From: Kiritimatiellota bacterium
GTDB lineage: Bacteria; Verrucomicrobiota; Kiritimatiellia; RFP12; UBA1067
Assembly: GCA_009778475.1 (NCBI GenBank)
Contig: WRJS01000003.1
Location: 1-63,672 of the forward strand
DNA length: 63,672 nt
Reading direction: 5' to 3'
The notes beneath the pieces are model-generated. The model was not told where the DNA came from and did no database searches. It saw nothing but the letters and a program-made list of their open reading frames with translations. The first letter of the stretch is position 1. Each line of letters begins with the position of its first letter. Positions 1 through 63,672 of the stretch are shown in pieces. The position numbers were made by a program, and so were the translations under genes.

Positions 1-1
1 T

Positions 2-256
2 CGCGTTCTCGCGCGTCGCCCTCATGCGCTTGACATCAGGGTCCGACAACGCCACGATGACCGCCAGGTCCTTGTTGTGCCAGACCCCCGGGATGTCCAT
101 CGCGTCCGCGATGCGCCCGCAGCCGATGACCCCCACCTGCACCTTCTTCGAGGGCGCCTCCTGTCCCAGCACCCGCGCAGGGATAACCGACGGGAACCCC
201 AGCGCCGCGCTGGCCGCCATCCCTCTCTTGACAAATCCCCTTCTCGAAAGTTTCAT
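2..256 (-). CDS. Gfo/Idh/MocA-family oxidoreductase with Tat signal, N-terminal fragment (gene continues past the left edge)
   Basis: Manual reverse-complement translation from ATG at 254-256 gives MKLSRRGFVKRGMAASAALGFPSVIPARVLGQEAPSKKVQVGVIGCGRIADAMD... It has a twin-arginine motif (SRRGFVK) followed by a Rossmann-type start (VGVIGCGRIA). It is absent from the ORF track because the window edge truncates it. Confidence 0.7.
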   Translation of the reverse strand, partial: MKLSRRGFVKRGMAASAALGFPSVIPARVLGQEAPSKKVQVGVIGCGRIADAMDIPGVWHNKDLAVIVALSDPDVKRMRATRENA

Positions 257-394
257 GCTCACCTTCCTCCCCTCAATGTCTCAACAGCATAGCAGATACG
301 TGTTCCCCTTGACAACATTATACTGTCATTTTCGCATGGTCGGCAAAGGGCGTGTGTGCTATACTGTTGCGATTACTTACCGGAGGGTGTTGTT

Positions 395-1225
395 ATGCGT
401 ATGACGAGGAGGATGTTTGTGGGGCAGGCCGCGGCGGCGATGGCGGCGGCGAACGGGTTTGCGGCGGAGGCCGCGGCGAAGGTCAAGGTCGGCGCGTGCG
501 TGCTGAGCCTGGACGAGGCGCGGCGCGGCGGGGTCGAGGGCATCCAGATCGGGGAGTTCAAGGCGGCGGACACGCTGGGCATCACGACGCCAGAGCGGCG
601 CGCGCACTTCAAGCGGGTCATGCAGGAGACGGGCGTGCCCGTCTGCTCCATCATGATGGGGCTGTTCAACGAGTTCCCGCTGGCGACGGAGCCGCGCGCG
701 GTGCAGTGGATGGAGCAGTGCATCGACACCGCCAAAGACCTCGGCACGGACAACATCCTGCTGGCGTTCTTCTCCAACGGCGACCTCCAGCACGAAGGTA
801 AGTTGAAAGAGGCGGAGTATGCGGAAGCGGTCAAGCGCATCAAAGCCGTCGCACCGCGCGCGAAGGATGCGGGCGTGTCGCTCGCCATCGAGAACTACCT
901 CAGCGCGGAGCAGAACCTGCGGATGCTCGACGCCATCAACCACGAAGCCGTCAGCATCTATTACGATGTCTATAACACGGGCATCAGCATGAAATACGAC
1001 TCGCCCGCCGAGATCCGCCGACTGAAAGGGCGCATCTCGCAGGTGCACTACAAGAACGCGGACAAGTATCTTGATGCGGACCGCCCCTATTTCGAGTCCG
1101 TCACCGCCGCGCTCAAGGACATCGGCTACAAGGGCTGGATCGTGCTGGAGACCTCCGCGCCGTCCAAAGACCCCTTCGCCGATGCCAAGCGCAACGCCGA
1201 TTTCGTGCGCGCGCTGTTCGCGTAA
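395..1225 (+). CDS. Tat-signal sugar phosphate isomerase/epimerase (xylose-isomerase-like TIM barrel)
   Basis: Inside ORF 356..1225. ATG 395 follows GGAGGG by about 9 nt. The N-terminus MRMTRRMFVGQAAAAMAAA is a twin-arginine signal. The body (SLAIENY, GWIVLETS) resembles AP-endonuclease-2/xylose-isomerase-like TIM barrels. Divergent pairing with a Gfo/Idh/MocA gene is typical. Confidence 0.7.
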   Translation: MRMTRRMFVGQAAAAMAAANGFAAEAAAKVKVGACVLSLDEARRGGVEGIQIGEFKAADTLGITTPERRAHFKRVMQETGVPVCSIMMGLFNEFPLATEPRAVQWMEQCIDTAKDLGTDNILLAFFSNGDLQHEGKLKEAEYAEAVKRIKAVAPRAKDAGVSLAIENYLSAEQNLRMLDAINHEAVSIYYDVYNTGISMKYDSPAEIRRLKGRISQVHYKNADKYLDADRPYFESVTAALKDIGYKGWIVLETSAPSKDPFADAKRNADFVRALFA

Positions 1226-1231
1226 ATTATC

Positions 1232-1266
1232 GTCATTTAAGATGTGACAACATCAATTTAAATGAC
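1232..1266. terminator. Hairpin between convergent gene ends (possible bidirectional terminator)
   Basis: gtcattta (1232-1239) pairs with taaatgac (1259-1266) across a 19-nt loop. It lies in the 64-nt gap between the stops at 1225 (+) and 1290 (-). There is no clear U tract, and the sequence belongs to a dispersed repeat family. Confidence 0.3.
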
Positions 1267-1289
1267 TATACAATATCAAATCGGAATAA

Positions 1290-3605
1290 CTATTTCGCGT
1301 CCGCTGGCGGCGGCGGCGTCAGGCGCAGTTGTGTGATTTTTGTTCCGGCCTCGCGGGAGCGGAGGATGAGGTGGACGCGGCCTTGGGGAAGGGGGATGGT
1401 GATTTTCGCGCCGCCGCGCTTGAGGTCGGTCCAGCCCCATTCCTTGCGCACGCCGAGGTGCCACGCCTCTTCGGGCAGGAGGTCGCGGCCGTCCTCCGTC
1501 GCGATGCGGACGAAGAAGGAGTCGTCGTCCGGGGTCGGGCTGAGGACGCGCCCGGCGAGGGTGTAGCCACCGGCCTTGGCGACGTCGAGCGCATAGACGG
1601 CGCGGCCGGTCCCGGACATCTGTATGCCGTCGTACTCAGGCTCCCACAGGTAGCGGCCGTTCGAGGCGGCGGGGTCGTCGGTCGCAACCTCAAACACGCA
1701 GCTGAGCTTGGCGTTGACGGCCTCCCACACCGTGGGCTTGTCGGCGGCGACGGGAACAGGCGTGACGCTGGCGTTGTGCGCGAGGCGTTCGCGTATCGCG
1801 GGCAGCGTGCGGAGGGCGGCCTGCCCCATCTCCATCCCGTTAAGCGCGAGCATCGTGCGCGGCGGCAGGGGCGAGACAACGGGGTCTTTCGTGTAGGGCG
1901 CGTCGGCGCGGATGGTGAGGCGGCCGCCCGCGGCCGTGAGCGCGATGCCATCGTCGGTCGCGACTGCGCCGATCTGCTCCGCCATGAACGCTTGACGGAA
2001 CTGGCGGAATTGCTCGTCGTCCAGTTTGCTCCCAGCGCGGAGGCGGTAGGCGACCCCGGCGTGCTGGGTTGGGCTGTCGGGCAGGCGAGAATGTGTGAGC
2101 GTCAGGCGCATGACGTTGAGCGTGTTGGTCTCGGCGACGAGCGCGAGGGTGCAGGGTGTCGCGTCCTGCCCCCGGCTCCACGGGATGCGGATACCGAGCG
2201 CGGCGGAGCCGTGGCGCAGGAACACGGCGGCGCCGAGCGGTATCGCGTTCGTCGCGGCGAGGGTGAGGGGCGCGTCGTTGACCCAGACGGTCTCGATGGC
2301 GTGGGGCATGATCAGGTGCGATTCGAGCGTCCCCGTGGTGTCCACGAAATCGCGCTCGCGATAGACGGCCACGGCCAGCGCGTCCCCCTTGTCCTGCGCG
2401 CTCGCCCAGTAGGAGTCCATGTGAAACGCCTTGGAGTGCGTCTTGCCGTCGGAGATTTTGTTGATGCCGTAAGGGTCGCGGCGGCCGTCGGGGATGAACG
2501 AGACGCGGGGCTGCCGCGCGTCGCGCGAGGGCGCGGGGAAATCGACCGCCAGCGGGATGTCCATCCGCCCATGGTATTTGCGCCACGACGTGCCGATGGC
2601 GATGTCCTCGCACGCGTAGAGCGTGCGCGCGCAGAACGGCTCGTTGCCCCACGTCTGCTCGACGAGGCGCGGATAGACGGCATTCAACGTGCGGAGCGTC
2701 TCCGGCGGCGCCCAGCCCGAGTAGAGCGGCGCGAACCCGACCCCTGGGCGGTAGCCCTTCGGCGGCGCGAGCCAGCCGTGGTGGACCAGCAGGTGATCCA
2801 GCCCGCCGAATCCGAAGGCATAGTCGTAGGTGCGGCTGTGCGACCCGCCGAGGCGTTGCGACGGCGCGAAATAATTCAGCGCGATGTCCGTCCAGAAGTA
2901 ATGCAGGAGCGCGTCCGCCATCTCGCGGACCCGCTCGTGCGGGCAGATTTCCGCCAGCAGCATCAGGCACTCCACGTTGACCGCGTAATACGTCGGGCTG
3001 ACGAACTCATGGATGCCGTCGTCGTAGATCGTGCGCAGGAACGACGTGAGCCGCCGCTCGCCCTCCTGCACCGCGCCCGCGTCACCGAGCGCTTCGCCCA
3101 GCAGGATGAGGTCGGACGCGTTGAGGATGGCGATGTTCGTATAGGTCTCGCGCGGGCGGTGCTTGATGAGGCCATGCAGGCCGAGCTTCAGCACATGGAG
3201 GAAACGCTCGCGGGTGGCGGGGTCGAGCCTGTCCTTGTGGAACGTCCAGAGCAACGCGCCGTGCTGCATACAGAAATCCACGGCGTTAAAATCCGCGACC
3301 GCCGCATCGCGCAAGTACCAGCGGAAATTGCCGTAGGCCCTGCTCTCGGGATCGGTGTCCTGCAAGCCCTCGGCAAGCGGCAGGAGCTCCGCGATGCGCG
3401 TGAGGTTCGTGCCCGCATACGCATACGCCAGCATGGCGGTGAACAGCTCGCGGCAGCCATACGCCGGATTCGGCAGCGACACCTTCCGGTGCACCCCGTC
3501 CGCCTGACGCAGCACCTCGGCGCGTATCTCCTCGCGCGTCGCGCCTTGTACGGCGCAAGCCGTGAACGCAACCGTCAGAATCACGGGAACAAATCTTGTC
3601 TTCAT
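1290..3605 (-). CDS. Large secreted protein of unknown function (helical N-terminal region, C-terminal beta-sandwich/CBM-like module)
   Basis: ORF 1290..3623. ATG at 3605 gives MKTRFVPVILTVAFTACAVQG, which is signal-peptide-like. The long ORF has coding-like composition. The C-terminal ~130 aa (SFFVRIATEDG...ITQLRLT) look like a carbohydrate-binding-type jelly roll. No catalytic family can be assigned by eye. Confidence 0.55.
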   Translation of the reverse strand: MKTRFVPVILTVAFTACAVQGATREEIRAEVLRQADGVHRKVSLPNPAYGCRELFTAMLAYAYAGTNLTRIAELLPLAEGLQDTDPESRAYGNFRWYLRDAAVADFNAVDFCMQHGALLWTFHKDRLDPATRERFLHVLKLGLHGLIKHRPRETYTNIAILNASDLILLGEALGDAGAVQEGERRLTSFLRTIYDDGIHEFVSPTYYAVNVECLMLLAEICPHERVREMADALLHYFWTDIALNYFAPSQRLGGSHSRTYDYAFGFGGLDHLLVHHGWLAPPKGYRPGVGFAPLYSGWAPPETLRTLNAVYPRLVEQTWGNEPFCARTLYACEDIAIGTSWRKYHGRMDIPLAVDFPAPSRDARQPRVSFIPDGRRDPYGINKISDGKTHSKAFHMDSYWASAQDKGDALAVAVYRERDFVDTTGTLESHLIMPHAIETVWVNDAPLTLAATNAIPLGAAVFLRHGSAALGIRIPWSRGQDATPCTLALVAETNTLNVMRLTLTHSRLPDSPTQHAGVAYRLRAGSKLDDEQFRQFRQAFMAEQIGAVATDDGIALTAAGGRLTIRADAPYTKDPVVSPLPPRTMLALNGMEMGQAALRTLPAIRERLAHNASVTPVPVAADKPTVWEAVNAKLSCVFEVATDDPAASNGRYLWEPEYDGIQMSGTGRAVYALDVAKAGGYTLAGRVLSPTPDDDSFFVRIATEDGRDLLPEEAWHLGVRKEWGWTDLKRGGAKITIPLPQGRVHLILRSREAGTKITQLRLTPPPPADAK

Positions 3606-3760
3606 GCGAAACCTTCTTTTCAATTACAAACTCCAGACACACAGTATAACTCACTGCCGCGACGTTTTGCAATGACGAAATGCCATTCCTCGTTTCGGGG
3701 GATACGATAACATCAAGTCAAAACACTTGCCTCACACCTACCACTTATCACCTCTCTCTT

Positions 3761-6700
3761 TCACTTCCGCATCGCCTCTTCCCAGAGCGCGGTTAAGCGT
3801 TTTGTGGAGACGGGTTCGTTCGTGCGGAGCTCTTGGGCGAAGGTGGAGACGCGGAACTCTTCGGTCAGCCAGCGGTAGCGGTTGAGGAGGGCCTTGTCGT
3901 GGCGCGGGGGTTCGGGGAGGGCGATGAAGTCGGCGTAGCGTTGCCAGAGGGGCTGCACCTCGGCGCGTTTGCGGAGGTCGCCCGCAGGGTTCGTCTGCGC
4001 ACGCTGGATGCGCACGCGGCACGCTTCGAGGTAGCGCGGCAGTTGCTGGAGTTGCGCGGTGGGGATGACCTCGGCAAATCCGGGAAACACCAGCCACGCC
4101 AGCTGCTCGGTCACGTCGTCGATGGTCTCACGGGGAATCGGCTTGGTGGCCAGCATCGCATCCACCTCGCTGGCGGCTTGGATAATCGCAATGACGAGTC
4201 GCGCCCGTGCAGTGTGCACGGCGTGGAGGCATCCGCGCTCGGAGGCCAGCCGCATCTGAAAAGTCTGCGCATCGCGGATGACGGGCTTGTCCTCCACAAA
4301 CGTTTCGCGCAATGCGGCGGTCGCAATCTCCGCGCCGAGTTGCGCGGCGGTCATCTCCAGCGGAATCATGTAGAGCGTGACCGCGCGGGGAAGTGAGGGC
4401 GGGTGCTGGTAGCGTTTCCACTCTTTGCCGAGCGCGAGCGCGAAGAGACGGCACACGCCTTTCTCGTGCGCGGCGGCGGCGGTGGCCGCATCGGCGAAGA
4501 GGCGCAGGGACACGGCCGTTTGGGCATCCACCAGCGCGGGGTAGTTGATGACGGGCCACCCGGCCTTGCCGACATCCACCTGCTGGGGCAGGTCGCCGAA
4601 GTCCCATTGCGTAAGCCCATCACGATGCCACGCCGTGGCGGTAGCGAGGGGCTGCGCGGCCTGCGGTGCGAACAGGCGGGCCAGCGCATCGACGTTGCGG
4701 CCGTTGCCCAGTTCCTTGCCATCCGCGTCAACAGCGAGGAAGCGCATCCGCAAATGCGGCGGCGCGTTGTCCTCGCGCCACGTCTCCTGCGGCACGCGCA
4801 CACCGCGCACGGCGTACACCGCTTCCGCAAACGCATCGGCGAGCGCACCCTTGCCGGGGGTCATGCGCGAGCGGCACATCGCCAGCGTCTCGTCGTAGGG
4901 CTGCAAGAGGCGGCGCACTTTGGAGGGCAACACGTTGAGCATCCAGCGCAGTTTCTCCTCCAGCATTCCGGGCATGAGCCAGTCGCTGCGCCATGCAGCG
5001 ACGATCGGCAGGAGCGGGGCAGGTACGGTGCAGGTCACGCCGTCGTCGGGTTCGCCGGGCGCGTGGCGGTAGGTCAGCGCGAGGCGGCTGCCGTTGAGCG
5101 TCACGGAGTCGGGGAACGCTTGCCCGAGGTCGCGCATGGGCGGCAGGTCGGCATCGCGCATGATGAGTTGTTCGCTGTCCAATGTCGCGAGCCACTTTCG
5201 CAAATCGTGTGCGTTGCAGACATCCTGCGGCAGACGCGCATCGTAGAACGCGAACGCGAGGTCGGGGTCGAACAGCGCACCGTGCTGGCGCAGTTTGGAT
5301 TCCGCATCCAGCAGGGCGTTGGTACGCGCGAGGTTCTGCGCAAGGAAGGTCGGCAATGGCGCGGGGAACGCCCCGGCCACAAGCCCCTCGCGAATCATGA
5401 TGGCGCGAGCGTCGGCGGGATTGATGCGGCTGTAGTCGCGTGTGCGCGATTCGACCAGCACGAGACCGAAGAGCGTGACGCGCTCTTTCACGCGCACATA
5501 GCCGTGCGTTGCGTCCCACTGCGCAGAATGATGGCTGTATTTGCAGTGGCGTTTGGCGATCGGCTCAACCCATGCGGGGTCGATGCAGGCCGCCGTGCGG
5601 GCGAAGAGGCGTGAGGTCTCGACGAGTTCGCCCGCGATAATCCAATTGCGGTTCGCGCTCGCCTGTTGGCGTTGGCGCGGCTGGCGCGGGTCGGTTTTCT
5701 GCTCTTTCAGTTTGACCAGTCCCGAGCCGGGGAAGAGCGCGAAGCGCGTGCCGCGTGTGCCGCGATACTCGTTCGTCTCGGGGTCGCGCTGGGCGAGGTT
5801 CGAGAGCAGGCCCGTGAGCAATGCACGGTGCAGACCCGCATCACCGCCGCTGACGGAGGCGGTGTCGAGACCGAGCGATTTGCAGATGCCTTCGATCTGC
5901 CCGTGCAGGTCGAGCCAGTCGCGCATCTTGGGGTAGGAGAGAAAGTTGTCTTTGCACAAACGACGCGCGACGCTCTGCGAGGGCTTCGCGGTGTGCTCGC
6001 GGTACCACCGCCAGAGGCGGATGAACGCGGCGAAGTCCGAGTTGGCGGTGAGGAAGCGGGCATGGCATTTGTCCGCCTCGGCCTGTTTCTCGATGGGGCG
6101 GCGGCGCGGGTCGTCGCACTCCAACGCGGCCACGACGATGAGCGTTTCTGTCAGTGCCTTCTCGTGATGCGCCGCGAAGAGGATACGCGCGAAGGCGGGA
6201 TCGATCGGCAGACGCGCGAGCTCGCGCCCGAGGTGCGTGAGGCGGCGCGCGCCCGTCTCGTCGGGCGCGGTGATGGCGTCGAGCAGTTCCAGTTCACGAT
6301 AGCCCTCGCGGATGAGCGCGGCGCCGGGCGCATCGATGAACGGGAACGTCTCGATGTCGCCGAGCTTCAAATCCATCATCGTGAGGATGACGTGCGCGAG
6401 GCTGGAGCGCAGGATTTCCGGGGGCGTGTAAGCGTCGCGCTTTTTGAAGTCGCCCTCATCGTAGAGGCGGATGCAGATGCCCGGCGCGATGCGGCCGCAA
6501 CGCCCCTTGCGCTGTTCCGCGCTCGCTTGCGAGACGGACTCAATCTGGAGGCGTTGGACTTGCGTGCGCGGGTTGTAGCGGCTCAGGCGCACCAATCCCG
6601 AGTCAATCACGTAGCGGATGCCCGGCAGCGTCACCGAGGTCTCCGCCACGTTCGTCGAGAGGATGATGCGGCGGTTGGCAGACAGCGTGAACGCGCGTTG

Positions 6701-7501
6701 CTGCTCGCCCGCCGGGAGCGATGCCAGCAGCGGGATGATGTCCGTGCGCGGCAAGCGGCGGCCGTTCAGCACCTCCGCGGCCTCGCGGATGTCGCGCTCG
6801 CCCGGCAGGAACACGAGGATGTCGCCCTCCGCGCTGAACTCGTCCACCGCGTTGGCGATCTGGCGCGGCAGGTCGGGGTCGTCCGCATCCGCAGGGGGCC
6901 GCCAGCGCGTCTCGATGGGGTGGAGGCGACCCGGCACGGAGACCACGGGCGCGTCGCCAAAGAACGCGGAGAAACGTTTCACGTCGAGCGTGGCGGAACT
7001 GACGACGAGTTTCAGGTCGGGGCGGCGCGGCAGCACATGCCGCAGGATGCCGAGGAGGAAATCGATGTTCAGCGAACGCTCGTGCGCTTCGTCGATGATG
7101 AGCGTGTCGTACTTGCGGAAGAGGCGGTCATGGCGCGTCTCCGCCAGCAGGATGCCGTCTGTCATGAACTTGATTTTCGTGTCCTGCGAGAGGCGCGACT
7201 CGAAGCGGTGCTGGTAGCCCACGAACCGCCCCGCGTCCTGCCCGAACTCCTCCGCCACGCGCCGCGCCATCGCAAGCGCGGCGAGTCTGCGCGGCTGTGT
7301 GCAACCGATCAGCCCGCGCGTCCCGCGCCCCGCCTTCAGCGCGATTTTCGGCAGCTGCGTCGTCTTGCCCGACCCCGTGTCGCCGCACACGATCAGCACC
7401 TGATGCCGCCGCAACGCCTCTGCGATCTCATCAATATGCGCCGTAATCGGCAGTTCCGATGGAAACGTGTATTCCATTTGAGGTGGGAAGTCTATCTCCA
7501 T
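3761..7501 (-). CDS. hrpA: ATP-dependent RNA helicase HrpA (DEAH-box)
   Basis: ORF 3761..7519. Motifs: GDTGSGKTTQLP (Walker A), IIDEAHERS (DEAH), SATL, TNVAETS. Length and C-terminal extension are typical of HrpA. The track start at 7519 is TTG; the first ATG is at 7501 and another is at 7477. Confidence 0.9.
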   Translation of the reverse strand: MEIDFPPQMEYTFPSELPITAHIDEIAEALRRHQVLIVCGDTGSGKTTQLPKIALKAGRGTRGLIGCTQPRRLAALAMARRVAEEFGQDAGRFVGYQHRFESRLSQDTKIKFMTDGILLAETRHDRLFRKYDTLIIDEAHERSLNIDFLLGILRHVLPRRPDLKLVVSSATLDVKRFSAFFGDAPVVSVPGRLHPIETRWRPPADADDPDLPRQIANAVDEFSAEGDILVFLPGERDIREAAEVLNGRRLPRTDIIPLLASLPAGEQQRAFTLSANRRIILSTNVAETSVTLPGIRYVIDSGLVRLSRYNPRTQVQRLQIESVSQASAEQRKGRCGRIAPGICIRLYDEGDFKKRDAYTPPEILRSSLAHVILTMMDLKLGDIETFPFIDAPGAALIREGYRELELLDAITAPDETGARRLTHLGRELARLPIDPAFARILFAAHHEKALTETLIVVAALECDDPRRRPIEKQAEADKCHARFLTANSDFAAFIRLWRWYREHTAKPSQSVARRLCKDNFLSYPKMRDWLDLHGQIEGICKSLGLDTASVSGGDAGLHRALLTGLLSNLAQRDPETNEYRGTRGTRFALFPGSGLVKLKEQKTDPRQPRQRQQASANRNWIIAGELVETSRLFARTAACIDPAWVEPIAKRHCKYSHHSAQWDATHGYVRVKERVTLFGLVLVESRTRDYSRINPADARAIMIREGLVAGAFPAPLPTFLAQNLARTNALLDAESKLRQHGALFDPDLAFAFYDARLPQDVCNAHDLRKWLATLDSEQLIMRDADLPPMRDLGQAFPDSVTLNGSRLALTYRHAPGEPDDGVTCTVPAPLLPIVAAWRSDWLMPGMLEEKLRWMLNVLPSKVRRLLQPYDETLAMCRSRMTPGKGALADAFAEAVYAVRGVRVPQETWREDNAPPHLRMRFLAVDADGKELGNGRNVDALARLFAPQAAQPLATATAWHRDGLTQWDFGDLPQQVDVGKAGWPVINYPALVDAQTAVSLRLFADAATAAAAHEKGVCRLFALALGKEWKRYQHPPSLPRAVTLYMIPLEMTAAQLGAEIATAALRETFVEDKPVIRDAQTFQMRLASERGCLHAVHTARARLVIAIIQAASEVDAMLATKPIPRETIDDVTEQLAWLVFPGFAEVIPTAQLQQLPRYLEACRVRIQRAQTNPAGDLRKRAEVQPLWQRYADFIALPEPPRHDKALLNRYRWLTEEFRVSTFAQELRTNEPVSTKRLTALWEEAMRK

Positions 7502-7515
7502 TTTGGGGCTGCCCG

Positions 7516-9951
7516 TCAATGGCTCAGCACCATGACCCCGTAGGGCTCCAGCGTCACCTCCGTCACACTCCTATCCCACGCGATGGTCTTGCCGCTCACC
7601 AAATCGCGCGACGGCAACGACACGCCGTTGAACGTTTCGCGTTGAATGCGCGTGGTCTGTTCCGTCGCGGTGGGGTTGTAAACCGTGAGGCACCCCCCCT
7701 TGCCGATCTCGCCGAAACGCTCGACAAACACCTGCGGGTTTTCGGACGACGCCTCCGTGAGCGGCTCCCAACCGGCCTGCGCGACGCGCTTGCACAGGGG
7801 CATGTATTTCTTGAACAGCGGGCGGTCGCGGTTGTAGTAGTCGGGGTTCTTGAAGTAGTGCTTGGTGGAGGCGTCCTCGCTGAAGAAGCCGGGGAACATC
7901 CCGTAGGCGAGGCACGCTTTCATGAAGCGTTCGGTGTCGTCATACGTCCATTTCTCGAAGTCGGTGTTCATCAGGAAGCAGTAGGGCTTGCCCTTGCAGA
8001 GGGCGCGGCGGTACATCAGATCCTCGTCGGTCCAGGGTTCCCATTTTCCGCCGCGCTTCCAGTTCGTCTCCGTGCCCATCACGTCGAGCAGGGGGGCGAG
8101 CCACGGCCACCTGTCGGGGGTCCCGTTGGCCATCATGTAGCGGCCGCTCTTGTGCGCGACCTCGGCCATGGCGCGGACGTACTCGAAGCCCGCCATGCCC
8201 TTGAACACGCCGACCCTGCGCGTCTCCAGCGAATAGCACAGCGGGCGGTCGGCGGCGGCGAAATGCTCGCGCCTGAAATTGAGCGCGTCGGTGACGTACA
8301 TCTCGGAGGAGTCGATGTACTCGCCGTCGATGCCCTTGCCGTCGTTAGGGCGCGGCGAGCCGTAGGTCGCCTGAACGTAGTCGGGCTTCCACTTGTTCTT
8401 GAACTCCGTCACGTCGCCGGGCAGCCCGGGTGCGCCGTTCATGCTCCAGACCACGCCGTTGCACCACGGGGTGTCGAGGATGCGCCCGGGCGGCTGGCCC
8501 CGCTCGTCGTGGAAGCAGCTGGTGAGCCACGCCTTTGCGCTCGCGTTGCCCGCGGCCGCAAGGCGCTGCGCCTCGGCGATACCCCGCGCGATGCTTTTCT
8601 CGCCATCCAGTTTCATCCACCACGTCATCGGCTCGGTGTAGCGGAACGTGAGGATGCCGTGCGCGTCGTCCCACGCCGTCTCGTCAATACCCTCCTTGAA
8701 GCGGAAGCCGAAATCCTCAAAGTCCGGCAGCTTGCTGATGGCCTCAAACGCCATCCACTGCCCCTGCTCCTTGATGCGCGTCTCGAACGCCTCGGGGAAA
8801 ATCTGATAGTAGCGGTTGAACGCCCCGCGCAAGCCATCCTCCGCAGGGAACGTGAACCTGACAAAGCGGAAGTGCGCGGACGGTTTCTCCGGCGTGAGCC
8901 CGATGTCGCACGCGAGGAAGAATTCGCGCGTGGCTGGCTGGCAACCCAAGCGGTACACGAGCGGCGTGGACGGGTCAAGCCCAATCGCAGAACTTTCCAC
9001 CCCATTGTCAATGATAGCGGCAAACGGATACTTCGAGAGAAGCCCGTTCGCGCCGATGCCTGTACGGTTCACACTCATGCTCTCCGAGCGTGAGGATGAG
9101 ATGTCTGTCGAGCCACGGAATGAGCCGCACCATTGGAGATGTTTATCCTCTCGCAGCGGCATTATATAGTAGAACGTCAGGGCGCGATCTTTGCCCGTGA
9201 GATTTTTGAGCGTGACATCATAAAATAGCACGCCGTCCCGAGCCGTTGCCACGGTGGCTAGATTTATTCCCATTCCGTCTGAGTTCATCGCGACGGTGCC
9301 GGAGCGCAACGTGGCACCATCGGGATGCATCGCGACGATGTCCGAATCCGCCGCCACGTCGCGCAAGAGGAACCCCCCTTGGCGCAATCGCAGGGGTTCC
9401 GTGACGAGCGTGTCGAAGAGGACAACCTTGTCCGCATCCACCTGCCCGAAACGCGCGTCCTTGAAGCGCACCTTGCCCGCCCTGTTGCGGAACAGCAGGT
9501 GATAGCTCACCGTCTTGATGGGGCGTTCGGGCATGACGAGCACCTCGCGCCGCTGCCACCCCCGCGCCGCGTCGGGCGCGAACGCGCTCTGCTGCCCCCA
9601 GAGGTGCGAGCCGTCCATGTACAGGATGTCGAGGTACAGCGAGAAGTCCGCGCCCTCGCCCCCGCCCGCCGTCTCCACGAGCGCCATCGCCGACGCGCGC
9701 ACCGGCACGGGCTCCGACTGGTTGAGCGCGACGGACCAGCTCACGCCGCGCTTCTGGTCGCGCCCCGTGTTCTCGCACACGAACGTGTCGCCCTCGCGCA
9801 CGAAGCCCTCCCCGTAAGCCCCCGCCTTCCCCGCGTCCAACGCCGCCAGCCCGTGCGCCTCCCCCCGCGACACGCGCTTGACCACGCTCCCGTTCTCATA
9901 CCCCAGCGCAACCTGCGCAACCACCACCGACAGACATAACAACAGACGCAT
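7516..9951 (-). CDS. Secreted protein of unknown function
   Basis: ORF 7516..9978. ATG at 9951 is preceded by GGGAGG and gives MRLLLCLSVVVAQVALG (signal peptide). The stop is 15 nt upstream of the first hrpA ATG at 7501 and overlaps only the ORF-track TTG start at 7517-7519, suggesting co-transcription. No recognisable catalytic motif. Confidence 0.6.
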   Translation of the reverse strand: MRLLLCLSVVVAQVALGYENGSVVKRVSRGEAHGLAALDAGKAGAYGEGFVREGDTFVCENTGRDQKRGVSWSVALNQSEPVPVRASAMALVETAGGGEGADFSLYLDILYMDGSHLWGQQSAFAPDAARGWQRREVLVMPERPIKTVSYHLLFRNRAGKVRFKDARFGQVDADKVVLFDTLVTEPLRLRQGGFLLRDVAADSDIVAMHPDGATLRSGTVAMNSDGMGINLATVATARDGVLFYDVTLKNLTGKDRALTFYYIMPLREDKHLQWCGSFRGSTDISSSRSESMSVNRTGIGANGLLSKYPFAAIIDNGVESSAIGLDPSTPLVYRLGCQPATREFFLACDIGLTPEKPSAHFRFVRFTFPAEDGLRGAFNRYYQIFPEAFETRIKEQGQWMAFEAISKLPDFEDFGFRFKEGIDETAWDDAHGILTFRYTEPMTWWMKLDGEKSIARGIAEAQRLAAAGNASAKAWLTSCFHDERGQPPGRILDTPWCNGVVWSMNGAPGLPGDVTEFKNKWKPDYVQATYGSPRPNDGKGIDGEYIDSSEMYVTDALNFRREHFAAADRPLCYSLETRRVGVFKGMAGFEYVRAMAEVAHKSGRYMMANGTPDRWPWLAPLLDVMGTETNWKRGGKWEPWTDEDLMYRRALCKGKPYCFLMNTDFEKWTYDDTERFMKACLAYGMFPGFFSEDASTKHYFKNPDYYNRDRPLFKKYMPLCKRVAQAGWEPLTEASSENPQVFVERFGEIGKGGCLTVYNPTATEQTTRIQRETFNGVSLPSRDLVSGKTIAWDRSVTEVTLEPYGVMVLSH

Positions 9952-10069
9952 AGACACCTCCCGTAAAAGCACCATCATACAGCGTTTAGCCCAACGCTAG
10001 CAAGAGAAAATGGACCAGCCTTCATAGACATATTGTAACTTGAAGTTGTCGCATAGCGGCTCGAATCAA

Positions 10070-10167
10070 AAAGGCTGAAAGCCCCGGGGAACATCCAATA
10101 TTCAACACAGGGGACCCCGTTGGCGCGACCGCGGCCAATGGGGCATGAGAACATCCAATGTCCAAGT
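10070..10167. repeat. ~100-bp dispersed repeat, inverted partner at 14128-14229
   Basis: Manual alignment to the reverse complement of 14128-14229 shows about 8 differences over ~98 nt. It includes a 47-nt perfect core: acacaggggaccccgttggcgcgaccgcggccaatggggcatgagaa. Confidence 0.85.
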
Positions 10168-10214
10168 GGGGTGAGCTTCGGAGTCGCACCCCACAAAGCC
10201 CTCCAATGTCCGAA

Positions 10215-10745
10215 TTATCGTTGGTACTTCTCAAACATAGCTTTACGGTTCATCTTTTCTGCTTTTTCCTCTTCTTTTGTTTTCAAAATATTTTCAAGAA
10301 TCTGGGCAGCCACTCCCGTTCCGGGGTCAACTGGTTCGGCAGACAAACAACCGTTCGTGTCGCACGAGATACGCACGCAAGGGTTTAAAGAAAGATCAAT
10401 CTCTTTTCCCAAGACAGAAAGCGTCTTGCGGTTCTTCATCTCAAAAACGACTTTTTCTACATGCCCATACTGCACATCCCAACGCGATGCCAAGCCACAC
10501 CCCCTCCATCTGTCAAAAGACATAAATGCAGGGGTGTTCTGCGGGGATGTTCCGACCTCGTTAATGACCAAAAGCGTTAGATTCTCAAAATTTCTCGGCC
10601 TGTCTTTCCAATAGGCATCATAAGAAGTCCCATCTATTAAAAGACCTGATATTGCCGACGGACGTTTCAGAGTGTCCCGAATCGAACATACACTAGCAAT
10701 AACGAGCAAAATGAAAACGATAGCGAATTTGCTACATCTCTTCAT
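10215..10745 (-). CDS. Small AT-rich secreted or membrane-anchored protein, unknown function
   Basis: ORF 10215..10778. ATG 10745 is preceded by AAGGAG and gives MKRCSKFAIVFILLVIASVCS (signal/anchor). Composition is about 40-45% GC by eye, against >60% in the flanks. Confidence 0.6.
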   Translation of the reverse strand: MKRCSKFAIVFILLVIASVCSIRDTLKRPSAISGLLIDGTSYDAYWKDRPRNFENLTLLVINEVGTSPQNTPAFMSFDRWRGCGLASRWDVQYGHVEKVVFEMKNRKTLSVLGKEIDLSLNPCVRISCDTNGCLSAEPVDPGTGVAAQILENILKTKEEEKAEKMNRKAMFEKYQR

Positions 10746-10750
10746 ATTAC

Positions 10751-11086
10751 TTACTCCTTTATTGTTAGTGAGAGCCAAACCGCATACTCATTGGATACCT
10801 GTGTGCCCGGCGAAGACAAAGATATAGTTCCCCCACTTCCAAGGACATCAATGCCACCGGATGTGATTCCTAAATCCGCACGGTAGTTGCGCAGGAGGAA
10901 GGCGTGGCCGAGACCGGCGACGTGGGGCTTGCTGGTGAAGAAAGTTTCTAGTTGCGAGTTTCTAGTTTCTAGCCGGGAAGGGGAATTGTCCTCGCCGTAG
11001 GCGGTCAGGTGGGTGCGGGTGAGGGTATCGGAGGAGTCGAAGGCGGCGAGGGTGATGCCGAGCTGGTCGTTGAAAAATACGGTGGA
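10751..11086 (-). pseudogene. Possible relic of an RHS/YD-repeat core C-terminus
   Basis: The 3' third of ORF 10751..11356 reads ...THLTAYGEDNS(17 aa)FFTSKPHVAGLGHAFLLRNYRADLGITSGGIDVLGSGG... This parallels the RHS core end (YDAFGN...F.FTGK....TGL.Y...R.YDP.LGR..S.DP.G). It has no intact upstream gene, and a TTTCTAG word array lies inside it. Confidence 0.3.
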
Positions 11087-11334
11087 GGCGGCGTCGGCGG
11101 CTCGCGGGGACGCTCGCCCTCCAGAAGGGGAGGCGAGGACGGCTGCGCCGCGCGTGGCGGTGGCAGGTAGCGCACCGCGTCCTGCGGTGCTTTGCCCAAG
11201 GGAGGACGGGCATTCCTGCCTGTCAGCAATCACGGGCAGGAATGCCCGTGCCACCTTTCCTCCCTCCTTAGCCATCATTCCTGATTCCTCATTCAAGGCA
11301 TTCACCCTTGTCTCCGTTTTATTCCTGATTTCTA

Positions 11335-11429
11335 TTTTAACAACTTCAGGAAACAACGTTCTTCATCTTTAAAAGCGCGACAACTATACTACCGGCCGCC
11401 GTCACCCGTCAAGAGCATTTTTTCTTTTC
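11335..11429 (-). promoter_or_regulatory. Repeat-borne sigma70-like promoter module, copy 1
   Basis: Minus-sense sequence: gaaaagaaaaaatgct (A-rich, UP-like), cTTGACG (11407-11412), an 18-nt spacer, TATAGT (11383-11388), then a conserved 45-nt transcribed segment. It shows 7 differences in 95 nt versus 48862-48956. Confidence 0.45.
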
Positions 11430-11561
11430 AGGCAAATCTTTTTTGCGTATTTCGCGCGTTTTGCGGTTGAAACGGTCTTGAGTCTTGCGGTTTCAGGACA
11501 GTTTTAATGTGACAACACCAAGCTAAAACATTATAGCGACGGAATGGATTCGGTTGGCGCA

Positions 11562-13937
11562 TCACCTTTGGCTCGCGCGGAAAGGCGACAGCTCCGTCCA
11601 ATCGTAATACCGCAACGCCCCGTGCACGGTGTGCGAGAAAAGGAGGCGTGGCTCGCCACCATTGAGGCGGATCGCCTCGCGCCATGACAACGGGAAACCA
11701 TACTCATAAGAACCTTTCTTGAAACTGCCTTCAAAGGGGTCCCCTTGAGAACCTTCATCCTGCCTTTCCCAATCCTTCGTACATTCATCCCATTTCGTTG
11801 CTTTTACCAATAGCGCTTTAAACACGTCTTTTTCACCTTCTACGGATCTCGAGAACTTGTATGTCGTGCAGCCCCGGTAGAATAATGCATGGATATGCCC
11901 GAAGGCATCATACGCCCAGGCATGATGGGTTGCGATGGCAAGGTCGTCTGCTTCAGCATAGAGGTTCACGCGTTCTTTAAATGTTTCGGACACCGCCGCA
12001 ACGGCGGCCAAGATCTCACGGGTCTGGAACTCAATCATTGAGCGCCCCAGCAGATAGAGCATCATGGCCGCGTTCTCGTTCGTATCCTTGCCGCCGAAGT
12101 TGTAGATGGTGTGGCCTTGTTTTGTGCCTTTTCGGATCTGACCGACCTCGCCAGTCCCGAACACGTCCATCACGACGACGGGCGAGCCGTCCTGCAACAG
12201 TCGCGTCACCTCGTTCGTCAATAAGGGTAAGGGGTTGCTGCCTTTCGAGAAGAGCACGGGGGTAGAGGACAAGCCAGTCGCCACCCCGACCTCGTTTGTC
12301 CATGAACTTTTGCCGCCTTGCGCGAGCAGGAGGGCGGGCTTGCCTTTGGCATCCTTCGGGATGAAGGCAATCATGGGGACGGCACTGGTCATGCCCTCGC
12401 CGTGGTTGACGCGCAAGACCTGCCGCACCTCGCGCATACCGTCGTCGAGCATCGTCTCGGAAAGCGTCTCGACCGGTGCTTTTCCGACGGGGAAATGGTC
12501 GAATTTCAGAGTCTTGCCGATGGCGGCCTTCTGCCCGATGGCCTGCCATGTCGTGGCAAGATCGCGCGTGTCGCGGCCGCGGTGACGGTCGGTCAGCGCC
12601 ACGCGGTCGATACTCATGAGCTCGTCGCGCATCAGATCGAACGTCGTGCGAACTTCCGGCCGGGTGAGCCCCCCGTGGTTTTCCTGAAAGACAGAACCGG
12701 TGGGCGTGCAGAACGTCTCTCTCTCGGTCAGCAACCCCTCCCGGCTGATGGGTGCGGCGGAGATTTCGCGCAACGTAGCGATGTCGAACGGCAAGACCCT
12801 CTTGTCGCCCATCAGCTTGGCACGCATCCACGCCACCGAGCCTTGGAGGTGGCCCTCTTTCCAGCCGTGCGTACCCGGCACGTCGATGAGCGCGAGCGGC
12901 GCGTTGAAGGCCGGTCTGGAAAGGTCGGGCGCCTTGAGACCGAGGACGGCGAGGGCCTGCGTGGCGGCAGCCAGAGTCGCCTGTGTCCCGGCGAAGGGGA
13001 AGAAGTCGTCATGTACCGCGTTCACGCACACGGGCAGTTCCGGTGCGCGCAACAGGAGGAATGCCGTGTGGTTCAGGCCGTAGTCCAGCTGGCCGAAGAA
13101 ATTCTGCTCCGCATCGTGCGGGCCGGTGAGGGCGCAGTGGTCGCGCAGGTTTGTGATGAAACACGAGGGCGCGGCGGCCTTGATGCGCGCGTCCGCGCAC
13201 ATCAGGTACGAGGCGAGCGTCCCGCCGCCCGAGTTGCCCATGACCCCCAGGCGCATGATGTCCGCGTCAGGCAACGCCTCCAGGAAATCAATGGAGCGGA
13301 TGCCGTCCCAGATGCGGAACCGTGCCGTGTTCCAGCCCAGCAGTATCGCGCGCGCACCAATCACGTCGTGCGCAGTGGTGCCCCAGACATCGTTTGAGAG
13401 CTCGATGCGCTCGCCTTGGCTGATCGGGTCGTAGCAGAGCGCGATAAACCCCGCCTGTGCCGCCACCACCCCGGCACGCTGGTACGCGAGCGCGGCCTTA
13501 CCCTCCAGGCTGTGGCCGCACGGGATGAGGATGCACGGGTGCGGCGGCCTGCATTTCGGGCTGTCAGGGCGGTAGAGCAGGGCCGTCACCGTGTGGCCGG
13601 GCTGGCTTTCGTAGCGGACCTTGGTCACGGTGTAACCGTCGCGCTGGACAGTCCCGCCGAAGACAGTGTTCAGCGGTGTGCGTTCCGGGAACCCCCCGAA
13701 CGAATCAACCCACCGTTTATGAATCTCCGCCTGACGCGCCTTGAACGCCGCAGGTTTGCGGCACTCCGCAAACGCCCTGTCCGCCTCGATGTCCTTTTCC
13801 CGTAGTTGCTCATACACGAGGTTGTGCGACGCCATCTCCTGCCCCGGCAGTACCGGCACCGCCAGCCGCTCCGCAACCGTCCCCGCCCGCACATAAACAG
13901 CCGCACCCACCAACAAAACAGCAATGTGTGTTTTCAT
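11562..13937 (-). CDS. Secreted alpha/beta-hydrolase (acetyl-xylan-esterase-like) with long C-terminal extension
   Basis: ATG 13937 follows AAGGAG. Signal peptide MKTHIAVLLVGAAVYVRAG. Nucleophile elbow GVMGNSGGG and context (LLYRPD, PCGHS) are typical of AXE1/CE-type serine esterases. Confidence 0.7.
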   Translation of the reverse strand: MKTHIAVLLVGAAVYVRAGTVAERLAVPVLPGQEMASHNLVYEQLREKDIEADRAFAECRKPAAFKARQAEIHKRWVDSFGGFPERTPLNTVFGGTVQRDGYTVTKVRYESQPGHTVTALLYRPDSPKCRPPHPCILIPCGHSLEGKAALAYQRAGVVAAQAGFIALCYDPISQGERIELSNDVWGTTAHDVIGARAILLGWNTARFRIWDGIRSIDFLEALPDADIMRLGVMGNSGGGTLASYLMCADARIKAAAPSCFITNLRDHCALTGPHDAEQNFFGQLDYGLNHTAFLLLRAPELPVCVNAVHDDFFPFAGTQATLAAATQALAVLGLKAPDLSRPAFNAPLALIDVPGTHGWKEGHLQGSVAWMRAKLMGDKRVLPFDIATLREISAAPISREGLLTERETFCTPTGSVFQENHGGLTRPEVRTTFDLMRDELMSIDRVALTDRHRGRDTRDLATTWQAIGQKAAIGKTLKFDHFPVGKAPVETLSETMLDDGMREVRQVLRVNHGEGMTSAVPMIAFIPKDAKGKPALLLAQGGKSSWTNEVGVATGLSSTPVLFSKGSNPLPLLTNEVTRLLQDGSPVVVMDVFGTGEVGQIRKGTKQGHTIYNFGGKDTNENAAMMLYLLGRSMIEFQTREILAAVAAVSETFKERVNLYAEADDLAIATHHAWAYDAFGHIHALFYRGCTTYKFSRSVEGEKDVFKALLVKATKWDECTKDWERQDEGSQGDPFEGSFKKGSYEYGFPLSWREAIRLNGGEPRLLFSHTVHGALRYYDWTELSPFRASQR

Positions 13938-14127
13938 CTCAAACTCCTTGCGTGTCCCCTTTCCCCAAGGTAGGCTTCATATTTTATACGATTCCTTGCG
14001 TTTATTCCACAGGAAATGTGGCGCAGGAAAATATAGAGTGCAACCTTCGCGGCTCACGGGGACGTTCGCCCTCCAATTGAAAACCTTGTCTCGCCCTCCA
14101 ATTGGGATACAAAACCGAAGCGCATTT

Positions 14128-14229
14128 AACTTGGACGTTGAATATTCTCATGCCCCATTGGCCGCGGTCGCGCCAACGGGGTCCCCTGTGTTGGATATTG
14201 GATATTCCCCGAGGGCTTTCAGCCCTCGG
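14128..14229. repeat. Inverted partner of repeat 10070-10167
   Basis: See 10070-10167. Further related words (aacttggacattggatgttccctgttggatattggatattcc, gggctttcagcc hairpins) follow up to about 14330. Confidence 0.85.
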
Positions 14230-14500
14230 CCTGCCCTCGGGCAGGAATGCCCGAGCCACCTTAACTTGGACATTGGATGTTCCCTGTTGGATATTGGATA
14301 TTCCCAAGGGCTTTCAGCCTTCGCGGCACGCGCAGGGCAAGGCACTGCAATCACTAGTGTACATTCAGGCGCATAAAGAAAGGCAAGCGACTCATAGCAA
14401 CGTGGCAGGTGTATCCCTGTTCGCGATTTTTCCCTCTGCGGGCTGGAATGCCCGCACTACCTTGTACTTCGCAACAAGCCCAATGTTAATCAGATTTGCT

Positions 14501-15676
14501 TTAGAACGTCCCGAAGCGAAACTCCGTCATCGACTTGTGCAGCCTGTTGGGGCGCAAGATGGTTGAGGGGAAGATGGGCTGGTTGGGGGAGTCGGGCGCG
14601 TGCTGCGTCTCCAGCGCAAGCCCGGCGTGCCGGCGCAGGCTCTTGCCTTGCTTGCCGGGCATCGCGTCCGTGACGTGGTTGGCCGTGTAGAACTGCACGC
14701 CCGGCTCGGTCGTCCAGACCTCGATGCGGCGCCCGGTCGTCTGCTCATGGACTTCCGCCGCTTTCACAAGGCGGCCGACGGGGTTGTCCAGCACATAGTT
14801 ATGGTCGTAGCCGCCGCCGAAGCGCAGCTGCTCGTCGTCCGCGTTGATGCGCTCGCCGATGCGGCGCGGCGTCCTGAAATCGAACGGCGTGCCCTCCACC
14901 GGGACAATCACGCCCGTGGGGATAAGCCCCTTGTTCACGGGGGTCATGCGCTCCGCGAAGAGCGTCAGATCGTGGTCGAGGATGTCGCCCTCGCCCTCGC
15001 CCTTCAGGTTGAAATAGATGTGCTGGGTGAGGTTCACGGGCGTGGGCTTGTCGGTCTTCGCCTGATACGCGATGCGCCAGACGTTGTCCTCCGTCAGCCA
15101 GTAGGTCACGCTCGCCCGCAGCGTGCCGGGGAACCCTTGGTCGCCGTCCGGGCTGACGATCGTCATGCGCAGGCCCACGTTCTTGCCTTCCCGCAGCGGC
15201 TCGGCTTTCCACACATACGACTCGAAGCCGCGCGGCCCGCCGTGCAGGGAGCAGGGCAGCCCGCCGGGCGCGTTGTTGACCGGGAGCGCGTAGGCCTTGC
15301 CGTCCAGCGTGAACGTGCCGTTGGCGATGCGGTTTCCGTAGCGGCCGACGAGGGAGCCGAAGAAGGGGTCGTGCGCCTCGTAGCCCGCCACGTCGTTGAA
15401 GCCCAGCGTGATGTCCGCGAGGTTGCCGTCGCGGTCCGGCGCGTACAGGCGCACGACCTTCCCGCCCCAGTCCAGCACGTCCATCGACACGCCGCCCGCG
15501 CCCTTCAGGGTGTAGATGCGGACCTCCTGCCCGTCCTTCGTCGTGCCGAAAGGCTTGGCCGTCACCGAAGGCTCTATCGCTTTACGGCTCACCATAACAC
15601 CCCCCACATAAGCGCACCCCGCCGCAAACGCCATCAGCGCGGCCGCGAGCGAGACTCCGATGAACGACCCTTTCAT
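14501..15676 (-). CDS. galM: Aldose 1-epimerase (galactose mutarotase), exported
   Basis: This is the 3' part of ORF 14501..16138; the real start is ATG 15676 (MKGSFIGVSLAAALMAFAAGC). Motifs GRYGNRIANG, LHGG..GF, NLTQHIYFNL and YDHNYVL are characteristic of mutarotases. Confidence 0.85.
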   Translation of the reverse strand: MKGSFIGVSLAAALMAFAAGCAYVGGVMVSRKAIEPSVTAKPFGTTKDGQEVRIYTLKGAGGVSMDVLDWGGKVVRLYAPDRDGNLADITLGFNDVAGYEAHDPFFGSLVGRYGNRIANGTFTLDGKAYALPVNNAPGGLPCSLHGGPRGFESYVWKAEPLREGKNVGLRMTIVSPDGDQGFPGTLRASVTYWLTEDNVWRIAYQAKTDKPTPVNLTQHIYFNLKGEGEGDILDHDLTLFAERMTPVNKGLIPTGVIVPVEGTPFDFRTPRRIGERINADDEQLRFGGGYDHNYVLDNPVGRLVKAAEVHEQTTGRRIEVWTTEPGVQFYTANHVTDAMPGKQGKSLRRHAGLALETQHAPDSPNQPIFPSTILRPNRLHKSMTEFRFGTF

Positions 15677-15693
15677 AACCACTCGGCTGGAGC

Positions 15694-16914
15694 TCACTTC
15701 TGCGCGATGTCGAACGCCGCGATGGTGTTGCCGTGGCGCAGGTAGAGGACGCCGTTGGCGACGACGGGCGAGGACCAGTGCGGGCCGTTGCCGTAGTCGA
15801 TCGCGAACGAGGAGATGACCTTGTGCGTGTCCGCCCCGACCTCGACGAGCATGACCTTGCCGCCCTTCTCGTCGTAGGTGATCATGCCCACGGGCGTGAT
15901 GCAGAACGAGGTTTTGCTCGCGCCCTCGACGGTATAGACCTCGCGCCCGTCCTTCGGGTCGAAGCACGACATCCTGCCGCCGCCGGACGAGAACACGCGC
16001 CCCTTGTAGAACGCGGTGCCTTGGAAATGGTTGTCGCCGCCGCCCTTCCACACGCCCTTGGCCGTGTTGCCGTCGATCTCCAGAATCTCCGAGCCGAGCC
16101 TGTAGCCCGACGAGATGAACAGCCTGTTCTCGCCGCACAGCAGTGGCGCGTTCGGGTGCACCGCGTGCTGGTTGCGGTGCTGGTGCTTCCAGAGGGGCGT
16201 GCCCTTATCGGGGTCCAGCCCCACCGCGCCGTTCTCCAGCATCGTGACGAGCTGGCGCTTGCCGTTGATCGTGACGAGCTCGGGCGAGCAGTACGCGCTC
16301 TTGTCGCCCAGCCCCGCGCTCTTCCAGACGAGCGCGCCCGTGGCCGCGTCCAGCGCCACCACGCCCGTGTCCGGCCCGCCCGGCTGGGTGATGACCTTGC
16401 CGTCATAGATGAGCGGGTTGTCCGCGATGCCCCAGGTGATGTTGCGCCCGCCGTACTCCTTGTGCGCGTCCACCTTCCAGACGATCGAGCCGTCCTTCGC
16501 GCTCACGCACACGACGTGCCCCAGCCCGCTGGTCATGTAGAGCTTGCCGTCGTGGAACGTCGGCGTCGTGCGCGCGCACTCATACGAGGCCGCCCACTCC
16601 GGCGCGTACTGCACCTGCCCCTTCATCTCGCCCGTCTTCGCGTCCAGCACGTACAGGTTCCCGGCGCGGTTCGCCTTGTCGCCCGTGTTGCCGGTGACGA
16701 ACACCTTGCCGTCCACGACGATCGGCTCGGAGTATCCGTCGCCCGGAAGCTCCTTCTGCCACAGCTTCTTGGGCCCGCCCTCCGGCCACGCCTTCGCAAG
16801 CCCTTCCTCCGTCACGATCAGGTCGCGGTTGCTCCCGCGCCACTGCGTCCAATCCCCTGCCTGCGCCACACAGGCTCCCGCCGCCAACACAACCGCCAAG
16901 TTTATGCGCTTCAT
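15694..16914 (-). CDS. Secreted PQQ-like beta-propeller repeat protein
   Basis: ATG 16914 (MKRINLAVVLAAGACVAQAGDWTQWRG). It has repeated 'DG.LY...G...ALDA.TG..VW' blades typical of PQQ-binding-like/BamB-like propellers. Its stop is 17 nt upstream of the galM start. Confidence 0.75.
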   Translation of the reverse strand: MKRINLAVVLAAGACVAQAGDWTQWRGSNRDLIVTEEGLAKAWPEGGPKKLWQKELPGDGYSEPIVVDGKVFVTGNTGDKANRAGNLYVLDAKTGEMKGQVQYAPEWAASYECARTTPTFHDGKLYMTSGLGHVVCVSAKDGSIVWKVDAHKEYGGRNITWGIADNPLIYDGKVITQPGGPDTGVVALDAATGALVWKSAGLGDKSAYCSPELVTINGKRQLVTMLENGAVGLDPDKGTPLWKHQHRNQHAVHPNAPLLCGENRLFISSGYRLGSEILEIDGNTAKGVWKGGGDNHFQGTAFYKGRVFSSGGGRMSCFDPKDGREVYTVEGASKTSFCITPVGMITYDEKGGKVMLVEVGADTHKVISSFAIDYGNGPHWSSPVVANGVLYLRHGNTIAAFDIAQK

Positions 16915-17105
16915 TGTATCCCTCCTTCTAAGTGAAATGACTCCAACGTGAAAAAATAAATATACCGTATTCAGTCCCGAAAACCAAGCCGATTTTATCA
17001 TCATGTTGCTTTTGTTTTTCCGAGCCGTCTGCAAGAGGCACGCGGTAAACGAACACGGAGCGCACAATGTGTGCGCTCCGTGTCACGTCATTGCCCGCCG
17101 TTTGC

Positions 17106-19040
17106 TTACTTGCCGAGCGCGGCGGTGATCTCCGCGAGCTTGGCCTTCAGCACGTGCGGCATCTTGTTGCCGAACTGCGCGTAGGAGTCCGCGACGGTCG
17201 CGATCTCCTGCTTCCACCCGGCGGTGTCCACGGAGGTCAGCTTCTCCATGACCGCGGCCACTTCCTTGGCGGTGCGGCCGCTTCCGTCAGCGTAGCCCTT
17301 CATGTCGAGGGCGTCGGCGGTGGGCAGGTAGCCGATCGGGGTGTCCTTGCACTTGCCCTTGCCGTCGATGCGCTCGCAGACCCATTTCAGCACGCGGGCG
17401 TTGTCGCCGAAGCCGTTCCACATGAAGCCCTTCTCGTCCTTGCGGAACCAGTTGGTGAAGAACACCTTCGGGAGCTTGGTGGGGTCGGTGCGCAGCGGCA
17501 TGGTCAGCCAGTGCAGCAGGTAGTCGGCGGCGTTGTAGCCGAAGAACGGCAGCATCGCCATCGGGTCGCGGCGCACGACGCCGACCGCGCTGAGGTTGGC
17601 GGCGGTGGTCTCGGAACCGGCGGCGGAGCCCATGAACACGGCGTGCGTCCAGTCCTTGGCCTGATTCACCAGCGGGATGACGGTCGGGCGGCGACCGCCG
17701 AAGAGGAACGCGTCGATCGGCACGCCTGCGGGGTCCTCCCACTCGGAGGCGATGACGGGGCACTGCGCGGCGGGTGCGGTGAAGCGCGCGTTCGGGTGCG
17801 CGACCTTGATCTCCTCGCCCTTCTCGTCAACGAAGACCTTCTTGCCTTTCGCGTTGAGCGTGGCGGTGCGGCTCTGGCCCTTCCAGTCGATGACGTGGTC
17901 GGGGGTCGGCACGCCCATGCCCTCCCACCAGATGTCGCCGTCGTCGGTGAGGGCGCAGTTGGTGAAGATGGTGTTCTTGGTGATGGTGCGCATGGCGTTC
18001 GGGTTCGAGTCCATGGACGTGCCGGGCGCGACGCCGAAGAAACCGGCCTCGGGGTTGATGGCGTAGAGGCGGCCGTCCGCGCCGATCTTCATCCACGCGA
18101 TGTCGTCGCCGATGGTCTCGACGGTCCAGCCCGGGATCTTCGGCTCCATCATGGCGAGGTTCGTCTTGCCGCAAGCGCTCGGGAACGCGGCGGAGATGTA
18201 ATAGACCTTCTTCTGCGGCGAGGTGAGCTTGAGGATGAGCATGTGCTCCGCGAGCCAGCCTTCCTTGCGCGCGAGGTTCGAGGCGATGCGCAGCGCCAGG
18301 CACTTCTTGCCCAGCAGCGCGTTGCCGCCGTAGCCCGAGCCGAACGACCAGATCTCGCTGGTCTCCGGGAAATGCGCGATGTACTTCTTCTCGATCGGCG
18401 CGCACGGCCAGGTGGAGTCCTTCTGCCCGGCCTTCAGCGGCGAGCCGATGGAGTGCAGGCACTTGACGAACTCGCCGTCCTTGCCCAGCTCCTTCAGGAC
18501 CTTCGTGCCCACGCGCGTCATGATGTGCATGTTCACCACGACGTAAGGCGAGTCCGTCAGCTCCACGCCGATCTTCGCGATGGGCGAGCCGATCGGGCCC
18601 ATGGAGAACGGGATAACGTACAGGGTGCGCCCCTTCATGCAGCCCTTGTAGAGGCCGTTCATCGTCTTCTTCAACTCCACGGGGTCAACCCAGTTGTTCG
18701 TCGGGCCCGCGTCCTCCTGCTTCTTGGAGGCGATGTAGGTGCGGTCCTCGACGCGCGCGACGTCCGACCAGTGCGAACGCGCGAGGAAGCACCCACGGCG
18801 CTTGCGCGTGTTCAGGCGGGTGAACACCCCGGCGCTGACGAGCGCCTCGCACAAATCGTTGTACTCCTTCTTCGAGCCGTCGCACCAGACCACGTTCTTG
18901 GCCTGCGTGAGTTTCGCGAAATCCTTGACCCATGCGATCAGTTCTTCATGCTGGGTGGGCAGGGCGTTCTTCTTTGCAGCCGCTTTCGGGGCGGCGCTTG
19001 CGCAGGCGGCGGCGCACTTGACGTTTTTCTTGCAGGCCAT
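17106..19040 (-). CDS. pckG: Phosphoenolpyruvate carboxykinase (GTP)
   Basis: Kinase-1a/P-loop signature FPSACGKTNLAMM, plus length and overall similarity to GTP-dependent PEPCK. ATG 19040 follows GAGGT. The track ORF extends to 19091. Confidence 0.9.
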   Translation of the reverse strand: MACKKNVKCAAACASAAPKAAAKKNALPTQHEELIAWVKDFAKLTQAKNVVWCDGSKKEYNDLCEALVSAGVFTRLNTRKRRGCFLARSHWSDVARVEDRTYIASKKQEDAGPTNNWVDPVELKKTMNGLYKGCMKGRTLYVIPFSMGPIGSPIAKIGVELTDSPYVVVNMHIMTRVGTKVLKELGKDGEFVKCLHSIGSPLKAGQKDSTWPCAPIEKKYIAHFPETSEIWSFGSGYGGNALLGKKCLALRIASNLARKEGWLAEHMLILKLTSPQKKVYYISAAFPSACGKTNLAMMEPKIPGWTVETIGDDIAWMKIGADGRLYAINPEAGFFGVAPGTSMDSNPNAMRTITKNTIFTNCALTDDGDIWWEGMGVPTPDHVIDWKGQSRTATLNAKGKKVFVDEKGEEIKVAHPNARFTAPAAQCPVIASEWEDPAGVPIDAFLFGGRRPTVIPLVNQAKDWTHAVFMGSAAGSETTAANLSAVGVVRRDPMAMLPFFGYNAADYLLHWLTMPLRTDPTKLPKVFFTNWFRKDEKGFMWNGFGDNARVLKWVCERIDGKGKCKDTPIGYLPTADALDMKGYADGSGRTAKEVAAVMEKLTSVDTAGWKQEIATVADSYAQFGNKMPHVLKAKLAEITAALGK

Positions 19041-19273
19041 CTTAACCTCACTCTTGTTCCGTTTCATGCTTTCACATCCCAAGGTAAGCAACAGGCACTA
19101 CCCCTGCGAAAGTTGGCGATATATTTTGCCTGATTCCGCATCCAGTAGCAACGAAAAAGGAAAACTTTTTTCCGCCTTGCCAACAATAAATGCAGGGCGG
19201 AAGCCCTGCGCTCCCGGATGCGCATAGCGCCACCGCTTTTGCCACGGCGGCTTCCCGCGCGGTCATTGCGCCT

Positions 19274-21136
19274 CTATGAAAGGTTGCGGAGAATCTCGGC
19301 GATGGCTTGCCACTTGATGCCGGGGGTGATGAGGTAGAGACCGTGGAGCGCGGGGCGCAGGGCGGTGATGAGGCGGTGGGTCTCGTCGATGGCGAAGCGC
19401 TCTTGGTCGGCGGGGTCGGCGAATGCAAAAAGTTTTTGCAGGAAGGCGTCGGGCAGACGGATGCCGGGAACCTCGTCGTGGAGATGGCGGGCGAGGCGTT
19501 CGGTGACGGGCGGCAGGAAGCCGAGGAACACGCGCATGTCCGGGAACGCGCTGAGCGCGTCCAGCACGCGCCGCGCCTGTTCCAAGTCGAACACGGGCTG
19601 GGTCATCACGAAGCGCGCGCCCTCGGCGTGTTTGCGGCGGAGGCGCACGACTTCCGCGCCGAGGTTCGCGGCGGCAGAGTTGAACGCCACGCCGATGGAG
19701 AAGTTGCATTGCCCGCGCAGGTCGCGGCCGGTCACGGAGCGCCCGGCGTTGAGCTGCGTGAGTAGGCGCACAAGCCCCGTGGAGGTGTTCTCATAGACGG
19801 CGACGCAACGGCGGTGGCCGCCTATGACGGGCGGGTCGCCCGTGACGGCGAGGATGGCCTCGATGTGGGCGGCGTGGGCGGCCATGAGCGCGGACTGCGT
19901 GCCGAGCATGTTGCGGTCGCGCCCCGTGATGTGGCAGATGACGTGCTTCCCAGTCTCGCGGCGCAGACGCTCCGCCACATAGAAGTTTTCCATGCGGATG
20001 GAGGAGAGTGGGTTTTCCGCGAGGCTGATGGCGGACGCGCCGGCATCGAGCAGGGCGCGCGCACCTGTCAGCATGGGCATCAGGTCAAGGTGCGGGGGCG
20101 GATCAATCTCGGCGATGACCGGGAACGCGGTGTCGCGGATCGCGTCGAGGAAGCCGCCTTGCTTCGCGGGCGGGGGAGGCGGGGCAATGCCGTCGCGTGC
20201 AGTCGAATGCAGCCGGGCACAATCGGATGAGGCGCGGTACGTGACCCGTGGCGCCGGAATTTTCCTCATGCCGGAGACGGCTTGGGCGATGGCGCGGATG
20301 GTGTCGGGGGTCGTGCCGCAGCAGCCGCCGATGAGGCGCACGCCTTGGGCGGCCCACTCTGCGGACTGCTTTGCGATGTAGCTGGGCGTGGCGAGATAGA
20401 CGGTGCGGCCACCGATGCGCGTGGGGTAACCGGCGTTGGGGAACGCGCCGACGTAGGCGCAGTCGGCCGCACCTTCGAGGAGTCCCGCGACGGCTTTGGA
20501 GACGGCCTCGATGCCGCGCCCGCAGTTCATGCCCACGCCCGCGACGCCCCACTCGGAGAGGCGATGCGCGATGGTCTGTGCGGTTTCGCCAGAGGTTGTG
20601 AAGCCGTCGGCGAAGACCATGTTGACGAAGACGGGGACGCGCGTCCCGGCGACGTCGAGCGCGGCCTGCACGGCGGGGGCGGTGAGGTGCCAGTCCTCGA
20701 ACGTCTCGAGCAGGAGCGCGTCCACGCCGCAGTCGCAGAGGGTCTCGAACTGCTCGCGGTAGGCGAGGGTGAGGAGGCCGGGGTCTTGCTCCTCGTCGTC
20801 AGGCGGCGTGGCGGGCCCGACCGCCCCGGCGACCCATGCGTTGCGTTGCGCGGCGGCGTTTTTCGCGAGCTGCACGGCGGCGCGGATGAGGTCGCGCGTG
20901 CGGTCGGCGAAGGGCGTGGCGGCGAGCGCGAAACGGTTTGCGGCGAATGTGTTCGTCTCGATGAGATCGGCACCGGCGTCGAGGTAGGCGGCATGCGCGC
21001 GGTGTATCGCGTCCGGGGCGGTGAGCGAGAGCTGCTCCGGACCGTCGCGCAGGTCGAAGCCCAACTCGTGGAGGTAGGTTCCTGTCGCACCGTCGCCGAT
21101 AAGCGGTGCATGTGCAAGTCGCTCGAGTAGCGTCAT
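19274..21136 (-). CDS. Bifunctional homocysteine S-methyltransferase / methylenetetrahydrofolate reductase (YitJ-like)
   Basis: The N-terminal half has an Hcy-binding domain ending in GGCCGTTP (zinc site). The C-terminal half is MetF-like (HITGRDRN, AVTGDPP). ATG is at 21136 (MTLLERL). Confidence 0.8.
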   Translation of the reverse strand: MTLLERLAHAPLIGDGATGTYLHELGFDLRDGPEQLSLTAPDAIHRAHAAYLDAGADLIETNTFAANRFALAATPFADRTRDLIRAAVQLAKNAAAQRNAWVAGAVGPATPPDDEEQDPGLLTLAYREQFETLCDCGVDALLLETFEDWHLTAPAVQAALDVAGTRVPVFVNMVFADGFTTSGETAQTIAHRLSEWGVAGVGMNCGRGIEAVSKAVAGLLEGAADCAYVGAFPNAGYPTRIGGRTVYLATPSYIAKQSAEWAAQGVRLIGGCCGTTPDTIRAIAQAVSGMRKIPAPRVTYRASSDCARLHSTARDGIAPPPPPAKQGGFLDAIRDTAFPVIAEIDPPPHLDLMPMLTGARALLDAGASAISLAENPLSSIRMENFYVAERLRRETGKHVICHITGRDRNMLGTQSALMAAHAAHIEAILAVTGDPPVIGGHRRCVAVYENTSTGLVRLLTQLNAGRSVTGRDLRGQCNFSIGVAFNSAAANLGAEVVRLRRKHAEGARFVMTQPVFDLEQARRVLDALSAFPDMRVFLGFLPPVTERLARHLHDEVPGIRLPDAFLQKLFAFADPADQERFAIDETHRLITALRPALHGLYLITPGIKWQAIAEILRNLS

Positions 21137-21211
21137 GGGTCGCTTTGCTCCAATTCGGAATTCGGAATCATCGTCATTAGCGAACACGGCGCTTTGATTG
21201 ACAAGGCTTTT

Positions 21212-22012
21212 CTAGCCATCCAGTTTCTCCCCGCAATACGGGCAAAAGCGCTTGTCTTTGTTCGTTTTCTTTTCATGGAAGTTTTCGATGAACCCTGCCG
21301 AAATGATGCCGGTCGGGATGGCGATGAGCGCGATGCTGAAGATTGAGAAAAACGACCCGATGATTTTACCTAAAACCGTAATCGGGTAAATGTCGCCGTA
21401 CCCTACCGTCGTCAAGGTGATGACAGCCCACCACAGCCCCGAAAGCGCGTTTTTAAACACATCGGGCTGCGCTTCATGCTCGGCCGTGTACATCAAAACG
21501 GACGCGACGATCATCAGGATAAAAAGGATGAACAGCGAGATGAAAAGCTGCGACGCCTTTTGCCGTAACACGCTGCTGACTTGGGATAGCGTCTTAATGT
21601 AATGCTTGATCTTCAAAAGCCGGAATATGCGCAGCAACCGGAAGGCCCTCAGCAAATGAAGGTTTATCGGGAGGAGGAAGTGCAGGTAAAACGGCGCCAC
21701 CGCGATGAAATCGACGATCATCACGAATGTCAAAGCGTTTTTCAGACGCGCCTTAAATGGCGTTGTCTTGCTGCACAGCAGATCTGCCGTCCAAACCCGC
21801 AGCATATACTCGACCGTGAACACGGCGACGGTGAAAATCTCAAGCACCCAGAAACAGAAAACAACACGGCCCGGCAGGACCAGCGTGTCGAGAATGGTGG
21901 TCGAAACATCCAGTATGACGAGAAACGCGATGAACCAGTCAAAGAGCGCACTGGGCGTATCGTCTTTTTTGTGCGGCTGGATAATCCTGTATATGCGCCG
22001 TTTAATATCCAT
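21212..22012 (-). CDS. Voltage-gated K+ channel (6-TM Kv type)
   Basis: Selectivity filter TTVGYGD. S4 has Arg/Lys at every third position (LRAFRLLRIFRLLKIKH). Six predicted helices. ATG 22012 follows GGAGGA. The gene is visibly AT-richer than its neighbours. Confidence 0.85.
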   Translation of the reverse strand: MDIKRRIYRIIQPHKKDDTPSALFDWFIAFLVILDVSTTILDTLVLPGRVVFCFWVLEIFTVAVFTVEYMLRVWTADLLCSKTTPFKARLKNALTFVMIVDFIAVAPFYLHFLLPINLHLLRAFRLLRIFRLLKIKHYIKTLSQVSSVLRQKASQLFISLFILFILMIVASVLMYTAEHEAQPDVFKNALSGLWWAVITLTTVGYGDIYPITVLGKIIGSFFSIFSIALIAIPTGIISAGFIENFHEKKTNKDKRFCPYCGEKLDG

Positions 22013-22038
22013 TGTTGCTCCTCCAAATCATCCCTGCG

Positions 22039-24552
22039 TTACAAGGGGGCGACATCGCGGACGGTGAAGGTGACGGGGGGGGAGGCGACGGGGATGCCGT
22101 TGGTGGTTGTCGCGAGGGCCCAGAGCGTGTAGTCGCCGGCGCCGAGGCGGGATTGCGGCGGGCCTTGCTCGATGGCGGCGGCGCAGGTGGCGGCGGGGGC
22201 GCGGCCGAGGCGTTTGGCGCCCATGAAGATGGCGGTCTCGCTCGCGCTGCCGGCGGGCGTGGCCTCGGCGCGTGCGGTGACGAAGGCGGGGCCGTCAATC
22301 GCCTCCCCTGCGGCGGGCGCGGTGATGCGCGGCGCGGGGAGGGCATGGCCGCTTGCCGAGATGCGGAAGATGTGCGTGACGGCGCGGCCGTTGAAACGGC
22401 GGTCGGCGGAGTGCAGTTGGAAGGTGACCTGGAGCGTGCCGTTCGCGTAGTCTTGCGCGGTGGGGTAGAGGCGGGCGGGGCGGGCGTTGAAGTGCCGTGA
22501 CGTGAATGTGATTTCCTCCGTGGTGATGCCCCGGTGCTGCACGCGGACGGTGAGGTTGTCCACGGGGCGGACGCTCGGCGCGATGGATGCGGTGAAGCCT
22601 GTGGCGGGCGTGCGCACGGCGTCGTTGACGGTGAGGGTGGCGTCGTCGGTCTCGCGGTAGTTGAAGACGAAGGGGCGGTTGTCGTTCGAGGCGCTGAGGC
22701 TTTTGTCTTGCGTGACGGCGTTGACCATGAAGCGCGCGAAAACCGTGGCGGGATTTGTCGAGGCCATGATGCGCACGGTCTGCTCGATGTCGAACGTCTC
22801 GGGCGTGAAGGTGAGGGTGCTTGCGGAGAGCTCGCCGGCCTTGGGGATGTCCAGCGCGCAATGGACGGTCACGTTCGCGGCCGGGGGATTGAGCAGACGG
22901 ATGCCGACGAACCCCGGCGTGTCGCGGTCAGCACGGTTGCCCGCGGTGCGGAGCAGCACGGTGTTGGCGGCGGAGGTGAGGGTCGCGAGCTGGCGGACGG
23001 TCTCGTAGCCGATGCGCGCGGCCTGCGCATGGTGGCCGTAGGGGTGCTCGGCGTTGGCGAGGCGCGGCTTGTCGCGCTCGGGGACGGGCTGGTAGCGGCC
23101 CGTGGCGGCTGTGTAAATCATGTTCGCGAGCATGTAGGTGAGCCAGTCGTTCGGGACTCCGGAAGCGGCATCCTCCACGAGCGCGGGATTGATCTGCCAT
23201 GCGCGCGCCCACGCGACCTGATAAGGGATGAAGGCGATGCGGTTGGCGCGGGCGAACTCGTAGCCCTCGATGAGCGTGCGCTCCAGGTTGCGCAGCATGG
23301 CCTCGGGCTGAAGGTCGGGCTCGGGGGTGCGGCAGAAGACGGTCGTGAAAATCGTTTTGAGCTGGTTGGTCGTGAGCGCGGCGGAGGTGTACGCCTCGGG
23401 GTCGAGGTAGTGCGCCATCTGGCGCAGGTCGGCGAAGACCAGGTCGAACGGGACGGAGGCGCGGTCGAAGCCCGCCGTGTGCCAGTCGGCGGTGCTGCGG
23501 ATGAGGCAGTCTTGCGCGGCGGCCTCGCAGATGTATTGGAAGTTGACGCGCACGGGGTCTTCCTCGATGGTGCTGGGGATGTACACGCCGAGGCGCCGGG
23601 CGCTGCGGTTCTCCATGCGGACGATGCCCGTGAACGGGCCCGCGTAGTAGCTCGGGAATTTCGCTTGCTGGACGGTCTCGCGGACAGACTCGGCGAGCGC
23701 CTCGACGGTCTTGCGCGGCATCCACTCGGCGTCCATCATGCCCTTCGGCACGCGCGCGCTGGCCAGCCCGCAATAGATGGTCTGCGCGGCCATGAACGCG
23801 TTCGCGCGCATCCGCTGGGGATGGTCGCCCGCAATGCGGTTGCGCGTGAGCGCGTCCAGCCACGTCAGCGCGGCCGGCAGCACGGGCATGCCGCAACCGT
23901 CCGCGACGCGCCATGTGGTGTCCGCGAGGGGCGTGAGGCGCTTGTCCCTGAAAGAGTTCAGCGGCCGCGCCATCATCAGCAGCGCGGGCGCCGAGCCCTT
24001 CGCGCGGAACGCCTCCGAGATGACGCGCGCACCCTCGAAGAAAAGCTCGGGGTAGGCGCGCACAACGTCCTCCGACTCGGCCAGCAGCACGTAATCGTAA
24101 TTGCCTTCGAGCAGTTGCGCGCGGGCGGGCTGGAGGTCCGGGTTGTACCACCAGCCCAGCAGCGTGCGGTTCTTTGCGACAGGCTCCAGCACGACGCGCA
24201 CGGGCTTGTTCACCTTCGCGGCCTTGAGGGTCTGCTCAAGGTCCGCGCAGATGGTGGCGGCGTCGATGCCCGCATGCTGGGCCGGCGAGATGAGCGCGAT
24301 GCGCACGACACCATCGTTGTTCACGTCCAAGTCCGGCGCGGACTGGAAGAACCATTGGGCGGAAAGCGGGAGAGCAAGTGAAAGGTAAAAGGTAAAAGGT
24401 AAAAGGTAAAATGTAAAAGGTGATAGGTAATAGGTAATAGGTGATAGGTAATAGGTAATAAGTGATAGGTAATAGGTAATAAGTGAAAAGCGGAAACCTC
24501 TTGCGCACGCGCAAGTATTCTTCGCAGCGTCCATCCCATCCACTCTGTCCAT
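22039..24552 (-). CDS. Large secreted protein of unknown function; N-terminus encoded by heptamer repeats
   Basis: ORF 22039..24564 has candidate starts at GTG 24564, ATG 24552 and ATG 24534. No in-frame ATG/GTG/TTG lies between the repeat array and the mature-looking part (ALPLSA/QWFF). The C-terminal third resembles Ig-like domains. Confidence 0.6.
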   Translation of the reverse strand: MDRVDGMDAAKNTCACARGFRFSLITYYLSLITYYLSPITYYLSPFTFYLLPFTFYLSLALPLSAQWFFQSAPDLDVNNDGVVRIALISPAQHAGIDAATICADLEQTLKAAKVNKPVRVVLEPVAKNRTLLGWWYNPDLQPARAQLLEGNYDYVLLAESEDVVRAYPELFFEGARVISEAFRAKGSAPALLMMARPLNSFRDKRLTPLADTTWRVADGCGMPVLPAALTWLDALTRNRIAGDHPQRMRANAFMAAQTIYCGLASARVPKGMMDAEWMPRKTVEALAESVRETVQQAKFPSYYAGPFTGIVRMENRSARRLGVYIPSTIEEDPVRVNFQYICEAAAQDCLIRSTADWHTAGFDRASVPFDLVFADLRQMAHYLDPEAYTSAALTTNQLKTIFTTVFCRTPEPDLQPEAMLRNLERTLIEGYEFARANRIAFIPYQVAWARAWQINPALVEDAASGVPNDWLTYMLANMIYTAATGRYQPVPERDKPRLANAEHPYGHHAQAARIGYETVRQLATLTSAANTVLLRTAGNRADRDTPGFVGIRLLNPPAANVTVHCALDIPKAGELSASTLTFTPETFDIEQTVRIMASTNPATVFARFMVNAVTQDKSLSASNDNRPFVFNYRETDDATLTVNDAVRTPATGFTASIAPSVRPVDNLTVRVQHRGITTEEITFTSRHFNARPARLYPTAQDYANGTLQVTFQLHSADRRFNGRAVTHIFRISASGHALPAPRITAPAAGEAIDGPAFVTARAEATPAGSASETAIFMGAKRLGRAPAATCAAAIEQGPPQSRLGAGDYTLWALATTTNGIPVASPPVTFTVRDVAPL
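24378..24489. repeat. 16 tandem heptamers (GTAAAAG/GTAATAG/GTGATAG)
   Basis: Read directly from the sequence: gtgaaag gtaaaag x3 gtaaaat gtaaaag gtgatag gtaatag x2 gtgatag gtaatag gtaataa gtgatag gtaatag gtaataa gtgaaaa. Confidence 0.95.
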
Positions 24553-24571
24553 CCCGTCCGTCACATTCGCA

Positions 24572-24613
24572 CCTATTACCTTTTACTTATTACCTATTAC
24601 TTATTACCTTTTC
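24572..24613. repeat. Six heptamers of the same family in inverted orientation
   Basis: cctatta cctttta cttatta cctatta cttatta cctttt. It covers the holA stop codon (24604-24606) and last codons. Confidence 0.9.
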
Positions 24614-25692
24614 CCTTGTTTCCCGACGATGCGCAGCAGGGTCGCTTGAAGCAGGTGCATCTCGGGGAGCCCTCTGGAGACCATCTTCTCGCGCATGTCC
24701 AGGACCCTGAACCGCGCGACGCGCAACTCCTGCAGCGTGTAGTTCATCGCATGGGGAAGCTTCTTACGCAACGCCCACGCGTTGACCGTCTTAGGGTTGA
24801 CGGGCAGCGTGTTCAGCATGACCTGCGACTCGGGCGGGATATGCCCCGACCATCCACCGGAATGCACCCACTTCCGGTCATGCGCCTCGCGCAGGACGAT
24901 GAGATCGCGCACGTTCTTCTCCAGCATCGCCGCCAGCATGATGCCGATCCCCCTCTGCCCGCTCAGCTGGTTGAGCGCGACGAGCAGGTCCGCCGCCTTG
25001 CGCTCGCCGAACGCGTCCAGCACGTCCCATGCGTCCGCCTCCCGGCCGATGGACGTGATTTCGCGCACGTCGCTCTCGCTCGCCGAAAGCCTCGGGTGCA
25101 GGTAGGTGCGGAGTTTCTCGAGCTCCTGCACCTGCAGGCGCGTGTCGAACCCGACCCGCGCGATGAACTCGCTCCGCGCAGGCGGCTCCATCTGTATCCC
25201 GGCCTGCTCCAGCAGCATCCCGAACCGCTCCTCCGCAGCCCGCTCGCGCTCCCACGGTTTCAGCCCGCTCCCGAAGTCAATCACCTCGCCCAGCTTCTGG
25301 CAGGTCTTGAAGAACACCGACACGCGCAGCACCTTCGCCGCCGTGATGACGAGCGCCTGGCCGTCATGCAGCCCCTCGCCGAGCCAGTGCGTGAGGCGTT
25401 CCACGGCGGCCTTCGCCGCCGCGCCCTCGGACACGCGGCCGCCGCCCGTCAGGAACGTGGCATCCCGCAGCCACGTGACCTTCGACGCGGAGAACATCCC
25501 CGGCATCTGCACGGACTCCATGCATTCGCGCACGGCGCGGGCCGCGTCATCGCCCGTGTCTTTACGCCCGTCGATGATGTCCACGCCGTAATCCCGCTCC
25601 GCGGCCGGGACGAGCTGGTCCACGCGCTCCCGCGCCGCCGAATTGACGAGGTAGTCATCATCTCCGCAGATTAAAAACAATTTGCCGTTCAT
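24604..25692 (-). CDS. holA: DNA polymerase III delta subunit
   Basis: 362 aa. The N-terminus (LFLICGDDDYLV) and overall pattern resemble HolA. It is divergent from dut. Confidence 0.7.
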   Translation of the reverse strand: MNGKLFLICGDDDYLVNSAARERVDQLVPAAERDYGVDIIDGRKDTGDDAARAVRECMESVQMPGMFSASKVTWLRDATFLTGGGRVSEGAAAKAAVERLTHWLGEGLHDGQALVITAAKVLRVSVFFKTCQKLGEVIDFGSGLKPWERERAAEERFGMLLEQAGIQMEPPARSEFIARVGFDTRLQVQELEKLRTYLHPRLSASESDVREITSIGREADAWDVLDAFGERKAADLLVALNQLSGQRGIGIMLAAMLEKNVRDLIVLREAHDRKWVHSGGWSGHIPPESQVMLNTLPVNPKTVNAWALRKKLPHAMNYTLQELRVARFRVLDMREKMVSRGLPEMHLLQATLLRIVGKQGKR

Positions 25693-25863
25693 GGGACACT
25701 AGTATATGCGATAGCCGCGAAGAAAGCGAGAAGGAATGAGACTGGAAATTCCAAGATTAAATGAGCCGCCCCCGTGAGGGCGCGGGACATGAAAAATGAA
25801 CTGTACAAATGGGGGTGCTGTCATATAAACTGGATTCTTTCGTTTTGAGGAGGATGACAACGG

Positions 25864-26292
25864 ATGATCGTCAAATTCAAGAAGACTCACCCCGATGCTG
25901 TCGTGCCGTCGTACGCGCACCCCGGCGACGCGGGCATGGATGTATGCGCGTGTGCCGCGCTGACCATCCCGCCGGGCGGGCGGGCGCTGGTGCCGGCCGG
26001 GCTGGTGATGGAGCTGCCGCCCGGCACAGAGGCGCAGGTGCGCCCGCGTAGCGGCCTTGCGCTCAAACACGGCGTGACGGTGCTCAACGCCCCCGGCACG
26101 ATTGACGAGGGGTACCGCGGCGAGATCGGCGTCATCCTCGTCAATCACGGTCAAGAACCCTTCTGCGTCACGGCCGGGATGCGCGTCGCGCAGATGGTCA
26201 TCGCGCCTGTTTTACGTGTGGATGTCGAGACCGTCGCCGATGTTTCCGGCACCGTGCGCGGAACGGGGGGGTTCGGCTCGACAGGGGTTTAG
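25864..26292 (+). CDS. dut: dUTP diphosphatase
   Basis: Motifs AGMDV, RSGLA.KHG, GTIDEGYRGEI and RGTGGFGSTG. A GAGGAGG SD lies 9 nt upstream. Confidence 0.9.
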   Translation: MIVKFKKTHPDAVVPSYAHPGDAGMDVCACAALTIPPGGRALVPAGLVMELPPGTEAQVRPRSGLALKHGVTVLNAPGTIDEGYRGEIGVILVNHGQEPFCVTAGMRVAQMVIAPVLRVDVETVADVSGTVRGTGGFGSTGV

Positions 26293-26525
26293 CGGCAGGG
26301 CGAGGGCGCTCTCGCGTTGCGTCAAATGAAAACGACACCGAAATGGTGTTTGATGCCCATCTCCCCGTTTTTAGGCGTCATGGATTATGACGTAACACGC
26401 ATTTCTCGCTCCGTCACATGTTTGCGCTTGATTCGCAACAGGATTTCGTTTACGATTGCTGTTGCCTTTGGCTGGATTGGTTCTAGCTGGGGCGTTTAGA
26501 CATCACAACGAGGAGGAATGAGAAC

Positions 26526-27395
26526 ATGAAACAGGTGATACCGGCTCTGGCGTCCATGTTGGTCGTGCCAATGATGGTGCTGGCGCAAGACCCGAAACCG
26601 CTGCCCGTCGTCTCTGAGCAGGACGCGGCCGCGCTGGAGAAACTGATCGGCGAGAAACTCACGGCCAAGCCGCAGAAGGCGCGCAAGGTGCTGGTGTTCT
26701 CGAAGTGCGAGGGCTTCGTGCATGGCGACGCGATCGTCTATGGCAAGAAGGCCATCGAGATCGCCGCGAAGACGGGCGCGTTCGCCGCCGACTTCAGCGA
26801 CGACTACGCCGTCCTGGCGGACAAGGACAACTTGTTCAAGTACGACGCGCTCGTGCTGAACAACACGACCCACATGAAGGTGAAGGACCACCCCGCGATC
26901 GTGCCGAACCTCGTTGCGTTCGTGAACGCCGGCCGCGGGCTGTGCGCCATCCATGCGGCGGCGGACAATTTCTACGACAGCCCCGAGGCGGCCGCGCTCG
27001 TCGGCGGGCTCTTCGACGGGCACCCGTGGGGCGGCGGCGGCAAGTGGGCGTTCAAGCTCGATGACCCCGACAACCCGCTGAACCGTTCGCTCAAGGCGAG
27101 CGACCTGAAGTTCGGCGACGAGATCTATCAGCAGAAGGCCCCTTACGACCGCGCCAAGCTGCACGTGCTGGTCTCGCTGGATATGTCCGACGAGAACACG
27201 GCGAAGCAGAACGGCCAGAAGCGCGAGGACAAGGATTTCGCGGTGAGCTGGATCAGCGAGCACGGCAAGGGGCGCGTGTTCTACACCTCCTTCGCGCACG
27301 ACAAGCGCGCCTATATGCAGCCCGCCACCCTCTGGCATATCCTCGACGGCCTGCAGTACACGCTGGGCGACCTGGAGGTGAAGATTAAGAAGTAG
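26526..27395 (+). CDS. Secreted ThuA-domain protein
   Basis: Signal peptide MKQVIPALASMLVVPMMVLAQ. The pattern (VLVFSK..GFVHG, YDALVLNN, GLCAIHAA, FDGHPWGGG, RVFYTSFAH) fits ThuA-like class-I glutamine-amidotransferase-fold proteins. Confidence 0.7.
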   Translation: MKQVIPALASMLVVPMMVLAQDPKPLPVVSEQDAAALEKLIGEKLTAKPQKARKVLVFSKCEGFVHGDAIVYGKKAIEIAAKTGAFAADFSDDYAVLADKDNLFKYDALVLNNTTHMKVKDHPAIVPNLVAFVNAGRGLCAIHAAADNFYDSPEAAALVGGLFDGHPWGGGGKWAFKLDDPDNPLNRSLKASDLKFGDEIYQQKAPYDRAKLHVLVSLDMSDENTAKQNGQKREDKDFAVSWISEHGKGRVFYTSFAHDKRAYMQPATLWHILDGLQYTLGDLEVKIKK

Positions 27396-27483
27396 CGGGG
27401 GTGCCCGCGGGGGCACAGGGGGCGAAGGAGACGCAGAGCAAAAACTTCCGTTGCCGGTGTCATCCTTGCCCCCTTCGCGCCCG

Positions 27484-27516
27484 ATTTCCAATTTCCAATT
27501 CCTAATTCCTAATTTC
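27484..27516. repeat. Heptamer array TTCCAAT/TCCTAAT
   Basis: tttccaatttccaattcctaattcctaatttc lies immediately upstream of the ABC ATPase start. An inverted relative with a shared flank is at 50162-50233. Confidence 0.9.
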
Positions 27517-27529
27517 TCGCAGAGGGTGT

Positions 27530-28615
27530 ATGCCGGTTGGGGTGACCATCGAGAATGTGGTGAAGCGGTTCGGGGCGTTCGTCGCGCTGAAGGACGTGAG
27601 CGTGTCGATCGCGCCGGGGGAGCTGTTCTTCCTGCTCGGGCCCAGCGGCTGCGGCAAGACGACGCTCCTGCGCTGCATCGCGGGGTTCCACACGCCGGAG
27701 TCGGGGAGCATCCGCATCGGCGCGCGCGACGTGACCGCCTTGCCGCCGCACAAGCGCGACACGGGCATGATGTTCCAGAGCTACGCGCTGTGGCCGCACC
27801 TGACGCTGGCGGAGAATGTGGCGTTCGGGCTGGAGATGCGCAAAGTGCCGAAACCGGAAATCCAGCGGCGCGTGATGGAGGCGCTTGACCGCGTGCATCT
27901 GGCGGACCGCGCGAAGGTGAAGCCGAACCAGTTGTCCGGCGGGCAGCAGCAGCGCGTGGCGCTGGCGCGGTCGCTGGTCATCGAGCCGCAGTGCCTGTTG
28001 CTGGACGAACCGCTCTCGAACCTCGACGCGAAGTTGCGCTTGGAGATGCGCACGGAAATCCGGCGCATCTGCAAGCAGGCCGGGCTGACCGCGATTTATG
28101 TGACGCATGACCAGAAGGAGGCCCTTTCGGTGGCGGACAGGCTGGCGGTCATGCGCGACGGCATCATCGAGCAGGTCGGCACGCCCGAGGAGGTTTACCG
28201 CTCGCCCCGAAACAGTTTCGTGGCGGGGTTCATCGGGGAGGGTAATTTCATCGGCGGCGTGGTGAAGGCCGCGGGTGCGGCGCAGACGGTCGTCGAGACG
28301 CCGTGCGGCGCGTTCACGGCCTCGCACGCGCCGGAGGGGCTGGCCGCGGGTGACGCGGTGGATGTCTGCATCCGTCCTGAGGCGGTGCGCTTCGATCGCG
28401 CGGGCGAATCGCAGCCGAACCGTTTTCAGGGAAGCTACACGGAGAGCGTCTATCTCGGCGAGGTGGCGCAACACCTGATTGCCCTGCCCGAGTCCGGCGG
28501 CGGCGTGTGCGCGGTGAAGGCGTTCGAGCTCAACCCCCTCGCGGGTCGCGACCGCGCAGGGGAGCGCGTGGAGATTTGGATCCCGCAGGAGCATGTGATT
28601 GTGGTGCGAAGATAG
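27530..28615 (+). CDS. ABC transporter ATP-binding protein (PotA/FbpC/UgpC-like importer ATPase with C-terminal regulatory domain)
   Basis: Walker A GPSGCGKTT, Q-loop, signature LSGGQQQRVALAR, Walker B LLLDEPLS and H-loop YVTHD. No cognate permease or binding-protein gene is adjacent. Confidence 0.85.
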   Translation: MPVGVTIENVVKRFGAFVALKDVSVSIAPGELFFLLGPSGCGKTTLLRCIAGFHTPESGSIRIGARDVTALPPHKRDTGMMFQSYALWPHLTLAENVAFGLEMRKVPKPEIQRRVMEALDRVHLADRAKVKPNQLSGGQQQRVALARSLVIEPQCLLLDEPLSNLDAKLRLEMRTEIRRICKQAGLTAIYVTHDQKEALSVADRLAVMRDGIIEQVGTPEEVYRSPRNSFVAGFIGEGNFIGGVVKAAGAAQTVVETPCGAFTASHAPEGLAAGDAVDVCIRPEAVRFDRAGESQPNRFQGSYTESVYLGEVAQHLIALPESGGGVCAVKAFELNPLAGRDRAGERVEIWIPQEHVIVVRR

Positions 28616-28697
28616 TTTCTAGTTGCTAGTTTCTAGTTTCTAGAAGCAATGCCTCTAAACTGGAAACTAGAAACTAGCAACTAGAAACTAGAAACTA
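28613..28697. repeat. Inverted TTTCTAG/TTGCTAG heptamer arrays forming a 28-bp-stem hairpin
   Basis: The left arm (28613-28643) starts on the TAG stop of the ATPase. The loop is 28644-28662. The right arm (28663-28697) ends 2 nt before the pgpA ATG. Confidence 0.95.
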
Positions 28698-28699
28698 AA

Positions 28700-29266
28700 A
28701 TGAATACCTGCAAAGACAGTATCCGTTTATGCATCGGGAGCGCGTTCGGGCTGGGGCTGATGCCGGTTGCGCCGGGGTCGTTCGGGGCGTTGCTGGGCGT
28801 GGCGATGCACCTGGGGGTGGTATGGTGGGTTTCACCGTTCTACCGGATGGAGGCGTTGCTGGCGTGTTTCGTGGTGGTGTGCGCGGCGCATTTCATCCTG
28901 ACCCCGTGGGCGCAGAAATATTGGAACGACACCGACCCCAGCCATTTCGTGCTGGATGAGGTGGCGGGGTATCTGGTGACGGCGATGGTGCTGTCGTTTT
29001 TATACCCCCCCCGTAGTGTACTATTCTCTTTTGCTCTGGATTCCAGTAGGTGGTACTGCGTTGAATCCGCGCCGCTCTGGTTCACTATGCTTGCTGGCTT
29101 CCTCACCTTCCGCGTGTTCGACATCATCAAGCTGCCGGGCGCGCGTTACATCGACCGCAACTGGCATGGCGCGTGGGGGGTGTTGCTGGACGATATCGTG
29201 AGCGGCGTGTACGCCGCTGTGGTGGTTGCGTTGGGCGCATATTTTTTGAGGGGTGTGTTGTTATGA
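28700..29266 (+). CDS. pgpA: Phosphatidylglycerophosphatase A
   Basis: GLGLMPVAPGSFGALLGV near the N-terminus and FRVFDIIKLPGARYID...LLDDIVSGVYA near the C-terminus are typical PgpA motifs. Confidence 0.85.
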   Translation: MNTCKDSIRLCIGSAFGLGLMPVAPGSFGALLGVAMHLGVVWWVSPFYRMEALLACFVVVCAAHFILTPWAQKYWNDTDPSHFVLDEVAGYLVTAMVLSFLYPPRSVLFSFALDSSRWYCVESAPLWFTMLAGFLTFRVFDIIKLPGARYIDRNWHGAWGVLLDDIVSGVYAAVVVALGAYFLRGVLL

Positions 29267-30015
29267 AGACATGGTACTTGCTTCCGTTTATGATGGTGTT
29301 CGGGATACTGGTGGGGCGTTACCTGCCGAAGGATGAGCTGCGCACGTCCAAGGGGCAGCGCAAGCCGATCGCCGAGGAGGCCGCGCCGAGGAATGACGCG
29401 TTCAACAACCTGACGCGGATGATGCAGATCCCGGACCGGGCGTCGCGCCCGCGCCGTTCCGCGCCGCGTCAGACGCTGGACGTGGAGGTCGGCGAGCTCC
29501 CCGGGGAGGCGCGCGCTGAGGCGCCGCGGGAAGAAGGCGCGCGCGAGTCGCCGCGCGAGCGCCGCCTCCGCCGCCTGCAGGAGCAGGAGGCGTTCTCGCC
29601 CGAGGATCTGCGCGCGCGGATCGACGAGGCGAAAGACCTCTGGATGACGCGCGTGGCCATCGCCAAGGCTCAGGCGCTCGACAAGCTGCACCTCTCCGCC
29701 CCGGAGCAGGAGGCGTTCTTCGACAATGCCATCAACACCATGAACGAGTCGCTTGCGAACACGATCCTGCTGTTGACGGAGGAGCTGAAGAACGGGGCGG
29801 ACATCACGCCCGAGCTCGGCGCGCGCGTCATCAACGAGATGTCCTCGACCATGCTCACGGCGTATGACGACCTCGCCCAGCTGGTGCCGGAAGAGCGGCA
29901 GGGCGACGTCAGCGAGATGGAGCTTCAGAACTTCATCGACCCGGGCGTGATCGAGCCGCTTATCGACGTGCAGGACAGGTTCGAGGAGCTCGGCCGGCAG
30001 AGGGGGCTGCGGTGA
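29263..30015 (+). CDS. Membrane-anchored protein of unknown function
   Basis: ATG 29263 overlaps the pgpA stop (ATGA). It has an N-terminal helix MKTWYLLPFMMVFGILVG followed by a charged, Arg/Glu-rich region. Its stop overlaps the start of the next gene. Confidence 0.55.
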   Translation: MKTWYLLPFMMVFGILVGRYLPKDELRTSKGQRKPIAEEAAPRNDAFNNLTRMMQIPDRASRPRRSAPRQTLDVEVGELPGEARAEAPREEGARESPRERRLRRLQEQEAFSPEDLRARIDEAKDLWMTRVAIAKAQALDKLHLSAPEQEAFFDNAINTMNESLANTILLLTEELKNGADITPELGARVINEMSSTMLTAYDDLAQLVPEERQGDVSEMELQNFIDPGVIEPLIDVQDRFEELGRQRGLR

Positions 30016-30920
30016 TGTCCGCGCTGCTCCAGGTCTGGCGCATGACGTGCTACGAGTGGTTCGACGCGGTGCGGAGCCGCCGCGTGCTGGTGGCGCTGGT
30101 GCTCTACATGGCCGTGGCGGCCTGCACGATGTACTGGGCCATCAGTATCCTCGGGCAGCTTGAGGACGTGCTGGTCAAGGTCCTGCAGCTGCCGCAGTCG
30201 GAGCAGACGGGCATTGTCTCGACGACGCTGTGGAAGTCGAAGCACTTCCAGAACATGATGCAGAGCATGGCGCAGAGCAACGAGGTCTATCAGGACCTCT
30301 ACGGCAAGCACCCCGTGGAGCTCATCTACGCCTGGCTCCTTTTCTTCTACATGCCCATGCTGGTGGTGCTGGTGGCGGCCAACCGCATTCCCGAGGAGGT
30401 CGGGTCGGGGAGCGTGCGCTACGTCATGTTCCGCTCGACGCGCGGCGCGTGGGTGCTGGGGAAATTCTTCGGGCAGCTCTCGCTCATCGGGCTGGCGGTG
30501 CTGTGCAGCGGCGTGTGCGCGTACCTCGTCGCGCTGATACGGCTGGGGCGTTACGTGCCGCCCGACATCCTCTACAATATGCTGGCGTGGGCGGTGCGCG
30601 CGTGGGTGTATGCCGTGCCGTTCACGGGGCTGGTGATGGGTCTGTCGCTGTTCACGAAATCGCCCGGCAAGTCCACCATCGTCGGGATGCTGGCGATCAT
30701 GTCGTGCTTCATCGTGACGGTGCTGGTCGCGCATTTCACGACCTACACGGGCTGGCGCTTCTGCCTGCCGTACCTCGCCGCGCTGCTGCCGGCGGACTAC
30801 GAGATGCTTCTGTGGCGCAAGACCTTCATCCCGCTGGCGACCGGCACCGCCACGCTCGTCTCGCAGGGGTTCTTCTTCCTCGCCGCCGGGTACTTCTTCT
30901 TCCGCAAACGGGACTGCTAG
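30015..30920 (+). CDS. ABC-2-type transporter permease
   Basis: ORF 30012..30920 (GTG 30012 or ATG 30015, overlapping the upstream TGA). It has about six hydrophobic segments, no other motifs, and a partner ATPase downstream. Confidence 0.65.
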   Translation: MSALLQVWRMTCYEWFDAVRSRRVLVALVLYMAVAACTMYWAISILGQLEDVLVKVLQLPQSEQTGIVSTTLWKSKHFQNMMQSMAQSNEVYQDLYGKHPVELIYAWLLFFYMPMLVVLVAANRIPEEVGSGSVRYVMFRSTRGAWVLGKFFGQLSLIGLAVLCSGVCAYLVALIRLGRYVPPDILYNMLAWAVRAWVYAVPFTGLVMGLSLFTKSPGKSTIVGMLAIMSCFIVTVLVAHFTTYTGWRFCLPYLAALLPADYEMLLWRKTFIPLATGTATLVSQGFFFLAAGYFFFRKRDC

Positions 30921-30941
30921 GGAAGAAAATGGAGGAATAAA

Positions 30942-31041
30942 TGTTACACAGAGACCCACAGAGAATGCACAGAGACCCACAGAGAATTTCTCAAAAAAAC
31001 TCCGTGAACCTCTGTGTCAATCTCTGTGAACCTCTGTGTAA
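30942..31041. repeat. CACAGAG-word hairpin element (copy 1)
   Basis: Left arm tgttacacagagacccacagagaatgcacagagacccacagagaat, loop ttctcaaaaaaa, right arm ctccgtgaacctctgtgtcaatctctgtgaacctctgtgtaa. It lies between the permease stop (30920) and the ATPase start (31078). Confidence 0.9.
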
Positions 31042-31077
31042 GAAAATGCAAATGAAAAGGGTAACACGGTTTTATCC

Positions 31078-32034
31078 ATGACGACATCCGCACTCGACAT
31101 CCGCGACTTGGTGAAATGCTACGGCGCGCGCCGCGCGCTCGACGGCCTCACGCTCTCCGTGCCGCGCCACACCGTGACGGGGCTCGTCGGCTCCAACGGC
31201 GCGGGCAAGACCACGATGATGATGACCGTCGCGGGGTTCCTGCGCCCCACCTCGGGCAGCGTCAACCTGCTCGGGCAGGGCCCGTTCGACGCCGAAATCC
31301 ACAAGGGCCGCTTCGCCATCCTGCCGCAGGACTCCGACCTGCCGCTGGCCAGCCGCCCCCTTGAACTGCTCGTGCACTACGGCCGCCTGCAGGGCCTGCG
31401 CCGCGCGGCGGCCGAGCAGTCCGCCAAGGCCATGCTCGATGCCGTCCACCTCGGCGACCGCCTCAACTCCCCCATCCGCGCCCTCTCGCACGGGATGCGC
31501 AAGCGCGTGATGATGGCGCAGTGCTTCATCGGCAGCCCCGATCTCGTGCTGCTCGACGAGCCGCTCAGCGGGCTCGACCCCATCGAGGTCGCGCACATGC
31601 GCGGCTTCATCCTCCAGCGCAAGACGCACCAGACGATTATGATCAGCTCCCACAACCTGCACGACATCGAGCAGGTCTGCGACCACGTCGCGTTCGTCGA
31701 GAAAGGGCGCACCGTGCGCTTCGCCCGCATCGACGAGCTCACCGGCAAATCCAACATCCTCTCGTACCAGCTTGCCGGCACGCCCCCCGACATCCCCGCG
31801 CTGATGGCGGCCCTGCCCGGCGGCGCGACGCTCGACTTCAACCCCGCCAAGCTGACCCTCATCTGCCGCTACCCGTCCGCCACATTCGAGCCGCAGGAAA
31901 TCAACCAGATCCTGCTGCCGCCCCTGCAGGCCCAGTGCGGCCTCATCGCCATCACGCAGGGCAGCAGCCTCGAGGACGAATACCTCAAACACTCGCTGCG
32001 GGCGAAAGACAAAAGGTATAGTCATTTAAATTGA
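31078..32034 (+). CDS. ABC transporter ATP-binding protein (ABC-2 exporter subfamily)
   Basis: Walker A GSNGAGKTT, signature LSHGMRKRV, Walker B LVLLDEPLSGLD and H-loop SSHNL. Confidence 0.85.
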   Translation: MTTSALDIRDLVKCYGARRALDGLTLSVPRHTVTGLVGSNGAGKTTMMMTVAGFLRPTSGSVNLLGQGPFDAEIHKGRFAILPQDSDLPLASRPLELLVHYGRLQGLRRAAAEQSAKAMLDAVHLGDRLNSPIRALSHGMRKRVMMAQCFIGSPDLVLLDEPLSGLDPIEVAHMRGFILQRKTHQTIMISSHNLHDIEQVCDHVAFVEKGRTVRFARIDELTGKSNILSYQLAGTPPDIPALMAALPGGATLDFNPAKLTLICRYPSATFEPQEINQILLPPLQAQCGLIAITQGSSLEDEYLKHSLRAKDKRYSHLN

Positions 32035-32168
32035 TGTTGTCACATTATGGAATGCGGCAACATCAATTCCCCTGTGCCTCGCTCCTCCCGTTCCATCGAA
32101 ACTTTCATCTTTCAAATGCGTGGCGTTTCGGATATACTTGAGGTTTCACGTTAGGGCAAGTTGTGTCT

Positions 32169-32906
32169 ATGGGTTGGCAAGGGAAAATGATTGGCGGGAG
32201 TCTGGGGTCTTTCTTAGGGCCCCTGGGTACGGTTGTCGGCGCGACGGTCGGGCATTTCATGGTTGACCGGAAGGCCGCCGTGTCCAAGGAGAAGCAGGTC
32301 ATGCGTCTGCTGGCGATGACGGCCGGGGCGCTCCACGAGTTCGCCTGCTGCAACGGCCAGTACACCCGCGCGAAGGATGAGGTTATCCGCGCCATCGTCA
32401 CCGACCTGAACGCGAGCCTCGGCCGCCCGCTGGACGCGGCGAACCTGGCGTTCCTGCTCAACGGGCCCTCGCGCATTGACCGCGCGGTGGTGCGGCTGGC
32501 AGCGATGCTGCGCGAGCACCCGCCCGCGTCGGCGTGCGAGGCGTTGTCGTGGCTCTGGGTGGTGGCGGTGTGCGACGGCGGGCCGTCCGCGCAGGAGGAA
32601 AACCTGATTGAGGTGTTCGTCCGCCACGCCGGGATTTCGCCGCGGGACGCGCAGTTTGTCGCGGGCCATTTCGCGCGGCGGCCGCCCGTCGGCGGCGGCG
32701 CGGGGCGGCAGGACCGCCGCGCGGCCTGCGACACGCTCGGCGTGCCGTACTCGGCCTCGGTCGAGGAGATCAAGCGCGCCTACCGCACGCTCAGCCAGAA
32801 GTACCACCCGGACAAGCACGTCGCGCTCGACCCCGACATCCGCGCGTTGACGGCGGAGAAGTTCGCGCAGATCAAACGCGCCTACGATTCGCTCTGCGGC
32901 GGCTAA
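32169..32906 (+). CDS. djlA: DjlA-like co-chaperone (TerB-like domain plus C-terminal J domain)
   Basis: The Gly-rich membrane-proximal N-terminus MGWQGKMIGGSLGSFLGPLG resembles E. coli DjlA. The C-terminal J domain has YRTLSQKYHPDK (HPD motif). The track start GTG 32163 is also possible. Confidence 0.7.
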   Translation: MGWQGKMIGGSLGSFLGPLGTVVGATVGHFMVDRKAAVSKEKQVMRLLAMTAGALHEFACCNGQYTRAKDEVIRAIVTDLNASLGRPLDAANLAFLLNGPSRIDRAVVRLAAMLREHPPASACEALSWLWVVAVCDGGPSAQEENLIEVFVRHAGISPRDAQFVAGHFARRPPVGGGAGRQDRRAACDTLGVPYSASVEEIKRAYRTLSQKYHPDKHVALDPDIRALTAEKFAQIKRAYDSLCGG

Positions 32907-32929
32907 ACCGCATCATGGGAGGAGGCAGT

Positions 32930-34132
32930 ATGGAGACGGACACGCACGAGACGGAATGCGCCGCACACGGTCAGAAGGTCTGCTATGCTGGCGCATGGCG
33001 GCGGCTGGCGGCGTTCACGCTTGACTATTGCGTCGTGATTGCTTTGCTGCTGGCGGGCGGCTGGTGCTTTTCGCTGGACATGGGTGGTGTGTGGGTCCTG
33101 CCTGTTGGTCTTGCGCTGTTCTGGCTCTACAGCGCGGGGCTGGAGTCGTCCTCCTTGCAGGCGACGCTCGGGAAGTTCGCCGTGGGGCTTCGCGTCACGG
33201 GCGAGGAAGGCGGGCGCATCTCTTTCGCGCGCGCGGCCGCCCGTTCCCTCTGCAAGTTTTTCCCCGCCATCTTGTTTGTGCTTGCCGTCCTTGCAGACAA
33301 CAAGGTTGATTTTTTTGTCACCAATATCGTTTTCAACCTCGTGGTTGTGCTTACGTTTATCGCTTTCTTTTTCGTCCTGTGCGATCCGCAGAAGCGCGGC
33401 CTGCACGACATCGCGGTGCAGACGCGCGTTGCCCACCCGCATGTCTTCACATGGTGGCGGTACGGGGTGCATGTGTTCTTCTCGGGTCTCGGGGTGGCGC
33501 TCTTCGTGTTCGGTTTGATTTCCCCGACGCTTTATGATGGTGGCAAGAGGGTGCTTCGGGCAAACCTGACGGCCGTGGGCGTGCGAGGCAAGGATATTCA
33601 TGTCGCCATCTGCAATCTGCGGGCGGAGGCGGAGGCGCAAGGCAAGCCGCGCGGCGAGTTTTTCAGTCCGGGGGAGCAGGGCAAGAGGCACGCCACCAGC
33701 ACGGCGTATTTCAACGACCTCTTGGCGGCGGAGGTGCAGGGGATTGACATGACGAAGTTCGCCGGGGCGGGTGTGCGCGCGTCCATGACAAATATGCTGA
33801 CCGCAGAGAACAATATATGGGCGATCCTGATAAACGTGAAAGAGGACGACCCCGACACCCTCCCCCTGATGATCACGCGCAACGTGGACATCGACGCGCT
33901 GAACCGCGCGTTGAAGAAGGGCATCACCAAAGACGACTTCCGGACGCGCGTGGATCTCGGCACTGTCCACAAAGCACCGTTCGCCCAAAAGGGTTTTGTG
34001 ATGATACGCAAAAGCGGCGGCATTGCCAGTGCATCCAAAAAGAAGCACTATACCCTAGGCGTTATCTTCAATAAAACCGAGATCCCGCCCCGCCCCGAAG
34101 GCGAGCCGCCGCTGATGTACGTGGGCCCGTGA
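32930..34132 (+). CDS. RDD-family membrane domain fused to a pseudopilin-family globular domain
   Basis: ATG 32930 follows GGGAGGAGG. The N-terminal ~190 aa have the RDD pattern (WRRLAAFTLDY..., GLHDIAVQTRV) with about 3-4 TM segments. The C-terminal ~200 aa align by eye with the globular part of the prepilin-type protein at 52817-53584 (RGKDI.V, FAGAGV, ENN.W, ITRNVD, GFVM.RK.G). Confidence 0.65.
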   Translation: METDTHETECAAHGQKVCYAGAWRRLAAFTLDYCVVIALLLAGGWCFSLDMGGVWVLPVGLALFWLYSAGLESSSLQATLGKFAVGLRVTGEEGGRISFARAAARSLCKFFPAILFVLAVLADNKVDFFVTNIVFNLVVVLTFIAFFFVLCDPQKRGLHDIAVQTRVAHPHVFTWWRYGVHVFFSGLGVALFVFGLISPTLYDGGKRVLRANLTAVGVRGKDIHVAICNLRAEAEAQGKPRGEFFSPGEQGKRHATSTAYFNDLLAAEVQGIDMTKFAGAGVRASMTNMLTAENNIWAILINVKEDDPDTLPLMITRNVDIDALNRALKKGITKDDFRTRVDLGTVHKAPFAQKGFVMIRKSGGIASASKKKHYTLGVIFNKTEIPPRPEGEPPLMYVGP

Positions 34133-34276
34133 GTGACGCATGTTAAATTAACGCTGGAAATCCTGCCGGGGGAAGCTCGGCGCGTCGTCTATAGCGGCCA
34201 GAAGTTTGCGACGACGGTCGAAGGCAAAGCCCCCCTCATGTACCTGACCACAGGCAACATCGCGCACCCGCAGTGA
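34133..34276 (+). pseudogene. Orphan 3' fragment of a pseudopilin-family gene, in frame behind the preceding stop
   Basis: The same frame as 32930..34132 continues after TGA 34130-34132: VTHVKLTLEILPGEARRVVYSGQKFATTVEGKAPLMYLTTGNIAHPQ*. This closely matches the tail of 52817-53584 (VTRVVYLEQAFQTTVEGHAPLVYLTPDGIANPQ*). Confidence 0.55.
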
Positions 34277-34376
34277 GGGTGCGCCTTGCATCCTTTTGAT
34301 ATAGTAATTTAAGTGGCATGGGGGACGCAGGAGACCAAGGGGACGCAGGGGGGGCCATCTTCGTCGCCTTGGTCTC

Positions 34377-34528
34377 CTAGTGTCCTGTAAAATACAGATT
34401 TCATGATGGAGGGCGAGCGTCCTCGCGAGCCGTTGCCGCGCCAATGGGGTCCCCTGTCTCGCCATCCATATCACGCCATCCAAACAGGGTAATCCTTTAC
34501 TCGTCATCTGTGTTTTACAGGACACTAG
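34377..34528. mobile_element. MITE-like 152-bp element with 23-bp terminal inverted repeats
   Basis: ctagtgtcctgtaaaatacagat (34377-34399) matches the reverse complement of atctgtgttttacaggacactag (34506-34528) with one mismatch. The interior is a repeat also present at 53744-53880. No transposase is present. Confidence 0.35.
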
Positions 34529-34552
34529 GGGGGCTTGCCGCCGCACGCCATC

Positions 34553-37384
34553 TCACTTCTCGGTCATGCGGACGGCGTCGTCGAAGGTGGGGGCGCGGCG
34601 GAGGTCGGGGTGGTCGCGGAAGATGTCGGTGTTGCGGCGGAACCACCAGGTGCCGTAGTATTGGGCGTTGGTGTCGATCCAGTTGGTGACGCGGAGGCGT
34701 TCCTCGGGGGTGACCTTGGCGGCAACGTCGGCGTGCTTCTTGACGAGCCCTCGGGGGTCGTCGGCGCGGGTGGGGCTGCCGATGATGGCGGCGAGCAGCG
34801 AGGTGGGCGAGCCGAGCGACCAGGCGGGGAGGTAATGCACGTTGCCGGTCTTGGGGTGGTTCTCGCCGATGACCTGCCCGAGCAGGCCGCGGTCTCGGTT
34901 GTCGCGGCCCTTGCGGCGTTCCGGCACGAGCGATTCGTAGGACACGTTGAAGAGGCGCGTGCGCTCGCCGGAGAGGTTGAGTTTGCCTTTGGGCTCGGCG
35001 CCGGAGTGGCAGCGGGCGCAGTGTTTGTCGAGGACGGGCTGGACGTCGGTCTCGTAGTGCAGCGGGCGCTGACCGCGGGCCTCGCCCGGCTGCGCGGAGG
35101 GCGCGGAGGGTTTGCGGGCGAAGGCGGCGGGCTGCCCCGCGCTCTTCTGCTCGTTCTGGAACGCGCTCGCGCTCTCGGGGGTCTCGTGGCAGCCGATACA
35201 GGCGCGGGTCTCGCCGGGCATGTAGTTGACGAACGTGCGCTCGGTCTGCACGGCCATGTGGTGCTCGTCGAGGGCCTGTAAAAAAATGTTGGCGTTGGCG
35301 GGGACGGTGAAGTGCGCGGAACCGTCGGCCTCCACTGGCACGATGCCGTGCTGGACTTTGAGCCCGAGGTGGGTGTCTTTGGTGATGGCGATGTGCTGCT
35401 GGTCGTATTCGTCGTGGAAGCCTTTGCACTGCGCCGCCCACGGGCGCGGGACTTGCTCGAGGACACGCAAGTGCTTGACGGTTCCGCGCGGGACGCCGAC
35501 CAAGCCGTGATAGACGTCGCGCACCATGCAGACGGCCTGATTTTTGGCCGCGAGCGCGTTGTCGAGCGCGGTCGAAAGCACAGGCGGCACGGGGCGCGGC
35601 GCGAGCGGGATGGGGTGCCAGCAGGAGGTGTCCGCGTCGCGGTGGAGCAGACGCACCGCGCCCTTCGCGTCGAGCGCGTACAGGCCGTACCCCGCGGGCG
35701 CTTTCCAGTCGCCGAGTTCCGCCGGCTTGTGCGAGACGAGGAACAGGTCCGCCGACAGCGGGTAGGGGTTCGCGAACAGGTCGCCGCGCCCGCCGCCGTC
35801 ATTCTGCCACGGGTCACCATCGTCCTCGCGGAAGGCGAAGCCCGGCTCGGCGCGGATGTCCACCTGCGGGGTGAGGTAGGTCATCGGCTCGCGCGTGCGG
35901 ATGGGCTTGGTCATGTCGAGCAGGATGACGGTGCCGACGTTGTTCTGCGGGCAGTGCGGCACGCCCGCGACCACGTAGAGGTTCGGCGCGCCCGGCACCG
36001 CGCGCCCGAAGTTCAGCGTCGGCGGCAGCGCGACGTCGTTGCCGAAAACCTCGCTCGAGGCCGTGCCGTCGGGGCGCATCGCCCACAGGCACTTCACGCT
36101 CACCGCGCCCTTGTCCACGTACTCCCAGCGCGTGTAGAGGATGCGGCCGTCGGGCAGCATGGAGGGTCCCGTCTCGCTCACCGAACTGCGGCTCAGCTGG
36201 CGCATATTCGCGCCGTCCGCATCCATGCGGAACAGCACCGTCGTGGTGAAGTCGTCGGGGCCGTCGCACAGGATGCCGTACTGGCAGCGCGTCGACACGA
36301 ACGCGATCCCGCCGTCCGGCAGGTAGCACGGCTGGAGGTCGTCCGTGCCGTGATGGTAGTGCGGGTACTTGCGGTACTTCGCCACGAGGTCCGCCTCGTC
36401 GGCCTGCGGGAACGTCAACTGCCGCAGGCCCGTGCCGTCCGCGTTGACCTCATACAGGCGGTAGCCCTCCTCGTGCTTCCCCTTCCACGCGAACACGATG
36501 CGCCGCGCGTCGAACGACACGTCGAAGCGCTCGAACACGCCGCCCGCCATCTGCGGCACGACATCGCGCACCGCGCCCGTCGCCACGTCCAGCACGCACA
36601 GCCGCGACCCCGGCATCCACGAACTGTTGATGTACTCCGTGTAGTAATGGTTCGAGTCATACGTCCGCCGCTTCACGAACACGATCTCCCTCGCGCCCGC
36701 CGCGGCCACGGCCCGCCGCGTCTCGGGCAGGACGCTCTCCTCGGCCCGCGGCGGCTTCGGCGTGTCCATCAGGTTGTACGCCGCCGCAAGGCGGCGTATC
36801 TCCGCTTCCGCCAGCACCGCGTCCTCGACAACGAACCCCGCCAGCCGCCCCGTGAAGAAGCGGCTCCTCCCCTCCCACGAGCCCAGATGCCCCGCGTGGC
36901 CGAAGTCCAGCGGCGGCGCCTGCTCCAACGCGCACTGGTCCACCTGCAGGCCGTTCCTGAAGCAGGTGACGCGCCGCGCCTTCGCGTCGTAGGTAATCGC
37001 GACAAACGACCACTGCCCCGGCCGCGCCCGCACCCGCGTGTGGAAATCGTTCTGCCCGCCGCCCGCCATGCGCATACCGTTCACGCAGAAGTTGACGCTG
37101 CCGTTGTTCAGCAGGATATGCACCATGCCCTGCGCCCAGCCGTCATGCGAGAAGATGGAGATGAAGCCATCCTGCTGCCGTGCGTCAGGGCTGATCAAAA
37201 AATGAACCGTGGCCTGCTCGAGTTGCCGCCCCGCGGCCTTGACCGCGACCGTGCTCGCCCTGCCGTCAAACGGCGGCGCGCCCGCCATCCCGCCCTCCCC
37301 CGCCGACACCACCCCCGCCGCCCGCGCAACCCCCGCGGCCGCCAGAAAAATCCCAATCACATAAAACACATTTCGCTTCATCAT
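34553..37384 (-). CDS. Secreted LamG-domain + PD40/TolB-like beta-propeller protein with two CxxCH haem-c motifs (paralogue 1)
   Basis: Signal peptide MMKRNVFYVIGIFLAAAGVARA. LamG-like N-terminal module (FTGRLAGFVVEDAVLAEAEI). PD40-type blades (YEVNADGTGLRQLT, RMDADGANMRQLS, TRWEYVD). Haem motifs CIGCHE, and VQPVLDKHCARCHSG (PSCyt-like). From memory this architecture resembles proteins annotated as HzsA-related. Confidence 0.7.
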   Translation of the reverse strand: MMKRNVFYVIGIFLAAAGVARAAGVVSAGEGGMAGAPPFDGRASTVAVKAAGRQLEQATVHFLISPDARQQDGFISIFSHDGWAQGMVHILLNNGSVNFCVNGMRMAGGGQNDFHTRVRARPGQWSFVAITYDAKARRVTCFRNGLQVDQCALEQAPPLDFGHAGHLGSWEGRSRFFTGRLAGFVVEDAVLAEAEIRRLAAAYNLMDTPKPPRAEESVLPETRRAVAAAGAREIVFVKRRTYDSNHYYTEYINSSWMPGSRLCVLDVATGAVRDVVPQMAGGVFERFDVSFDARRIVFAWKGKHEEGYRLYEVNADGTGLRQLTFPQADEADLVAKYRKYPHYHHGTDDLQPCYLPDGGIAFVSTRCQYGILCDGPDDFTTTVLFRMDADGANMRQLSRSSVSETGPSMLPDGRILYTRWEYVDKGAVSVKCLWAMRPDGTASSEVFGNDVALPPTLNFGRAVPGAPNLYVVAGVPHCPQNNVGTVILLDMTKPIRTREPMTYLTPQVDIRAEPGFAFREDDGDPWQNDGGGRGDLFANPYPLSADLFLVSHKPAELGDWKAPAGYGLYALDAKGAVRLLHRDADTSCWHPIPLAPRPVPPVLSTALDNALAAKNQAVCMVRDVYHGLVGVPRGTVKHLRVLEQVPRPWAAQCKGFHDEYDQQHIAITKDTHLGLKVQHGIVPVEADGSAHFTVPANANIFLQALDEHHMAVQTERTFVNYMPGETRACIGCHETPESASAFQNEQKSAGQPAAFARKPSAPSAQPGEARGQRPLHYETDVQPVLDKHCARCHSGAEPKGKLNLSGERTRLFNVSYESLVPERRKGRDNRDRGLLGQVIGENHPKTGNVHYLPAWSLGSPTSLLAAIIGSPTRADDPRGLVKKHADVAAKVTPEERLRVTNWIDTNAQYYGTWWFRRNTDIFRDHPDLRRAPTFDDAVRMTEK

Positions 37385-37416
37385 AACACGCTCCGTTGGA
37401 ATGGGCAGGTTGGGGT

Positions 37417-38220
37417 TTATTTCAAAACCTTGAAACTGCCCATCATTTTTTTCACGTCAGGATAAATGTGCGCGTCGTGTTCAGGCTTGATGGCGCTGAC
37501 GATGACAAACGCCTTGCCCGCTTCGACAATGACCCATTGGCGCCAGATGATTCCCGTCTGCGCGTTGATTTCAAAATGCAGGGCGGGGTAGTTGTTGACG
37601 GCGGCCTCTTTCATGTCGGCAGGCGTCACATCTTCTTTAAACATTTTGGCAAACGTTACGGCAAAGTGGTCTCTCACTTTTTTGTGCAAATCGTTCGCGC
37701 CCTCCGGATCATCGGAGGAGTAAGCCCCCATGGTATAGATGTCCATGCCTACGGGGGCGACAGGCGGGCGATAACAGATGCACGCGCCTTGATTGTCTTG
37801 CTCCCATTCGCTTGCCACCTCGATGCTGTAACGCGCCTGTGGCTTCTGCGGTTTGGCGAACACCCAATAACCTCGTGCCGCGTCGTAACGCCACTCGCTT
37901 TGGGTTTGCAGCGCGATGGCATCGAACATTTCCCGCCATGTCGGCTTGTAGAACGCGGGGATGAACGATTTCAGTTGCGTCGCATTAATCTCTTGCGACT
38001 CCGTATGGATGGCGACCTCGCATGCGGCATACAAGAGGCTACAGAAACCGTTAAAACTGCCCAGCATACTTCCGCCTGTCCGTTTTGAAAGGAACGCAGC
38101 CTGCTCTTTTTCCGAAAGCGCCTTGACCGGGCGAGGCGCCTCATCAGCGCCCGCAAAAGGATACCACACGGCAAACATTGGCAGTGCGCAACAAACGCGT
38201 AAGAACGACTTCAACTTCAT
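37417..38220 (-). CDS. Secreted protein of unknown function (AT-richer)
   Basis: ATG 38220 gives MKLKSFLRVCCALPMFAVWYPFAGA (signal peptide). No recognisable motifs. Its stop is 32 nt upstream of paralogue 1. Confidence 0.55.
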   Translation of the reverse strand: MKLKSFLRVCCALPMFAVWYPFAGADEAPRPVKALSEKEQAAFLSKRTGGSMLGSFNGFCSLLYAACEVAIHTESQEINATQLKSFIPAFYKPTWREMFDAIALQTQSEWRYDAARGYWVFAKPQKPQARYSIEVASEWEQDNQGACICYRPPVAPVGMDIYTMGAYSSDDPEGANDLHKKVRDHFAVTFAKMFKEDVTPADMKEAAVNNYPALHFEINAQTGIIWRQWVIVEAGKAFVIVSAIKPEHDAHIYPDVKKMMGSFKVLK

Positions 38221-38298
38221 GCTGCACGACCTCCTGATGATGAATCCATTGTGTTCACATACGCCCGCTCTCCACCCATTCCTCAATTCCTAGCTTCT

Positions 38299-39798
38299 CT
38301 AATTGCTCTCGCTCGCCAACCCCGCGTACACGCCGACCAGCCCGTGGTAGGCGCGTTCCATGAGCGCACGGCGGGAGTGGTAGAGCGCCACGTTCGCCGC
38401 GTCGGGGGCGGTGGTCGCGTCAACCGCCATCAGTTGGTCCACCACGCTGAAATCCTTGAACAGCCCGCACGCCACGCCGCCGATGACTGCCGCGCCCATC
38501 GAGGTCGCGTCGGCCTTGGAGGTGATGGTCTGCACGGGGCAGGCGCACGCATCCGCCAGCATCTGGCGGAACACCGCGCTCTGCGAGCCGCCGCCGATGA
38601 TCGTCAGGCGGTCGATGGGGACGTGGGCGCGGAAGATGTCGGCGATCGTGCCGAGGCTGATGGCCACGCCCTCCAGCACCGCCCGCAGCATGTCCTCGCG
38701 CGTGGAGGCGAGGTTCAGGCCGATGAACGCGCCCCGCGCCTCGGGGTTCCACCACGGCGTGCGCTCGCCCAGCATGTACGGCAGGAACATCACGCCGTTC
38801 GCGCCGGGCGGCACGGCCGCGGCTAAATCGTCGATGGCGCTGTACGGCATCTTGCTGGCGCACAGTTGCTCCGCCATCCACTTGAAACTCGAGCCGGCCG
38901 TCTGCATCGTGCCGGACGGGTGCAGGTAGCCGGGGACGCAGTGCGCCCAGTTCATCGTGCGCATCTGCTCGTCCACGATGGGCTTCTCGACCGTCAGCGC
39001 GACCCAGCTCGACGAGCCGAGGCAGTTGTACGCCGAGCCCGGCCGCACGCACCCCACGCCGACCCCCGCCGCGCTGCCGTCGCCGCCGCCCGCCGCCACG
39101 GGGGTGCCGGCCGCAAGCCCCGTCTCACGCGCCGCCTCTGCCGTGACCCCGCCGATGAGGGTGGCGGAGTCCACCGCCTTCGGGAACAGCGACACGTCCA
39201 GCCCCGCCAGCGCGATGAGCCGTTCCGACCACGTGAACGTGTTCAGATCAAACGCATTCGTCCCCGACGCATCCGAGAAATCCGTCGCCATCACGCCCGT
39301 CAGGCGGCAGTTGATGTAATCCTTCGCGCAGAGCGTCTTGCGGGTCTTTGCGAAAATCTCCGGCTCATTGTCGCGCACCCACATTAGTTTCTCCAGCGTG
39401 TACGACGCACTCGCGCGGTGACCGCAGATGCCGTAGAACTCGCGCAGAGAAATCTTCTCCAGCAGCGCCGCCTCCTGCGCGGTCGCCCGCTGGTCGCAAT
39501 AGAGGATGGACGGCCGCAGCGCGCGCCCCTGCGCGTCCACGGGCGTGCAGCCCATCATCTGGCCGCTCAGCGACACCACCGCGATGTCGCCCGGCGCGAC
39601 GTCCGCCTCCGCGAGCAGTTTGCGCGTCGAATCGCAGACCGCCCTCCACCAGTCCTCCGGGTCCTGCTCCGCCCACGTCCCGTTGAAGAACCGCGAAGGG
39701 TACGCGACCGTCGCGCTGGCCTTCTGTGCGCCCTCCTGCGTGTAGAGCGTCGCCTTGTTCCCGCTCGTGCCCAAGTCATGCGCCAAGATGTACTTCAT
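38299..39798 (-). CDS. FGGY-family carbohydrate kinase (xylulokinase-like)
   Basis: N-terminal MKYILAHDLGTSGNKATLY (FGGY phosphate-1 motif), about 500 aa, C-terminal GGG.QS..W.Q..AD pattern. AAGGAG SD upstream. Substrate cannot be determined by eye. Confidence 0.8.
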   Translation of the reverse strand: MKYILAHDLGTSGNKATLYTQEGAQKASATVAYPSRFFNGTWAEQDPEDWWRAVCDSTRKLLAEADVAPGDIAVVSLSGQMMGCTPVDAQGRALRPSILYCDQRATAQEAALLEKISLREFYGICGHRASASYTLEKLMWVRDNEPEIFAKTRKTLCAKDYINCRLTGVMATDFSDASGTNAFDLNTFTWSERLIALAGLDVSLFPKAVDSATLIGGVTAEAARETGLAAGTPVAAGGGDGSAAGVGVGCVRPGSAYNCLGSSSWVALTVEKPIVDEQMRTMNWAHCVPGYLHPSGTMQTAGSSFKWMAEQLCASKMPYSAIDDLAAAVPPGANGVMFLPYMLGERTPWWNPEARGAFIGLNLASTREDMLRAVLEGVAISLGTIADIFRAHVPIDRLTIIGGGSQSAVFRQMLADACACPVQTITSKADATSMGAAVIGGVACGLFKDFSVVDQLMAVDATTAPDAANVALYHSRRALMERAYHGLVGVYAGLASESN

Positions 39799-39818
39799 GG
39801 TGTTAATACTCCTTATGG

Positions 39819-40352
39819 TTAGGGATGAAATCCAATCTGCTTACGCTTGGGTTGCGCCGCTTCGCGCCTGTCCTTTTGCAGCAGGTAGTCCAGTGCCTGA
39901 TGCACGGTGTGGAATTTCTGGTCGTACTTTCTTTCCAGCTCTTGAAGTTTCTCGGTGAGGTCTTTATGGCTCAATGCGTACTGGCGCATGAGGACGAATG
40001 CCCGCATAATTGTGATGTTCACCTCGATGGCAGTCTTGCTGTTGAGGAGGCCGGACAACATGGCGACGCCCTGCTCGGTGAAGGCGAAGGGCGGGGCGGA
40101 ACTGTGTTTTATCGTCGCATGGAACTGGTCACAATTTGTGACCAGTTCCTGCCACTCGCTTTTTGAAAGCGGAAACATGAAGTCCGTCGGGAACCGTTCA
40201 AGGTTACGCTTGACAGCCTGTTTGAGCGCCTTGGTCGGCACGCCGTACAGCTTGGCGAGGTCGAAGTCGAGCATGACCTGCTTGCCGCGCAGGATATAAA
40301 TTTGGCCTTGGACTGCTAGGGCATCCGTTTGCTTCGGGGTTATGGGCTTCAT
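39819..40352 (-). CDS. ORF6N-domain protein, copy 1 (divergent central cassette)
   Basis: IYILRGKQVMLDFDLAKLYGV...AVKRN.ERFP.DFMF...FAFTEQGVAMLSGLLNS..AIEVNI.IMRAF is the ORF6N (KilA-N-related, phage antirepressor-type) pattern. Codons ~39-90 differ from copy 2. Confidence 0.8.
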   Translation of the reverse strand: MKPITPKQTDALAVQGQIYILRGKQVMLDFDLAKLYGVPTKALKQAVKRNLERFPTDFMFPLSKSEWQELVTNCDQFHATIKHSSAPPFAFTEQGVAMLSGLLNSKTAIEVNITIMRAFVLMRQYALSHKDLTEKLQELERKYDQKFHTVHQALDYLLQKDRREAAQPKRKQIGFHP

Positions 40353-40474
40353 TTACCTTTCTCCGAGTGCGCCGAGGGTTTCCGCGTCGCGCTGGCCTTC
40401 TGCGCGCCCTCCTGCGTGTACAGCGTCGCCTTGTTCCCGCTCGTGCCCAAGTCATGCGCCAAGATGTGTTTCAT
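40349..40474 (-). pseudogene. Duplicated 5' fragment of the FGGY kinase gene (41-codon chimeric ORF)
   Basis: Manual translation from ATG 40474 gives MKHILAHDLGTSGNKATLYTQEGAQKASAT (30 kinase codons, with its SD) followed by RKPSAHSEKGK*. The tail is read from a duplicated tail of gene 41023..43965. The TGA overlaps the ATG of ORF6N copy 1 (ATGA). Confidence 0.8.
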
Positions 40475-40494
40475 GGTGTTAATGCTCCTTATGG

Positions 40495-41022
40495 TTAGGG
40501 ACGAAACCCAATCTGTTTGCGTTTGGGTTGTGCCGCATCCTGCCTGTCCTTTTGCAGCAGGTAGTCCAGAGCCTGATGCACGGTGTGGAATTTCTGGTCG
40601 TACTTTCTTTCCAGCTCTTGGAGTTTCTCGGTGAGGTCTTTATGGCTCAATGCGTACTGGCGCATGAGGACGAACGCCCGCATGATGGCGATGTTCACCT
40701 CGATGGCGGTCTCGCTGTTGAGGAGGCCGGAAAGCATGGCGACGCCCTGTTCGGTGAAGGCATAAGGCAGTTTCCGAGTACCACCCCAACTTGATATCGC
40801 AAATTGCGATATCAAGTTTTCTGCTTCCTGCTTTGTAAGCTGAAACATAAAGTCATCAGGGAAACGTTTAATGTTTCGCTTTACTGCTTCGTTTAGCCTC
40901 ATCGTTTTCACGCCGTACAGCTTGGCGAGGTCGAAGTCGAGCATGACCTGCTTGCCGCGCAGGATGTAGATTTGGCCTTGGACAGCTAGGGCATCCGTTT
41001 GCTTCGGGGTTATGGGGTTCAT
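40495..41022 (-). CDS. ORF6N-domain protein, copy 2 (canonical core)
   Basis: Same N- and C-terminal sequences as copy 1. The central part (RFPDDFMFQLTKQE...SSWGGTRKLPYAFTEQG) fits the usual ORF6N motif. Its ATG (41020-41022) directly abuts the stop of the upstream gene (41023-41025). Confidence 0.85.
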   Translation of the reverse strand: MNPITPKQTDALAVQGQIYILRGKQVMLDFDLAKLYGVKTMRLNEAVKRNIKRFPDDFMFQLTKQEAENLISQFAISSWGGTRKLPYAFTEQGVAMLSGLLNSETAIEVNIAIMRAFVLMRQYALSHKDLTEKLQELERKYDQKFHTVHQALDYLLQKDRQDAAQPKRKQIGFRP

Positions 41023-43965
41023 TTACCTTTTCCCGAGTGCGCCGAGGGTCTCGGCGTCGAGCTTGTCGGCGGCGTCGCGCTTGGCTTTGTACTGCTCGTG
41101 CTTTTTCATCTCGTTCTCGTCCCAGGTGTTGGCTTCGACGTAGTCGGCGCAGAAGGGCACGGCGAGGTCCACCCACAGGGCGAGGGTGGCGATCTCTTCG
41201 GGCTTGATGGTCTTGCAGTGGCCTTTGTCGAGGCGCTCGAAGAGCGCGCTGGTGTTGGAGCCGACGGTGAGGGGTTTCTGGATGGGCGGCGCGGAGGCGG
41301 CGGACACCCAGTTGACGCCCTTGTGGTTGGGGTCGCCACGGTAGCGGCGGTCGGGGTTCTTCATGTCGGGCTTGGCGTGGGTGAGGGTGAGGTAGGATTG
41401 CGTCCAGTTGCGCTTGGCGTGGTCGTCCTTGACGATGGTGGCGCGGAAGTCGGGGCGTTTCTCTTCTTTGCCGTCGTGGCATTTGACGCAGTTGCGGTCG
41501 AGGATGGGCTGGACTTCTTTGACGAAGCTGAACCCGCGGCGGGGGCCGCCGATGGGGGCGAGTTTCTGCGCCCCTGCGGCGAGGGCTTGGGTGGGGCGGG
41601 CGGTGGCGAGGGGGACGCTGTTCTTGGGTTCGTGGCAGCCGACGCAGGAGGCGTTCTCGCCGGACTGGAGGGTGGTCCAGCTGCGCATGGTCTGCACCAT
41701 GCGCCCTTTGTCGTCGAGGAGCATGAAGTAAACGGGGCGGCGGGCGTCGGTGGTGAAGAACACGGAGCCGTCGGGGTAGACCGTCGCGTCGCCGACGAGG
41801 ATCTTGGGGTCCCACGCGCCGTTGCCGATGGCGACGGGGGTGCTGATGTCGGCGGCGCCGCCGGGGCCGCCGTTGCCGTTGTTGCCGATGCCGGCGATGC
41901 GGTAGTCGAGCTCGATGACGCGGAGGGTCTTGACGGTTCCGCGCGGCACGTCGTTCATGGCCTCGCCGACGTACACGTCCTGGACGTAGAAGGTGCCGTC
42001 GCGCTTGGCGTAGTTGACGGCGGAGGGGCGCTCGGGCGGGCGTCTGCGCGGGGCGAGGGGGACGGCGCGACCGGTCGAGAGCGTCATGCGCGGGGCGAGC
42101 AGCTCGCGGTTGCCGTCGATGTCCATCCAGTAGAGGCCGAAGCCGGTCTTGCGCTCTTCGCGGCGGGTCCCGTTGCGCTGGTTCCAGCCGGTGGGGTTGT
42201 AGGTGACGAGCAGCTGCCTCGCGTCGATGGGGTACGGGTACATGAACAGGTCGCCGCCCTGCCCGTAGGCGTCGATGACGATGGGGCGCTTCTCGGGCGG
42301 CTCGCGCACGGGCGCGACGATGGTGATGCCCTCGGTCTCTTGGCGGCCCTTGCCGGGCTCGATGTAGATGAGCTCGCCGGGCTGGCGCGAGTGGTGGCCC
42401 GTGGCGACGGCGAACATATTGGGCGAGCCGGGGATGCAGCGGGCGTGGATGATGGTCGTGGGGAACCACGAGTTCTCGCCATAGACGGCGGACTGCGCGG
42501 TGCCGTCGGGCATCATCTGGAACAGCGCCTGCGGGTACATCTGCGAGCGGTCGTTGTACTCCCAGCGCGTGTACAGCACGCGGTTGTCCCACGTGATGAC
42601 GGGGTAGTTGACGTGCACCTGGTCGAAGCCGAGGCGCAGGATGTTCCCGCCGTCCGCGTCGCAGCGGTACATATTGCTCACCTCGGTGTAGAAGCAGTCC
42701 ACGATCTGCTGGCAGCGCGTGGAGATGAACACGATGCTCCCGTCCGCGAGGTAGCACCCCTCGTAATCCGCGATGCCCAGCCCGCCCGTCAGCTGGCGCA
42801 CCTTCGACGCGTCCGGCACCCCGTCCGCGCCCACGGGCATCTCGTAGAGGCTGTAGTCGTCGCCCCTGTCCGACTTCTTCCACGCGAACAGTACCCGCTT
42901 CCCGTCGAAGTCCACGTCCACGTCGCGGATGATACCCTCCTTCGAGTCCAGCAGCACCGTCTCCTTCCAGAACCCGCCCGGCTGGTACTCCGCCAAGCAC
43001 AGCTGCCCGCCCGCCTGCCACGACCGCTCATGCTGCGCGTCCGACAACGCCTCCGTGTACGCATAATGCGACGCGCCCATCACGAAATGCCGCGCGAAAA
43101 CCACCTTCGGCATCTGCGCCCCCGCCTTCGCGAGGCGATGGTCGCGGCGCAACTGGCATACATTCTTGTAGGACGCCAGCAGCACTTTCAAATCATCCCC
43201 AGCGCCTGGGATAATCCCCAGCCGCTGCCTGAAAACATCAGCCCACTCCCCCGCAAACGCCTTCTCCGCCGCCGCCGCCAGATTCGGGCGCACCGCCCCG
43301 TCCTTGAAAACCCCCTTGCCGTACAGATCCCCCGTGTCCTGCCGCAGCCAGTCCGCCAGCAGCTCATTCTCCCGCTCGATCAGATCCCACAGCTTGCCGA
43401 TGGTCTCGCACTCCTCCGGTTTCAGCTCGCGCCCCAGCGCCAGCCTCGCGAACTCAACCGCCTCGGGATAGACCACCTGCCCCATGTCGAACACGATGTC
43501 CACGTCGATGCCCTGCCCCCCGCTCGTCTGGAAGCAATGCACCGCCACGGTGTTCTCCCCCGCCTTCAACGCCTTCAACAGCTCCGGCGTCGCGGGGATG
43601 TCCCTGTAGGCCGTGATGAAGCCCTTCGTCTTGCAGACCTCCACGCCGTTGACATAGACCTCCGTGTCCTCGTCATGGATGATGCGGACGAACGGCGGGA
43701 TTTTGAGATGCTGCTCCGACACATTGAACGTGCGCACCAGCCAGATGTCCGGCGTGTTCCAGATTGTGCGGATGTTCATGCCCGGCGTCCCGTGCGTGCC
43801 GAACACGCTCTTGCCCTCTTTCCACGCCGACACATCGAACCCCGGCTTAAACCACCCCTCCGCCGGCCTCTCCGTGGTGTACCGCCACGTATGCACCTCC
43901 TGCCCCCGTGCCGCCATCACGCCGCACGCCAACATCATCGCCAACATCATCCGTCCAGTTTTCAT
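41023..43965 (-). CDS. Secreted galactose-binding-like domain + beta-propeller protein with two CxxCH motifs (paralogue 2)
   Basis: ATG 43965 follows GAGGAGG. Signal peptide MKTGRMMLAMMLACGVMAARG. The N-terminal jelly roll resembles GH2-type sugar-binding domains (SAWKEG...VYVNGVEV...GENTVAVH). Propeller blades are present, plus CVGCHE and VQPILDRNCVKCHDG. Confidence 0.7.
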   Translation of the reverse strand: MKTGRMMLAMMLACGVMAARGQEVHTWRYTTERPAEGWFKPGFDVSAWKEGKSVFGTHGTPGMNIRTIWNTPDIWLVRTFNVSEQHLKIPPFVRIIHDEDTEVYVNGVEVCKTKGFITAYRDIPATPELLKALKAGENTVAVHCFQTSGGQGIDVDIVFDMGQVVYPEAVEFARLALGRELKPEECETIGKLWDLIERENELLADWLRQDTGDLYGKGVFKDGAVRPNLAAAAEKAFAGEWADVFRQRLGIIPGAGDDLKVLLASYKNVCQLRRDHRLAKAGAQMPKVVFARHFVMGASHYAYTEALSDAQHERSWQAGGQLCLAEYQPGGFWKETVLLDSKEGIIRDVDVDFDGKRVLFAWKKSDRGDDYSLYEMPVGADGVPDASKVRQLTGGLGIADYEGCYLADGSIVFISTRCQQIVDCFYTEVSNMYRCDADGGNILRLGFDQVHVNYPVITWDNRVLYTRWEYNDRSQMYPQALFQMMPDGTAQSAVYGENSWFPTTIIHARCIPGSPNMFAVATGHHSRQPGELIYIEPGKGRQETEGITIVAPVREPPEKRPIVIDAYGQGGDLFMYPYPIDARQLLVTYNPTGWNQRNGTRREERKTGFGLYWMDIDGNRELLAPRMTLSTGRAVPLAPRRRPPERPSAVNYAKRDGTFYVQDVYVGEAMNDVPRGTVKTLRVIELDYRIAGIGNNGNGGPGGAADISTPVAIGNGAWDPKILVGDATVYPDGSVFFTTDARRPVYFMLLDDKGRMVQTMRSWTTLQSGENASCVGCHEPKNSVPLATARPTQALAAGAQKLAPIGGPRRGFSFVKEVQPILDRNCVKCHDGKEEKRPDFRATIVKDDHAKRNWTQSYLTLTHAKPDMKNPDRRYRGDPNHKGVNWVSAASAPPIQKPLTVGSNTSALFERLDKGHCKTIKPEEIATLALWVDLAVPFCADYVEANTWDENEMKKHEQYKAKRDAADKLDAETLGALGKR

Positions 43966-44028
43966 AATTCCTCCTCGATTTAACAGTTCACACATTTTCG
44001 CATATCGTTTGCGCAAAGTCAATTCCTC

Positions 44029-45714
44029 TTAATCCCTTCTCCTCATCCGCAAGGCGGCGAACACGACGAGCGCGAGCGCCAGCGCGATCAGGCACAGCGT
44101 CGCGAGCGTCAGCACGCCGCCGTCCGCGAAACCGCCCGCGCGCCACTTCGTGATGTTCTGCCAGAACAGGTTCATCAGTGCCAGCCCGCTCACGGTAATC
44201 ATGAAAACCATCGGCAGGAAGGCGATGAGCCCCCGCTTGCCATTCCGTACAAGCCAGAGGGTCACGCCGAGTAGCGCGAGCGCGGCCAGCAGCTGGTTGG
44301 CGGAGGCGAAGAGCGGCCACAGGCCTTTCGCCCCGGCGCTGAACACGAGCGCGGCGGACACGGCGACCGCCACGCCCGTGGCGGTGTAGCTGTTGGCGAA
44401 TACGCTGCGCAGGCGGGCGCGGTCGGGGACCTCGCCCCCGCCGCGCGGCAGGAGCAGCTCCTGCCATGTGAACCGCGCCAAGCGCGTGGCGGTGTCGAGC
44501 GTCGTCATCAGGAACGCCGCCAGCGCGAGCGACACGAAGACCACGCCGGCCTCCAGCGGGACGCCGAGCCTCACGCTGAACCCGGCCAGCCCGCGCGCGA
44601 AGAGCGACACCTCGGACTGCGCCTTTAGCGCGTCGGCGTATTCGCCCTGCGTCATCCATGCGACGGCGATGAGCGCGACCAGCGCGAGCAGCCCCTCCAC
44701 CAGCATCCCGCCGTAGGCGACGGGGCGCAGGTGCCGCTCGCTCGCGACCTGCTTCGCCGTCGTGCCGGAGGCGACCAGCGCATGGAAGCCCGAGCACGCC
44801 CCGCACGCGATTGTCACGAACAGCATCGGCAGCACGGGGTCGGTGAGGCCGCTCCTGGGGTTCGCCACGCGCCACCCCGCGAAGGCGGGGAGGTTGACGG
44901 CCGGGGCGGCAACGAATATCCCCGCCACGCCCAGCGCGATCATCACGTAGAGCAGGTACGAGTTCAGGTAGTCGCGCGGCTGGAGCAGCATCCAGACGGG
45001 CAGCACCGACGCCGCGAAACAGTACGCCAGCAGCACCACCGTCCACACGCCCCGTGCGCTCTCCGGCGTGAGCCCGAACCGCGCGAGGTCCAGCGGCCAG
45101 CGCGTCCCGAGCCATACGCCCCCGAACATCAGTGGCACGAACACCGCCGAGGCCAGCACAAAGTTGATGCCCTTGCGGTACACCAGCGTCCCGAACACCG
45201 CCGCCAGCGCGATGAACAGCAGCGAGGCTGTCGCGACGGCGGGCGCGGACACGAACGTCCCCGCCACGAGGATGGTGAACTGCGCGATGACGAGGATCAG
45301 CGTCGCGAGGCAGAAGAGCAGGAACAGCACGCGCCCCCAGTAACCCATCAGCGACTCGATGATCGTGCCGATGGAGCGCCCTTGGTTGCGGACGGAGAGG
45401 AACAGCACGGCGAAGTCATGCACCGCGCCGATGAACGCGCACCCCAGCACGACCCACAGCGCGACCGCCAGCCACCCGAACTGCGCCGCCAGCACCGGCC
45501 CGACAATCGGCCCTGCCCCGGCGATGCTGGCGAAGTGATGGCCAAACAAAATGGAAGGGCGCGTCGGCACATAGTCAACGTCGTCGCGGAGCGTGTGCGC
45601 AGGGGTCTCGCGCACCGTGTCGATGCCCAGCACGCGCCCGACGAAACGCCCGTACAGCACATACGCCGCCGCCAACAAACCTCCGCCCGCAATCAGCAAT
45701 AGCGCACCATTCAT
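44029..45714 (-). CDS. cstA: Carbon starvation protein A (peptide/pyruvate transporter family)
   Basis: N-terminal YGRFV...DVDYVPT....LFGHHFASIAGAGPIVGP is the CstA signature. It is a polytopic membrane protein of 561 aa. Confidence 0.9.
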   Translation of the reverse strand: MNGALLLIAGGGLLAAAYVLYGRFVGRVLGIDTVRETPAHTLRDDVDYVPTRPSILFGHHFASIAGAGPIVGPVLAAQFGWLAVALWVVLGCAFIGAVHDFAVLFLSVRNQGRSIGTIIESLMGYWGRVLFLLFCLATLILVIAQFTILVAGTFVSAPAVATASLLFIALAAVFGTLVYRKGINFVLASAVFVPLMFGGVWLGTRWPLDLARFGLTPESARGVWTVVLLAYCFAASVLPVWMLLQPRDYLNSYLLYVMIALGVAGIFVAAPAVNLPAFAGWRVANPRSGLTDPVLPMLFVTIACGACSGFHALVASGTTAKQVASERHLRPVAYGGMLVEGLLALVALIAVAWMTQGEYADALKAQSEVSLFARGLAGFSVRLGVPLEAGVVFVSLALAAFLMTTLDTATRLARFTWQELLLPRGGGEVPDRARLRSVFANSYTATGVAVAVSAALVFSAGAKGLWPLFASANQLLAALALLGVTLWLVRNGKRGLIAFLPMVFMITVSGLALMNLFWQNITKWRAGGFADGGVLTLATLCLIALALALVVFAALRMRRRD

Positions 45715-45861
45715 TTTGTAATCCTGTTAGTCCTGCCTCGCGCAGAGGCGCAGAGACGTAGTTTTTTGCGGAGAAAAATCATCATGCAAAATCCCTGCGC
45801 CTTTGCGTCTCTGCGCGAAAATAATCCTGTTGTGGTAAAAAGGTCATCTGCGTGCTTTCCG

Positions 45862-48471
45862 TTACTGCGGCAGCCTGAACATCCGCTTCTTGCCGCCGTC
45901 CACGTAATACACGGACGGGAGGATCGCGCCGTCGGCGTCGCGGGGCAGGCGCGCATCCTGGGAATCGAAATCGTCTTGGCAGAAGGCGCGGTGGATGCGC
46001 GGGGCGGTCTTCATCAGCGGGGCGTGGGTCAGACCCGCGTAGTTGGGGTGGCGCAGGTAGGCGGCGGCGTCGGGGGCATCGCGCTGGAGAATCTCCTCCT
46101 CGCCGATGTAGGGGCAGTGCGCGTCCACCCACGCGACGAGCCGCGCCTCTTCCTCGGGCGTGACCTTCACGTCGTTGTGCTTGCCGGAGGTGGCCTTGGC
46201 GATGAGGCGGCTCTTGTACGACATCGCGGTCATGGGCGGCGGCACGGTGTCGCGCGTGGGGACTTTCCAGTCGGGGTTCGGATAAACGTAGTACGGGAAG
46301 AGCGGCCCGGCGATGGAGGTCTTGGGGTAGTCGTCAACCGTCTTGGGGTTCTTGCCGAACACCATCAGCACATAGGGCCAGCTGATCTGCGAGTTGCCCT
46401 CGTAGCGCTTCGTGAAATCCATCTCGCCTGCGGGCTCCTTACCGCTGTGGCAGGTGACGCAATGCTTGTCCAGCACGGGCTGCACGAAGCGGTCGAAGCC
46501 GATGGTCTCGTCGCCCCACGCGGGCGGCGCGGGCCTGCTGGGCGGGCGCCGCATGGCGAGGGAGTCGCGCTGCTGCGCGGGCGGGAGGATTTGCGTCTCG
46601 TGGCAGCCGACGCACCCGCGCACCTCGCCGGGCATGACGTGCGTGATGGAGCGCATGGTCTGGAGGCACCGCCCGCGCTCGTCGAGCAACTGGAAGAAGA
46701 TGGGGCGCACGGGCGGTATCGCGAAATGCACGCTCCCGTCCGCCTCCACCGGCACCGTGCCGATGACGCGCTTGACGCCCTCGTCATAGACCAGCGACAT
46801 CGCGGGCGAGCCGGGGATCATCCACCCTTGCGTCGGGTATGCGCCGAGCTTGCGGTACGGCTCGGACTGGTCCATCGTCGTGCGGTTGCCGAAGCAGTCG
46901 CCGAACACGACGGGGTCCACCTCCATCACGCGCACGGCCTTGGCCATGCCGCGCGGGATCGTTGTGCCCTCATACACGTCCGCGCTATAGACCACGCCCC
47001 ATTCGGGCTCATGGCCGGGCCCCTTCATCTTGCCCTGCCACTTCACCTGCGAGTGGATGACGGGCGGCGCCTCGCGCGGCTGGAGGGGCTGCGCGAAGAA
47101 GATGTTGTAGGCGCCCGCATAGACGAGCTCCATGTTGCCGTCGTAGTCCATCAGGAAGAGCTTGAACCAGCCGGGCTCCTTGTCGCGCTCCAGCACGAAA
47201 TCCGTCCCGCGCCGCGCCGACACCAGCAGCAGGTCGCGCGCGAACGGGTACGCCGTCTGGAACGCCTTGTAGCACGGCGGCGCGGTGAACATCGCCTGAT
47301 GCGGCACGTCCTTGGGACCATGCCCGACCTCCGCCCACGGCACGGATGGCGTGAGGTTCTCGATGCCGTCGGGGTAGTTCATGCCCTTGCTCGCGTCGAT
47401 GAGCGCCAACGCGCCGTCGTACATCTGGTGATGCCCCGGCGTGTCGCACAGCACCTGCAGCGTGCCGGGGCGCGGCCGCGCGTTCACCTGCATATCCGGC
47501 CAGTAGCTCTGGTTGCCCCAGTACGCGCTGATGGCCGTGCCGTCGGGGTTCATCGTCCAGAGGCTCTGGACGCGGTTCACCTCGCGGTCGATGTACTCCC
47601 AGCGCGTGAACAGCAGCCGCCCGTCCGGCATCAGCACGGGCGTGTAGTCCGTCTCGTTGTTCGCGCTGATGAAGTAGATGTTACGGCCGTCCATGTCGCA
47701 CCGCGCCAGCACGAACATCCTGAACTTCGAGTCCCCGCAGCGCAGGTACTGGTTGCACCGCGACGTGGAGAACACGATATGCCCGTCCGGCGTGTAGATC
47801 GGGTCGAGGTCGTTGTACAGCCCACTCGTGATCTGCCGCAGGCCGCCCCCGTCGATGCCGATCTCGTAGAGGTTGTACGTCGGCCCGTCCTCCGGCTTCA
47901 TGCAGAACAGCACGCGCGTCGCGTCGAACGAAAGGTCCGGCCGCATGAACGCCCCGCGCACGCCCGACGGCGCGAGCTTGCGTACCGGCGCGTCCGGCGA
48001 CAGCCCCTCCACCACCAGCAGCCGCCCCCCCGGCGTGGCCGTGTTCTCCGTGCGGTGACGCGCCTGATGCACCGCCTCCGAGCCGTGCGTGTACGGGTTG
48101 TCCGTCAGCAGCAGCGACGTGAAATCAATCTGCGGGTCGGCGAACATCAGCCGCCGCTTCATCTCGCGGATTTTCAGGTACAGCGCATCGCCCGGCATCT
48201 CCGAATTCAGCGCATCCAACTCCGCGCGCGCGCCGCCGCCCTGCCGTTGAAGGATACGCTCCACCCGCCGCAACTCATCCGCGCACGCCAGCGCGATGTC
48301 CGTGCCGCCGCGTTGCGCGGCCCACTCCTCCCGCACCAGCCGCGCCGCCTCCTCCGCAGACAGCCGCGCCGTCGGCGGCTCCGGGAACGCCGCCGGCCCG
48401 AACGTCGCGCCCCGCGCCGCCCACGCGCCCGCCAGCACCGCCGCCATGAAAAACATCCTCATCCTTTTCAT
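45862..48471 (-). CDS. Secreted beta-propeller protein with two CxxCH motifs (paralogue 3)
   Basis: ATG 48471 gives MKRMRMFFMAAVLAGAWAARG. It has propeller blades (LYEIGIDGGGLRQIT, TRWEYIDRE), plus CVGCHE and VQPVLDKHCVTCHSG. It lacks the extra N-terminal binding module seen in paralogues 1 and 2. Confidence 0.7.
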   Translation of the reverse strand: MKRMRMFFMAAVLAGAWAARGATFGPAAFPEPPTARLSAEEAARLVREEWAAQRGGTDIALACADELRRVERILQRQGGGARAELDALNSEMPGDALYLKIREMKRRLMFADPQIDFTSLLLTDNPYTHGSEAVHQARHRTENTATPGGRLLVVEGLSPDAPVRKLAPSGVRGAFMRPDLSFDATRVLFCMKPEDGPTYNLYEIGIDGGGLRQITSGLYNDLDPIYTPDGHIVFSTSRCNQYLRCGDSKFRMFVLARCDMDGRNIYFISANNETDYTPVLMPDGRLLFTRWEYIDREVNRVQSLWTMNPDGTAISAYWGNQSYWPDMQVNARPRPGTLQVLCDTPGHHQMYDGALALIDASKGMNYPDGIENLTPSVPWAEVGHGPKDVPHQAMFTAPPCYKAFQTAYPFARDLLLVSARRGTDFVLERDKEPGWFKLFLMDYDGNMELVYAGAYNIFFAQPLQPREAPPVIHSQVKWQGKMKGPGHEPEWGVVYSADVYEGTTIPRGMAKAVRVMEVDPVVFGDCFGNRTTMDQSEPYRKLGAYPTQGWMIPGSPAMSLVYDEGVKRVIGTVPVEADGSVHFAIPPVRPIFFQLLDERGRCLQTMRSITHVMPGEVRGCVGCHETQILPPAQQRDSLAMRRPPSRPAPPAWGDETIGFDRFVQPVLDKHCVTCHSGKEPAGEMDFTKRYEGNSQISWPYVLMVFGKNPKTVDDYPKTSIAGPLFPYYVYPNPDWKVPTRDTVPPPMTAMSYKSRLIAKATSGKHNDVKVTPEEEARLVAWVDAHCPYIGEEEILQRDAPDAAAYLRHPNYAGLTHAPLMKTAPRIHRAFCQDDFDSQDARLPRDADGAILPSVYYVDGGKKRMFRLPQ

Positions 48472-48861
48472 CCTGTCCCCTCCAGCAATTAAAGCGTCCA
48501 GTATAACGCCTCCCGCCAACCGTTTCAAGCCCTTGTTGAGAGGATTATCCCCATCCTCGACTTTGGGTGTCATAAATGTCGTCTATTGCCCGTCTTCCCA
48601 CGTCCTCCCGTGGTCCTGTTGAAGGTCTCCCGTCCGGGACTTGAAAGTAACGGATTCATGTCGTTGTGAATTGTGACCTTCCCGACTCTCGATTGAATCT
48701 CGGGGTTGAGGACAGGCCTATTGGAGTCATTTAAGGTGAAGTTGTCACAGCCATCTCTGAAAACGCCGAAGGTGTGTAACATGCGGGGCAACTATTTCCC
48801 GAGGAGGTCTAGTAAAACGGTCTTGAGCCTTGCGGTTTTAGGACACGTCTAATATATGCCC

Positions 48862-48956
48862 GAAAAGAAAAAATGCTCTTGACGGGTGACGGCGGTCGGC
48901 AGTATAGTTGTCGTGCTTTTAAGGACGAAGAGCGTTGTTTCCGGAAGTTGTTAAAA
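48862..48956 (+). promoter_or_regulatory. Repeat-borne sigma70-like promoter module, copy 2
   Basis: A-rich tract 48862-48874, TTGACG 48879-48884, 18-nt spacer, TATAGT 48903-48908, then the conserved leader and hairpin tttccgg(48938-48944)/ccggaaa(48957-48963). It points toward the Dus gene about 280 nt away. Confidence 0.45.
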
Positions 48957-49232
48957 CCGGAAATTTGTGAATAAGCGGTTAGAAATGGGAATGGCGGGTA
49001 AGGTCCGGGAGCGCAAGGCTTCCGCCTTGCAATGCGTCCATTATTGTGCAAGGCGGAAGCCTTGCGTTCCCGGCCTTGCTCCCGGCACCCTGCGAAGGTA
49101 ATCCTGTAAAATCCTCTAAAATCCTGTTAATCCTGTCAAAAAAAATCTCCGCGCCTCTGCGCGAAAACAACCCTCACTACTTTACTTCCGTCTTGCCCCG
49201 CCGTGCCTTCGTGTGTGATAATACCCCGCGTT

Positions 49233-50174
49233 ATGAAAGATACGATATGCCTTGCGCCGTTGCGCGGCGTGACGGTGCGGACGTTCCGCAACCTTCACGC
49301 GAAGTGGTTCCTGCCGCCCGATTGCGCGGTGGCGCCGTTCATCGCCACGGCCGCGGGGGTGAAGGTCAAGCCGTCGCTGCTGCGCGACATCGACCCCGCG
49401 CTCGGGCAGACCATCCCCGTCGTGCCGCAGGTCATCGGCAAGGACACGGGGCAGCTGCGCACGCTGCTCCGCGCGTTCAGGGGCATGGGCTACACCCGCG
49501 CGGACTTGAACGCGGGATGCCCGTGGCCGTTCGTCGTGAAGAAGGGGCGCGGCGCAGGGCTGATGCGCAACACGGCCGCCTTCGCCGCGATGCTGGAGGC
49601 GGGGTGCGAGGAGATGCCGGAAGGGTTCTCCGTGAAAGTCCGCCTCGGCATCGACTCCCCTGACCTCTTGGCGGAGCGCATGGACATCATCAACGCGTTC
49701 CCCTTGCGCGAGGTCGCCATCCACGCGCGGACGGCGAAACAGATGTATGAGGGGGGCGTGTTGCTCGACGGCTTCGCCGCCGCCGCCGCGCGGTGCCGGC
49801 ACCCTGTCGTTTACAACGGCGACATCCGCACGCGCGATGATTTCCACGCGATGACCGCGCGTTTCCCGAACATCAGCCGCTGGATGATCGGGCGCGGCCT
49901 TGCGATGAACCCGTTCCTCATCGAGGACATCCGCAACGGTGTCCCGCCCGTGCGCGACATGAGCCGCCTGAACGCGTTTCTGGACGATTACCTCGCGGCT
50001 TGCGAGCGCGAGCTGCACGGCCCCGCCGCCGTGCTGGGGCGCATGAAAGAGTTGTGGAGCTACCTCCACGCCCTCTTCCCCCTCGGCGGGCGCCTCTGGG
50101 ACGCCATCAAAATCTGCCGTACCCTTGATGAATATCGGCGCGTCGCGGGGGAAGGGATAATAATTAGAAATTAG
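49233..50174 (+). CDS. tRNA-dihydrouridine synthase (Dus family)
   Basis: LAPLRGVT near the N-terminus, DLNAGCP, VKVRLG, HARTA and the NGDI pattern typical of Dus flavoenzymes. GTG 49203 is an alternative start. Confidence 0.8.
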   Translation: MKDTICLAPLRGVTVRTFRNLHAKWFLPPDCAVAPFIATAAGVKVKPSLLRDIDPALGQTIPVVPQVIGKDTGQLRTLLRAFRGMGYTRADLNAGCPWPFVVKKGRGAGLMRNTAAFAAMLEAGCEEMPEGFSVKVRLGIDSPDLLAERMDIINAFPLREVAIHARTAKQMYEGGVLLDGFAAAAARCRHPVVYNGDIRTRDDFHAMTARFPNISRWMIGRGLAMNPFLIEDIRNGVPPVRDMSRLNAFLDDYLAACERELHGPAAVLGRMKELWSYLHALFPLGGRLWDAIKICRTLDEYRRVAGEGIIIRN

Positions 50175-50210
50175 AAATTAGAAATTAGGAATTAGGAATT
50201 GGGAATTGGA
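50162..50210. repeat. Seven tandem heptamers AATTAGA/AATTAGG/AATTGGG
   Basis: aattaga x3, aattagg x2, aattggg, aattgga. The array supplies the last codons and the TAG stop (50172-50174) of the Dus gene. Confidence 0.95.
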
Positions 50211-50384
50211 TGGTGGGGGACGAAGGGGAGGAACACCTACGCACGTGTTGTCGTAGTTTAACGTGATGATGTTCGCGCTTCTTGTGGACCACCCCGCCAA
50301 CTAGATGCACGCTCACTTTCACATTGCATCAGTAACCCCGCTGTGTTACCCTGTACCCATCATTTCATAACAGAGAGGTTTGCC

Positions 50385-51410
50385 ATGTCAGGAACAGTCA
50401 ACACACTTGAAGGGTTTTCGCACTCCTACCAGAGCGCCTGCATCATCGGCGCGGCGGCGGAACTGGATTTGTTCACGCCGCTCATCCGCTCGCCAATGAC
50501 AGCGGCGGGGCTCGCCGCGCAACGCGAAACCGATCTCCGCGCAACCGTCATGCTCCTCGACGCGCTGGCCGCGCTGGGCGTCCTGCGCAAGTCGGGCGAC
50601 GCGGAAGCGGTTTACAGCGTGCAGGACGCCTACCGCGAACTGCTCGACATCGACCACCCGAAAACCTACATCCCCATGCTGCGCCACCGCCTCACCTGCG
50701 TCCGCCAGTGGGCCGACCTGGCGCGCGTCCTGCGCTCGGGCAAACCGGCCGCGCGTGCGCCGGGCATCCTCGGGGCCGCCGAGGATTACCGCTCGTTCGT
50801 GCTGGCCATGCATTCGATCGGCATCGCGGTTGCCCCTGATGTCGTCGATTCGCTCGAACAGGCTGGATGCCTCCGCTTCCGCCACCTGCTGGATGTCGGC
50901 GGCGCGTCGGGGACGTACACGCTGGAAATGCTCAGCCGCCTGCCCGGCGCGGCCGCGACCATCTTCGACCTGCCGCCCGCAATCGAGGAGGCACGGCGGC
51001 GTTTCGCCGGGACGGCGTTCGAGCCGCGCATCCGCCTCGCGGCGGGAAACTTCGACACGGACGAACTGCCGACGGGGTGCGACTTCGCATGGGTCAGCGC
51101 GATCATCCACCAGTTTGGCCGCGAGCAGGCGCGCGCGCTGTACGCGAAAATCCGCCGCGCCCTCGACCCCGGCGGGATGATTGCCGTGCGCGACTTCGTC
51201 ATGCAGCCAGACCGCACCGCGCCGTTCGACGGCGCGATGTTCGCCATCAATATGCTCTCGGCGACACCGTGCGGCATGTGCTACACCTACGACGAGATCA
51301 AGGAAGACCTTGAAGCGTCTGGCTTCACCAACATCCGCCACGCCGTGCCAGCCGACACCATGGGCGCGATTGTCACGGCAGAACACGCAGGGCGTTGCCC
51401 TGCGCCATAG
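50385..51410 (+). CDS. Class I SAM-dependent methyltransferase (O-methyltransferase family-2-like)
   Basis: The N-terminal winged-helix/dimerisation-like part is followed by LLDVGGASGTYTLEML (SAM motif I) and a downstream acidic loop. Confidence 0.7.
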   Translation: MSGTVNTLEGFSHSYQSACIIGAAAELDLFTPLIRSPMTAAGLAAQRETDLRATVMLLDALAALGVLRKSGDAEAVYSVQDAYRELLDIDHPKTYIPMLRHRLTCVRQWADLARVLRSGKPAARAPGILGAAEDYRSFVLAMHSIGIAVAPDVVDSLEQAGCLRFRHLLDVGGASGTYTLEMLSRLPGAAATIFDLPPAIEEARRRFAGTAFEPRIRLAAGNFDTDELPTGCDFAWVSAIIHQFGREQARALYAKIRRALDPGGMIAVRDFVMQPDRTAPFDGAMFAINMLSATPCGMCYTYDEIKEDLEASGFTNIRHAVPADTMGAIVTAEHAGRCPAP

Positions 51411-51562
51411 TCGTTTAACGCGATATTGTTACATTCTCCCCAAGCAATGGCGGCAAGATGCGTCGCTACCCTTATGTCGTGCGCCATGAAGCTTTTACCG
51501 CCGCCGCCTGAATCACCGGCCCCTTTTGCTTGCCATTCGCCAAAGGAAAAACCGCGCGAAAC

Positions 51563-52645
51563 TCATTTTTTGTTGCGCGCGCGAAAACGCCCCATCGCGT
51601 CGGAGATGTCGAGCGTGAACAGGTGCGGGTCGCGCCAGCGCAGGTGCCATATCCCTGTGCAGAGGCGGTCCTGCGCGGGGCTGTAGGTGAACGCGTGCAC
51701 CACCTGCCCCGCAGGGTCGAAGCGGTACAGCCGCAGCCAGTCCTCCTTGTCCGCCGGGACGGGGTAGTTCGCCATCACCTCATGCACCACGTTCCCGTGC
51801 GCCCCCCTGCTCTCCTGCCGCAGCGCCATGACGGACGCCTGATCGCCCGAGACGACGAGGAACACGTTCTCGTGCTTCGAGAAACACTTCTCCCACATTT
51901 CCTGCGGCGTGTTGCCGCCCGGGATTTTCGCCCAGCGCATCCGCCCGAACGCCTGCCCGTCGTCCCCCAGCGCGTCGCGCCCCATGACGGGCCCGAGGTA
52001 CATGTGCGCCACGATGATCGCCATGCGCCGGAGGTTCCGCTCCAGCACCCCGTCCGCCCATGCCAGCACCTCGTCCGGCGTGTTGCACTCCAGGTGCAGG
52101 ACGACGAAATCCAGCCCCCCCGCCGAGAACGTCTGCCAGCTGTTCGCGTTGTCCCCCGACAAGACCTCCCCGCCGACCCTCCGCCCGCCGTAGGCGCCGC
52201 CGTACCACGCGAAGGGCTCGAACTGCGCCGCCCCGAAAAATTTCTGATAACGCGCCATGTCACGCGCCGCGGTCATGTCGTGGTTCCCCGGCGCGATGCC
52301 GTACGGCACGCGCCCGTGGAACCGCGCGAACAGGTCGTGCGCCAGCTTGTAATGCGCCGCCGTGTTCTTGTCCGCCAAGTCCCCCGCGTGCGTGACGAAG
52401 GCGATGCGCTGCTCATCGAGGTTGGCGGCCAGCCACGTCACCTGCGAGACGAGCGGCGCGTTCGTCAGCGGCCGCTCGCCGTCGCCGCCCGAATAGCGGT
52501 GCGAGTCCGAGAACACCGCGTAGGTGAACGTCCCCTCGGGCGCGGGCTCCAGCCGCTCCTGCGCACAGCACGCCAGCGCCAGCACAACCCCTGCCGCAAA
52601 GACGCGCGCGCGCCGCAAAAAACTTTGAGAGTATCCGGCCTTCAT
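51563..52645 (-). CDS. Secreted metallophosphoesterase
   Basis: Calcineurin-like motifs FSDSH, GDLAD, GNHD and VVLHLE...H. The N-terminal hydrophobic segment ends in a lipobox-like LALACC. Confidence 0.75.
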   Translation of the reverse strand: MKAGYSQSFLRRARVFAAGVVLALACCAQERLEPAPEGTFTYAVFSDSHRYSGGDGERPLTNAPLVSQVTWLAANLDEQRIAFVTHAGDLADKNTAAHYKLAHDLFARFHGRVPYGIAPGNHDMTAARDMARYQKFFGAAQFEPFAWYGGAYGGRRVGGEVLSGDNANSWQTFSAGGLDFVVLHLECNTPDEVLAWADGVLERNLRRMAIIVAHMYLGPVMGRDALGDDGQAFGRMRWAKIPGGNTPQEMWEKCFSKHENVFLVVSGDQASVMALRQESRGAHGNVVHEVMANYPVPADKEDWLRLYRFDPAGQVVHAFTYSPAQDRLCTGIWHLRWRDPHLFTLDISDAMGRFRARNKK

Positions 52646-52816
52646 ACGATCCTACCGTTCCATCGCCCACAGAACACAACGCATTCCGAATGCGCATAAC
52701 GTACCAAAGCCCGCCGCCCCATGACAAGCCAAAATCGCATCGGCGATTCGAGTCGCGCTTCAAACGCCGCCGCCCCGCCTAAAAGCTTGCTGCCGGGCGG
52801 GTATCCGGCACCTCCA

Positions 52817-53584
52817 TTATTGCGGGTTCGCAATGCCATCGGGGGTCAGATAGACGAGGGGGGCATGGCCTTCGACGGTCGTCTGGAATGCCTGCTCCAG
52901 ATAAACGACTCGCGTGACGGCATGTTTCTGGGTGGATTTGAAAATGGCTCCGCCTTTCCTGACCATGACAAAACCCGTGTTTGAGAATGGGGTGTCATAT
53001 TTCTGCGACCAGCGCAAGGTCTTGTCAAACGCGTCCTCGCCGTTTCGCAAATCCTTGTGGAGAGACGAGCAATCGACGTTCCGCGTGATCAGCACGGGGA
53101 TGATGTCCGCCATCTCGTCGCGGAGATTCCCCGCGATGCACCACATGTTGTTCTCCGGCTGTAGTTTCCCAGGGCCTGCCATTTGAGGAACACCGGCGCC
53201 CGCCAGCCTGGAGTAGTCAAACCACGGGACATACGGCGACTGAACGGGCGTCCCTAGATTCGCGCCGTCATACAGCTTGTAAAAGTAATCCGTGCTGTTG
53301 CCGAATATCTCTCCCGCGATGTCTTCATTGTTACGTTTGTTTCTCTCGCCTTCTTTCAGCTGCGTCTTGGGCCACACGCTCCTGAGCCCCAAAGGCGCGC
53401 GTTCCGTGTTTGCCGCAGTAATCGAGACGAAAATATCCTTTCCGCGCGCAGCGACGGACATCATCTCCGCCTCCAGCGTCCTCACCGCGACGAGCGGGAA
53501 GAGCGTCGAGGAAAAGAGAGCCGTTACCCCCGTCACCACAACCATATCCACCAGCGAAAAACCGCGTTTGCCTCCAGCGTCCAT
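52817..53584 (-). CDS. Prepilin-type N-terminal cleavage/methylation-domain protein (pseudopilin-like)
   Basis: MDAGGKRG/FSLVDMVVVTGVTALF is a class-III signal (G/F cleavage site followed by a hydrophobic helix), but with Asp instead of the usual Glu at +5. The globular part is shared with 32930..34132. Confidence 0.75.
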   Translation of the reverse strand: MDAGGKRGFSLVDMVVVTGVTALFSSTLFPLVAVRTLEAEMMSVAARGKDIFVSITAANTERAPLGLRSVWPKTQLKEGERNKRNNEDIAGEIFGNSTDYFYKLYDGANLGTPVQSPYVPWFDYSRLAGAGVPQMAGPGKLQPENNMWCIAGNLRDEMADIIPVLITRNVDCSSLHKDLRNGEDAFDKTLRWSQKYDTPFSNTGFVMVRKGGAIFKSTQKHAVTRVVYLEQAFQTTVEGHAPLVYLTPDGIANPQ

Positions 53585-53743
53585 TTCAGCCTCCCTTCGT
53601 TCCCGAACAGGGTCCCATTAAACCAAACGGGGCGGGTTTGTTCAAGGGTAAATTTCGGCCGTGCTACTCATGCCGCAATGCGAGCAGGGGGCAAGGTTCG
53701 CCGCCCGAATAGCGGTGCGAGTCCGAGAACACCGTTTTCACGT

Positions 53744-53880
53744 TGGAGGGCGAGCGTCCTCGCGAGCCGTTAGACACATTGCGGCGGCGGCTTCTTGCCC
53801 CATTGGCCGCACGCCGCGCCAATGGGGTCCCCTGTCTCGCCCTCCATATCACGCCATCCCAACAGGGTAATCCCCTACTC
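53744..53880. repeat. Second copy of the interior of element 34377-34528, with a 41-bp insertion
   Basis: tggagggcgagcgtcctcgcgagccgtt[41 nt]gccgcgccaatggggtcccctgtctcgcc.tccatatcacgccatcc.aacagggtaatcc. The right end overlaps the phoR stop. Confidence 0.85.
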
Positions 53881-55662
53881 CATGGCAAGCGCAAAAGGCA
53901 GGTGAAGGGTGAAGGTGGTGCCGCGGGCTGGGTCGCTTTCGACGGTGACGGTGCCGCCGTGGACGAGGGTGATGTGTTTGACGATGGCGAGCCCGAGACC
54001 GGTGCCGCCCATCTCGCGGCTGCGACCTTTGTCCACGCGGTAGAAGCGCTCGAAGAGGCGGTCGAGGTGGGGCTTGTCGATGCCGTTGCCGTGGTCGCGG
54101 ACGCGGATCTCGGCGGCGCCGCTGGTCGCGGTGGCGGTGATGTCGACCTGGGGGCGCTCGGGGGTGGCGCCGTATTTGATGGCGTTGTCGATGAGGTTGA
54201 CGAGGGCTTGCTCGATGAGCCCGGCGTGGAGGGGGGGGGTGAGGGCGGGGTCGCAGGTGACGTTGAGGCGGATGCCGCGGGCGTTGGCGCGGTCTTGGCA
54301 GAGCCCGGCGGCGTTGCGGAGGATGGCGGCGAGGGGGGCGGGCGCTTTCTCGATGCCTTGGGCGGAGTTCTGCTCGAGGCGGGAGAGGTCGAGCAGGTCG
54401 TGGATGATGGCTTCGAGTTGGTTGGCTTGGCGGGTGATGATGGTGAGGAAGCGCTCGGCGGTGGCGGGGTCGTCTTTGGCGCCGTCGAGGAGGGTCTCGG
54501 CGAAGCCTTTGATGGAGGTGATGGGGGTGCGGAGTTCGTGGGAGACGTTGGCGACGAAGTCTTGGCGGACGGTCTCGAGTTTGCGCAGGTGGGTGACGTC
54601 GTTGATGATGATGAGGGTGCCCATGCTCTGACCGTGGGTGTCGTTGAGGGGGGTGACGCGGGCGGTGACGGTCATCTCGCCGTCGGGTCCGATGGTGGTC
54701 TCGCGCTCGATGGGTTCTTGCGCGCGCTCGCAGTCGTCGATGAGGCGCAGGAGGTCGGGGTGGCGGATGACTTCGCCGATGCGGGTGGCGGGGGTGAGGG
54801 GGGCGTGGAAGCCGGTCATGTTGCGGGCGGCGGCGTTGATGTCTTTGACGGTGTGGGTGACGTCGGCGGCGATGACGCCGCGTGCCATGTTGGCGAGGAT
54901 GAGTGTGCGCAGGTTGCGTTCTTCGGCGAGGTCGTGGATCTGTTTGGCGATGCGGTCGGCGGTCTGGTTGATGGATTTCGCCAGTTCGGCGAGGTGGGGG
55001 ACGGCGGGGACGGCGAGGCGGAAGGTGAGTTCGCCGTCGCCGATGCGGCGCAAGCCGCTTTGCAGCGCGGAGACGGGTCCGATGATGCGGAGGGAGGCGA
55101 CGTAGCCCATGCCCACGGCGGCGGCGATGACGAGCGTGACGAGTACGAGCAGGGTGCGCCCTGAGGCGGCGATCTCGCGCATCAGCGCGAACTCTGGGAC
55201 TGCCACGCGCACGACGGCGGCGGCGGGTCCTTCCGCGGGGACGCGGTGGGCGAGGTAGAGCATGGATTTGCCGAGGCTGGTGCTGTAGCGGCGCTGGACG
55301 GAGGTGCCGTTTTTGAGTGCCTCTTGTATCTCGGGGCGGTCGGCGTGGGAGTCCATGGAGGCGGCGTTTGCCTCGGTGTCGCCCAGCACTTTGCCGTCGG
55401 GGCGCACGAGGGTGAAGCGGTGTTCGAAGGCGTCGCCCGCTTGCGCGAAGAAGCGGCTGACGGCGGTCTCGTCCAGTGCGCCGTCGGCGTCGAGCAGCAC
55501 GGTGGCGGCGACGCGCGTCTGGATGTCCAGTTCTTGGAGCCATTGGCGGTTGAACGCTTCGCGCATGGCGAACCATGTGTAGTAGGTCGCGAAACTGATC
55601 GCCGCGATGAGGATGAGGATGTGGACGCCGAAGAACTGGTAGAAGAGGTTTTTCTTTTTCAT
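53875..55662 (-). CDS. phoR: Phosphate-regulon sensor histidine kinase
   Basis: ATG 55662 (MKKKNLFYQFF...). It has two TM segments flanking a periplasmic domain, then HAMP, PAS-like, H-box VSHELRTPITSIKGF, and N/G1/G2 boxes (NLIDNAIKY, DHGNGI, GGTGLGLAIV). It sits in a pst-phoU-phoB context. Confidence 0.8.
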   Translation of the reverse strand: MKKKNLFYQFFGVHILILIAAISFATYYTWFAMREAFNRQWLQELDIQTRVAATVLLDADGALDETAVSRFFAQAGDAFEHRFTLVRPDGKVLGDTEANAASMDSHADRPEIQEALKNGTSVQRRYSTSLGKSMLYLAHRVPAEGPAAAVVRVAVPEFALMREIAASGRTLLVLVTLVIAAAVGMGYVASLRIIGPVSALQSGLRRIGDGELTFRLAVPAVPHLAELAKSINQTADRIAKQIHDLAEERNLRTLILANMARGVIAADVTHTVKDINAAARNMTGFHAPLTPATRIGEVIRHPDLLRLIDDCERAQEPIERETTIGPDGEMTVTARVTPLNDTHGQSMGTLIIINDVTHLRKLETVRQDFVANVSHELRTPITSIKGFAETLLDGAKDDPATAERFLTIITRQANQLEAIIHDLLDLSRLEQNSAQGIEKAPAPLAAILRNAAGLCQDRANARGIRLNVTCDPALTPPLHAGLIEQALVNLIDNAIKYGATPERPQVDITATATSGAAEIRVRDHGNGIDKPHLDRLFERFYRVDKGRSREMGGTGLGLAIVKHITLVHGGTVTVESDPARGTTFTLHLPFALAME

Positions 55663-55750
55663 ATTGAATATCCAATAGCCAACACGGAACATCCAACGCC
55701 CAAGTGAAATGCGCTCTGAGGGTTGGGTTCTCGCAGAGGCTCGGGGATTT

Positions 55751-55810
55751 TCCCTGTCAAAAACATAATCCTGTTAATCTGCAAAATCCTGTTAATCCTG
55801 TCTAAAAATC
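55751..55810. repeat. AATCCTGT word array (phoB-phoR spacer)
   Basis: ccctgtcaaaaacataatcctgttaatctgcaaaatcctgttaatcctgtctaaaaatc. It belongs to the same family as 59486-59636 and 49099-49145. Confidence 0.9.
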
Positions 55811-56498
55811 ATCCGAGCCTCATGCGATATCCCACGCCGCGGACGGTCTCGATGAGGTCGCTGTGTTTGCCGAGTTTTTTGCGGAGCCCGACGATCAGCA
55901 CGTCCACGGAGCGGTCGGTGACGGCGTAGTCCTCGCCGTGGACGACGTCGACGATCTGATAGCGGGAGAACACGATCTCGGGGCGGCGCACGAAGAGTTC
56001 GAGGGCTTTGAATTCGCTCAGGGTCAGCACGGCGGGTTTGCCGCCCACGGTCACGGCGTGGCGGGTGCGGTCGATCTCGAAGGGTCCGCGGCGGAGGGTG
56101 TCGCTGGCGTCCTCGGGTTCGACGGCGCGGCGGCGTAGCACCGCACGCACGCGGGCGGCGAGGATGCGCGCGCTGAAGGGCTTGGTGATGTAGTCGTCTG
56201 CGCCGACCTCCAGTCCGGCGACGATGTCGGCGTCCTCGTCGCGGGCGGTGACCATGATGACGGGGACTTTCGCGGTGCGCTCGGTGCCGCGCAGGCTGCG
56301 GCAGAAGGCGAAGCCGTCCGTGCCGGGGAGCATGAGGTCGAGCAGGATTAAATCCGGCAGCCGTTTCTTGAGCGCGTCCTGCGCCTCTTCCGCAGAGGCG
56401 TATTCGGTGACGGTGTAGCCTTCGCGCGTGAGGTTGTAGCGGAGCAGTTCGCGGATGTCCGCCTCGTCCTCGATGATCATGATTGTCTCGTTCGCCAT
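55809..56498 (-). CDS. phoB: Phosphate-regulon response regulator (OmpR/PhoB family)
   Basis: Receiver domain (IIEDEADI, LILLDLMLPG.DG) plus a winged-helix output domain. AGGAGG SD. Confidence 0.85.
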   Translation of the reverse strand: MANETIMIIEDEADIRELLRYNLTREGYTVTEYASAEEAQDALKKRLPDLILLDLMLPGTDGFAFCRSLRGTERTAKVPVIMVTARDEDADIVAGLEVGADDYITKPFSARILAARVRAVLRRRAVEPEDASDTLRRGPFEIDRTRHAVTVGGKPAVLTLSEFKALELFVRRPEIVFSRYQIVDVVHGEDYAVTDRSVDVLIVGLRKKLGKHSDLIETVRGVGYRMRLG

Positions 56499-56513
56499 AG
56501 TCCCTCCTGTCCG

Positions 56514-57188
56514 TTAGTCGTTTGCCGTGAGCGTGCCGCTCCTGTGGCGGATGATGCTGCCGTCCACGAGGTACACGACGTCCTCGGCGATGTTGGCGGC
56601 GTGGTCGCCGATGCGTTCGATGTCGCGCGCCATGCCGTAGGTGAGCAGGAGCGGTTCGGGCGCGTTCGCGCCGCGCGCCATCTCGGCGATCACGTCGCGG
56701 ATGATGGCGGCGTTGAGGTCGTCCACCGTGTCGTCTTGGCGGATGACCTCGAGCGCGGCGTGGCGGTCGAGCGCGACGAGCGCGTCGATGCTCTGCTTGA
56801 GCATGCCCCGCGCGAGGCGCCCCATCTCCATCAGCCGCTCTTGGAGCGGCGGCACGGGGAACGCCGCCAGGCGCGTGCCGCGGTCGGCGAGGTTGACGAC
56901 GATGTCGCCGACGCGCTCGATGTCGTTGTTGATTTTCAGCACGGCGACGACGAAGCGCAGGTCTTTCGCGACGGGCTGGTGGAGGGCGAGTATCTTGAGG
57001 CATTCCTCTTCGATCAGCACCTCGCGCTCGTCGATCTCCGCGTCCAAGTCCTCCAGCGCGAGGAGCGTCCCGGTGTCGCGTTCGGCGATCGCCCGCAGGG
57101 TGCTCGTCAGGCGCGACTCCACCTCGCCCGCCAGCCGCAGGATGGACTCTTTGAGCCGTTCGTACTCACGCGCAAAAACAAGATTCAT
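56514..57188 (-). CDS. phoU: Phosphate signalling complex protein PhoU
   Basis: This is the 3' part of ORF 56514..57854, starting at ATG 57188. It has two PhoU repeats with D..(I/V)ERIGD motifs (NNDIERVGD, ARDIERIGDHA). Confidence 0.85.
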   Translation of the reverse strand: MNLVFAREYERLKESILRLAGEVESRLTSTLRAIAERDTGTLLALEDLDAEIDEREVLIEEECLKILALHQPVAKDLRFVVAVLKINNDIERVGDIVVNLADRGTRLAAFPVPPLQERLMEMGRLARGMLKQSIDALVALDRHAALEVIRQDDTVDDLNAAIIRDVIAEMARGANAPEPLLLTYGMARDIERIGDHAANIAEDVVYLVDGSIIRHRSGTLTAND

Positions 57189-57217
57189 GTGTGTCTCCTT
57201 TTCCGTTCCGCGCACCC

Positions 57218-57988
57218 TCATCCGAACCGCCCGGTGATGTAGTCCTCGGTGCGTTTCTCTTTCGGGTGCGTAAAGAGGTCTGAAGTCGGGGCGAATTCTA
57301 CCAGAACGCCCTCGTAAAAGAAAGCGGTCTTGTCCGAGACCCGCGCCGCCTGCTGCATATTGTGCGTGACGATGGCGATGGTGTACTGCCCGCGCAGGTT
57401 GACGATGAGTTCCTCGATGCGGGCGGTGGACTTGGGGTCGAGCGCGGAGGTCGGCTCGTCCATCAGCAGGATCTCGGGCTTGACCGCCAGCGCGCGCGCG
57501 AGGCACAGACGCTGCGCCTGCCCGCCCGAGAGCCCCAGCGCGTTCTTCGCGAGGCGGTCCTTCACCTCGTCCCACAGCGCCGCGCCGTGGAGGCTGGCTT
57601 CGACGATCTCGTCCAGCGCCGCGCGCTTGGTGACGCCGTGGAGGCGCGGACCGTACGCCACGTTGTCGTAGATGGACTTCGGGAACGGGTTCGGCTTCTG
57701 GAACACCATCCCCACGCGGCGGCGGAGCATCGCCACGTCGATGTTGCCGCCGTACACGTCCTCGCCGTCGAACATCAGTTTGCCCGCGGCGCGGCAGCCG
57801 GGGATGAGGTCGTTCATGCGGTTGACCGCCCGCAGGAACGTGCTTTTGCCGCACCCGCTCGGACCGATGATGGCGGTGACCTCCCCCGACGGGATGCCGA
57901 GGTCCACCGCCTTGACCGCCTCCTGCGCCCCGTAGAAAACGGAAAACCCCACCGCCGTCACGTGCGCGTTTCCTGTCTGCTCACTCAA
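57218..57988 (-). CDS. pstB: Phosphate ABC transporter ATP-binding protein
   Basis: Walker [25 protein letters not shown] (PstB-specific), [24 protein letters not shown]. The track start GTG 58015 lies inside the hairpin repeat. TTG 57988 is preceded by GAGGAGG at good spacing, and there is no in-frame ATG nearby. Confidence 0.85.
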
Positions 57989-58010
57989 AACGATAGCCTC
58001 CTCTTTTTGT

Positions 58011-58106
58011 TGCACAGAGGCTCACAGAGGATACACAGAGGCACACAGAGTTTTTTTATATTCCTCTGTGAATCTCCGTGTCTCCTCTGTGGTTCTCTGT
58101 GTAACA
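58011..58106. repeat. CACAGAG-word hairpin element (copy 2)
   Basis: tgcacagaggctcacagaggatacacagaggcacacagag / tttttttatatt / cctctgtgaatctccgtgtctcctctgtggttctctgtgtaaca. It lies between the pstA stop (58113) and the pstB start. Confidence 0.9.
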
Positions 58107-58112
58107 TCTGCC

Positions 58113-59447
58113 TCACCCCTTCAACCGCCGCGTCACCCGCGCCCGCAAAAAGATCGCCGCCAGGTTCAGCGCCAGCACGATCATCACCAGCGTCAGCGCC
58201 ATGCCGTACTGCACGTGCCGTATCTCATCCGCCGCCTCATGCTCCGTGCACATATTGTACAGGTTCCACGACAGCGCGGGCGTCGGGTGGCTCAGCACGT
58301 CGCCCAGCCCGACGAGCGGACCCACGCTCACCGCCGCCGTGAAGATGATCGGCGCCGTCTCCCCCGCCGCCCGCCCCATGCTGATGACGATCCCCGTCAG
58401 GATGCCCGGCAGCGCCGCCGGCAGGATGACCGTCAGGATCGTGCGCCACTGCCCCGCGCCCAAGGATAACGCGGCTTCTTTGTAGGTGCGCGGGACAGCG
58501 GCAATCGCCTCCTCCGATGCGCGGATGACCGTCGGCAGCACCAGCAGCGCCAGCGTCAGCGCACCCGCCAGCACACTCTTGCCCCTCGACACGTGCATCG
58601 TGTTGATGAAGAACGCCAGCCCGAACAGCCCGAACACCACGCTCGGCACACCCGCCAGCGTGTTCACGCACGAGCGCAGGAACGACAGCACCGGACCGCC
58701 CCTCGCGTACTCCTGGAAATACACCGCCGCCACAATCCCGAACGGCACCGCGATCAGCATCGCCCCCAGCGCGAGATACACCGTCCCCGCCACCTCCGCC
58801 CCGATGCCCCCGAAGAAATGCGCGTCGATCGAGCGATCCGTCAGGAACTGCGGATAGAACCGGAGCCTCGGGCGCAGCAGCCCCTCCAAATCCTTCTCCA
58901 GCACCGCGAACACCAGCGCCAACGCCGTCCCCTCGAACATCGGCGCGCGCGGCACAAGCACCCGCACCCCGTCGCCCCCCGAATAATCCCACTGCTCCTC
59001 AAACAAGATATGCGCGCGCTTCACCTTCGCCCTGTCCCACCGCGTCTGACCGTAAATCCTGCGCGTCAACGCCGGCAGCGGCGTGCCCGGCTCAGGACCC
59101 AGCAACTCCGCCACGCCCTCCTTCACCTCCTTAAACGCCGCGCGCAACTCCTTCCGCCGCGCCGACGGCATCTCATCCATCTCACGCTCAAACGCCCGCA
59201 GCGCATCATAGACCGGCTGCCGCGCCCGACGCACCTCCGCCCACTCCGCCAGCACCGCCACACTATCCCCCCGCCCGAACTGCTCCAGCATCATCCGCCT
59301 ATTCTCCACCGTCCCCCGGAACACATACGCGCCCACCCCCTTCACGAACACCGGACCGATCACCAGCACCAGAAACGCCACCATCACCGCCACCGCGCAA
59401 TACGCGCCGCCCGAGAAAACCCAATCCACTATCTTCCGCCTCTTCAT
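58113..59447 (-). CDS. pstA: Phosphate ABC transporter permease PstA (long form)
   Basis: The C-terminal EAA-type region has LGAGQWRTI and GETAPIIFTAAV (typical of PstA). A long N-terminal periplasmic insertion follows TM1. Confidence 0.85.
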   Translation of the reverse strand: MKRRKIVDWVFSGGAYCAVAVMVAFLVLVIGPVFVKGVGAYVFRGTVENRRMMLEQFGRGDSVAVLAEWAEVRRARQPVYDALRAFEREMDEMPSARRKELRAAFKEVKEGVAELLGPEPGTPLPALTRRIYGQTRWDRAKVKRAHILFEEQWDYSGGDGVRVLVPRAPMFEGTALALVFAVLEKDLEGLLRPRLRFYPQFLTDRSIDAHFFGGIGAEVAGTVYLALGAMLIAVPFGIVAAVYFQEYARGGPVLSFLRSCVNTLAGVPSVVFGLFGLAFFINTMHVSRGKSVLAGALTLALLVLPTVIRASEEAIAAVPRTYKEAALSLGAGQWRTILTVILPAALPGILTGIVISMGRAAGETAPIIFTAAVSVGPLVGLGDVLSHPTPALSWNLYNMCTEHEAADEIRHVQYGMALTLVMIVLALNLAAIFLRARVTRRLKG

Positions 59448-59485
59448 CCGTATCCAGTCCCAGCGCTGGCGTTCACGCCAGCATC

Positions 59486-59636
59486 AAAAAACCAATCCTG
59501 TTAATCTGTAAAACCCTGTCAATCCTGTCTAAAAAACCAATCCTGTTAATCTGTAAAATCCTGTTAATCCTGTCAAAAAAATCATCCTGTCAATCCTGTC
59601 AAAAAAAACCATCCCGTCAATCCTGTCTAAAAACCA
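59486..59636. repeat. AATCCTGT word array (pstC-pstA spacer), ACAGGAU on the sense strand
   Basis: There are 8 exact TCCTGT words plus 4 near variants, separated by A runs. The ~45-nt unit aaaaaaccaatcctgttaatctgtaaaa.cctgt.aatcctgtc occurs twice, followed by shorter units. Confidence 0.95.
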
Positions 59637-60581
59637 TCACCCGCCACGCATCCTCCTCCGCTGCCGCGCCACAATCCACTCCCCCGCCACATTGCACAAG
59701 AAACTGAAAAACAGCAGGCTCAGCCCCATCGCAAACAACACATGATAATGCGCCGAGCCCGTCATCTGATCCGCCTCCCCCATATCCCCCGCGATCGTCG
59801 CCGTCAGCGTCCGCACCGGCGCGAACAGATTGAAAAACGGCTTCGGGATCTGCGCCGCATTCCCCGACGCCATCCACACCACCATCGTCTCCCCCAGCGC
59901 CCGCATCACCCCCAGCAGCACCGCCGAGAAAATCCCGCTCACCGACGCCGGGATCACCACCCTCACCAGCGTCTCCGCCCGCGTCGCCCCCACCGCATAA
60001 CTGCCCTCACGCAACTCCCGCCCGCTCGCCTGCAACGCATCCTCCGACACACTCACGATCGTCGGCAACGCCATCACCGCCAAGATGACCGACGCCGTCA
60101 GCGCATTCACCCCGCTCGACACCCCCAAGCGATCCTGCATCAGCGGCGCCAGCACCACCAGCGCGAAAAACCCATACACCACCGACGGGATCGCCGCCAG
60201 CATCTCGATCGTCGGCTTCAGCACCTGCCGCGCCCCGAACGGCAGCAGATCACTCATGCACACCGCCGCCAAGATACCCGGCGGCACCGCGATCACCACC
60301 GCCGTCACCGTCACGATAAGACTCCCGCAGAAAATCGCCAACGCCCCGAACTGCGGCGGCTCATGCGTCGGGTACCACGCATTCGACGCAAAAAACCGCA
60401 CCACCCCGCACTGACGGAAAAACGGCAACGCATCACGCGCGATGAAAAAGATAATCGCCAGCACCGCCAGCGCCGCCACCGACGTCACCGCGAACAGCAC
60501 CGCCCGCCCCGCCCACGCCGCCGCCCGCCTCCGCCGCCGCTCCCCCGCCGTCAAGACAATCTGCTCACGCGCGAATCTCAT
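59637..60581 (-). CDS. pstC: Phosphate ABC transporter permease PstC
   Basis: Six TM segments, an EAA-like SGRELREGSYAVGATR motif, and a position upstream of pstA-pstB-phoU. Confidence 0.85.
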   Translation of the reverse strand: MRFAREQIVLTAGERRRRRAAAWAGRAVLFAVTSVAALAVLAIIFFIARDALPFFRQCGVVRFFASNAWYPTHEPPQFGALAIFCGSLIVTVTAVVIAVPPGILAAVCMSDLLPFGARQVLKPTIEMLAAIPSVVYGFFALVVLAPLMQDRLGVSSGVNALTASVILAVMALPTIVSVSEDALQASGRELREGSYAVGATRAETLVRVVIPASVSGIFSAVLLGVMRALGETMVVWMASGNAAQIPKPFFNLFAPVRTLTATIAGDMGEADQMTGSAHYHVLFAMGLSLLFFSFLCNVAGEWIVARQRRRMRGG

Positions 60582-60642
60582 GCCCCCCTCGGTCTCATTT
60601 CCCGCCCCACAATGGGACCGGATGCGAGAATTGAACCAAAAA

Positions 60643-60677
60643 CGTGTTAGGTTTTCATCACATTCGTGTTAGTTTTC
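60643..60677 (-). promoter_or_regulatory. Direct repeats upstream of pstC (candidate Pho-box-like operator)
   Basis: Minus-sense GAAAACTAACACG(9 nt)GAAAACCTAACACG, with repeats 22 nt apart. They lie 62-96 nt upstream of the pstC ATG and are followed by a TTCAAT -10-like hexamer. Confidence 0.3.
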
Positions 60678-60710
60678 CGTTAAAACCACCGCCCACATTC
60701 AGGACAGAAA

Positions 60711-61145
60711 CGTAGAGACGGATGATTATCCGTCTCCAATAAGCAATGCAATGACACGTAGAGACGGATGATTATCCGTCTCCACATGTCATTGCCTTCA
60801 AGAGACGGATAATCATCCGTCTCTACATCTCTGCGCCTTCGTCCCTGTGAACCCCGAAGGGCGAAGTCCTTCCGCATCACAGCGCAGGGCAACGCCCTGC
60901 GTATGGGGCGCACAAAGAATGCGCAAGGCTGTAGGCCTTGCGTCCTTTTGTCCAAGACTTTCAGCCTTGGACATCTTTTATCGCCCGTGTCGTAGGGCGT
61001 TGCCCTACGCTGTGATATGGAAGGCCTTTGGCCTTCGCAGGGGGAAAAAAACGCCATGCGCCATGACAGGCGTAGAGACGGATGATTATCCGTCTCCACG
61101 CATCATTCATTGCCTTCGGGAGACGGATAATCATCCGTCTCTACG
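60711..61145. repeat. Cluster of five 27-nt self-palindromic repeats (gtagagacggatgattatccgtctc) plus an inverted copy of the 129-bp repeat
   Basis: Copies lie at 60711-60737, 60757-60783, 60801-60826 (inverted), 61071-61097 and 61119-61145 (inverted). 60865-61045 resembles the reverse complement of the 63410-63672 unit. Confidence 0.9.
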
Positions 61146-61182
61146 GTATGGGCGGGGAACCCGCAGGGGCGAACCCCTGCGG

Positions 61183-61206
61183 TTAAAAGCGGCGGCGAGC
61201 CGCCGC
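61183..61206 (-). terminator. Rho-independent terminator candidate for the TIR gene
   Basis: Minus-sense GCGGCGG-CUC-GCCGCCGC followed by UUUUAA, 25 nt downstream of the stop at 61231. A second 9-bp-stem hairpin (ccgcagggg/cccctgcgg) follows. Confidence 0.5.
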
Positions 61207-61230
61207 ACTCCAAATGATCTGCGCCCACCG

Positions 61231-63294
61231 CTACTCTTTCTGAGAAGCAGCCGCCAATATAGAAGAAGCCAATAGACAGGCCACAAGTATAAACGCCTGA
61301 ACCTTTTCGTTGGCCGATGCCGATTCTCCCGAAAGTGTACCAACAAACAAAAACATAGACAAAATAATGACACCCACTAAACATCCCAATGACGTGTTTT
61401 TGCCCTTTTCTTTGTGTTTAGGGAAGAAGCCGGGAACCCAACACATGGAAAATATCCCTGTAATAAGCCAGCGAAGAAAAGGAATATCCGGTGTCAGCGC
61501 AATAAACGTGATAACAGCAACAATATATAAAAAAAACGCCATTATTCGTTTCATCTTTCGACGTGTTTCTGTGGCTGCTTTTGCCGCAGTTTCTTTCTCC
61601 CGAATTTCTTTCAATCGGCGACACTCTTTTTCCCATTTCGCCATCCGTTCAGCCGAGTCCCTGTACCCGTTCATTGCGCGAAACTGCTCAGCAAGGTTTT
61701 GACAATCGCGTTCCGTGGAGGCTTTGTTTTCGGCTTGAACCAGCTCGTTGTAATGAACTTCGGGCGCCAAGGCATCACATTCCTCCGCCAGTGCCGCCGT
61801 GTCCCGATACCCGTTCATTGAGCGAAACTGCACCGCAAGGTCTTGGAAATCTTTTTCCGTTGAAGCCTTACTTTTGGCTTGAACCAGCCGATTGTAATGG
61901 ACTTCAACAGCCAAGGCATCACATTCCTCCGCCAGTGCCGCCGTGTCCCTATATCCGTGCATATCTGTATCGCGGAACAGTCCAGCGAGTTTCCGGAGTT
62001 CGGTTTCTGTAGAGGCATTGTTTTTAGCTTGAACCAGTCTGTTGTATTGGTTTTGACAACAGCGATCCCATCTTTGTTTAAGATATTTTTTTAACCTCGC
62101 CCGAGTTTCTGAATCTGCAAAACGGTCAGCCTTTTGAATGTTATTAAGATAAGTATCCGAAATTGGAATTAGACTTTCGCCAAGGGAATCTTCCCGTTGC
62201 ACCCTCCCCTCCACGCACAGTTTGCCGATGTAGGCGGGGGCGTGTTCGGGGGAGATGTCGAGGACTTTGTCGAAATAGTCGCGGGCCTGTTTCCAGTCGG
62301 CATCCTCCAAGAAGAGCCAGGCGCGTTTCATCAGGGATTCCACGCCGGGGGCGGCTGGGGCGGTCGCGGCGGAGGCGCGGCTCGCGGGACGCTCGCCCTC
62401 CATGGTGTCGCGCACCACTTTTTTGATCCCGTGCAGGATGTCTTGCGCGAAGCCGATCCGACCCATGTCCTGTGATTGGAGCATGACCATCTCTTCGGGG
62501 AGGTCGTAGGCGTCCATGTCGCGGTAGCAGGGGATGAGCAGGCGGGAGCGGTCTCTCTTCATCAGCGCGAGGAAGCGGCTCCACTCGTTCTTGACCCAGA
62601 CCGCCTCGAAATGCTCTTTGCGCGTGCCGACGGCGAGCATCACCTTGGCGCTGTTGAGGGCGTTGAAGATGTAGGGCTCGTACTGCCGGCCGAGCTTGCT
62701 CTCGAGCGAGATGCGGGAGAAGAAAACGCGGTATTTCTCTTTCTCGAGCTGGTAGTATAAATCCTGCGCCAGCGCGCTGTCCTTGGTGCGGCTGCCGCCG
62801 TCGGTGGTCTCTTTGTAGCAGATGAAGATGTCGTAGGGCGGCTCTTTGGCGGAGATGGCGAGGATGCCTTTCTGGATCTCGGCGATTGCCCGGGCCTCTT
62901 CCTCGTAGAGGCTTCGGGTGTACTCGTCCTCGGCGTTGCCGAGCGCGGCGAGGTAGTCGGCATCGGTGAGGATGGAGTCGCCTTGGACGCGGTGGCAGGT
63001 GGGGATGCGCTGCCCGGCCTCCTCCACGTATTCGATGCCGTACTTGGACAGCACCACGCCCCAGTGCGCCTCGGCGGAGGACGCGTCGAGGTTGAGGATG
63101 TTCTCGTAGGCGGCGACGGCCTTGTCGAAGTCGTTCTGCCGCCGCAGGTTGTTGGCGCGGTTGAAGAGGTTGGCCTTCTGCTCGTCGGCCGCGCTGGGGA
63201 GCGTCGAGGTCACGCCGCACGAGCCGCATGTCCCGTACGCCTTGCCGGTGGCTTGGATGTCGCCGCCGCATTGTTTGCATTTCAAGGTTGCCAT
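61231..63294 (-). CDS. TIR-domain protein: zinc ribbon + TPR-like + TIR + TPR-like + three 48-50 aa repeats + four C-terminal TM helices
   Basis: ATG 63294 follows AAGGAG. N-terminus CKQCGG...CGSCG. The TIR core is aa ~153-275 (YDIFICYKE...YRVFFSR...AKVMLAVGT...AVWVKNEWSRF), with a W-x-x-x-E motif (E237) at the position of the catalytic Glu of NAD-cleaving TIRs. Repeats are Y417-H466, Y467-H514 and Y515-L561. TM helices lie at aa ~584-683. Confidence 0.8.
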   Translation of the reverse strand: MATLKCKQCGGDIQATGKAYGTCGSCGVTSTLPSAADEQKANLFNRANNLRRQNDFDKAVAAYENILNLDASSAEAHWGVVLSKYGIEYVEEAGQRIPTCHRVQGDSILTDADYLAALGNAEDEYTRSLYEEEARAIAEIQKGILAISAKEPPYDIFICYKETTDGGSRTKDSALAQDLYYQLEKEKYRVFFSRISLESKLGRQYEPYIFNALNSAKVMLAVGTRKEHFEAVWVKNEWSRFLALMKRDRSRLLIPCYRDMDAYDLPEEMVMLQSQDMGRIGFAQDILHGIKKVVRDTMEGERPASRASAATAPAAPGVESLMKRAWLFLEDADWKQARDYFDKVLDISPEHAPAYIGKLCVEGRVQREDSLGESLIPISDTYLNNIQKADRFADSETRARLKKYLKQRWDRCCQNQYNRLVQAKNNASTETELRKLAGLFRDTDMHGYRDTAALAEECDALAVEVHYNRLVQAKSKASTEKDFQDLAVQFRSMNGYRDTAALAEECDALAPEVHYNELVQAENKASTERDCQNLAEQFRAMNGYRDSAERMAKWEKECRRLKEIREKETAAKAATETRRKMKRIMAFFLYIVAVITFIALTPDIPFLRWLITGIFSMCWVPGFFPKHKEKGKNTSLGCLVGVIILSMFLFVGTLSGESASANEKVQAFILVACLLASSILAAASQKE

Positions 63295-63409
63295 GGTTCA
63301 TTCTCCTTTGTCGGTGTTGATGTCGCCCTTTCGGGGTTTTTAAGATTGATGTTGCCCTGCGACACGGCGGAATCTTTTTCAAAGTTTGCCGCCTTCCCAA
63401 TGTCACGCA

Positions 63410-63672
63410 TCACAAGGGCGAAGCCCTTGCGTATCATAGCGTAGGGCATCGCCCTACGACACGGGCGACGAAGAGTGTTCAAGGCTGTAGGCCTTGAACA
63501 AAAGGATGCAAGGCTTTCAGCCTTTCCAGCGCCACGAAACACAAGACCAAAGCCCTTGCGTATCATAGCGTAGGGCATCGCCCTACGACACGGGCGACGA
63601 AGAGTGTTCAAGGCTGTAGGCCTTGAACAAAAGGATGCAAGGCTTTCAGCCTTTCCAGCGCCACGAAACACA
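63410..63672. repeat. Tandem 129-bp hairpin-rich repeat (two full units, array continues past the right edge)
   Basis: Unit 1 is 63410-63538 and unit 2 is 63539-63667; they are near identical. Each unit carries four short GC hairpins (aagggc-gaa-gccctt, gtagggc-atc-gccctac, ttcaaggc-tgtag-gccttgaa, aaggc-tttca-gcctt). Confidence 0.95.

What the first reader, a model, noticed from the sequence alone, without database searches (positions are those of the whole stretch)
39711..41059. 676-bp tandem duplication created two ORF6N genes with a swapped central cassette and a translationally coupled kinase-gene relic
Unit 1 (39711-40386) and unit 2 (40387-~41059) each contain three parts: the last ~35 nt of the upstream haem-propeller gene, an ORF6N gene, and the SD plus first 30 codons of the FGGY kinase gene. 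The junction lies at a gcgtcg microhomology (40384-40389). There are three consequences.
1. A 41-codon chimeric ORF (40474-40349) keeps the kinase SD and ATG, and its TGA overlaps the ATG of ORF6N copy 1 (ATGA). This couples copy 1 to a strong initiation site.
2. The two ORF6N genes are near identical at the nucleotide level in their 5' ~115 nt and 3' ~265 nt. They are unrelated at the DNA level, yet homologous at the protein level, across ~150 nt (40087-40238 versus 40763-40908; aa ~39-90, the core of the DNA-binding ORF6N fold).
3. Copy 2 carries the canonical motif (SSWGGTRKLPYAFTEQG). Copy 1 carries a deviant one (IKHSSAPPFAFTEQG).
Homogenised flanks with a maintained divergent core suggest gene conversion plus selection for two specificities. 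ORF6N/KilA-N domains are usually found in phage antirepressor-type proteins, yet no prophage is present here.
Basis: seen in the sequence. Interest (0 to 1): 0.65.

Follow-up and report, generated by a model that had tools for sequence, protein, structure and literature searches.

The report
Duplicated ORF6N gene with swapped core
A termite-gut bacterium has tandemly duplicated a small, horizontally acquired DNA-binding (ORF6N) gene of a candidate anti-phage family, and the two copies differ only in a recombined central segment built around a palindrome that this gene family conserves across many phyla.

Summary
A 676-bp tandem duplication (units 39709-40384 and 40385-41060) doubled an ORF6N gene together with 30 codons of the downstream xylulokinase-like gene and about 32 nt of the upstream propeller-cytochrome gene. 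The junction also stands in contigs of two public termite-gut runs.

The flanks are 93.7% identical, so "near identical" is too strong. The central ~150 nt is about 51% identical. Codon identity at same-residue sites is 6/20 there against 100/115 in the flanks, so it was replaced by recombination, not by divergence.

Copy 1's motif is not deviant. It belongs to a second large class of the family. Both copies match PADLOC candidate PDC-S05 over their full length. The 41-codon ORF and its ATGA overlap are real but an expected by-product.

Other tandem ORF6N arrays show the same identity trough.

The main new point is that each cassette holds a perfect 29-31-nt palindrome. Related palindromes sit at this site in ORF6N genes of many phyla, are read in two frames, covary in their arms, and also occur upstream of ORF6N genes. 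Their function is untested.

The parts
41023..44022 (-). Upstream gene: 999-aa beta-propeller/cytochrome-c protein (HZS_alpha middle domain). Its TAA stop abuts the ATG of ORF6N copy 2, and its last ~32 nt belong to the duplicated unit.
   Evidence: ORF list. Pfam PF18582, E 2.2e-27.
40385..41060 (.). Duplication unit 2 (the ancestral arrangement at its right end): kinase relic, SD spacer, ORF6N copy 2 and the true propeller-gene tail.
   Evidence: Alignment; repeat families D1/D2.
40495..41022 (-). ORF6N copy 2 (175 aa). It has the class A core (…NLISQFAISSWGGTRKLPYAFTEQG) and is colinear with its closest relatives (84% to P0002).
   Evidence: Pfam PF10543, 125 bits. PADLOC PDC-S05, E 7.4e-60. 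Homologues.
40762..40910 (-). Central cassette of copy 2 (149 nt, GC 0.40; aa ~39-87).
   Evidence: It is 84-89% identical at the DNA level to four termite-gut relatives, against 69-84% for the flanks.
40788..40818 (.). Perfect 31-nt palindrome inside cassette 2 (AACTTGATATCGCAA-T-TTGCGATATCAAGTT on the gene strand). It encodes NLISQFAISS.
   Evidence: RNA fold -21.3 kcal/mol, z -6.0.
40349..40474 (-). 41-codon chimeric ORF: kinase SD and codons 1-30 (Y3H), then 11 codons of the propeller tail read in another frame. Its TGA overlaps the ATG of copy 1 (ATGA).
   Evidence: No Pfam match. No RNA runs found.
40384..40389 (.). Duplication junction (gcgtcg). CGTCG is shared by both parental sites (39709-39713 and 41056-41060).
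   Evidence: Sequence; alignment. X2 contig 40331-40451 spans it with no mismatch.
39709..40384 (.). Duplication unit 1: true kinase 5' end, SD spacer, ORF6N copy 1 and the propeller-tail relic.
39819..40352 (-). ORF6N copy 1 (177 aa). It has the class B core (…ELVTNCDQFHATIKHSSAPPFAFTEQG).
   Evidence: Pfam PF10543, 105.6 bits. PADLOC PDC-S05, E 7.2e-57. Class B relatives.
40086..40240 (-). Central cassette of copy 1 (155 nt, GC 0.54; aa ~39-89). In the predicted fold it spans helix 40-49, strand 59-61, helix 64-73 and the loop, ending just before strand 89-92.
   Evidence: AlphaFold model with pLDDT 84.
40121..40149 (.). Perfect 29-nt palindrome inside cassette 1 (GGAACTGGTCACAA-A-TTGTGACCAGTTCC on the gene strand). 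It encodes ELVTNCDQF and holds the family core GGTCACAAWTTGTGACC.
   Evidence: RNA fold -30.2 kcal/mol, z -8.5.
38299..39798 (-). Downstream gene: FGGY kinase (xylulokinase-like). Its SD and first 30 codons were copied into unit 2.
   Evidence: Pfam FGGY_N/FGGY_C. NCBIfam XylB, 404 bits against a cutoff of 380.

Best explanation
Setting. The locus belongs to an uncultured, high-GC termite-gut bacterium, probably of the PVC group. A solitary ORF6N gene of lower GC, probably acquired horizontally, sat between a propeller-cytochrome gene and a xylulokinase-like gene. It was packed so tightly that the upstream stop abuts its ATG.

Step 1, shown. Illegitimate recombination at a 5-nt CGTCG microhomology, between kinase codon 30 and the last codons of the propeller gene, produced a 676-bp tandem duplication. 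This left two ORF6N genes and a 41-codon chimeric ORF between them.

Step 2, shown as an outcome, with an inferred mechanism. About 150 nt in the middle of one copy was replaced by recombination with a different ORF6N gene of the other core class. The crossovers fell in the two nucleotide blocks the family conserves best, those encoding DLAKLYGV and P.AFTEQGVAM. Which copy is the recombinant is not settled. Copy 2 is colinear with the nearest relatives.

Step 3, inferred. The proteins are probably dimeric DNA-binding proteins, with an ORF6N domain followed by a long helix. They belong to the PADLOC candidate anti-phage family PDC-S05. The swapped segment covers most of the ORF6N fold, so the pair probably offers two binding specificities on nearly identical N- and C-terminal parts.

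Step 4, inferred. Each cassette is built around the family's conserved intragenic palindrome. This is most likely a cis element, either an operator-like site or a hairpin. It may also provoke the breaks that seed such exchanges.

The relic ORF and its ATGA overlap are by-products of the duplication. At most they carry ribosomes to copy 1, as the propeller gene does for copy 2.
For: Duplication and junction. The junction stands in two public runs.

Foreign origin of the gene:
- The ORF6N genes have GC 0.52-0.54, against 0.63 for the window and 0.65-0.79 for the neighbouring genes.
- Distant syntenic relatives L002 and L003 have a propeller and a kinase gene but no ORF6N.
- Close ORF6N relatives sit as single genes in unrelated operons of other contigs, with GC below that of their hosts.

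Replacement rather than divergence:
- Identical codons at same-residue sites are 6/20 in the cassette against 100/115 in the flanks, p = 3.7e-7.
- Copy 2's cassette is 84-89% identical in DNA to four relatives.
- Copy 1's cassette belongs to a second class, with best matches of 65-75%.
- Both classes occur on the same flank family in other genes, P0028 and P0051.

Recurrence: about 13 of 187 ORF6N loci hold tandem arrays. These show the same identity trough at gene nt ~180-270 and high identity at the ends.

Family and function: PF10543. Full-length PDC-S05 match at E 1e-57 to 1e-60. One PDC-S05 representative cut plating of T7 and T5 about 1000-fold in E. coli (bioRxiv 10.1101/2024.09.26.614923, read). 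An ORF6N gene lies between hsdM and hsdS in Treponema.

Fold: models with pLDDT 84 and 74, with a long helix after the domain.

Palindrome.
Against: - No donor of either cassette was found at the DNA level. The best match to cassette 1 is 70-76% in DNA and 75% in protein.
- The direction of the swap is open.
- No expression data exist.
- The neighbours are sugar-utilisation-type genes, not a defence island.
- The PDC-S05 protein that was tested is described as carrying a RhuM domain, which Pfam does not find in these two proteins. The defence role is therefore an extrapolation.
- Selection for two specificities was not tested. Neutral retention of a recombinant duplicate is not excluded.
- DNA binding, dimerisation and any role of the palindrome are untested.
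Confidence: 0.75

Rival explanations
1. Assembly artefact: the tandem repeat comes from mis-joining reads of two ORF6N alleles or strains, and the genome holds one copy.
For: The source is a metagenome. ORF6N-like sequences are very abundant in it: depth reaches 400-500 over cassette 2, against about 17 for this organism. L001 is not demonstrably independent.
Against: The junction joins the propeller tail to kinase codon 30, a sequence that exists only if the duplication is real. It is covered by contigs in two runs from different samples. One is a 121-nt contig with no mismatch that reaches from copy 1's start into the kinase relic. The two units also differ at 33 flank sites, as expected of two real loci.
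Confidence: 0.03
2. Ordinary in-place divergence: after the duplication the centre of one copy simply evolved fast, under relaxed or positive selection, with no import of foreign sequence.
For: The centre of the domain is the most variable part of the family, and its loop tolerates insertions.
Against: Synonymous sites are as scrambled as the rest: 6/20 identical codons against 100/115 in the flanks. The cassettes differ in length and in GC (0.54 against 0.40). Each cassette matches a separate, widespread class, and cassette 2 is 84-89% identical in DNA to genes in other contigs. Identity changes abruptly at both borders.
Confidence: 0.03
3. Concerted evolution, the first reader's version: the two genes are old and distinct, and their ends are kept alike by continuing gene conversion while selection keeps the cores apart.
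For: An X2 contig links cassette 1 to unit-2 alleles at 14 of 14 sites between 39792 and 39945. Flank mismatches are patchy, with only 2 in 133 nt at 39866-39998. The Parabacteroides array has ends that are 96-100% identical and a centre that is 49-80% identical.
Against: The kinase relic and the propeller tail prove a single duplication event. They diverge about as much as the ORF6N flanks (95.6% and 87.5%, against 92.5-96.4%), so no extra homogenisation is needed. The X2 contig could be a chimera formed through a 53-nt identical stretch.
Confidence: 0.25
4. Neutral by-product: the duplication and the mosaic copy have no functional meaning, and one copy is on its way to loss.
For: Frameshifted and truncated ORF6N genes are common. 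There is no defence-island context here and no expression data.
Against: Both ORFs are intact and score far above the Pfam threshold. Flank differences are mostly silent, with 120 of 126 residues identical. The same two-class or multi-core tandem layout recurs in unrelated genomes.
Confidence: 0.2

Closest known systems
PADLOC candidate anti-phage system PDC-S05 (single-gene candidate; short ORF6N form, HMM PDLC04856)
   Same: Both copies match the 177-position profile end to end, at E 7e-57 and 7e-60. The length and architecture agree: an ORF6N domain plus a helical C-terminus.
   Different: The only experiment found tested one PDC-S05 member, described as carrying a RhuM domain, which Pfam does not detect here. 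This locus is not in a defence island. A tandem pair with exchanged cores has not been described for PDC-S05 in the papers searched.
Phage antirepressor-type proteins with KilA-N/ORF6N/Bro-N N-terminal domains (PHROG phrog_4792 'anti-repressor')
   Same: The N-terminal ~115 residues match the profile, at E 5e-28 and 5e-32. It is the same DNA-binding domain superfamily (own knowledge: Iyer et al. 2002).
   Different: Only the first 130 of 268 profile positions are matched, so the C-terminal part of those phage proteins is absent. There is no prophage around the locus. Only 5 of 50,697 phage records hold a relative.
Specificity-subunit genes of type I restriction systems (hsdS), whose variable target-recognition segments are exchanged between conserved flanks
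   Same: In both, conserved ends serve as recombination substrates around a variable, specificity-bearing middle, and multiple tandem or nearby copies occur. ORF6N genes are even found inside such operons (Treponema).
   Different: The protein fold is unrelated. There is no recombinase gene and no inverted gene copy here. The exchange seen is a one-off mosaic, not a demonstrated switch.
MerR-type regulators (winged helix followed by a long dimerising helix, bound to palindromic operators)
   Same: The predicted architecture is a small alpha/beta DNA-binding domain followed by a ~38-residue helix. A palindrome is associated with the gene, including sites 40-200 nt upstream of some family members.
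   Different: Foldseek matches to MerR, MarR and Ski/Dachshund domains are not significant (best E 0.12). There is no sequence similarity to any solved structure. In most members the palindrome lies inside the coding sequence.

Membership tests
ORF6N domain family (Pfam PF10543) | Match to the family HMM above the curated gathering score | tested here: met
   Copy 1 scores 105.6 bits and copy 2 scores 125 bits, against a cutoff of 27.8. Both cover profile positions 2-84 of 86.
PADLOC PDC-S05 candidate defence system | Full-length match to a PDC-S05 profile | tested here: met
   PDLC04856 positions 11-173 of 177, at E 7.2e-57 and 7.4e-60.
PADLOC PDC-S05 candidate defence system | Protection against phage infection | not testable with these tools
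   Only literature on one other member is available. It reports ~1000-fold lower plating of T7 and T5 and ~10-fold lower plating of T4 in E. coli B (bioRxiv 10.1101/2024.09.26.614923).
PADLOC PDC-S05 candidate defence system | Location among other defence genes (the basis on which such candidates were proposed) | tested here: not met
   The neighbours are a propeller-cytochrome gene, a xylulokinase-like gene, CstA and a phosphoesterase. A relative in Treponema does sit inside a type I restriction operon.
Phage antirepressor (KilA-N/ORF6N N-domain plus a C-terminal effector domain, in a prophage) | Two-domain architecture with the C-terminal antirepressor part | tested here: not met
   The PHROG match covers only profile positions 12-130 of 268. 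Pfam finds no second domain.
Phage antirepressor (KilA-N/ORF6N N-domain plus a C-terminal effector domain, in a prophage) | Prophage or phage genome context | tested here: not met
   The Pfam scans of the neighbouring ORFs returned no phage-type family; several scanned ORFs had no match at all. Only 5 of 50,697 phage records hold a relative.
Microhomology-mediated tandem duplication | Two head-to-tail units whose novel junction joins the two ends of the unit at a short shared sequence | tested here: met
   The units are 676 nt apart. CGTCG is shared by 39709-39713 and 41056-41060 and is present once at the junction.
Mosaic gene formed by recombination or gene conversion | Abrupt change of identity, synonymous sites included, with each segment matching a different lineage | tested here: met
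   Codon identity is 6/20 in the cassette against 100/115 in the flanks, p = 3.7e-7. The cassettes fall into class A and class B respectively.
Mosaic gene formed by recombination or gene conversion | Identified donor sequence | tested here: inconclusive
   No near-identical donor was found in the metagenome loci, the protein databases or the two runs. The rest of this genome is not available.
Translationally coupled gene pair | Stop codon of the upstream ORF overlapping or abutting the start codon of the downstream ORF | tested here: met
   The relic ORF and copy 1 overlap as ATGA. The propeller gene and copy 2 abut as TAAATG.
Translationally coupled gene pair | Translation of the upstream ORF, and dependence of the downstream gene on it | not testable with these tools
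   No RNA runs hold the region.
Conserved cis-acting palindrome or hairpin | Base pairing kept through changes on both sides across relatives | tested here: met
   In 29 anchor-aligned sequences, 85% of cells are paired against 67% in shuffles (0 of 500 shuffles as high). Ten of 15 pairs change on both sides, and slid controls give 27-41%. In 94 genome sites, positions 9-13 pair in 71-95% against 33-45% when shuffled.
Known RNA families (Rfam 15) | Match to a curated covariance model | tested here: not met
   No match near its gathering score in 39600-41200.

The most novel reading that the evidence does not exclude
The swapped cassette may be a self-contained specificity module. It would encode the DNA-recognising middle of the ORF6N domain and, inside the same ~150 nt, the palindromic site on which that protein (or its mRNA hairpin) acts.

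Across many phyla the family keeps this 27-31-nt palindrome at the nucleotide level. It is read in two different frames (RSQ[I/F]VT or VT[N/I]CD), and copies also sit 40-200 nt upstream of some ORF6N genes.

Exchanging the cassette would then retarget protein and site in one step. The palindrome itself, as a hairpin or cruciform, could provoke the breaks that drive such exchanges and the frequent frameshifts at this spot.
Probability: 0.2. Interest if true: 0.85.

Novelty: new variant of a known kind. Interest (0 to 1): 0.6.

Why it matters
Taken alone, the duplication is a clean, datable example of how a small, horizontally acquired gene of a candidate anti-phage family diversifies. It was duplicated at a microhomology, and then the middle of its DNA-binding domain was exchanged with another family member. 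The same layout recurs in other bacteria, which suggests that pairs or triplets with different cores on shared ends are the working form of these genes.

The wider point is the palindrome. A nucleotide-level element conserved inside a protein-coding gene in many phyla, read in two frames, with covarying arms and with extra copies in front of some family members, is not accounted for by the protein. It offers a direct experimental handle on a large, poorly characterised family: about 17,000 clusters at 50% identity match the core. One can test what the ORF6N domain binds, how these genes are regulated, and why they form mosaics.

Tried and rejected
- **Synteny with a close genome.** None exists in the GTDB representatives. 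The best kinase matches are 65-71%, in Akkermansiaceae, Verrucomicrobiota, Phycisphaerales and Kiritimatiellae MAGs. Only L002 and L003 share a propeller gene near the kinase, and they have no ORF6N.
- **A degenerate DNA pattern from the conserved C-terminal flank.** It found nothing in genome contigs.
- **The protein search with the cassette 1 peptide.** It listed only proteins of 132 aa or less and did not even list copy 1 itself, so it is not exhaustive. The exhaustive representative search also gave nothing above 75%.
- **The idea that cassette 2 is a more recent import than its flanks.** It has low GC and is 84-89% identical to relatives, against 69-84% for the flanks. I dropped the idea because the synonymous-site contrast is weak (p 0.02-0.57), the same contrast appears among the relatives themselves, and low GC in this segment is a class A trait.
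- **L001 as independent confirmation.** Rejected, because it differs from the window only by 4 Ns.
- **RNA evidence.** No RNA runs were found.
- **Solved structures.** There is no sequence relative and no significant Foldseek match.
- **Rfam.** Nothing.
- **Literature search for the palindrome sequence.** The only hit was a false CRISPR call in a taxonomy paper.
- **RNA versus DNA pairing.** G-T type mismatches (20) are not clearly commoner than A-C type (14) at positions 9-13, so this is undecided.
- **Solo palindromes without an ORF6N gene in the locus.** By my reading of the translations only (no family scan), they lie near assorted genes that look like HicB, an HsdR C-terminus, a TraD-like protein and housekeeping genes, or in decayed ORF6N remnants. 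About a quarter of the viral sites have no extension beyond the 17-mer and may be chance matches.
Full report
**1. What is in the sequence**

All genes in this stretch lie on the minus strand, in this order:
- a 999-aa propeller/cytochrome-c protein with an HZS_alpha middle domain (41023-44022);
- ORF6N copy 2 (40495-41022, 175 aa);
- a 41-codon ORF (40349-40474);
- ORF6N copy 1 (39819-40352, 177 aa);
- an FGGY kinase that passes the NCBIfam xylulokinase cutoff (38299-39798).

The repeat finder and a MAFFT alignment show two direct units, 39709-40384 and 40385-~41060. Each unit holds 90 nt of kinase 5' coding sequence, the 20-nt SD spacer, an ORF6N gene and ~32 nt of the propeller gene's 3' end.

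The junction reads gcgtcg (40384-40389). CGTCG is present at both parental sites, 39709-39713 and 41056-41060.

**2. Is it real?**

The window comes from a termite-gut metagenome. Contigs of two public runs from different samples and studies cover the junction. X2 has a 121-nt contig at 40331-40451 with no mismatch, and X1 has depth 14 there. The junction sequence, propeller tail joined to kinase codon 30, can exist only if the duplication exists.

The JGI contig L001 also spans it. It is identical to the window except for 4 Ns, so I do not count it as independent.

**3. Flanks and cassette**

The flanks differ at 33 of 521 sites, which is 93.7% identity:

| Segment | Identity |
|---|---|
| Kinase relic | 95.6% |
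| SD spacer | 95% |
| ORF6N 3' part | 92.5% |
| ORF6N 5' part | 96.4% |
| Propeller tail | 87.5% |

The duplication is therefore not recent. The non-ORF6N parts have diverged about as much as the ORF6N flanks.

The central segments, 40086-40240 and 40762-40910, are 51% identical in DNA and differ in length (155 and 149 nt) and in GC (0.54 and 0.40). At positions where the two proteins share a residue, identical codons are 6/20 in the cassette against 100/115 in the flanks (Fisher p = 3.7e-7). The centre is a replacement, not faster divergence.

**4. Where the cassettes belong**

The family is very large. A search with copy 2 filled its 8000-candidate limit. About 17,000 clusters at 50% identity match the core of copy 1.

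Copy 2 is colinear with its nearest relatives (P0002 84%, P0010 89%). These carry the same 'NLISQFAISSWGGTRKLPYAFTEQG' core and are 84-89% identical to cassette 2 in DNA.

Copy 1's core, 'ELVTNCDQFHATIKHSSAPPFAFTEQG', is not deviant. It belongs to a second widespread class, 'VTNCDxF..KHS', with best matches of 65-75%.

Both classes occur on the same C-terminal flank family in other termite-gut genes: P0028 is 71% and P0051 is 69% identical to copy 1. The pool for exchange therefore exists. No near-identical donor was found, and the direction of the swap stays open.

The borders of the cassette fall in the blocks the family conserves best, those encoding DLAKLYGV and P.AFTEQGVAM. That fits crossovers between diverged homologues.

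**5. The 41-codon ORF**

It keeps the kinase SD (AAGGAG) and 30 codons (Y3H). It then reads 11 codons of the propeller tail in a shifted frame and stops at a TGA overlapping the ATG of copy 1.

The ancestral junction is TAAATGA. Two of the three frames entering it terminate next to or across the ATG. Copy 2 is coupled to the propeller gene in the same way. The overlap is therefore an expected by-product. No RNA data could be found to test expression.

**6. What the genes are**

- **Pfam:** ORF6N at 105.6 and 125 bits, with no second domain.
- **PHROGs:** 'anti-repressor' profiles, but only their N-terminal half.
- **PADLOC:** a full-length match to the candidate single-gene defence family PDC-S05, at E 7e-57 and 7e-60.
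- **Experiment in the literature:** a preprint reports that one PDC-S05 member lowered plating of T7 and T5 about 1000-fold and of T4 about 10-fold in E. coli. It describes that member as having a RhuM domain, so transfer to these proteins is an inference.
- **Phage records:** relatives are rare, 5 of 50,697.
- **Plasmids and chromosomes:** relatives occur in Bacteroidota, Legionella, Treponema and others. One sits between hsdM and hsdS of a type I restriction operon.
- **Close relatives:** they are single genes wedged into unrelated operons, often with 4-nt overlaps, and their GC is below that of the host contig.
- **This locus:** the ORF6N genes have GC 0.52-0.54 against 0.63 for the window. 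Distant syntenic MAGs lack them.
- **Predicted fold:** the AlphaFold models (pLDDT 84 and 74) show a small alpha/beta domain followed by a long helix. The cassette runs from helix 40-49 through strand 59-61, helix 64-73 and a loop, ending just before strand 89-92.
- **Solved structures:** no significant relative was found.

**7. The pattern recurs**

Among 187 loci with an ORF6N gene, about 13 carry tandem arrays of two or three genes.

In Parabacteroides distasonis, three genes lie head to tail. Their first ~90 nt are 93-100% identical. Two of them have the last ~250 nt 96-100% identical. Their centres are 49-80% identical. Five further arrays show the same trough at gene nt ~180-270. L119 and L153 pair a class B gene with a class A-like one.

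It does not prove selection.

**8. A palindrome at the heart of each cassette**

*In the window.* Copy 1 holds GGAACTGGTCACAA-A-TTGTGACCAGTTCC (40121-40149). Copy 2 holds AACTTGATATCGCAA-T-TTGCGATATCAAGTT (40788-40818). Both are perfect, and as RNA they fold at -30.2 and -21.3 kcal/mol, with z scores of -8.5 and -6.0.

*In relatives found by protein similarity.* All 47 ORF6N cores examined have a 15-33-nt palindrome at the same place. So do a Legionella plasmid gene and the Treponema gene. A Sulfuricurvum gene and a Butyrivibrio gene do not.

*In genomes at large.* The core GGTCACAAWTTGTGACC was scanned as an exact pattern in one genome per species. By a ±330-nt test, 101 of 127 sites lie in or beside ORF6N-like coding sequence.

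*Two reading frames.* The same nucleotides are read as A-GG-TCA-CAA-WTT-GTG-ACC (RSQ[I/F]VT, 71 sites) or as G-GTC-ACA-AWT-TGT-GAC-C (VT[N/I]CD, 25 sites). These two frames correspond to the two core classes of the window's copies.

*Covariation.* Outside the fixed core, positions 9-13 from the centre pair in 71-95% of 94 distinct sites, against 33-45% after shuffling, with 3-4 pair types each. On 29 sequences aligned by a protein anchor, 85% of cells pair against 67% in shuffles (0 of 500 as high). Ten of 15 pairs change on both sides, and slid controls give 27-41%. The protein cannot explain this.

*Copies outside the coding sequence.* By a stricter test (centre within the domain hit ±30 nt), 47 genome sites lie outside an ORF6N domain hit. 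About a dozen of these sit 37-200 nt upstream of an ORF6N start. In viral contigs, 22 of 114 sites sit 57-81 nt upstream of the domain start. In the cases checked this is about 58 nt before the ATG, with arms almost identical to copy 1's internal palindrome.

*Instability.* Many ORF6N genes are frameshifted at this very spot, and some carry two palindromes in tandem.

*Prior knowledge.* Rfam and a literature search gave nothing.

*Open question.* Whether the element acts as duplex DNA (an operator), as a hairpin in RNA or single-stranded DNA, or merely perpetuates itself by hairpin-templated repair is not decided. G-T mismatches (20) barely exceed A-C mismatches (14).

**9. Reading**

- **Shown:** a real tandem duplication at a microhomology; a recombined centre; membership in ORF6N and PDC-S05; recurrence of the layout; a covarying palindrome in each cassette.
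- **Inferred:** horizontal origin of the gene; crossovers in conserved blocks; two DNA-binding specificities on shared dimerising ends; a defence role.
- **Speculative:** that the palindrome is the protein's own site, so that the cassette carries reader and site together; and that it provokes the exchanges.

**10. Verdict**

As a duplication with a mosaic copy, this is a new case of a familiar process in a poorly studied family.

Noticed in passing
window 40121-40149 and 40788-40818; loci L082-L295: Each ORF6N cassette holds a perfect 29-31-nt palindrome. Related palindromes (core GGTCACAAWTTGTGACC) sit at the same point of ORF6N genes in many phyla. They are read in two frames (RSQ[I/F]VT or VT[N/I]CD), and their outer arms covary.
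   Followed up: partly
L197, L214, L251, L277, L278, L241, L243, L271, L294, L258, L275, L261; viral loci L305, L312, L345, L392, L399 and about 17 more: Copies of the same palindrome lie 37-200 nt upstream of ORF6N gene starts. In one Bacteroides-like viral lineage the copy lies about 58 nt before the ATG, with arms almost identical to copy 1's internal palindrome. This layout looks like an operator.
   Followed up: partly
L175 5434-7167 (Parabacteroides distasonis); L115, L117, L119, L137, L140, L149, L153, L238: There are tandem arrays of two or three ORF6N genes in other bacteria. Their ends are near identical and identity drops around gene nt 180-270. L119 and L153 pair a class B gene with a class A-like one.
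   Followed up: partly
L141, L179, L191, L199, L271, L274, L292, L294: ORF6N genes here are split into two reading frames at profile positions ~60-80, which is at the palindrome. This suggests that the site is prone to insertions and deletions.
   Followed up: partly
window 39751-40268 as seen in run X2: A contig links cassette 1 to unit-2 alleles at 14 of 14 sites between 39792 and 39945, then to unit-1 alleles. This is either exchange between the two copies in another strain or a contig chimera through a 53-nt identical stretch.
   Followed up: partly
window 40716-40960 in runs X1 and X2: Depth over cassette 2 reaches 400-500, against about 17 for this organism. About 100 contigs match at 80-90% identity. 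Class A ORF6N genes are therefore very abundant in the termite-gut community.
   Followed up: partly
L170 246-791; L085 390-914; L167 1997-2449; L082 6001-6582: Close ORF6N relatives are inserted seamlessly into unrelated operons, with 4-nt overlaps or gaps of 2-12 nt. Their GC is below that of the host contig, and no mobility gene is nearby. How they get there is unexplained.
   Followed up: no
L272 ~2582 (828-nt ORF): The same palindrome lies inside an ORF that does not match the ORF6N profile. From memory it looks like a Bro-N type protein (…SVTNCDQLKFMAADGK…). I did not run a family scan on it. If that is right, the element is shared with a sister domain family.
   Followed up: no
L174 3965-4861 (Treponema saccharophilum pTS1): An ORF6N gene, preceded by a small winged-helix gene, lies between hsdM and hsdS of a type I restriction operon. 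A Fic gene and an HNH gene follow downstream.
   Followed up: no
window 34553-37384, 41023-44022, 45862-48573: Three paralogous ~900-1000-aa proteins with an HZS_alpha middle domain lie in one co-directional cluster with CstA and the kinase. One carries a Laminin_G_3 domain, and one has weak, below-threshold cytochrome-c family matches.
   Followed up: no
window 40788-40818, + strand: The consensus scan calls cassette 2's palindrome terminator-like on the strand antisense to the gene, with a 14-bp stem followed by TTCTGCTT.
   Followed up: no

Follow-up and report, generated by a model that had tools for sequence, protein, structure and literature searches.

The reverse-strand gene at positions 61231..63294 of a 63,672-nt stretch of DNA (hereafter the window, which is a whole metagenomic contig of a Kiritimatiellota bacterium) codes for a membrane protein, one of a very large family of modular proteins from gut anaerobes, in which a constant TIR module is joined to interchangeable C-terminal modules. 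The best explanation of its architecture and of the loci of its relatives, to which a probability of about 50% is assigned, is that such proteins would act on an SPFH platform and there link a membrane sensor to a TIR domain that works as an NADase or generates a signal, with their C-terminal cassettes being exchanged. An earlier description of this TIR family was not found in the literature.

The gene is complete, starts with ATG and encodes 687 aa, as deduced from the ORF list, Pfam and AF2; all its parts are given below on the minus strand. The domain order is zinc ribbon, TPR, TIR, TPR, linker repeats and four TM helices, and the AF2 model reaches a mean pLDDT of 86.3 for the whole protein and 88.8 for the N-terminal module alone. 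The zinc ribbon of the original prediction was recovered at aa 1-31 (63202..63294), where C6, C9, C23 and C26 are present and beta strands are seen in the AF2 models; C9, C23 and C26 are each conserved in at least 90% of the family. It is followed by a TPR-like helical head at aa 35-84 (63043..63192; TPR_2 at aa 43-70, 39 bits) with modelled helices at aa 35-52, 56-69 and 74-84, and by a beta-hairpin and a long helix in front of the TIR domain (aa 87-150; 62845..63036). The hairpin and long-helix segment is matched by no Pfam model; it is conserved and modelled with a pLDDT above 90, and the invariant residues of this region include G86, E88, Y89, P98, R102, Q141, I144 and L145. Beyond the TIR domain, a disordered Ala/Pro/Ser linker (aa 300-317; 62344..62397; pLDDT below 50 at aa 300-311) leads to the second of the two predicted TPR-like segments (aa 318-362; 62209..62343; TPR_6 at aa 319-350, 30 bits). 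Its AF2 helices span aa 318-330, 334-347 and 352-362, and this unit closes the host-like constant module.

The TIR domain itself covers aa 156-299 in the AF2 fold (62398..62829). Searching Pfam, one of the checks proposed together with the original prediction, returned TIR_2 (PF13676) at aa 156-267 with E=5.7e-11; its score of 43.4 bits exceeds the gathering cut-off, which is 28. In Foldseek, the best PDB matches of the flavodoxin-like fold were AbTir (TM-score 0.78), SARM1 (0.67) and SPARTA TIR-APAZ (rmsd 2.3-2.9); these three, MyD88 and plant TIRs were all matched with a probability of 1.00. The motif in which a catalytic-type Glu had been anticipated reads W233-V-K-N-E237 (62584..62598), the codon of the putative catalytic E237 lying at 62584-62586. 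In an alignment of 54 family sequences, W233, V234, N236, E237 and W238 are invariant (WVxNEW motif), and E237 is aligned with the Glu of the 'WCLMEL' motif of the plant L6 TIR. By its fold and its catalytic-type Glu, the domain is classed with the enzymatic, putatively NAD-cleaving TIRs.

The TIR fold, the TIR_2 membership and the W-x-x-x-E Glu are shared with AbTir, Thoeris ThsB, SPARTA TIR-APAZ and SARM1. Unlike in known NADase TIR proteins, however, the TIR of this family sits between a zinc ribbon-TPR head and a TPR, and a membrane or ectodomain module follows in the same polypeptide. The NCBIfam model Thoeris III ThcB4 scored only 21.3 bits against a cut-off of 220, and PADLOC found no match to a TIR system. 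A Thoeris-type effector (ThsA-like, SIR2-SLOG or Macro-TM) is not adjacent to the gene in the window; homologous loci have instead two other genes, termed A and B here.

The segment that follows the constant module (aa 366-413; 62056..62199), the NYQKAxRFAD region, is helical and low in GC3 (0.28-0.38). A family consensus can still be drawn for it, so that conservation persists past the codon-usage break described below. Next come the three predicted repeats of 48-50 aa, helical hairpins in tandem that start at aa 417, 467 and 515 (61621..62046; DNA repeat families D1 and D2), are 71-77% identical at the DNA level and are modelled with a pLDDT of 93-98. The protein ends with four TM helices at aa 584-601, 607-624, 636-654 and 667-683 (61246..61545), which agrees with the membrane anchor proposed at the outset and is supported by hydropathy, AF2 helices and charge; the hydropathy of TM2 (aa 607-624) is weaker than that of the other three. 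The basic loop PKHKEKGKNTS (aa 625-635) between TM2 and TM3 is predicted to lie on the cytoplasmic side and thereby fits an N-in/C-in topology, in which the outside loops have only 5 and 12 aa. No relationship was detected between this TM bundle and the partner protein B. The gene product is an inner-membrane protein with its whole N-terminal part in the cytoplasm and the C-terminal four-helix bundle as anchor.

The N-terminal ~365 aa define the family, which comprises at least 3,900 clusters at 50% identity (3,911 at E<=1e-30); a word-index search gave more than 8,000 matches. Over aa 1-362, the window protein is 55-84% identical to thousands of proteins. Between members, this constant module is 55-85% identical, with 52 invariant columns that the window protein shares, and the C-termini are highly variable. 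Most commonly, the C-terminus consists of one TM helix and an extracytoplasmic domain, and this ectodomain/1-TM/TIR layout was found in 61 of 102 relatives. The C-terminal domains encountered in the family include DUF6273, RCC1, SH3_3, FGE-sulfatase, BspA-LRR, L12-CTD inserts and TM bundles. Helical repeats of 48 aa with the signature 'GY(K/R)D...C' occur after the second TPR in many members, in 1-5 copies, and 2-6 TM helices terminate about 18 of the 102 genome members as well as many of the top matches. The idea of a distinct single-gene design does not hold, since the repeat spacer is family-wide and multi-TM tails recur. Of 76 loci, 28 hold tandem arrays of family genes. Searches of phage and plasmid collections gave no family member, and the one locus of a cultured isolate that was examined has an Rhs toxin and glycosidases as neighbours and is not part of a classical defence island.

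The DNA around the window gene carries the expression signals that the original prediction had listed, namely a Shine-Dalgarno sequence AAGGAG 8 nt before the ATG (63303..63308, minus strand) and, 25 nt past the stop codon, a terminator-like GC-rich hairpin of 7 bp followed by TTTT (61185..61206, minus strand). Both were read from the sequence; the hairpin is not listed by the terminator scan, its T run being too short for the criterion. Downstream of the gene, a perfect 22-nt palindrome, GAGACGGATRATYATCCGTCTC, is present in five copies (60715..61141; repeat family D4), where the expected number is 0; the rest of the window contains no copy. Upstream, two tandem structured repeat elements of ~129 nt (63380..63637; D3, 90% identical) have a fold z-score of -5.2, and the contig terminates within their array, 378 nt upstream of the start codon. 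An inverted partial copy of this element lies downstream of the gene (60855..61037; I1, I2, D6, D7) and includes a sub-threshold match to Acido-Lenti-1 at 60991-61035. The gene is bracketed by inverted repeats, as had been noticed before, with arms at 60925-61035 versus 63414-63524 and 63543-63653 that extend over 111 nt and are 82-83% complementary. The downstream neighbours are pstCAB. In Kiritimatiellae-like relatives, the pstCAB synteny is kept and no such TIR gene is found within 10 kb. Judged by this absence from the syntenic pst loci of relatives, the TIR gene is accessory.

The usual operon order in the family is A->B->TIR(n). Protein A is a soluble, flotillin-like SPFH protein of the YdjI/SamI type, which combines Band_7_1 (E about 1e-36 to 1e-40) with a double zinc ribbon or SHOCT. 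Protein B is a conserved 4-TM protein of ~230 aa with a conserved cytoplasmic tail, RYSDPMS...RNxKCKxLK, and without a database match. Neither the SPFH protein A nor the 4-TM protein B is listed among the effectors in the 2025 systematic TIR survey, and no PADLOC 2.0 model matches the TIR protein, A or B. The neighbourhood check contradicts the view of a stand-alone gene: A/B are carried by about 52 of 76 TIR-seeded loci, both are present in 21 of the 29 loci that are flanked by 3 kb or more on both sides, and in the reciprocal test the B-seeded loci contain a TIR-family gene, often in tandem arrays, in 8/8 cases and A in 7/7 cases with upstream DNA. A and B are also present at the loci of the closest homologues (L079 and L081), upstream of the TIR gene in L079, and in the same L079 operon the zinc ribbon-TPR head is found on a non-TIR S1-domain protein as well. 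In the 63.7-kb window, A and B were not found. The earlier statement that there is no partner in view is correct to the letter but carries no information, since only 378 nt of contig precede the start codon and A and B would be expected just where the contig stops.

It may nevertheless be that the window copy works without A/B, or with copies encoded elsewhere, given that the canonical B-TIR spacing of about 15-125 nt is replaced here by at least 378 nt of repeats and that A/B are missing within 10 kb in 6 to 8 of the 29 well-flanked family loci, about a quarter. Taken further, these observations would describe a self-sufficient effector along the lines of the single-gene design first proposed: a membrane-tethered TIR NADase whose 4-TM bundle senses membrane damage or phage entry and which depletes NAD+ unaided by an SPFH protein or B. 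The Shine-Dalgarno sequence and terminator-like hairpin of its own, the structured upstream repeats with terminator-like hairpins in place of a tightly coupled B, the intact catalytic motif and a member from a Phycisphaerales MAG (L001) that is not among the A/B loci despite 10 kb of upstream sequence are all in line with such an effector. It is still considered unlikely, at perhaps one chance in a handful, since the absence of partners cannot be scored at the end of a contig, the reciprocal linkage of A, B and TIR is very tight, and the zinc ribbon-TPR head of the window protein is as conserved as in operon-encoded members (84% identity over the N-terminal module to P0002, whose gene follows A and B).

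The closest known counterpart of protein A in the homologous loci belongs to the PspA-YdjGHI (SamGHI) system of Bacillus subtilis. A is a YdjI-type Band_7_1 protein with C-terminal zinc ribbons, and its comparison with B. stercoris YdjI gave E=9e-14 and the same architecture (Gly/Met-rich linker, C-terminal zinc ribbons). In B. subtilis, YdjI/SamI depends on partners in the membrane and is the organiser of a stress complex (PMC8581546; 10.64898/2026.02.06.704340), and YdjI reaches the membrane only together with zinc-ribbon and TM partners (PMC8581546). By analogy, the recruitment of an SPFH scaffold by membrane proteins (PMC8581546) is likely a logic common to both systems. Like YdjG, the family TIR proteins are membrane proteins with an N-terminal zinc ribbon; the similarity of the window protein is weak and confined to the first zinc ribbon of YdjG (33% over 48 aa, pairwise E=2e-4), and YdjG, which has an NTF2-like domain, has neither TIR nor TPR, unlike the family proteins.

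These likenesses could be taken to mean that the module serves envelope stress or membrane organisation and not immunity, with the SPFH protein and its partners monitoring the membrane and the TIR domain acting as an oligomerisation scaffold or as a metabolic brake that lowers NAD+ under stress, all within normal physiology. The lack of a PADLOC match would be compatible with such a function, and so would the window variant, which has no ectodomain and can therefore sense only the membrane itself. The proposal is rather improbable in view of the family loci. PspA and the TPM-domain protein YdjH (tblastn, B. stercoris queries) were found in 0 of 91 family loci and not in the window, and B has no similarity to YdjH. 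The arrays, C-terminal diversity, DGRs, cassette turnover and patchy distribution of the family are hallmarks of conflict or recognition systems and not of housekeeping modules for stress. Arrays, hypervariable tails and DGRs of the kind seen here are not part of the Ydj system.

The dominant layout of the family, with a variable ectodomain (including LRR), one TM helix, a cytoplasmic TIR and multiple paralogues per genome, recalls animal Toll-like/IL-1 receptors. In single-TM members, the number of K+R residues is 6.25 before the TM helix versus 1.74 after it (58/61 members), and from this bias the TIR is predicted to be inside and the variable domain outside. Compared with Toll-like receptors, the polarity is reversed (N-in, with an N-terminal TIR) and the TIR is an enzymatic-type domain that has the catalytic Glu; the window protein, moreover, has four TM helices and no ectodomain. 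The resemblance is architectural, with common descent evidenced for the TIR fold only.

Five members at four loci (two in L056, one each in L064, L072 and L074) carry a DGR variable region at the tip of the ectodomain, together with bAvd, TR and RT. The template base at TR/VR mismatches is adenine in 16/17, 17/20, 21/21, 18/21 and 17/18 cases. For the window gene, no VR/TR repeat pair was detected in 60400-63672, and neither RT nor bAvd is present in the window. DGR-diversified TIR, CHAT and STAND proteins have been proposed as conflict-system sensors (Dore et al. 2024, PMC10907252), and a subset of the present family likewise couples a DGR-hypermutated C-terminal binding domain to TIR. The targets in that study come from multicellular bacteria and are STAND-NTPase or CHAT-TIR proteins (Dore et al. 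2024, PMC10907252), whereas the family described here has no NTPase, places its variable domain extracytoplasmically behind a TM helix and is partnered with SPFH and B.

An outward-facing variable domain might also bind partners of the gut or termite environment and signal cell-cell, host or substrate contact inward through the TIR domain, the window gene then being a degenerate, ectodomain-less member. The ectodomains of the family (BspA-LRR, SH3, DUF6273 and lectin-like DGR targets) are of types characteristic of adhesins and surface proteins in gut Firmicutes, DGR targets frequently serve in adhesion or ligand binding, and the family is concentrated in MAGs from gut, rumen and termites. Little weight is given to surface recognition of this kind. 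An invariant catalytic-type TIR is unexpected for simple adhesion, about a quarter of the members (RCC1-propeller type) are predicted to be cytosolic, and the 4-TM variant recurs in many lineages and is thus not a degenerate one-off.

The internal compositional break that had been suspected in the window gene was examined by GC and codon analysis and turned out to be sharp, to affect synonymous sites and to lie after codon 365, at the constant/variable junction (62194..62205, minus strand; nt ~62200). The 2-lnL support interval of the maximum-likelihood change point covers codons 363-367; across it, GC3 falls from 0.89 to 0.43, with an LLR of 85.7, whereas 500 permutations reached 8.1 at most. 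Ile is encoded by ATC in 19/19 cases before the break and in 1/15 after it, and Cys by TGC in 8/8 and 0/9 cases, respectively. The other genes of the window have a GC3 of 0.77-0.95. The N-terminal part of the gene matches the codon usage of the host and the C-terminal part does not. To this extent the proposed chimera was borne out; it is not a one-off, since a GC3 drop at the same junction is family-wide, with higher values in the N-terminal part in 73/77 members. Change points with LLR>15 were obtained in 25/102 members, all in one direction. The N-terminal module, A and B have a host-like GC3, and the family C-termini stay below the host. Between the window gene and L079, a nucleotide identity of 80% extends to nt 1154 and is then lost.

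This recurring drop points to turnover of C-terminal cassettes, and the break would mark the junction where recombination with AT-richer DNA replaces them. A donor of the C-terminal cassette of the window gene was not found, the best match to the cassette being 35% identical, and the lower C-terminal GC3 could in part be due to selection that is relaxed or of another kind, and not to transfer. That the break is merely a chimeric metagenome assembly, or the gene a decaying remnant, is highly improbable, for even though the gene lies at the repeat-rich end of a metagenomic contig, the conserved N-terminal module could share k-mers between organisms (compare its 80% nucleotide identity to L079) and some family copies are split or frameshifted (L010, L039 and L058), the ORF is intact and in frame over the junction with all family-invariant residues present, host-like high-GC sequence on both sides of the low-GC stretch would require two chimeric joins, the same-direction GC3 drop is found at the homologous junction in 25 independent assemblies, and the C-terminal part is modelled with confidence as repeats typical of the family. 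A constant N-terminal part with variable C-terminal cassettes, a sharp GC drop and paralogue arrays are likewise known from Rhs/CDI-type polymorphic proteins; Rhs cores are GC-rich and their tips AT-rich. In the TIR family, by contrast, the enzymatic domain lies in the constant part and the variable part is a membrane or sensor module; a secretion signal, a toxin-immunity pair and Rhs/filamentous repeats are all absent. The likeness is only an analogy for the mode of family evolution.

In the preferred explanation of a membrane sensor coupled to a TIR enzyme, the variable C-terminal module would be the sensor, a role suggested by the DGR variable regions at the ectodomain tips. The window protein would sense a perturbation of the membrane or envelope, and relatives with ectodomains would sense an external ligand. 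By analogy only, the zinc ribbon-TPR head would dock the protein to a sub-membrane A/B platform, and a stimulus, likewise assumed by analogy, would let the TIR domains cluster. Once clustered, the TIRs would cleave NAD+ or produce a signal derived from ADP-ribose, and the cell would be arrested. The overall logic would be that of an immune receptor or of abortive infection.

Given its modular tails and flotillin-like neighbour, the family resembles a repertoire of bacterial receptors. It is conceivable, as a tentative and more far-reaching proposal, that it represents an undescribed class of bacterial transmembrane TIR receptors, in which a constant, cytoplasmic zinc ribbon-TPR-TIR module is docked to an SPFH platform (A) via a novel 4-TM adaptor (B) and equipped with an exchangeable set of sensors. 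Paralogue arrays and the horizontal replacement of cassettes, the latter visible as the GC3 break, would diversify this set, with DGR hypermutation adding to them in some lineages. If so, bacteria would possess in this family an equivalent of a diversified repertoire of pattern-recognition receptors, and the window gene, in a Kiritimatiellae-like PVC bacterium, would be the variant that senses the membrane and lacks an ectodomain.

TIR domains are central to animal, plant and bacterial immunity, and to our knowledge the bacterial TIR systems described so far act in the cytosol, either as sensors or as generators of signals. The TIR gene of the window (61231..63294, minus strand) is an intact open reading frame of 687 aa with the anatomy that had been read from the sequence. 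The protein, a bona fide TIR_2 member, starts with a four-cysteine zinc ribbon (C6, C9, C23, C26) and carries TPR units at aa 43-70 and aa 319-350 and a TIR_2 domain at aa 156-267, which scores 43.4 bits in Pfam against a cut-off of 28. Three 48-50-aa repeats start at aa 417, 467 and 515 (DNA copies 71-77% identical), and four C-terminal transmembrane (TM) helices at aa 584-601, 607-624 (weaker), 636-654 and 667-683 were located by hydropathy, charge distribution and an AlphaFold2 model (mean pLDDT 86.3). Because the loop between the second and third helices is basic (PKHKEKGKNTS), the topology is N-in/C-in and leaves just 5 and 12 residues in the two outside loops. The ribosome binding site and terminator ascribed to the gene are present as a Shine-Dalgarno-like AAGGAG 8 nt 5' of the ATG and a terminator-like 7-bp GC hairpin plus TTTT 3' of the stop codon.

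The TIR domain looks enzymatically competent, as judged from alignment and predicted structure. The proposed catalytic glutamate, E237, aligns with the Glu of the flax L6 TIR WCLMEL motif and is invariant, together with W233, V234, N236 and W238, among 54 aligned family members. A Foldseek search with the full-length protein was swamped by generic TPR matches and was repeated with the N-terminal module alone; a separate model of aa 1-300 (pLDDT 88.8, pTM 0.77) matched AbTir (TM-score 0.78, rmsd 3.1), SARM1 (TM-score 0.67) and SPARTA TIR-APAZ (rmsd 2.3-2.9), each with probability 1.00.

The first ~365-400 aa, here called the N-module, match more than 8,000 proteins in a word-indexed search, and an exhaustive search with the N-terminal query returned 3,911 50%-identity clusters at E<=1e-30. 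Database names of these proteins are only 'TIR domain-containing' or 'TPR repeat' proteins. Despite overall differences between clusters, identity over aa 1-362 is 55-84%, and the C-termini comprise DUF6273, RCC1 propellers, SH3_3, FGE-sulfatase, BspA-type LRR, inserted L12 C-terminal domains and TM bundles. In a set of 102 members drawn from species-representative genomes, a single TM helix with more than 100 aa behind it is found in 61, and 23 lack TM helices. The window protein had been proposed as a distinct single-gene design, a claim that does not hold, since about 18 of these 102 relatives likewise end in 2-6 TM helices and the 48-aa repeats are a family-wide linker of variable copy number. 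In the single-TM class, Lys+Arg amount to 6.25 before the helix versus 1.74 after it (58 of the 61 members), which predicts a cytoplasmic TIR module and a variable domain outside the cell. In 28 of 76 homologous loci, 2-4 paralogues lie in tandem and in the same orientation. A tblastn search of phage and plasmid collections with the N-module gave no match, so that phage or plasmid carriage is not claimed.

Several loci contain irregular copies. In L081 (2501-3967; also in L082 and L083), a separate 488-aa gene directly upstream of a complete TIR-family gene begins with the second TPR segment of the constant module (query aa 318-399) and continues with RCC1 repeats. It may represent a C-terminal cassette that was displaced or orphaned. 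In L010, L039 and L058, family copies are split or frameshifted. An HI1420-type antitoxin gene (PF21716; L081 6506-6760) lies directly downstream of the TIR-family gene. A mobile-island context is hinted at by the tyrosine integrases and serine recombinases repeatedly seen close to family loci (L073, L074, L075, L015).

The compositional break suspected within the window gene is real. A likelihood test places the change point after codon 365 (support 363-367; window nt ~62200), with a log-likelihood ratio (LLR) of 85.7 versus a maximum of 8.1 in 500 permutations, and GC3 drops from 0.89 to 0.43. Isoleucine is encoded by ATC in 19/19 cases before the break and in 1/15 after it. Amino-acid composition was rejected as the source, because codons for the same amino acids differ at their synonymous third positions. 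As the remaining window genes have a GC3 of 0.77-0.95, the N-terminal part is host-like and the C-terminal part is not. The original prediction of a one-off chimera could not be upheld: the same test on the 102 members gave 25 with LLR>15, all with the higher GC3 in the N-module, and mappable change points fall at query aa 279-402. In 77 members with enough neighbouring genes, GC3 of the N-module is on average 0.03 above the host and that of the C-terminal part 0.08 below it (N>C in 73 of the 77), and the upstream partner genes A and B, described below, are host-like. Hosts of high GC content (the window, L077, L010 and L001) show the effect most strongly. At nucleotide level, the window gene and its closest relative, P0002 of locus L079, are 80% identical over nt 1-1154, beyond which the similarity is lost. 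We read these breaks as probable traces of recurrent C-terminal cassette replacement by recombination at the constant/variable junction from an AT-richer source pool; differing selective regimes may add to the drop. The break in the window gene would thereby become a readable recombination scar. A search for its donor with aa 372-687 alone returned only three weak matches, the best 35% identical, and no donor lineage can be named. Some family members (P0020, aa 380-445; P0111, aa 377-440) carry ribosomal protein L7/L12 C-terminal-domain inserts (84-89 bits) at the linker position where the low-GC segment of the window protein starts. Elsewhere in the window, a 230-aa ORF (37396-38088, plus strand) has a GC3 of 0.53 versus 0.77-0.95 in the other long ORFs and could be another foreign gene or spurious.

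Some relatives appear to diversify their C-termini by diversity-generating retroelements (DGRs). Immediately downstream of family genes, an ORF resembling the accessory gene bAvd is found repeatedly. In L074, the variable region is formed by the 3' end (12424-12550) of the TIR-family gene and is 87% identical to a template repeat (13117-13243); bAvd lies between the two, a YMDD reverse transcriptase follows, and the complete cassette spans 12424-14477. Complete cassettes were also found in L056, L064 and L072, and one template repeat of L056 serves two paralogous TIR-family genes. Adenine is the template base at 16/17, 17/20, 21/21, 18/21 and 17/18 of the mismatches between template and variable region in five members from four loci, which identifies the ectodomain tips of these members as DGR variable regions and putative diversified sites of ligand binding, in favour of a sensor role of the variable part. 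An earlier paper (PMC10907252) proposed DGR-diversified sensors coupled to TIR effectors, but for STAND/CHAT proteins of multicellular bacteria and not for the architecture of this family. The window gene itself has neither an ectodomain nor a DGR.

Clustering of all neighbouring ORFs of the 76 loci revealed two partners, A and B, each in about 52 of them, co-directional, mutually adjacent and mostly directly upstream of the TIR gene or genes. Both are present in 21 of the 29 loci with at least 3 kb on either side. A belongs to the SPFH/Band_7_1 proteins (E 1e-36 to 1e-40) and ends in double zinc ribbons or, in one case, in a SHOCT domain. B is a protein of ~230 aa with about four TM helices, whose cytoplasmic tail is conserved (RYSDPMS...RNxKCKxLK); it gave no match in Pfam, NCBIfam, PADLOC or PDB. 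A reciprocal search seeded with a single B sequence found a TIR-family gene downstream of B in 8/8 loci, mostly within 30-125 nt, and A in 7/7 loci with upstream DNA, covering Treponema, Chitinispirillia and several Clostridia including the cultured [Clostridium] aerotolerans DSM 5434. In the latter (L180, 37-6693 and 8801-12455), a 2,218-aa Rhs-repeat protein and two small ORFs immediately precede the A-B-TIR operon, and A carries the SHOCT domain instead of zinc ribbons. The four-helix tail of the window protein is not a fused B domain (hhalign probability 0.1; blastp also against).

In L079, A and B are followed by a zinc ribbon-TPR-S1 protein and then by the TIR gene, whose product is 84% identical to the window protein over the N-module. 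Because the S1 protein carries the zinc ribbon-TPR (ZnR-TPR) head of the family (E=2e-7), this head is a reusable module and plausibly a docking module. The 247-aa S1 protein (1009-1752), between B and the TIR gene, has an S1 RNA-binding domain in place of the TIR and a second, C-terminal zinc ribbon; its GC3 is 0.30 versus 0.70-0.74 for A and B on the same contig.

The window encodes neither A nor B, and no partner of its gene is in view, as originally noted. Set against this, most well-flanked family loci have both partners and the contig ends within a tandem repeat pair at 378 nt upstream of the start codon, so that the orphan look may be a contig-edge effect; that the window copy acts autonomously as a single gene is doubtful. 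An exact-protein look-up for P0001, aimed at DNA upstream of the window gene, returned no contigs. The repeats flanking the gene, which had also been predicted, are a ~129-nt multi-hairpin element (RNA fold z = -5.2) in two tandem copies upstream (63380-63637) and an inverted partial copy downstream (60855-61037). They occur neither in any fetched locus nor in the rest of the window, and a metagenome scan with a 24-nt core recovered only a 27-nt hairpin in six unrelated contigs free of TIR, A or B genes. Rfam gave only sub-threshold matches in the gene flanks, among them the Acido-Lenti-1 sRNA motif at 60991-61035 (29.8 bits versus 37); a MIR6274 match was a palindrome artefact. Between the TIR gene and pstC (60715-61141) lie five copies of a perfect 22-nt palindrome, GAGACGGATRATYATCCGTCTC, with none elsewhere in the window and 0 expected by chance, a candidate REP/MITE-like element or protein-binding site. 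For PstC, PstA and PstB of the window, Kiritimatiellae-like PVC MAGs have counterparts with 71-83% identity. The gene is accessory here, since six such relatives retain the synteny downstream of pstCAB but lack a TIR-family gene, A and B within 10 kb. JGI samples Ga0123353 and Ga0123356 are the source of the nearest homologues, and their identifiers turn up again in MAGs from both the B-seeded and the TIR-seeded set.

Thousands of family members thus combine a cytoplasmic enzymatic-type TIR with either a membrane anchor or a variable ectodomain, in some cases hypermutated by DGRs, and are genetically linked to a flotillin-like SPFH scaffold. In the mechanism that we favour, at about even odds, the ZnR-TPR head would dock to the SPFH/B platform, by analogy with the recruitment of YdjI by membrane partners (PMC8581546; 10.64898/2026.02.06.704340), the C-terminal module would detect a membrane or external cue, and clustering of the TIR domains would then set off NAD+ cleavage or signal production. 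More far-reaching, and with a probability of roughly 0.3, is the proposal that the family forms a bacterial repertoire of transmembrane TIR receptors assembled on an SPFH platform. In a comparison with the Bacillus pspA-ydjGHI locus, located via a published primer sequence, A matched YdjI (E=9e-14), with a Gly/Met-rich linker and terminal zinc ribbons in common. B is unrelated to YdjH, and neither PspA nor YdjH was found in any of 91 family loci. The SPFH partner type is the sole feature shared with the Ydj/Sam module, and a non-immune envelope-stress role is rather unlikely. Surface-recognition signalling as the function of the family is quite improbable. A double assembly chimera as the origin of the window gene is unlikely, because its reading frame is unbroken, no invariant residue is lost, the low-GC stretch is flanked by host-like DNA on both sides and the GC3 pattern is seen again in independent assemblies.

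PADLOC gave no meaningful match for the TIR protein, A, B or the extra operon genes, and NCBIfam only ThcB4, far below threshold, for the window protein, which by these tests is not a Thoeris protein. In the searchable literature, whose coverage is incomplete, no paper was found that links SPFH with TIR or describes the family architecture; 'Tir' in a PSP paper denotes the unrelated CesT/Tir chaperones. Since the family is plentiful in human-gut, rumen and termite-gut anaerobes and includes at least one cultured strain, the idea is directly testable. If outside-in sensing is true, it would represent a route of bacterial TIR signalling that we did not find described in the searches made, provide a concrete client for SPFH proteins in conflict or stress biology and form a parallel to raft-associated TLR signalling and to the SPFH(HIR)-associated immune receptors of plants.
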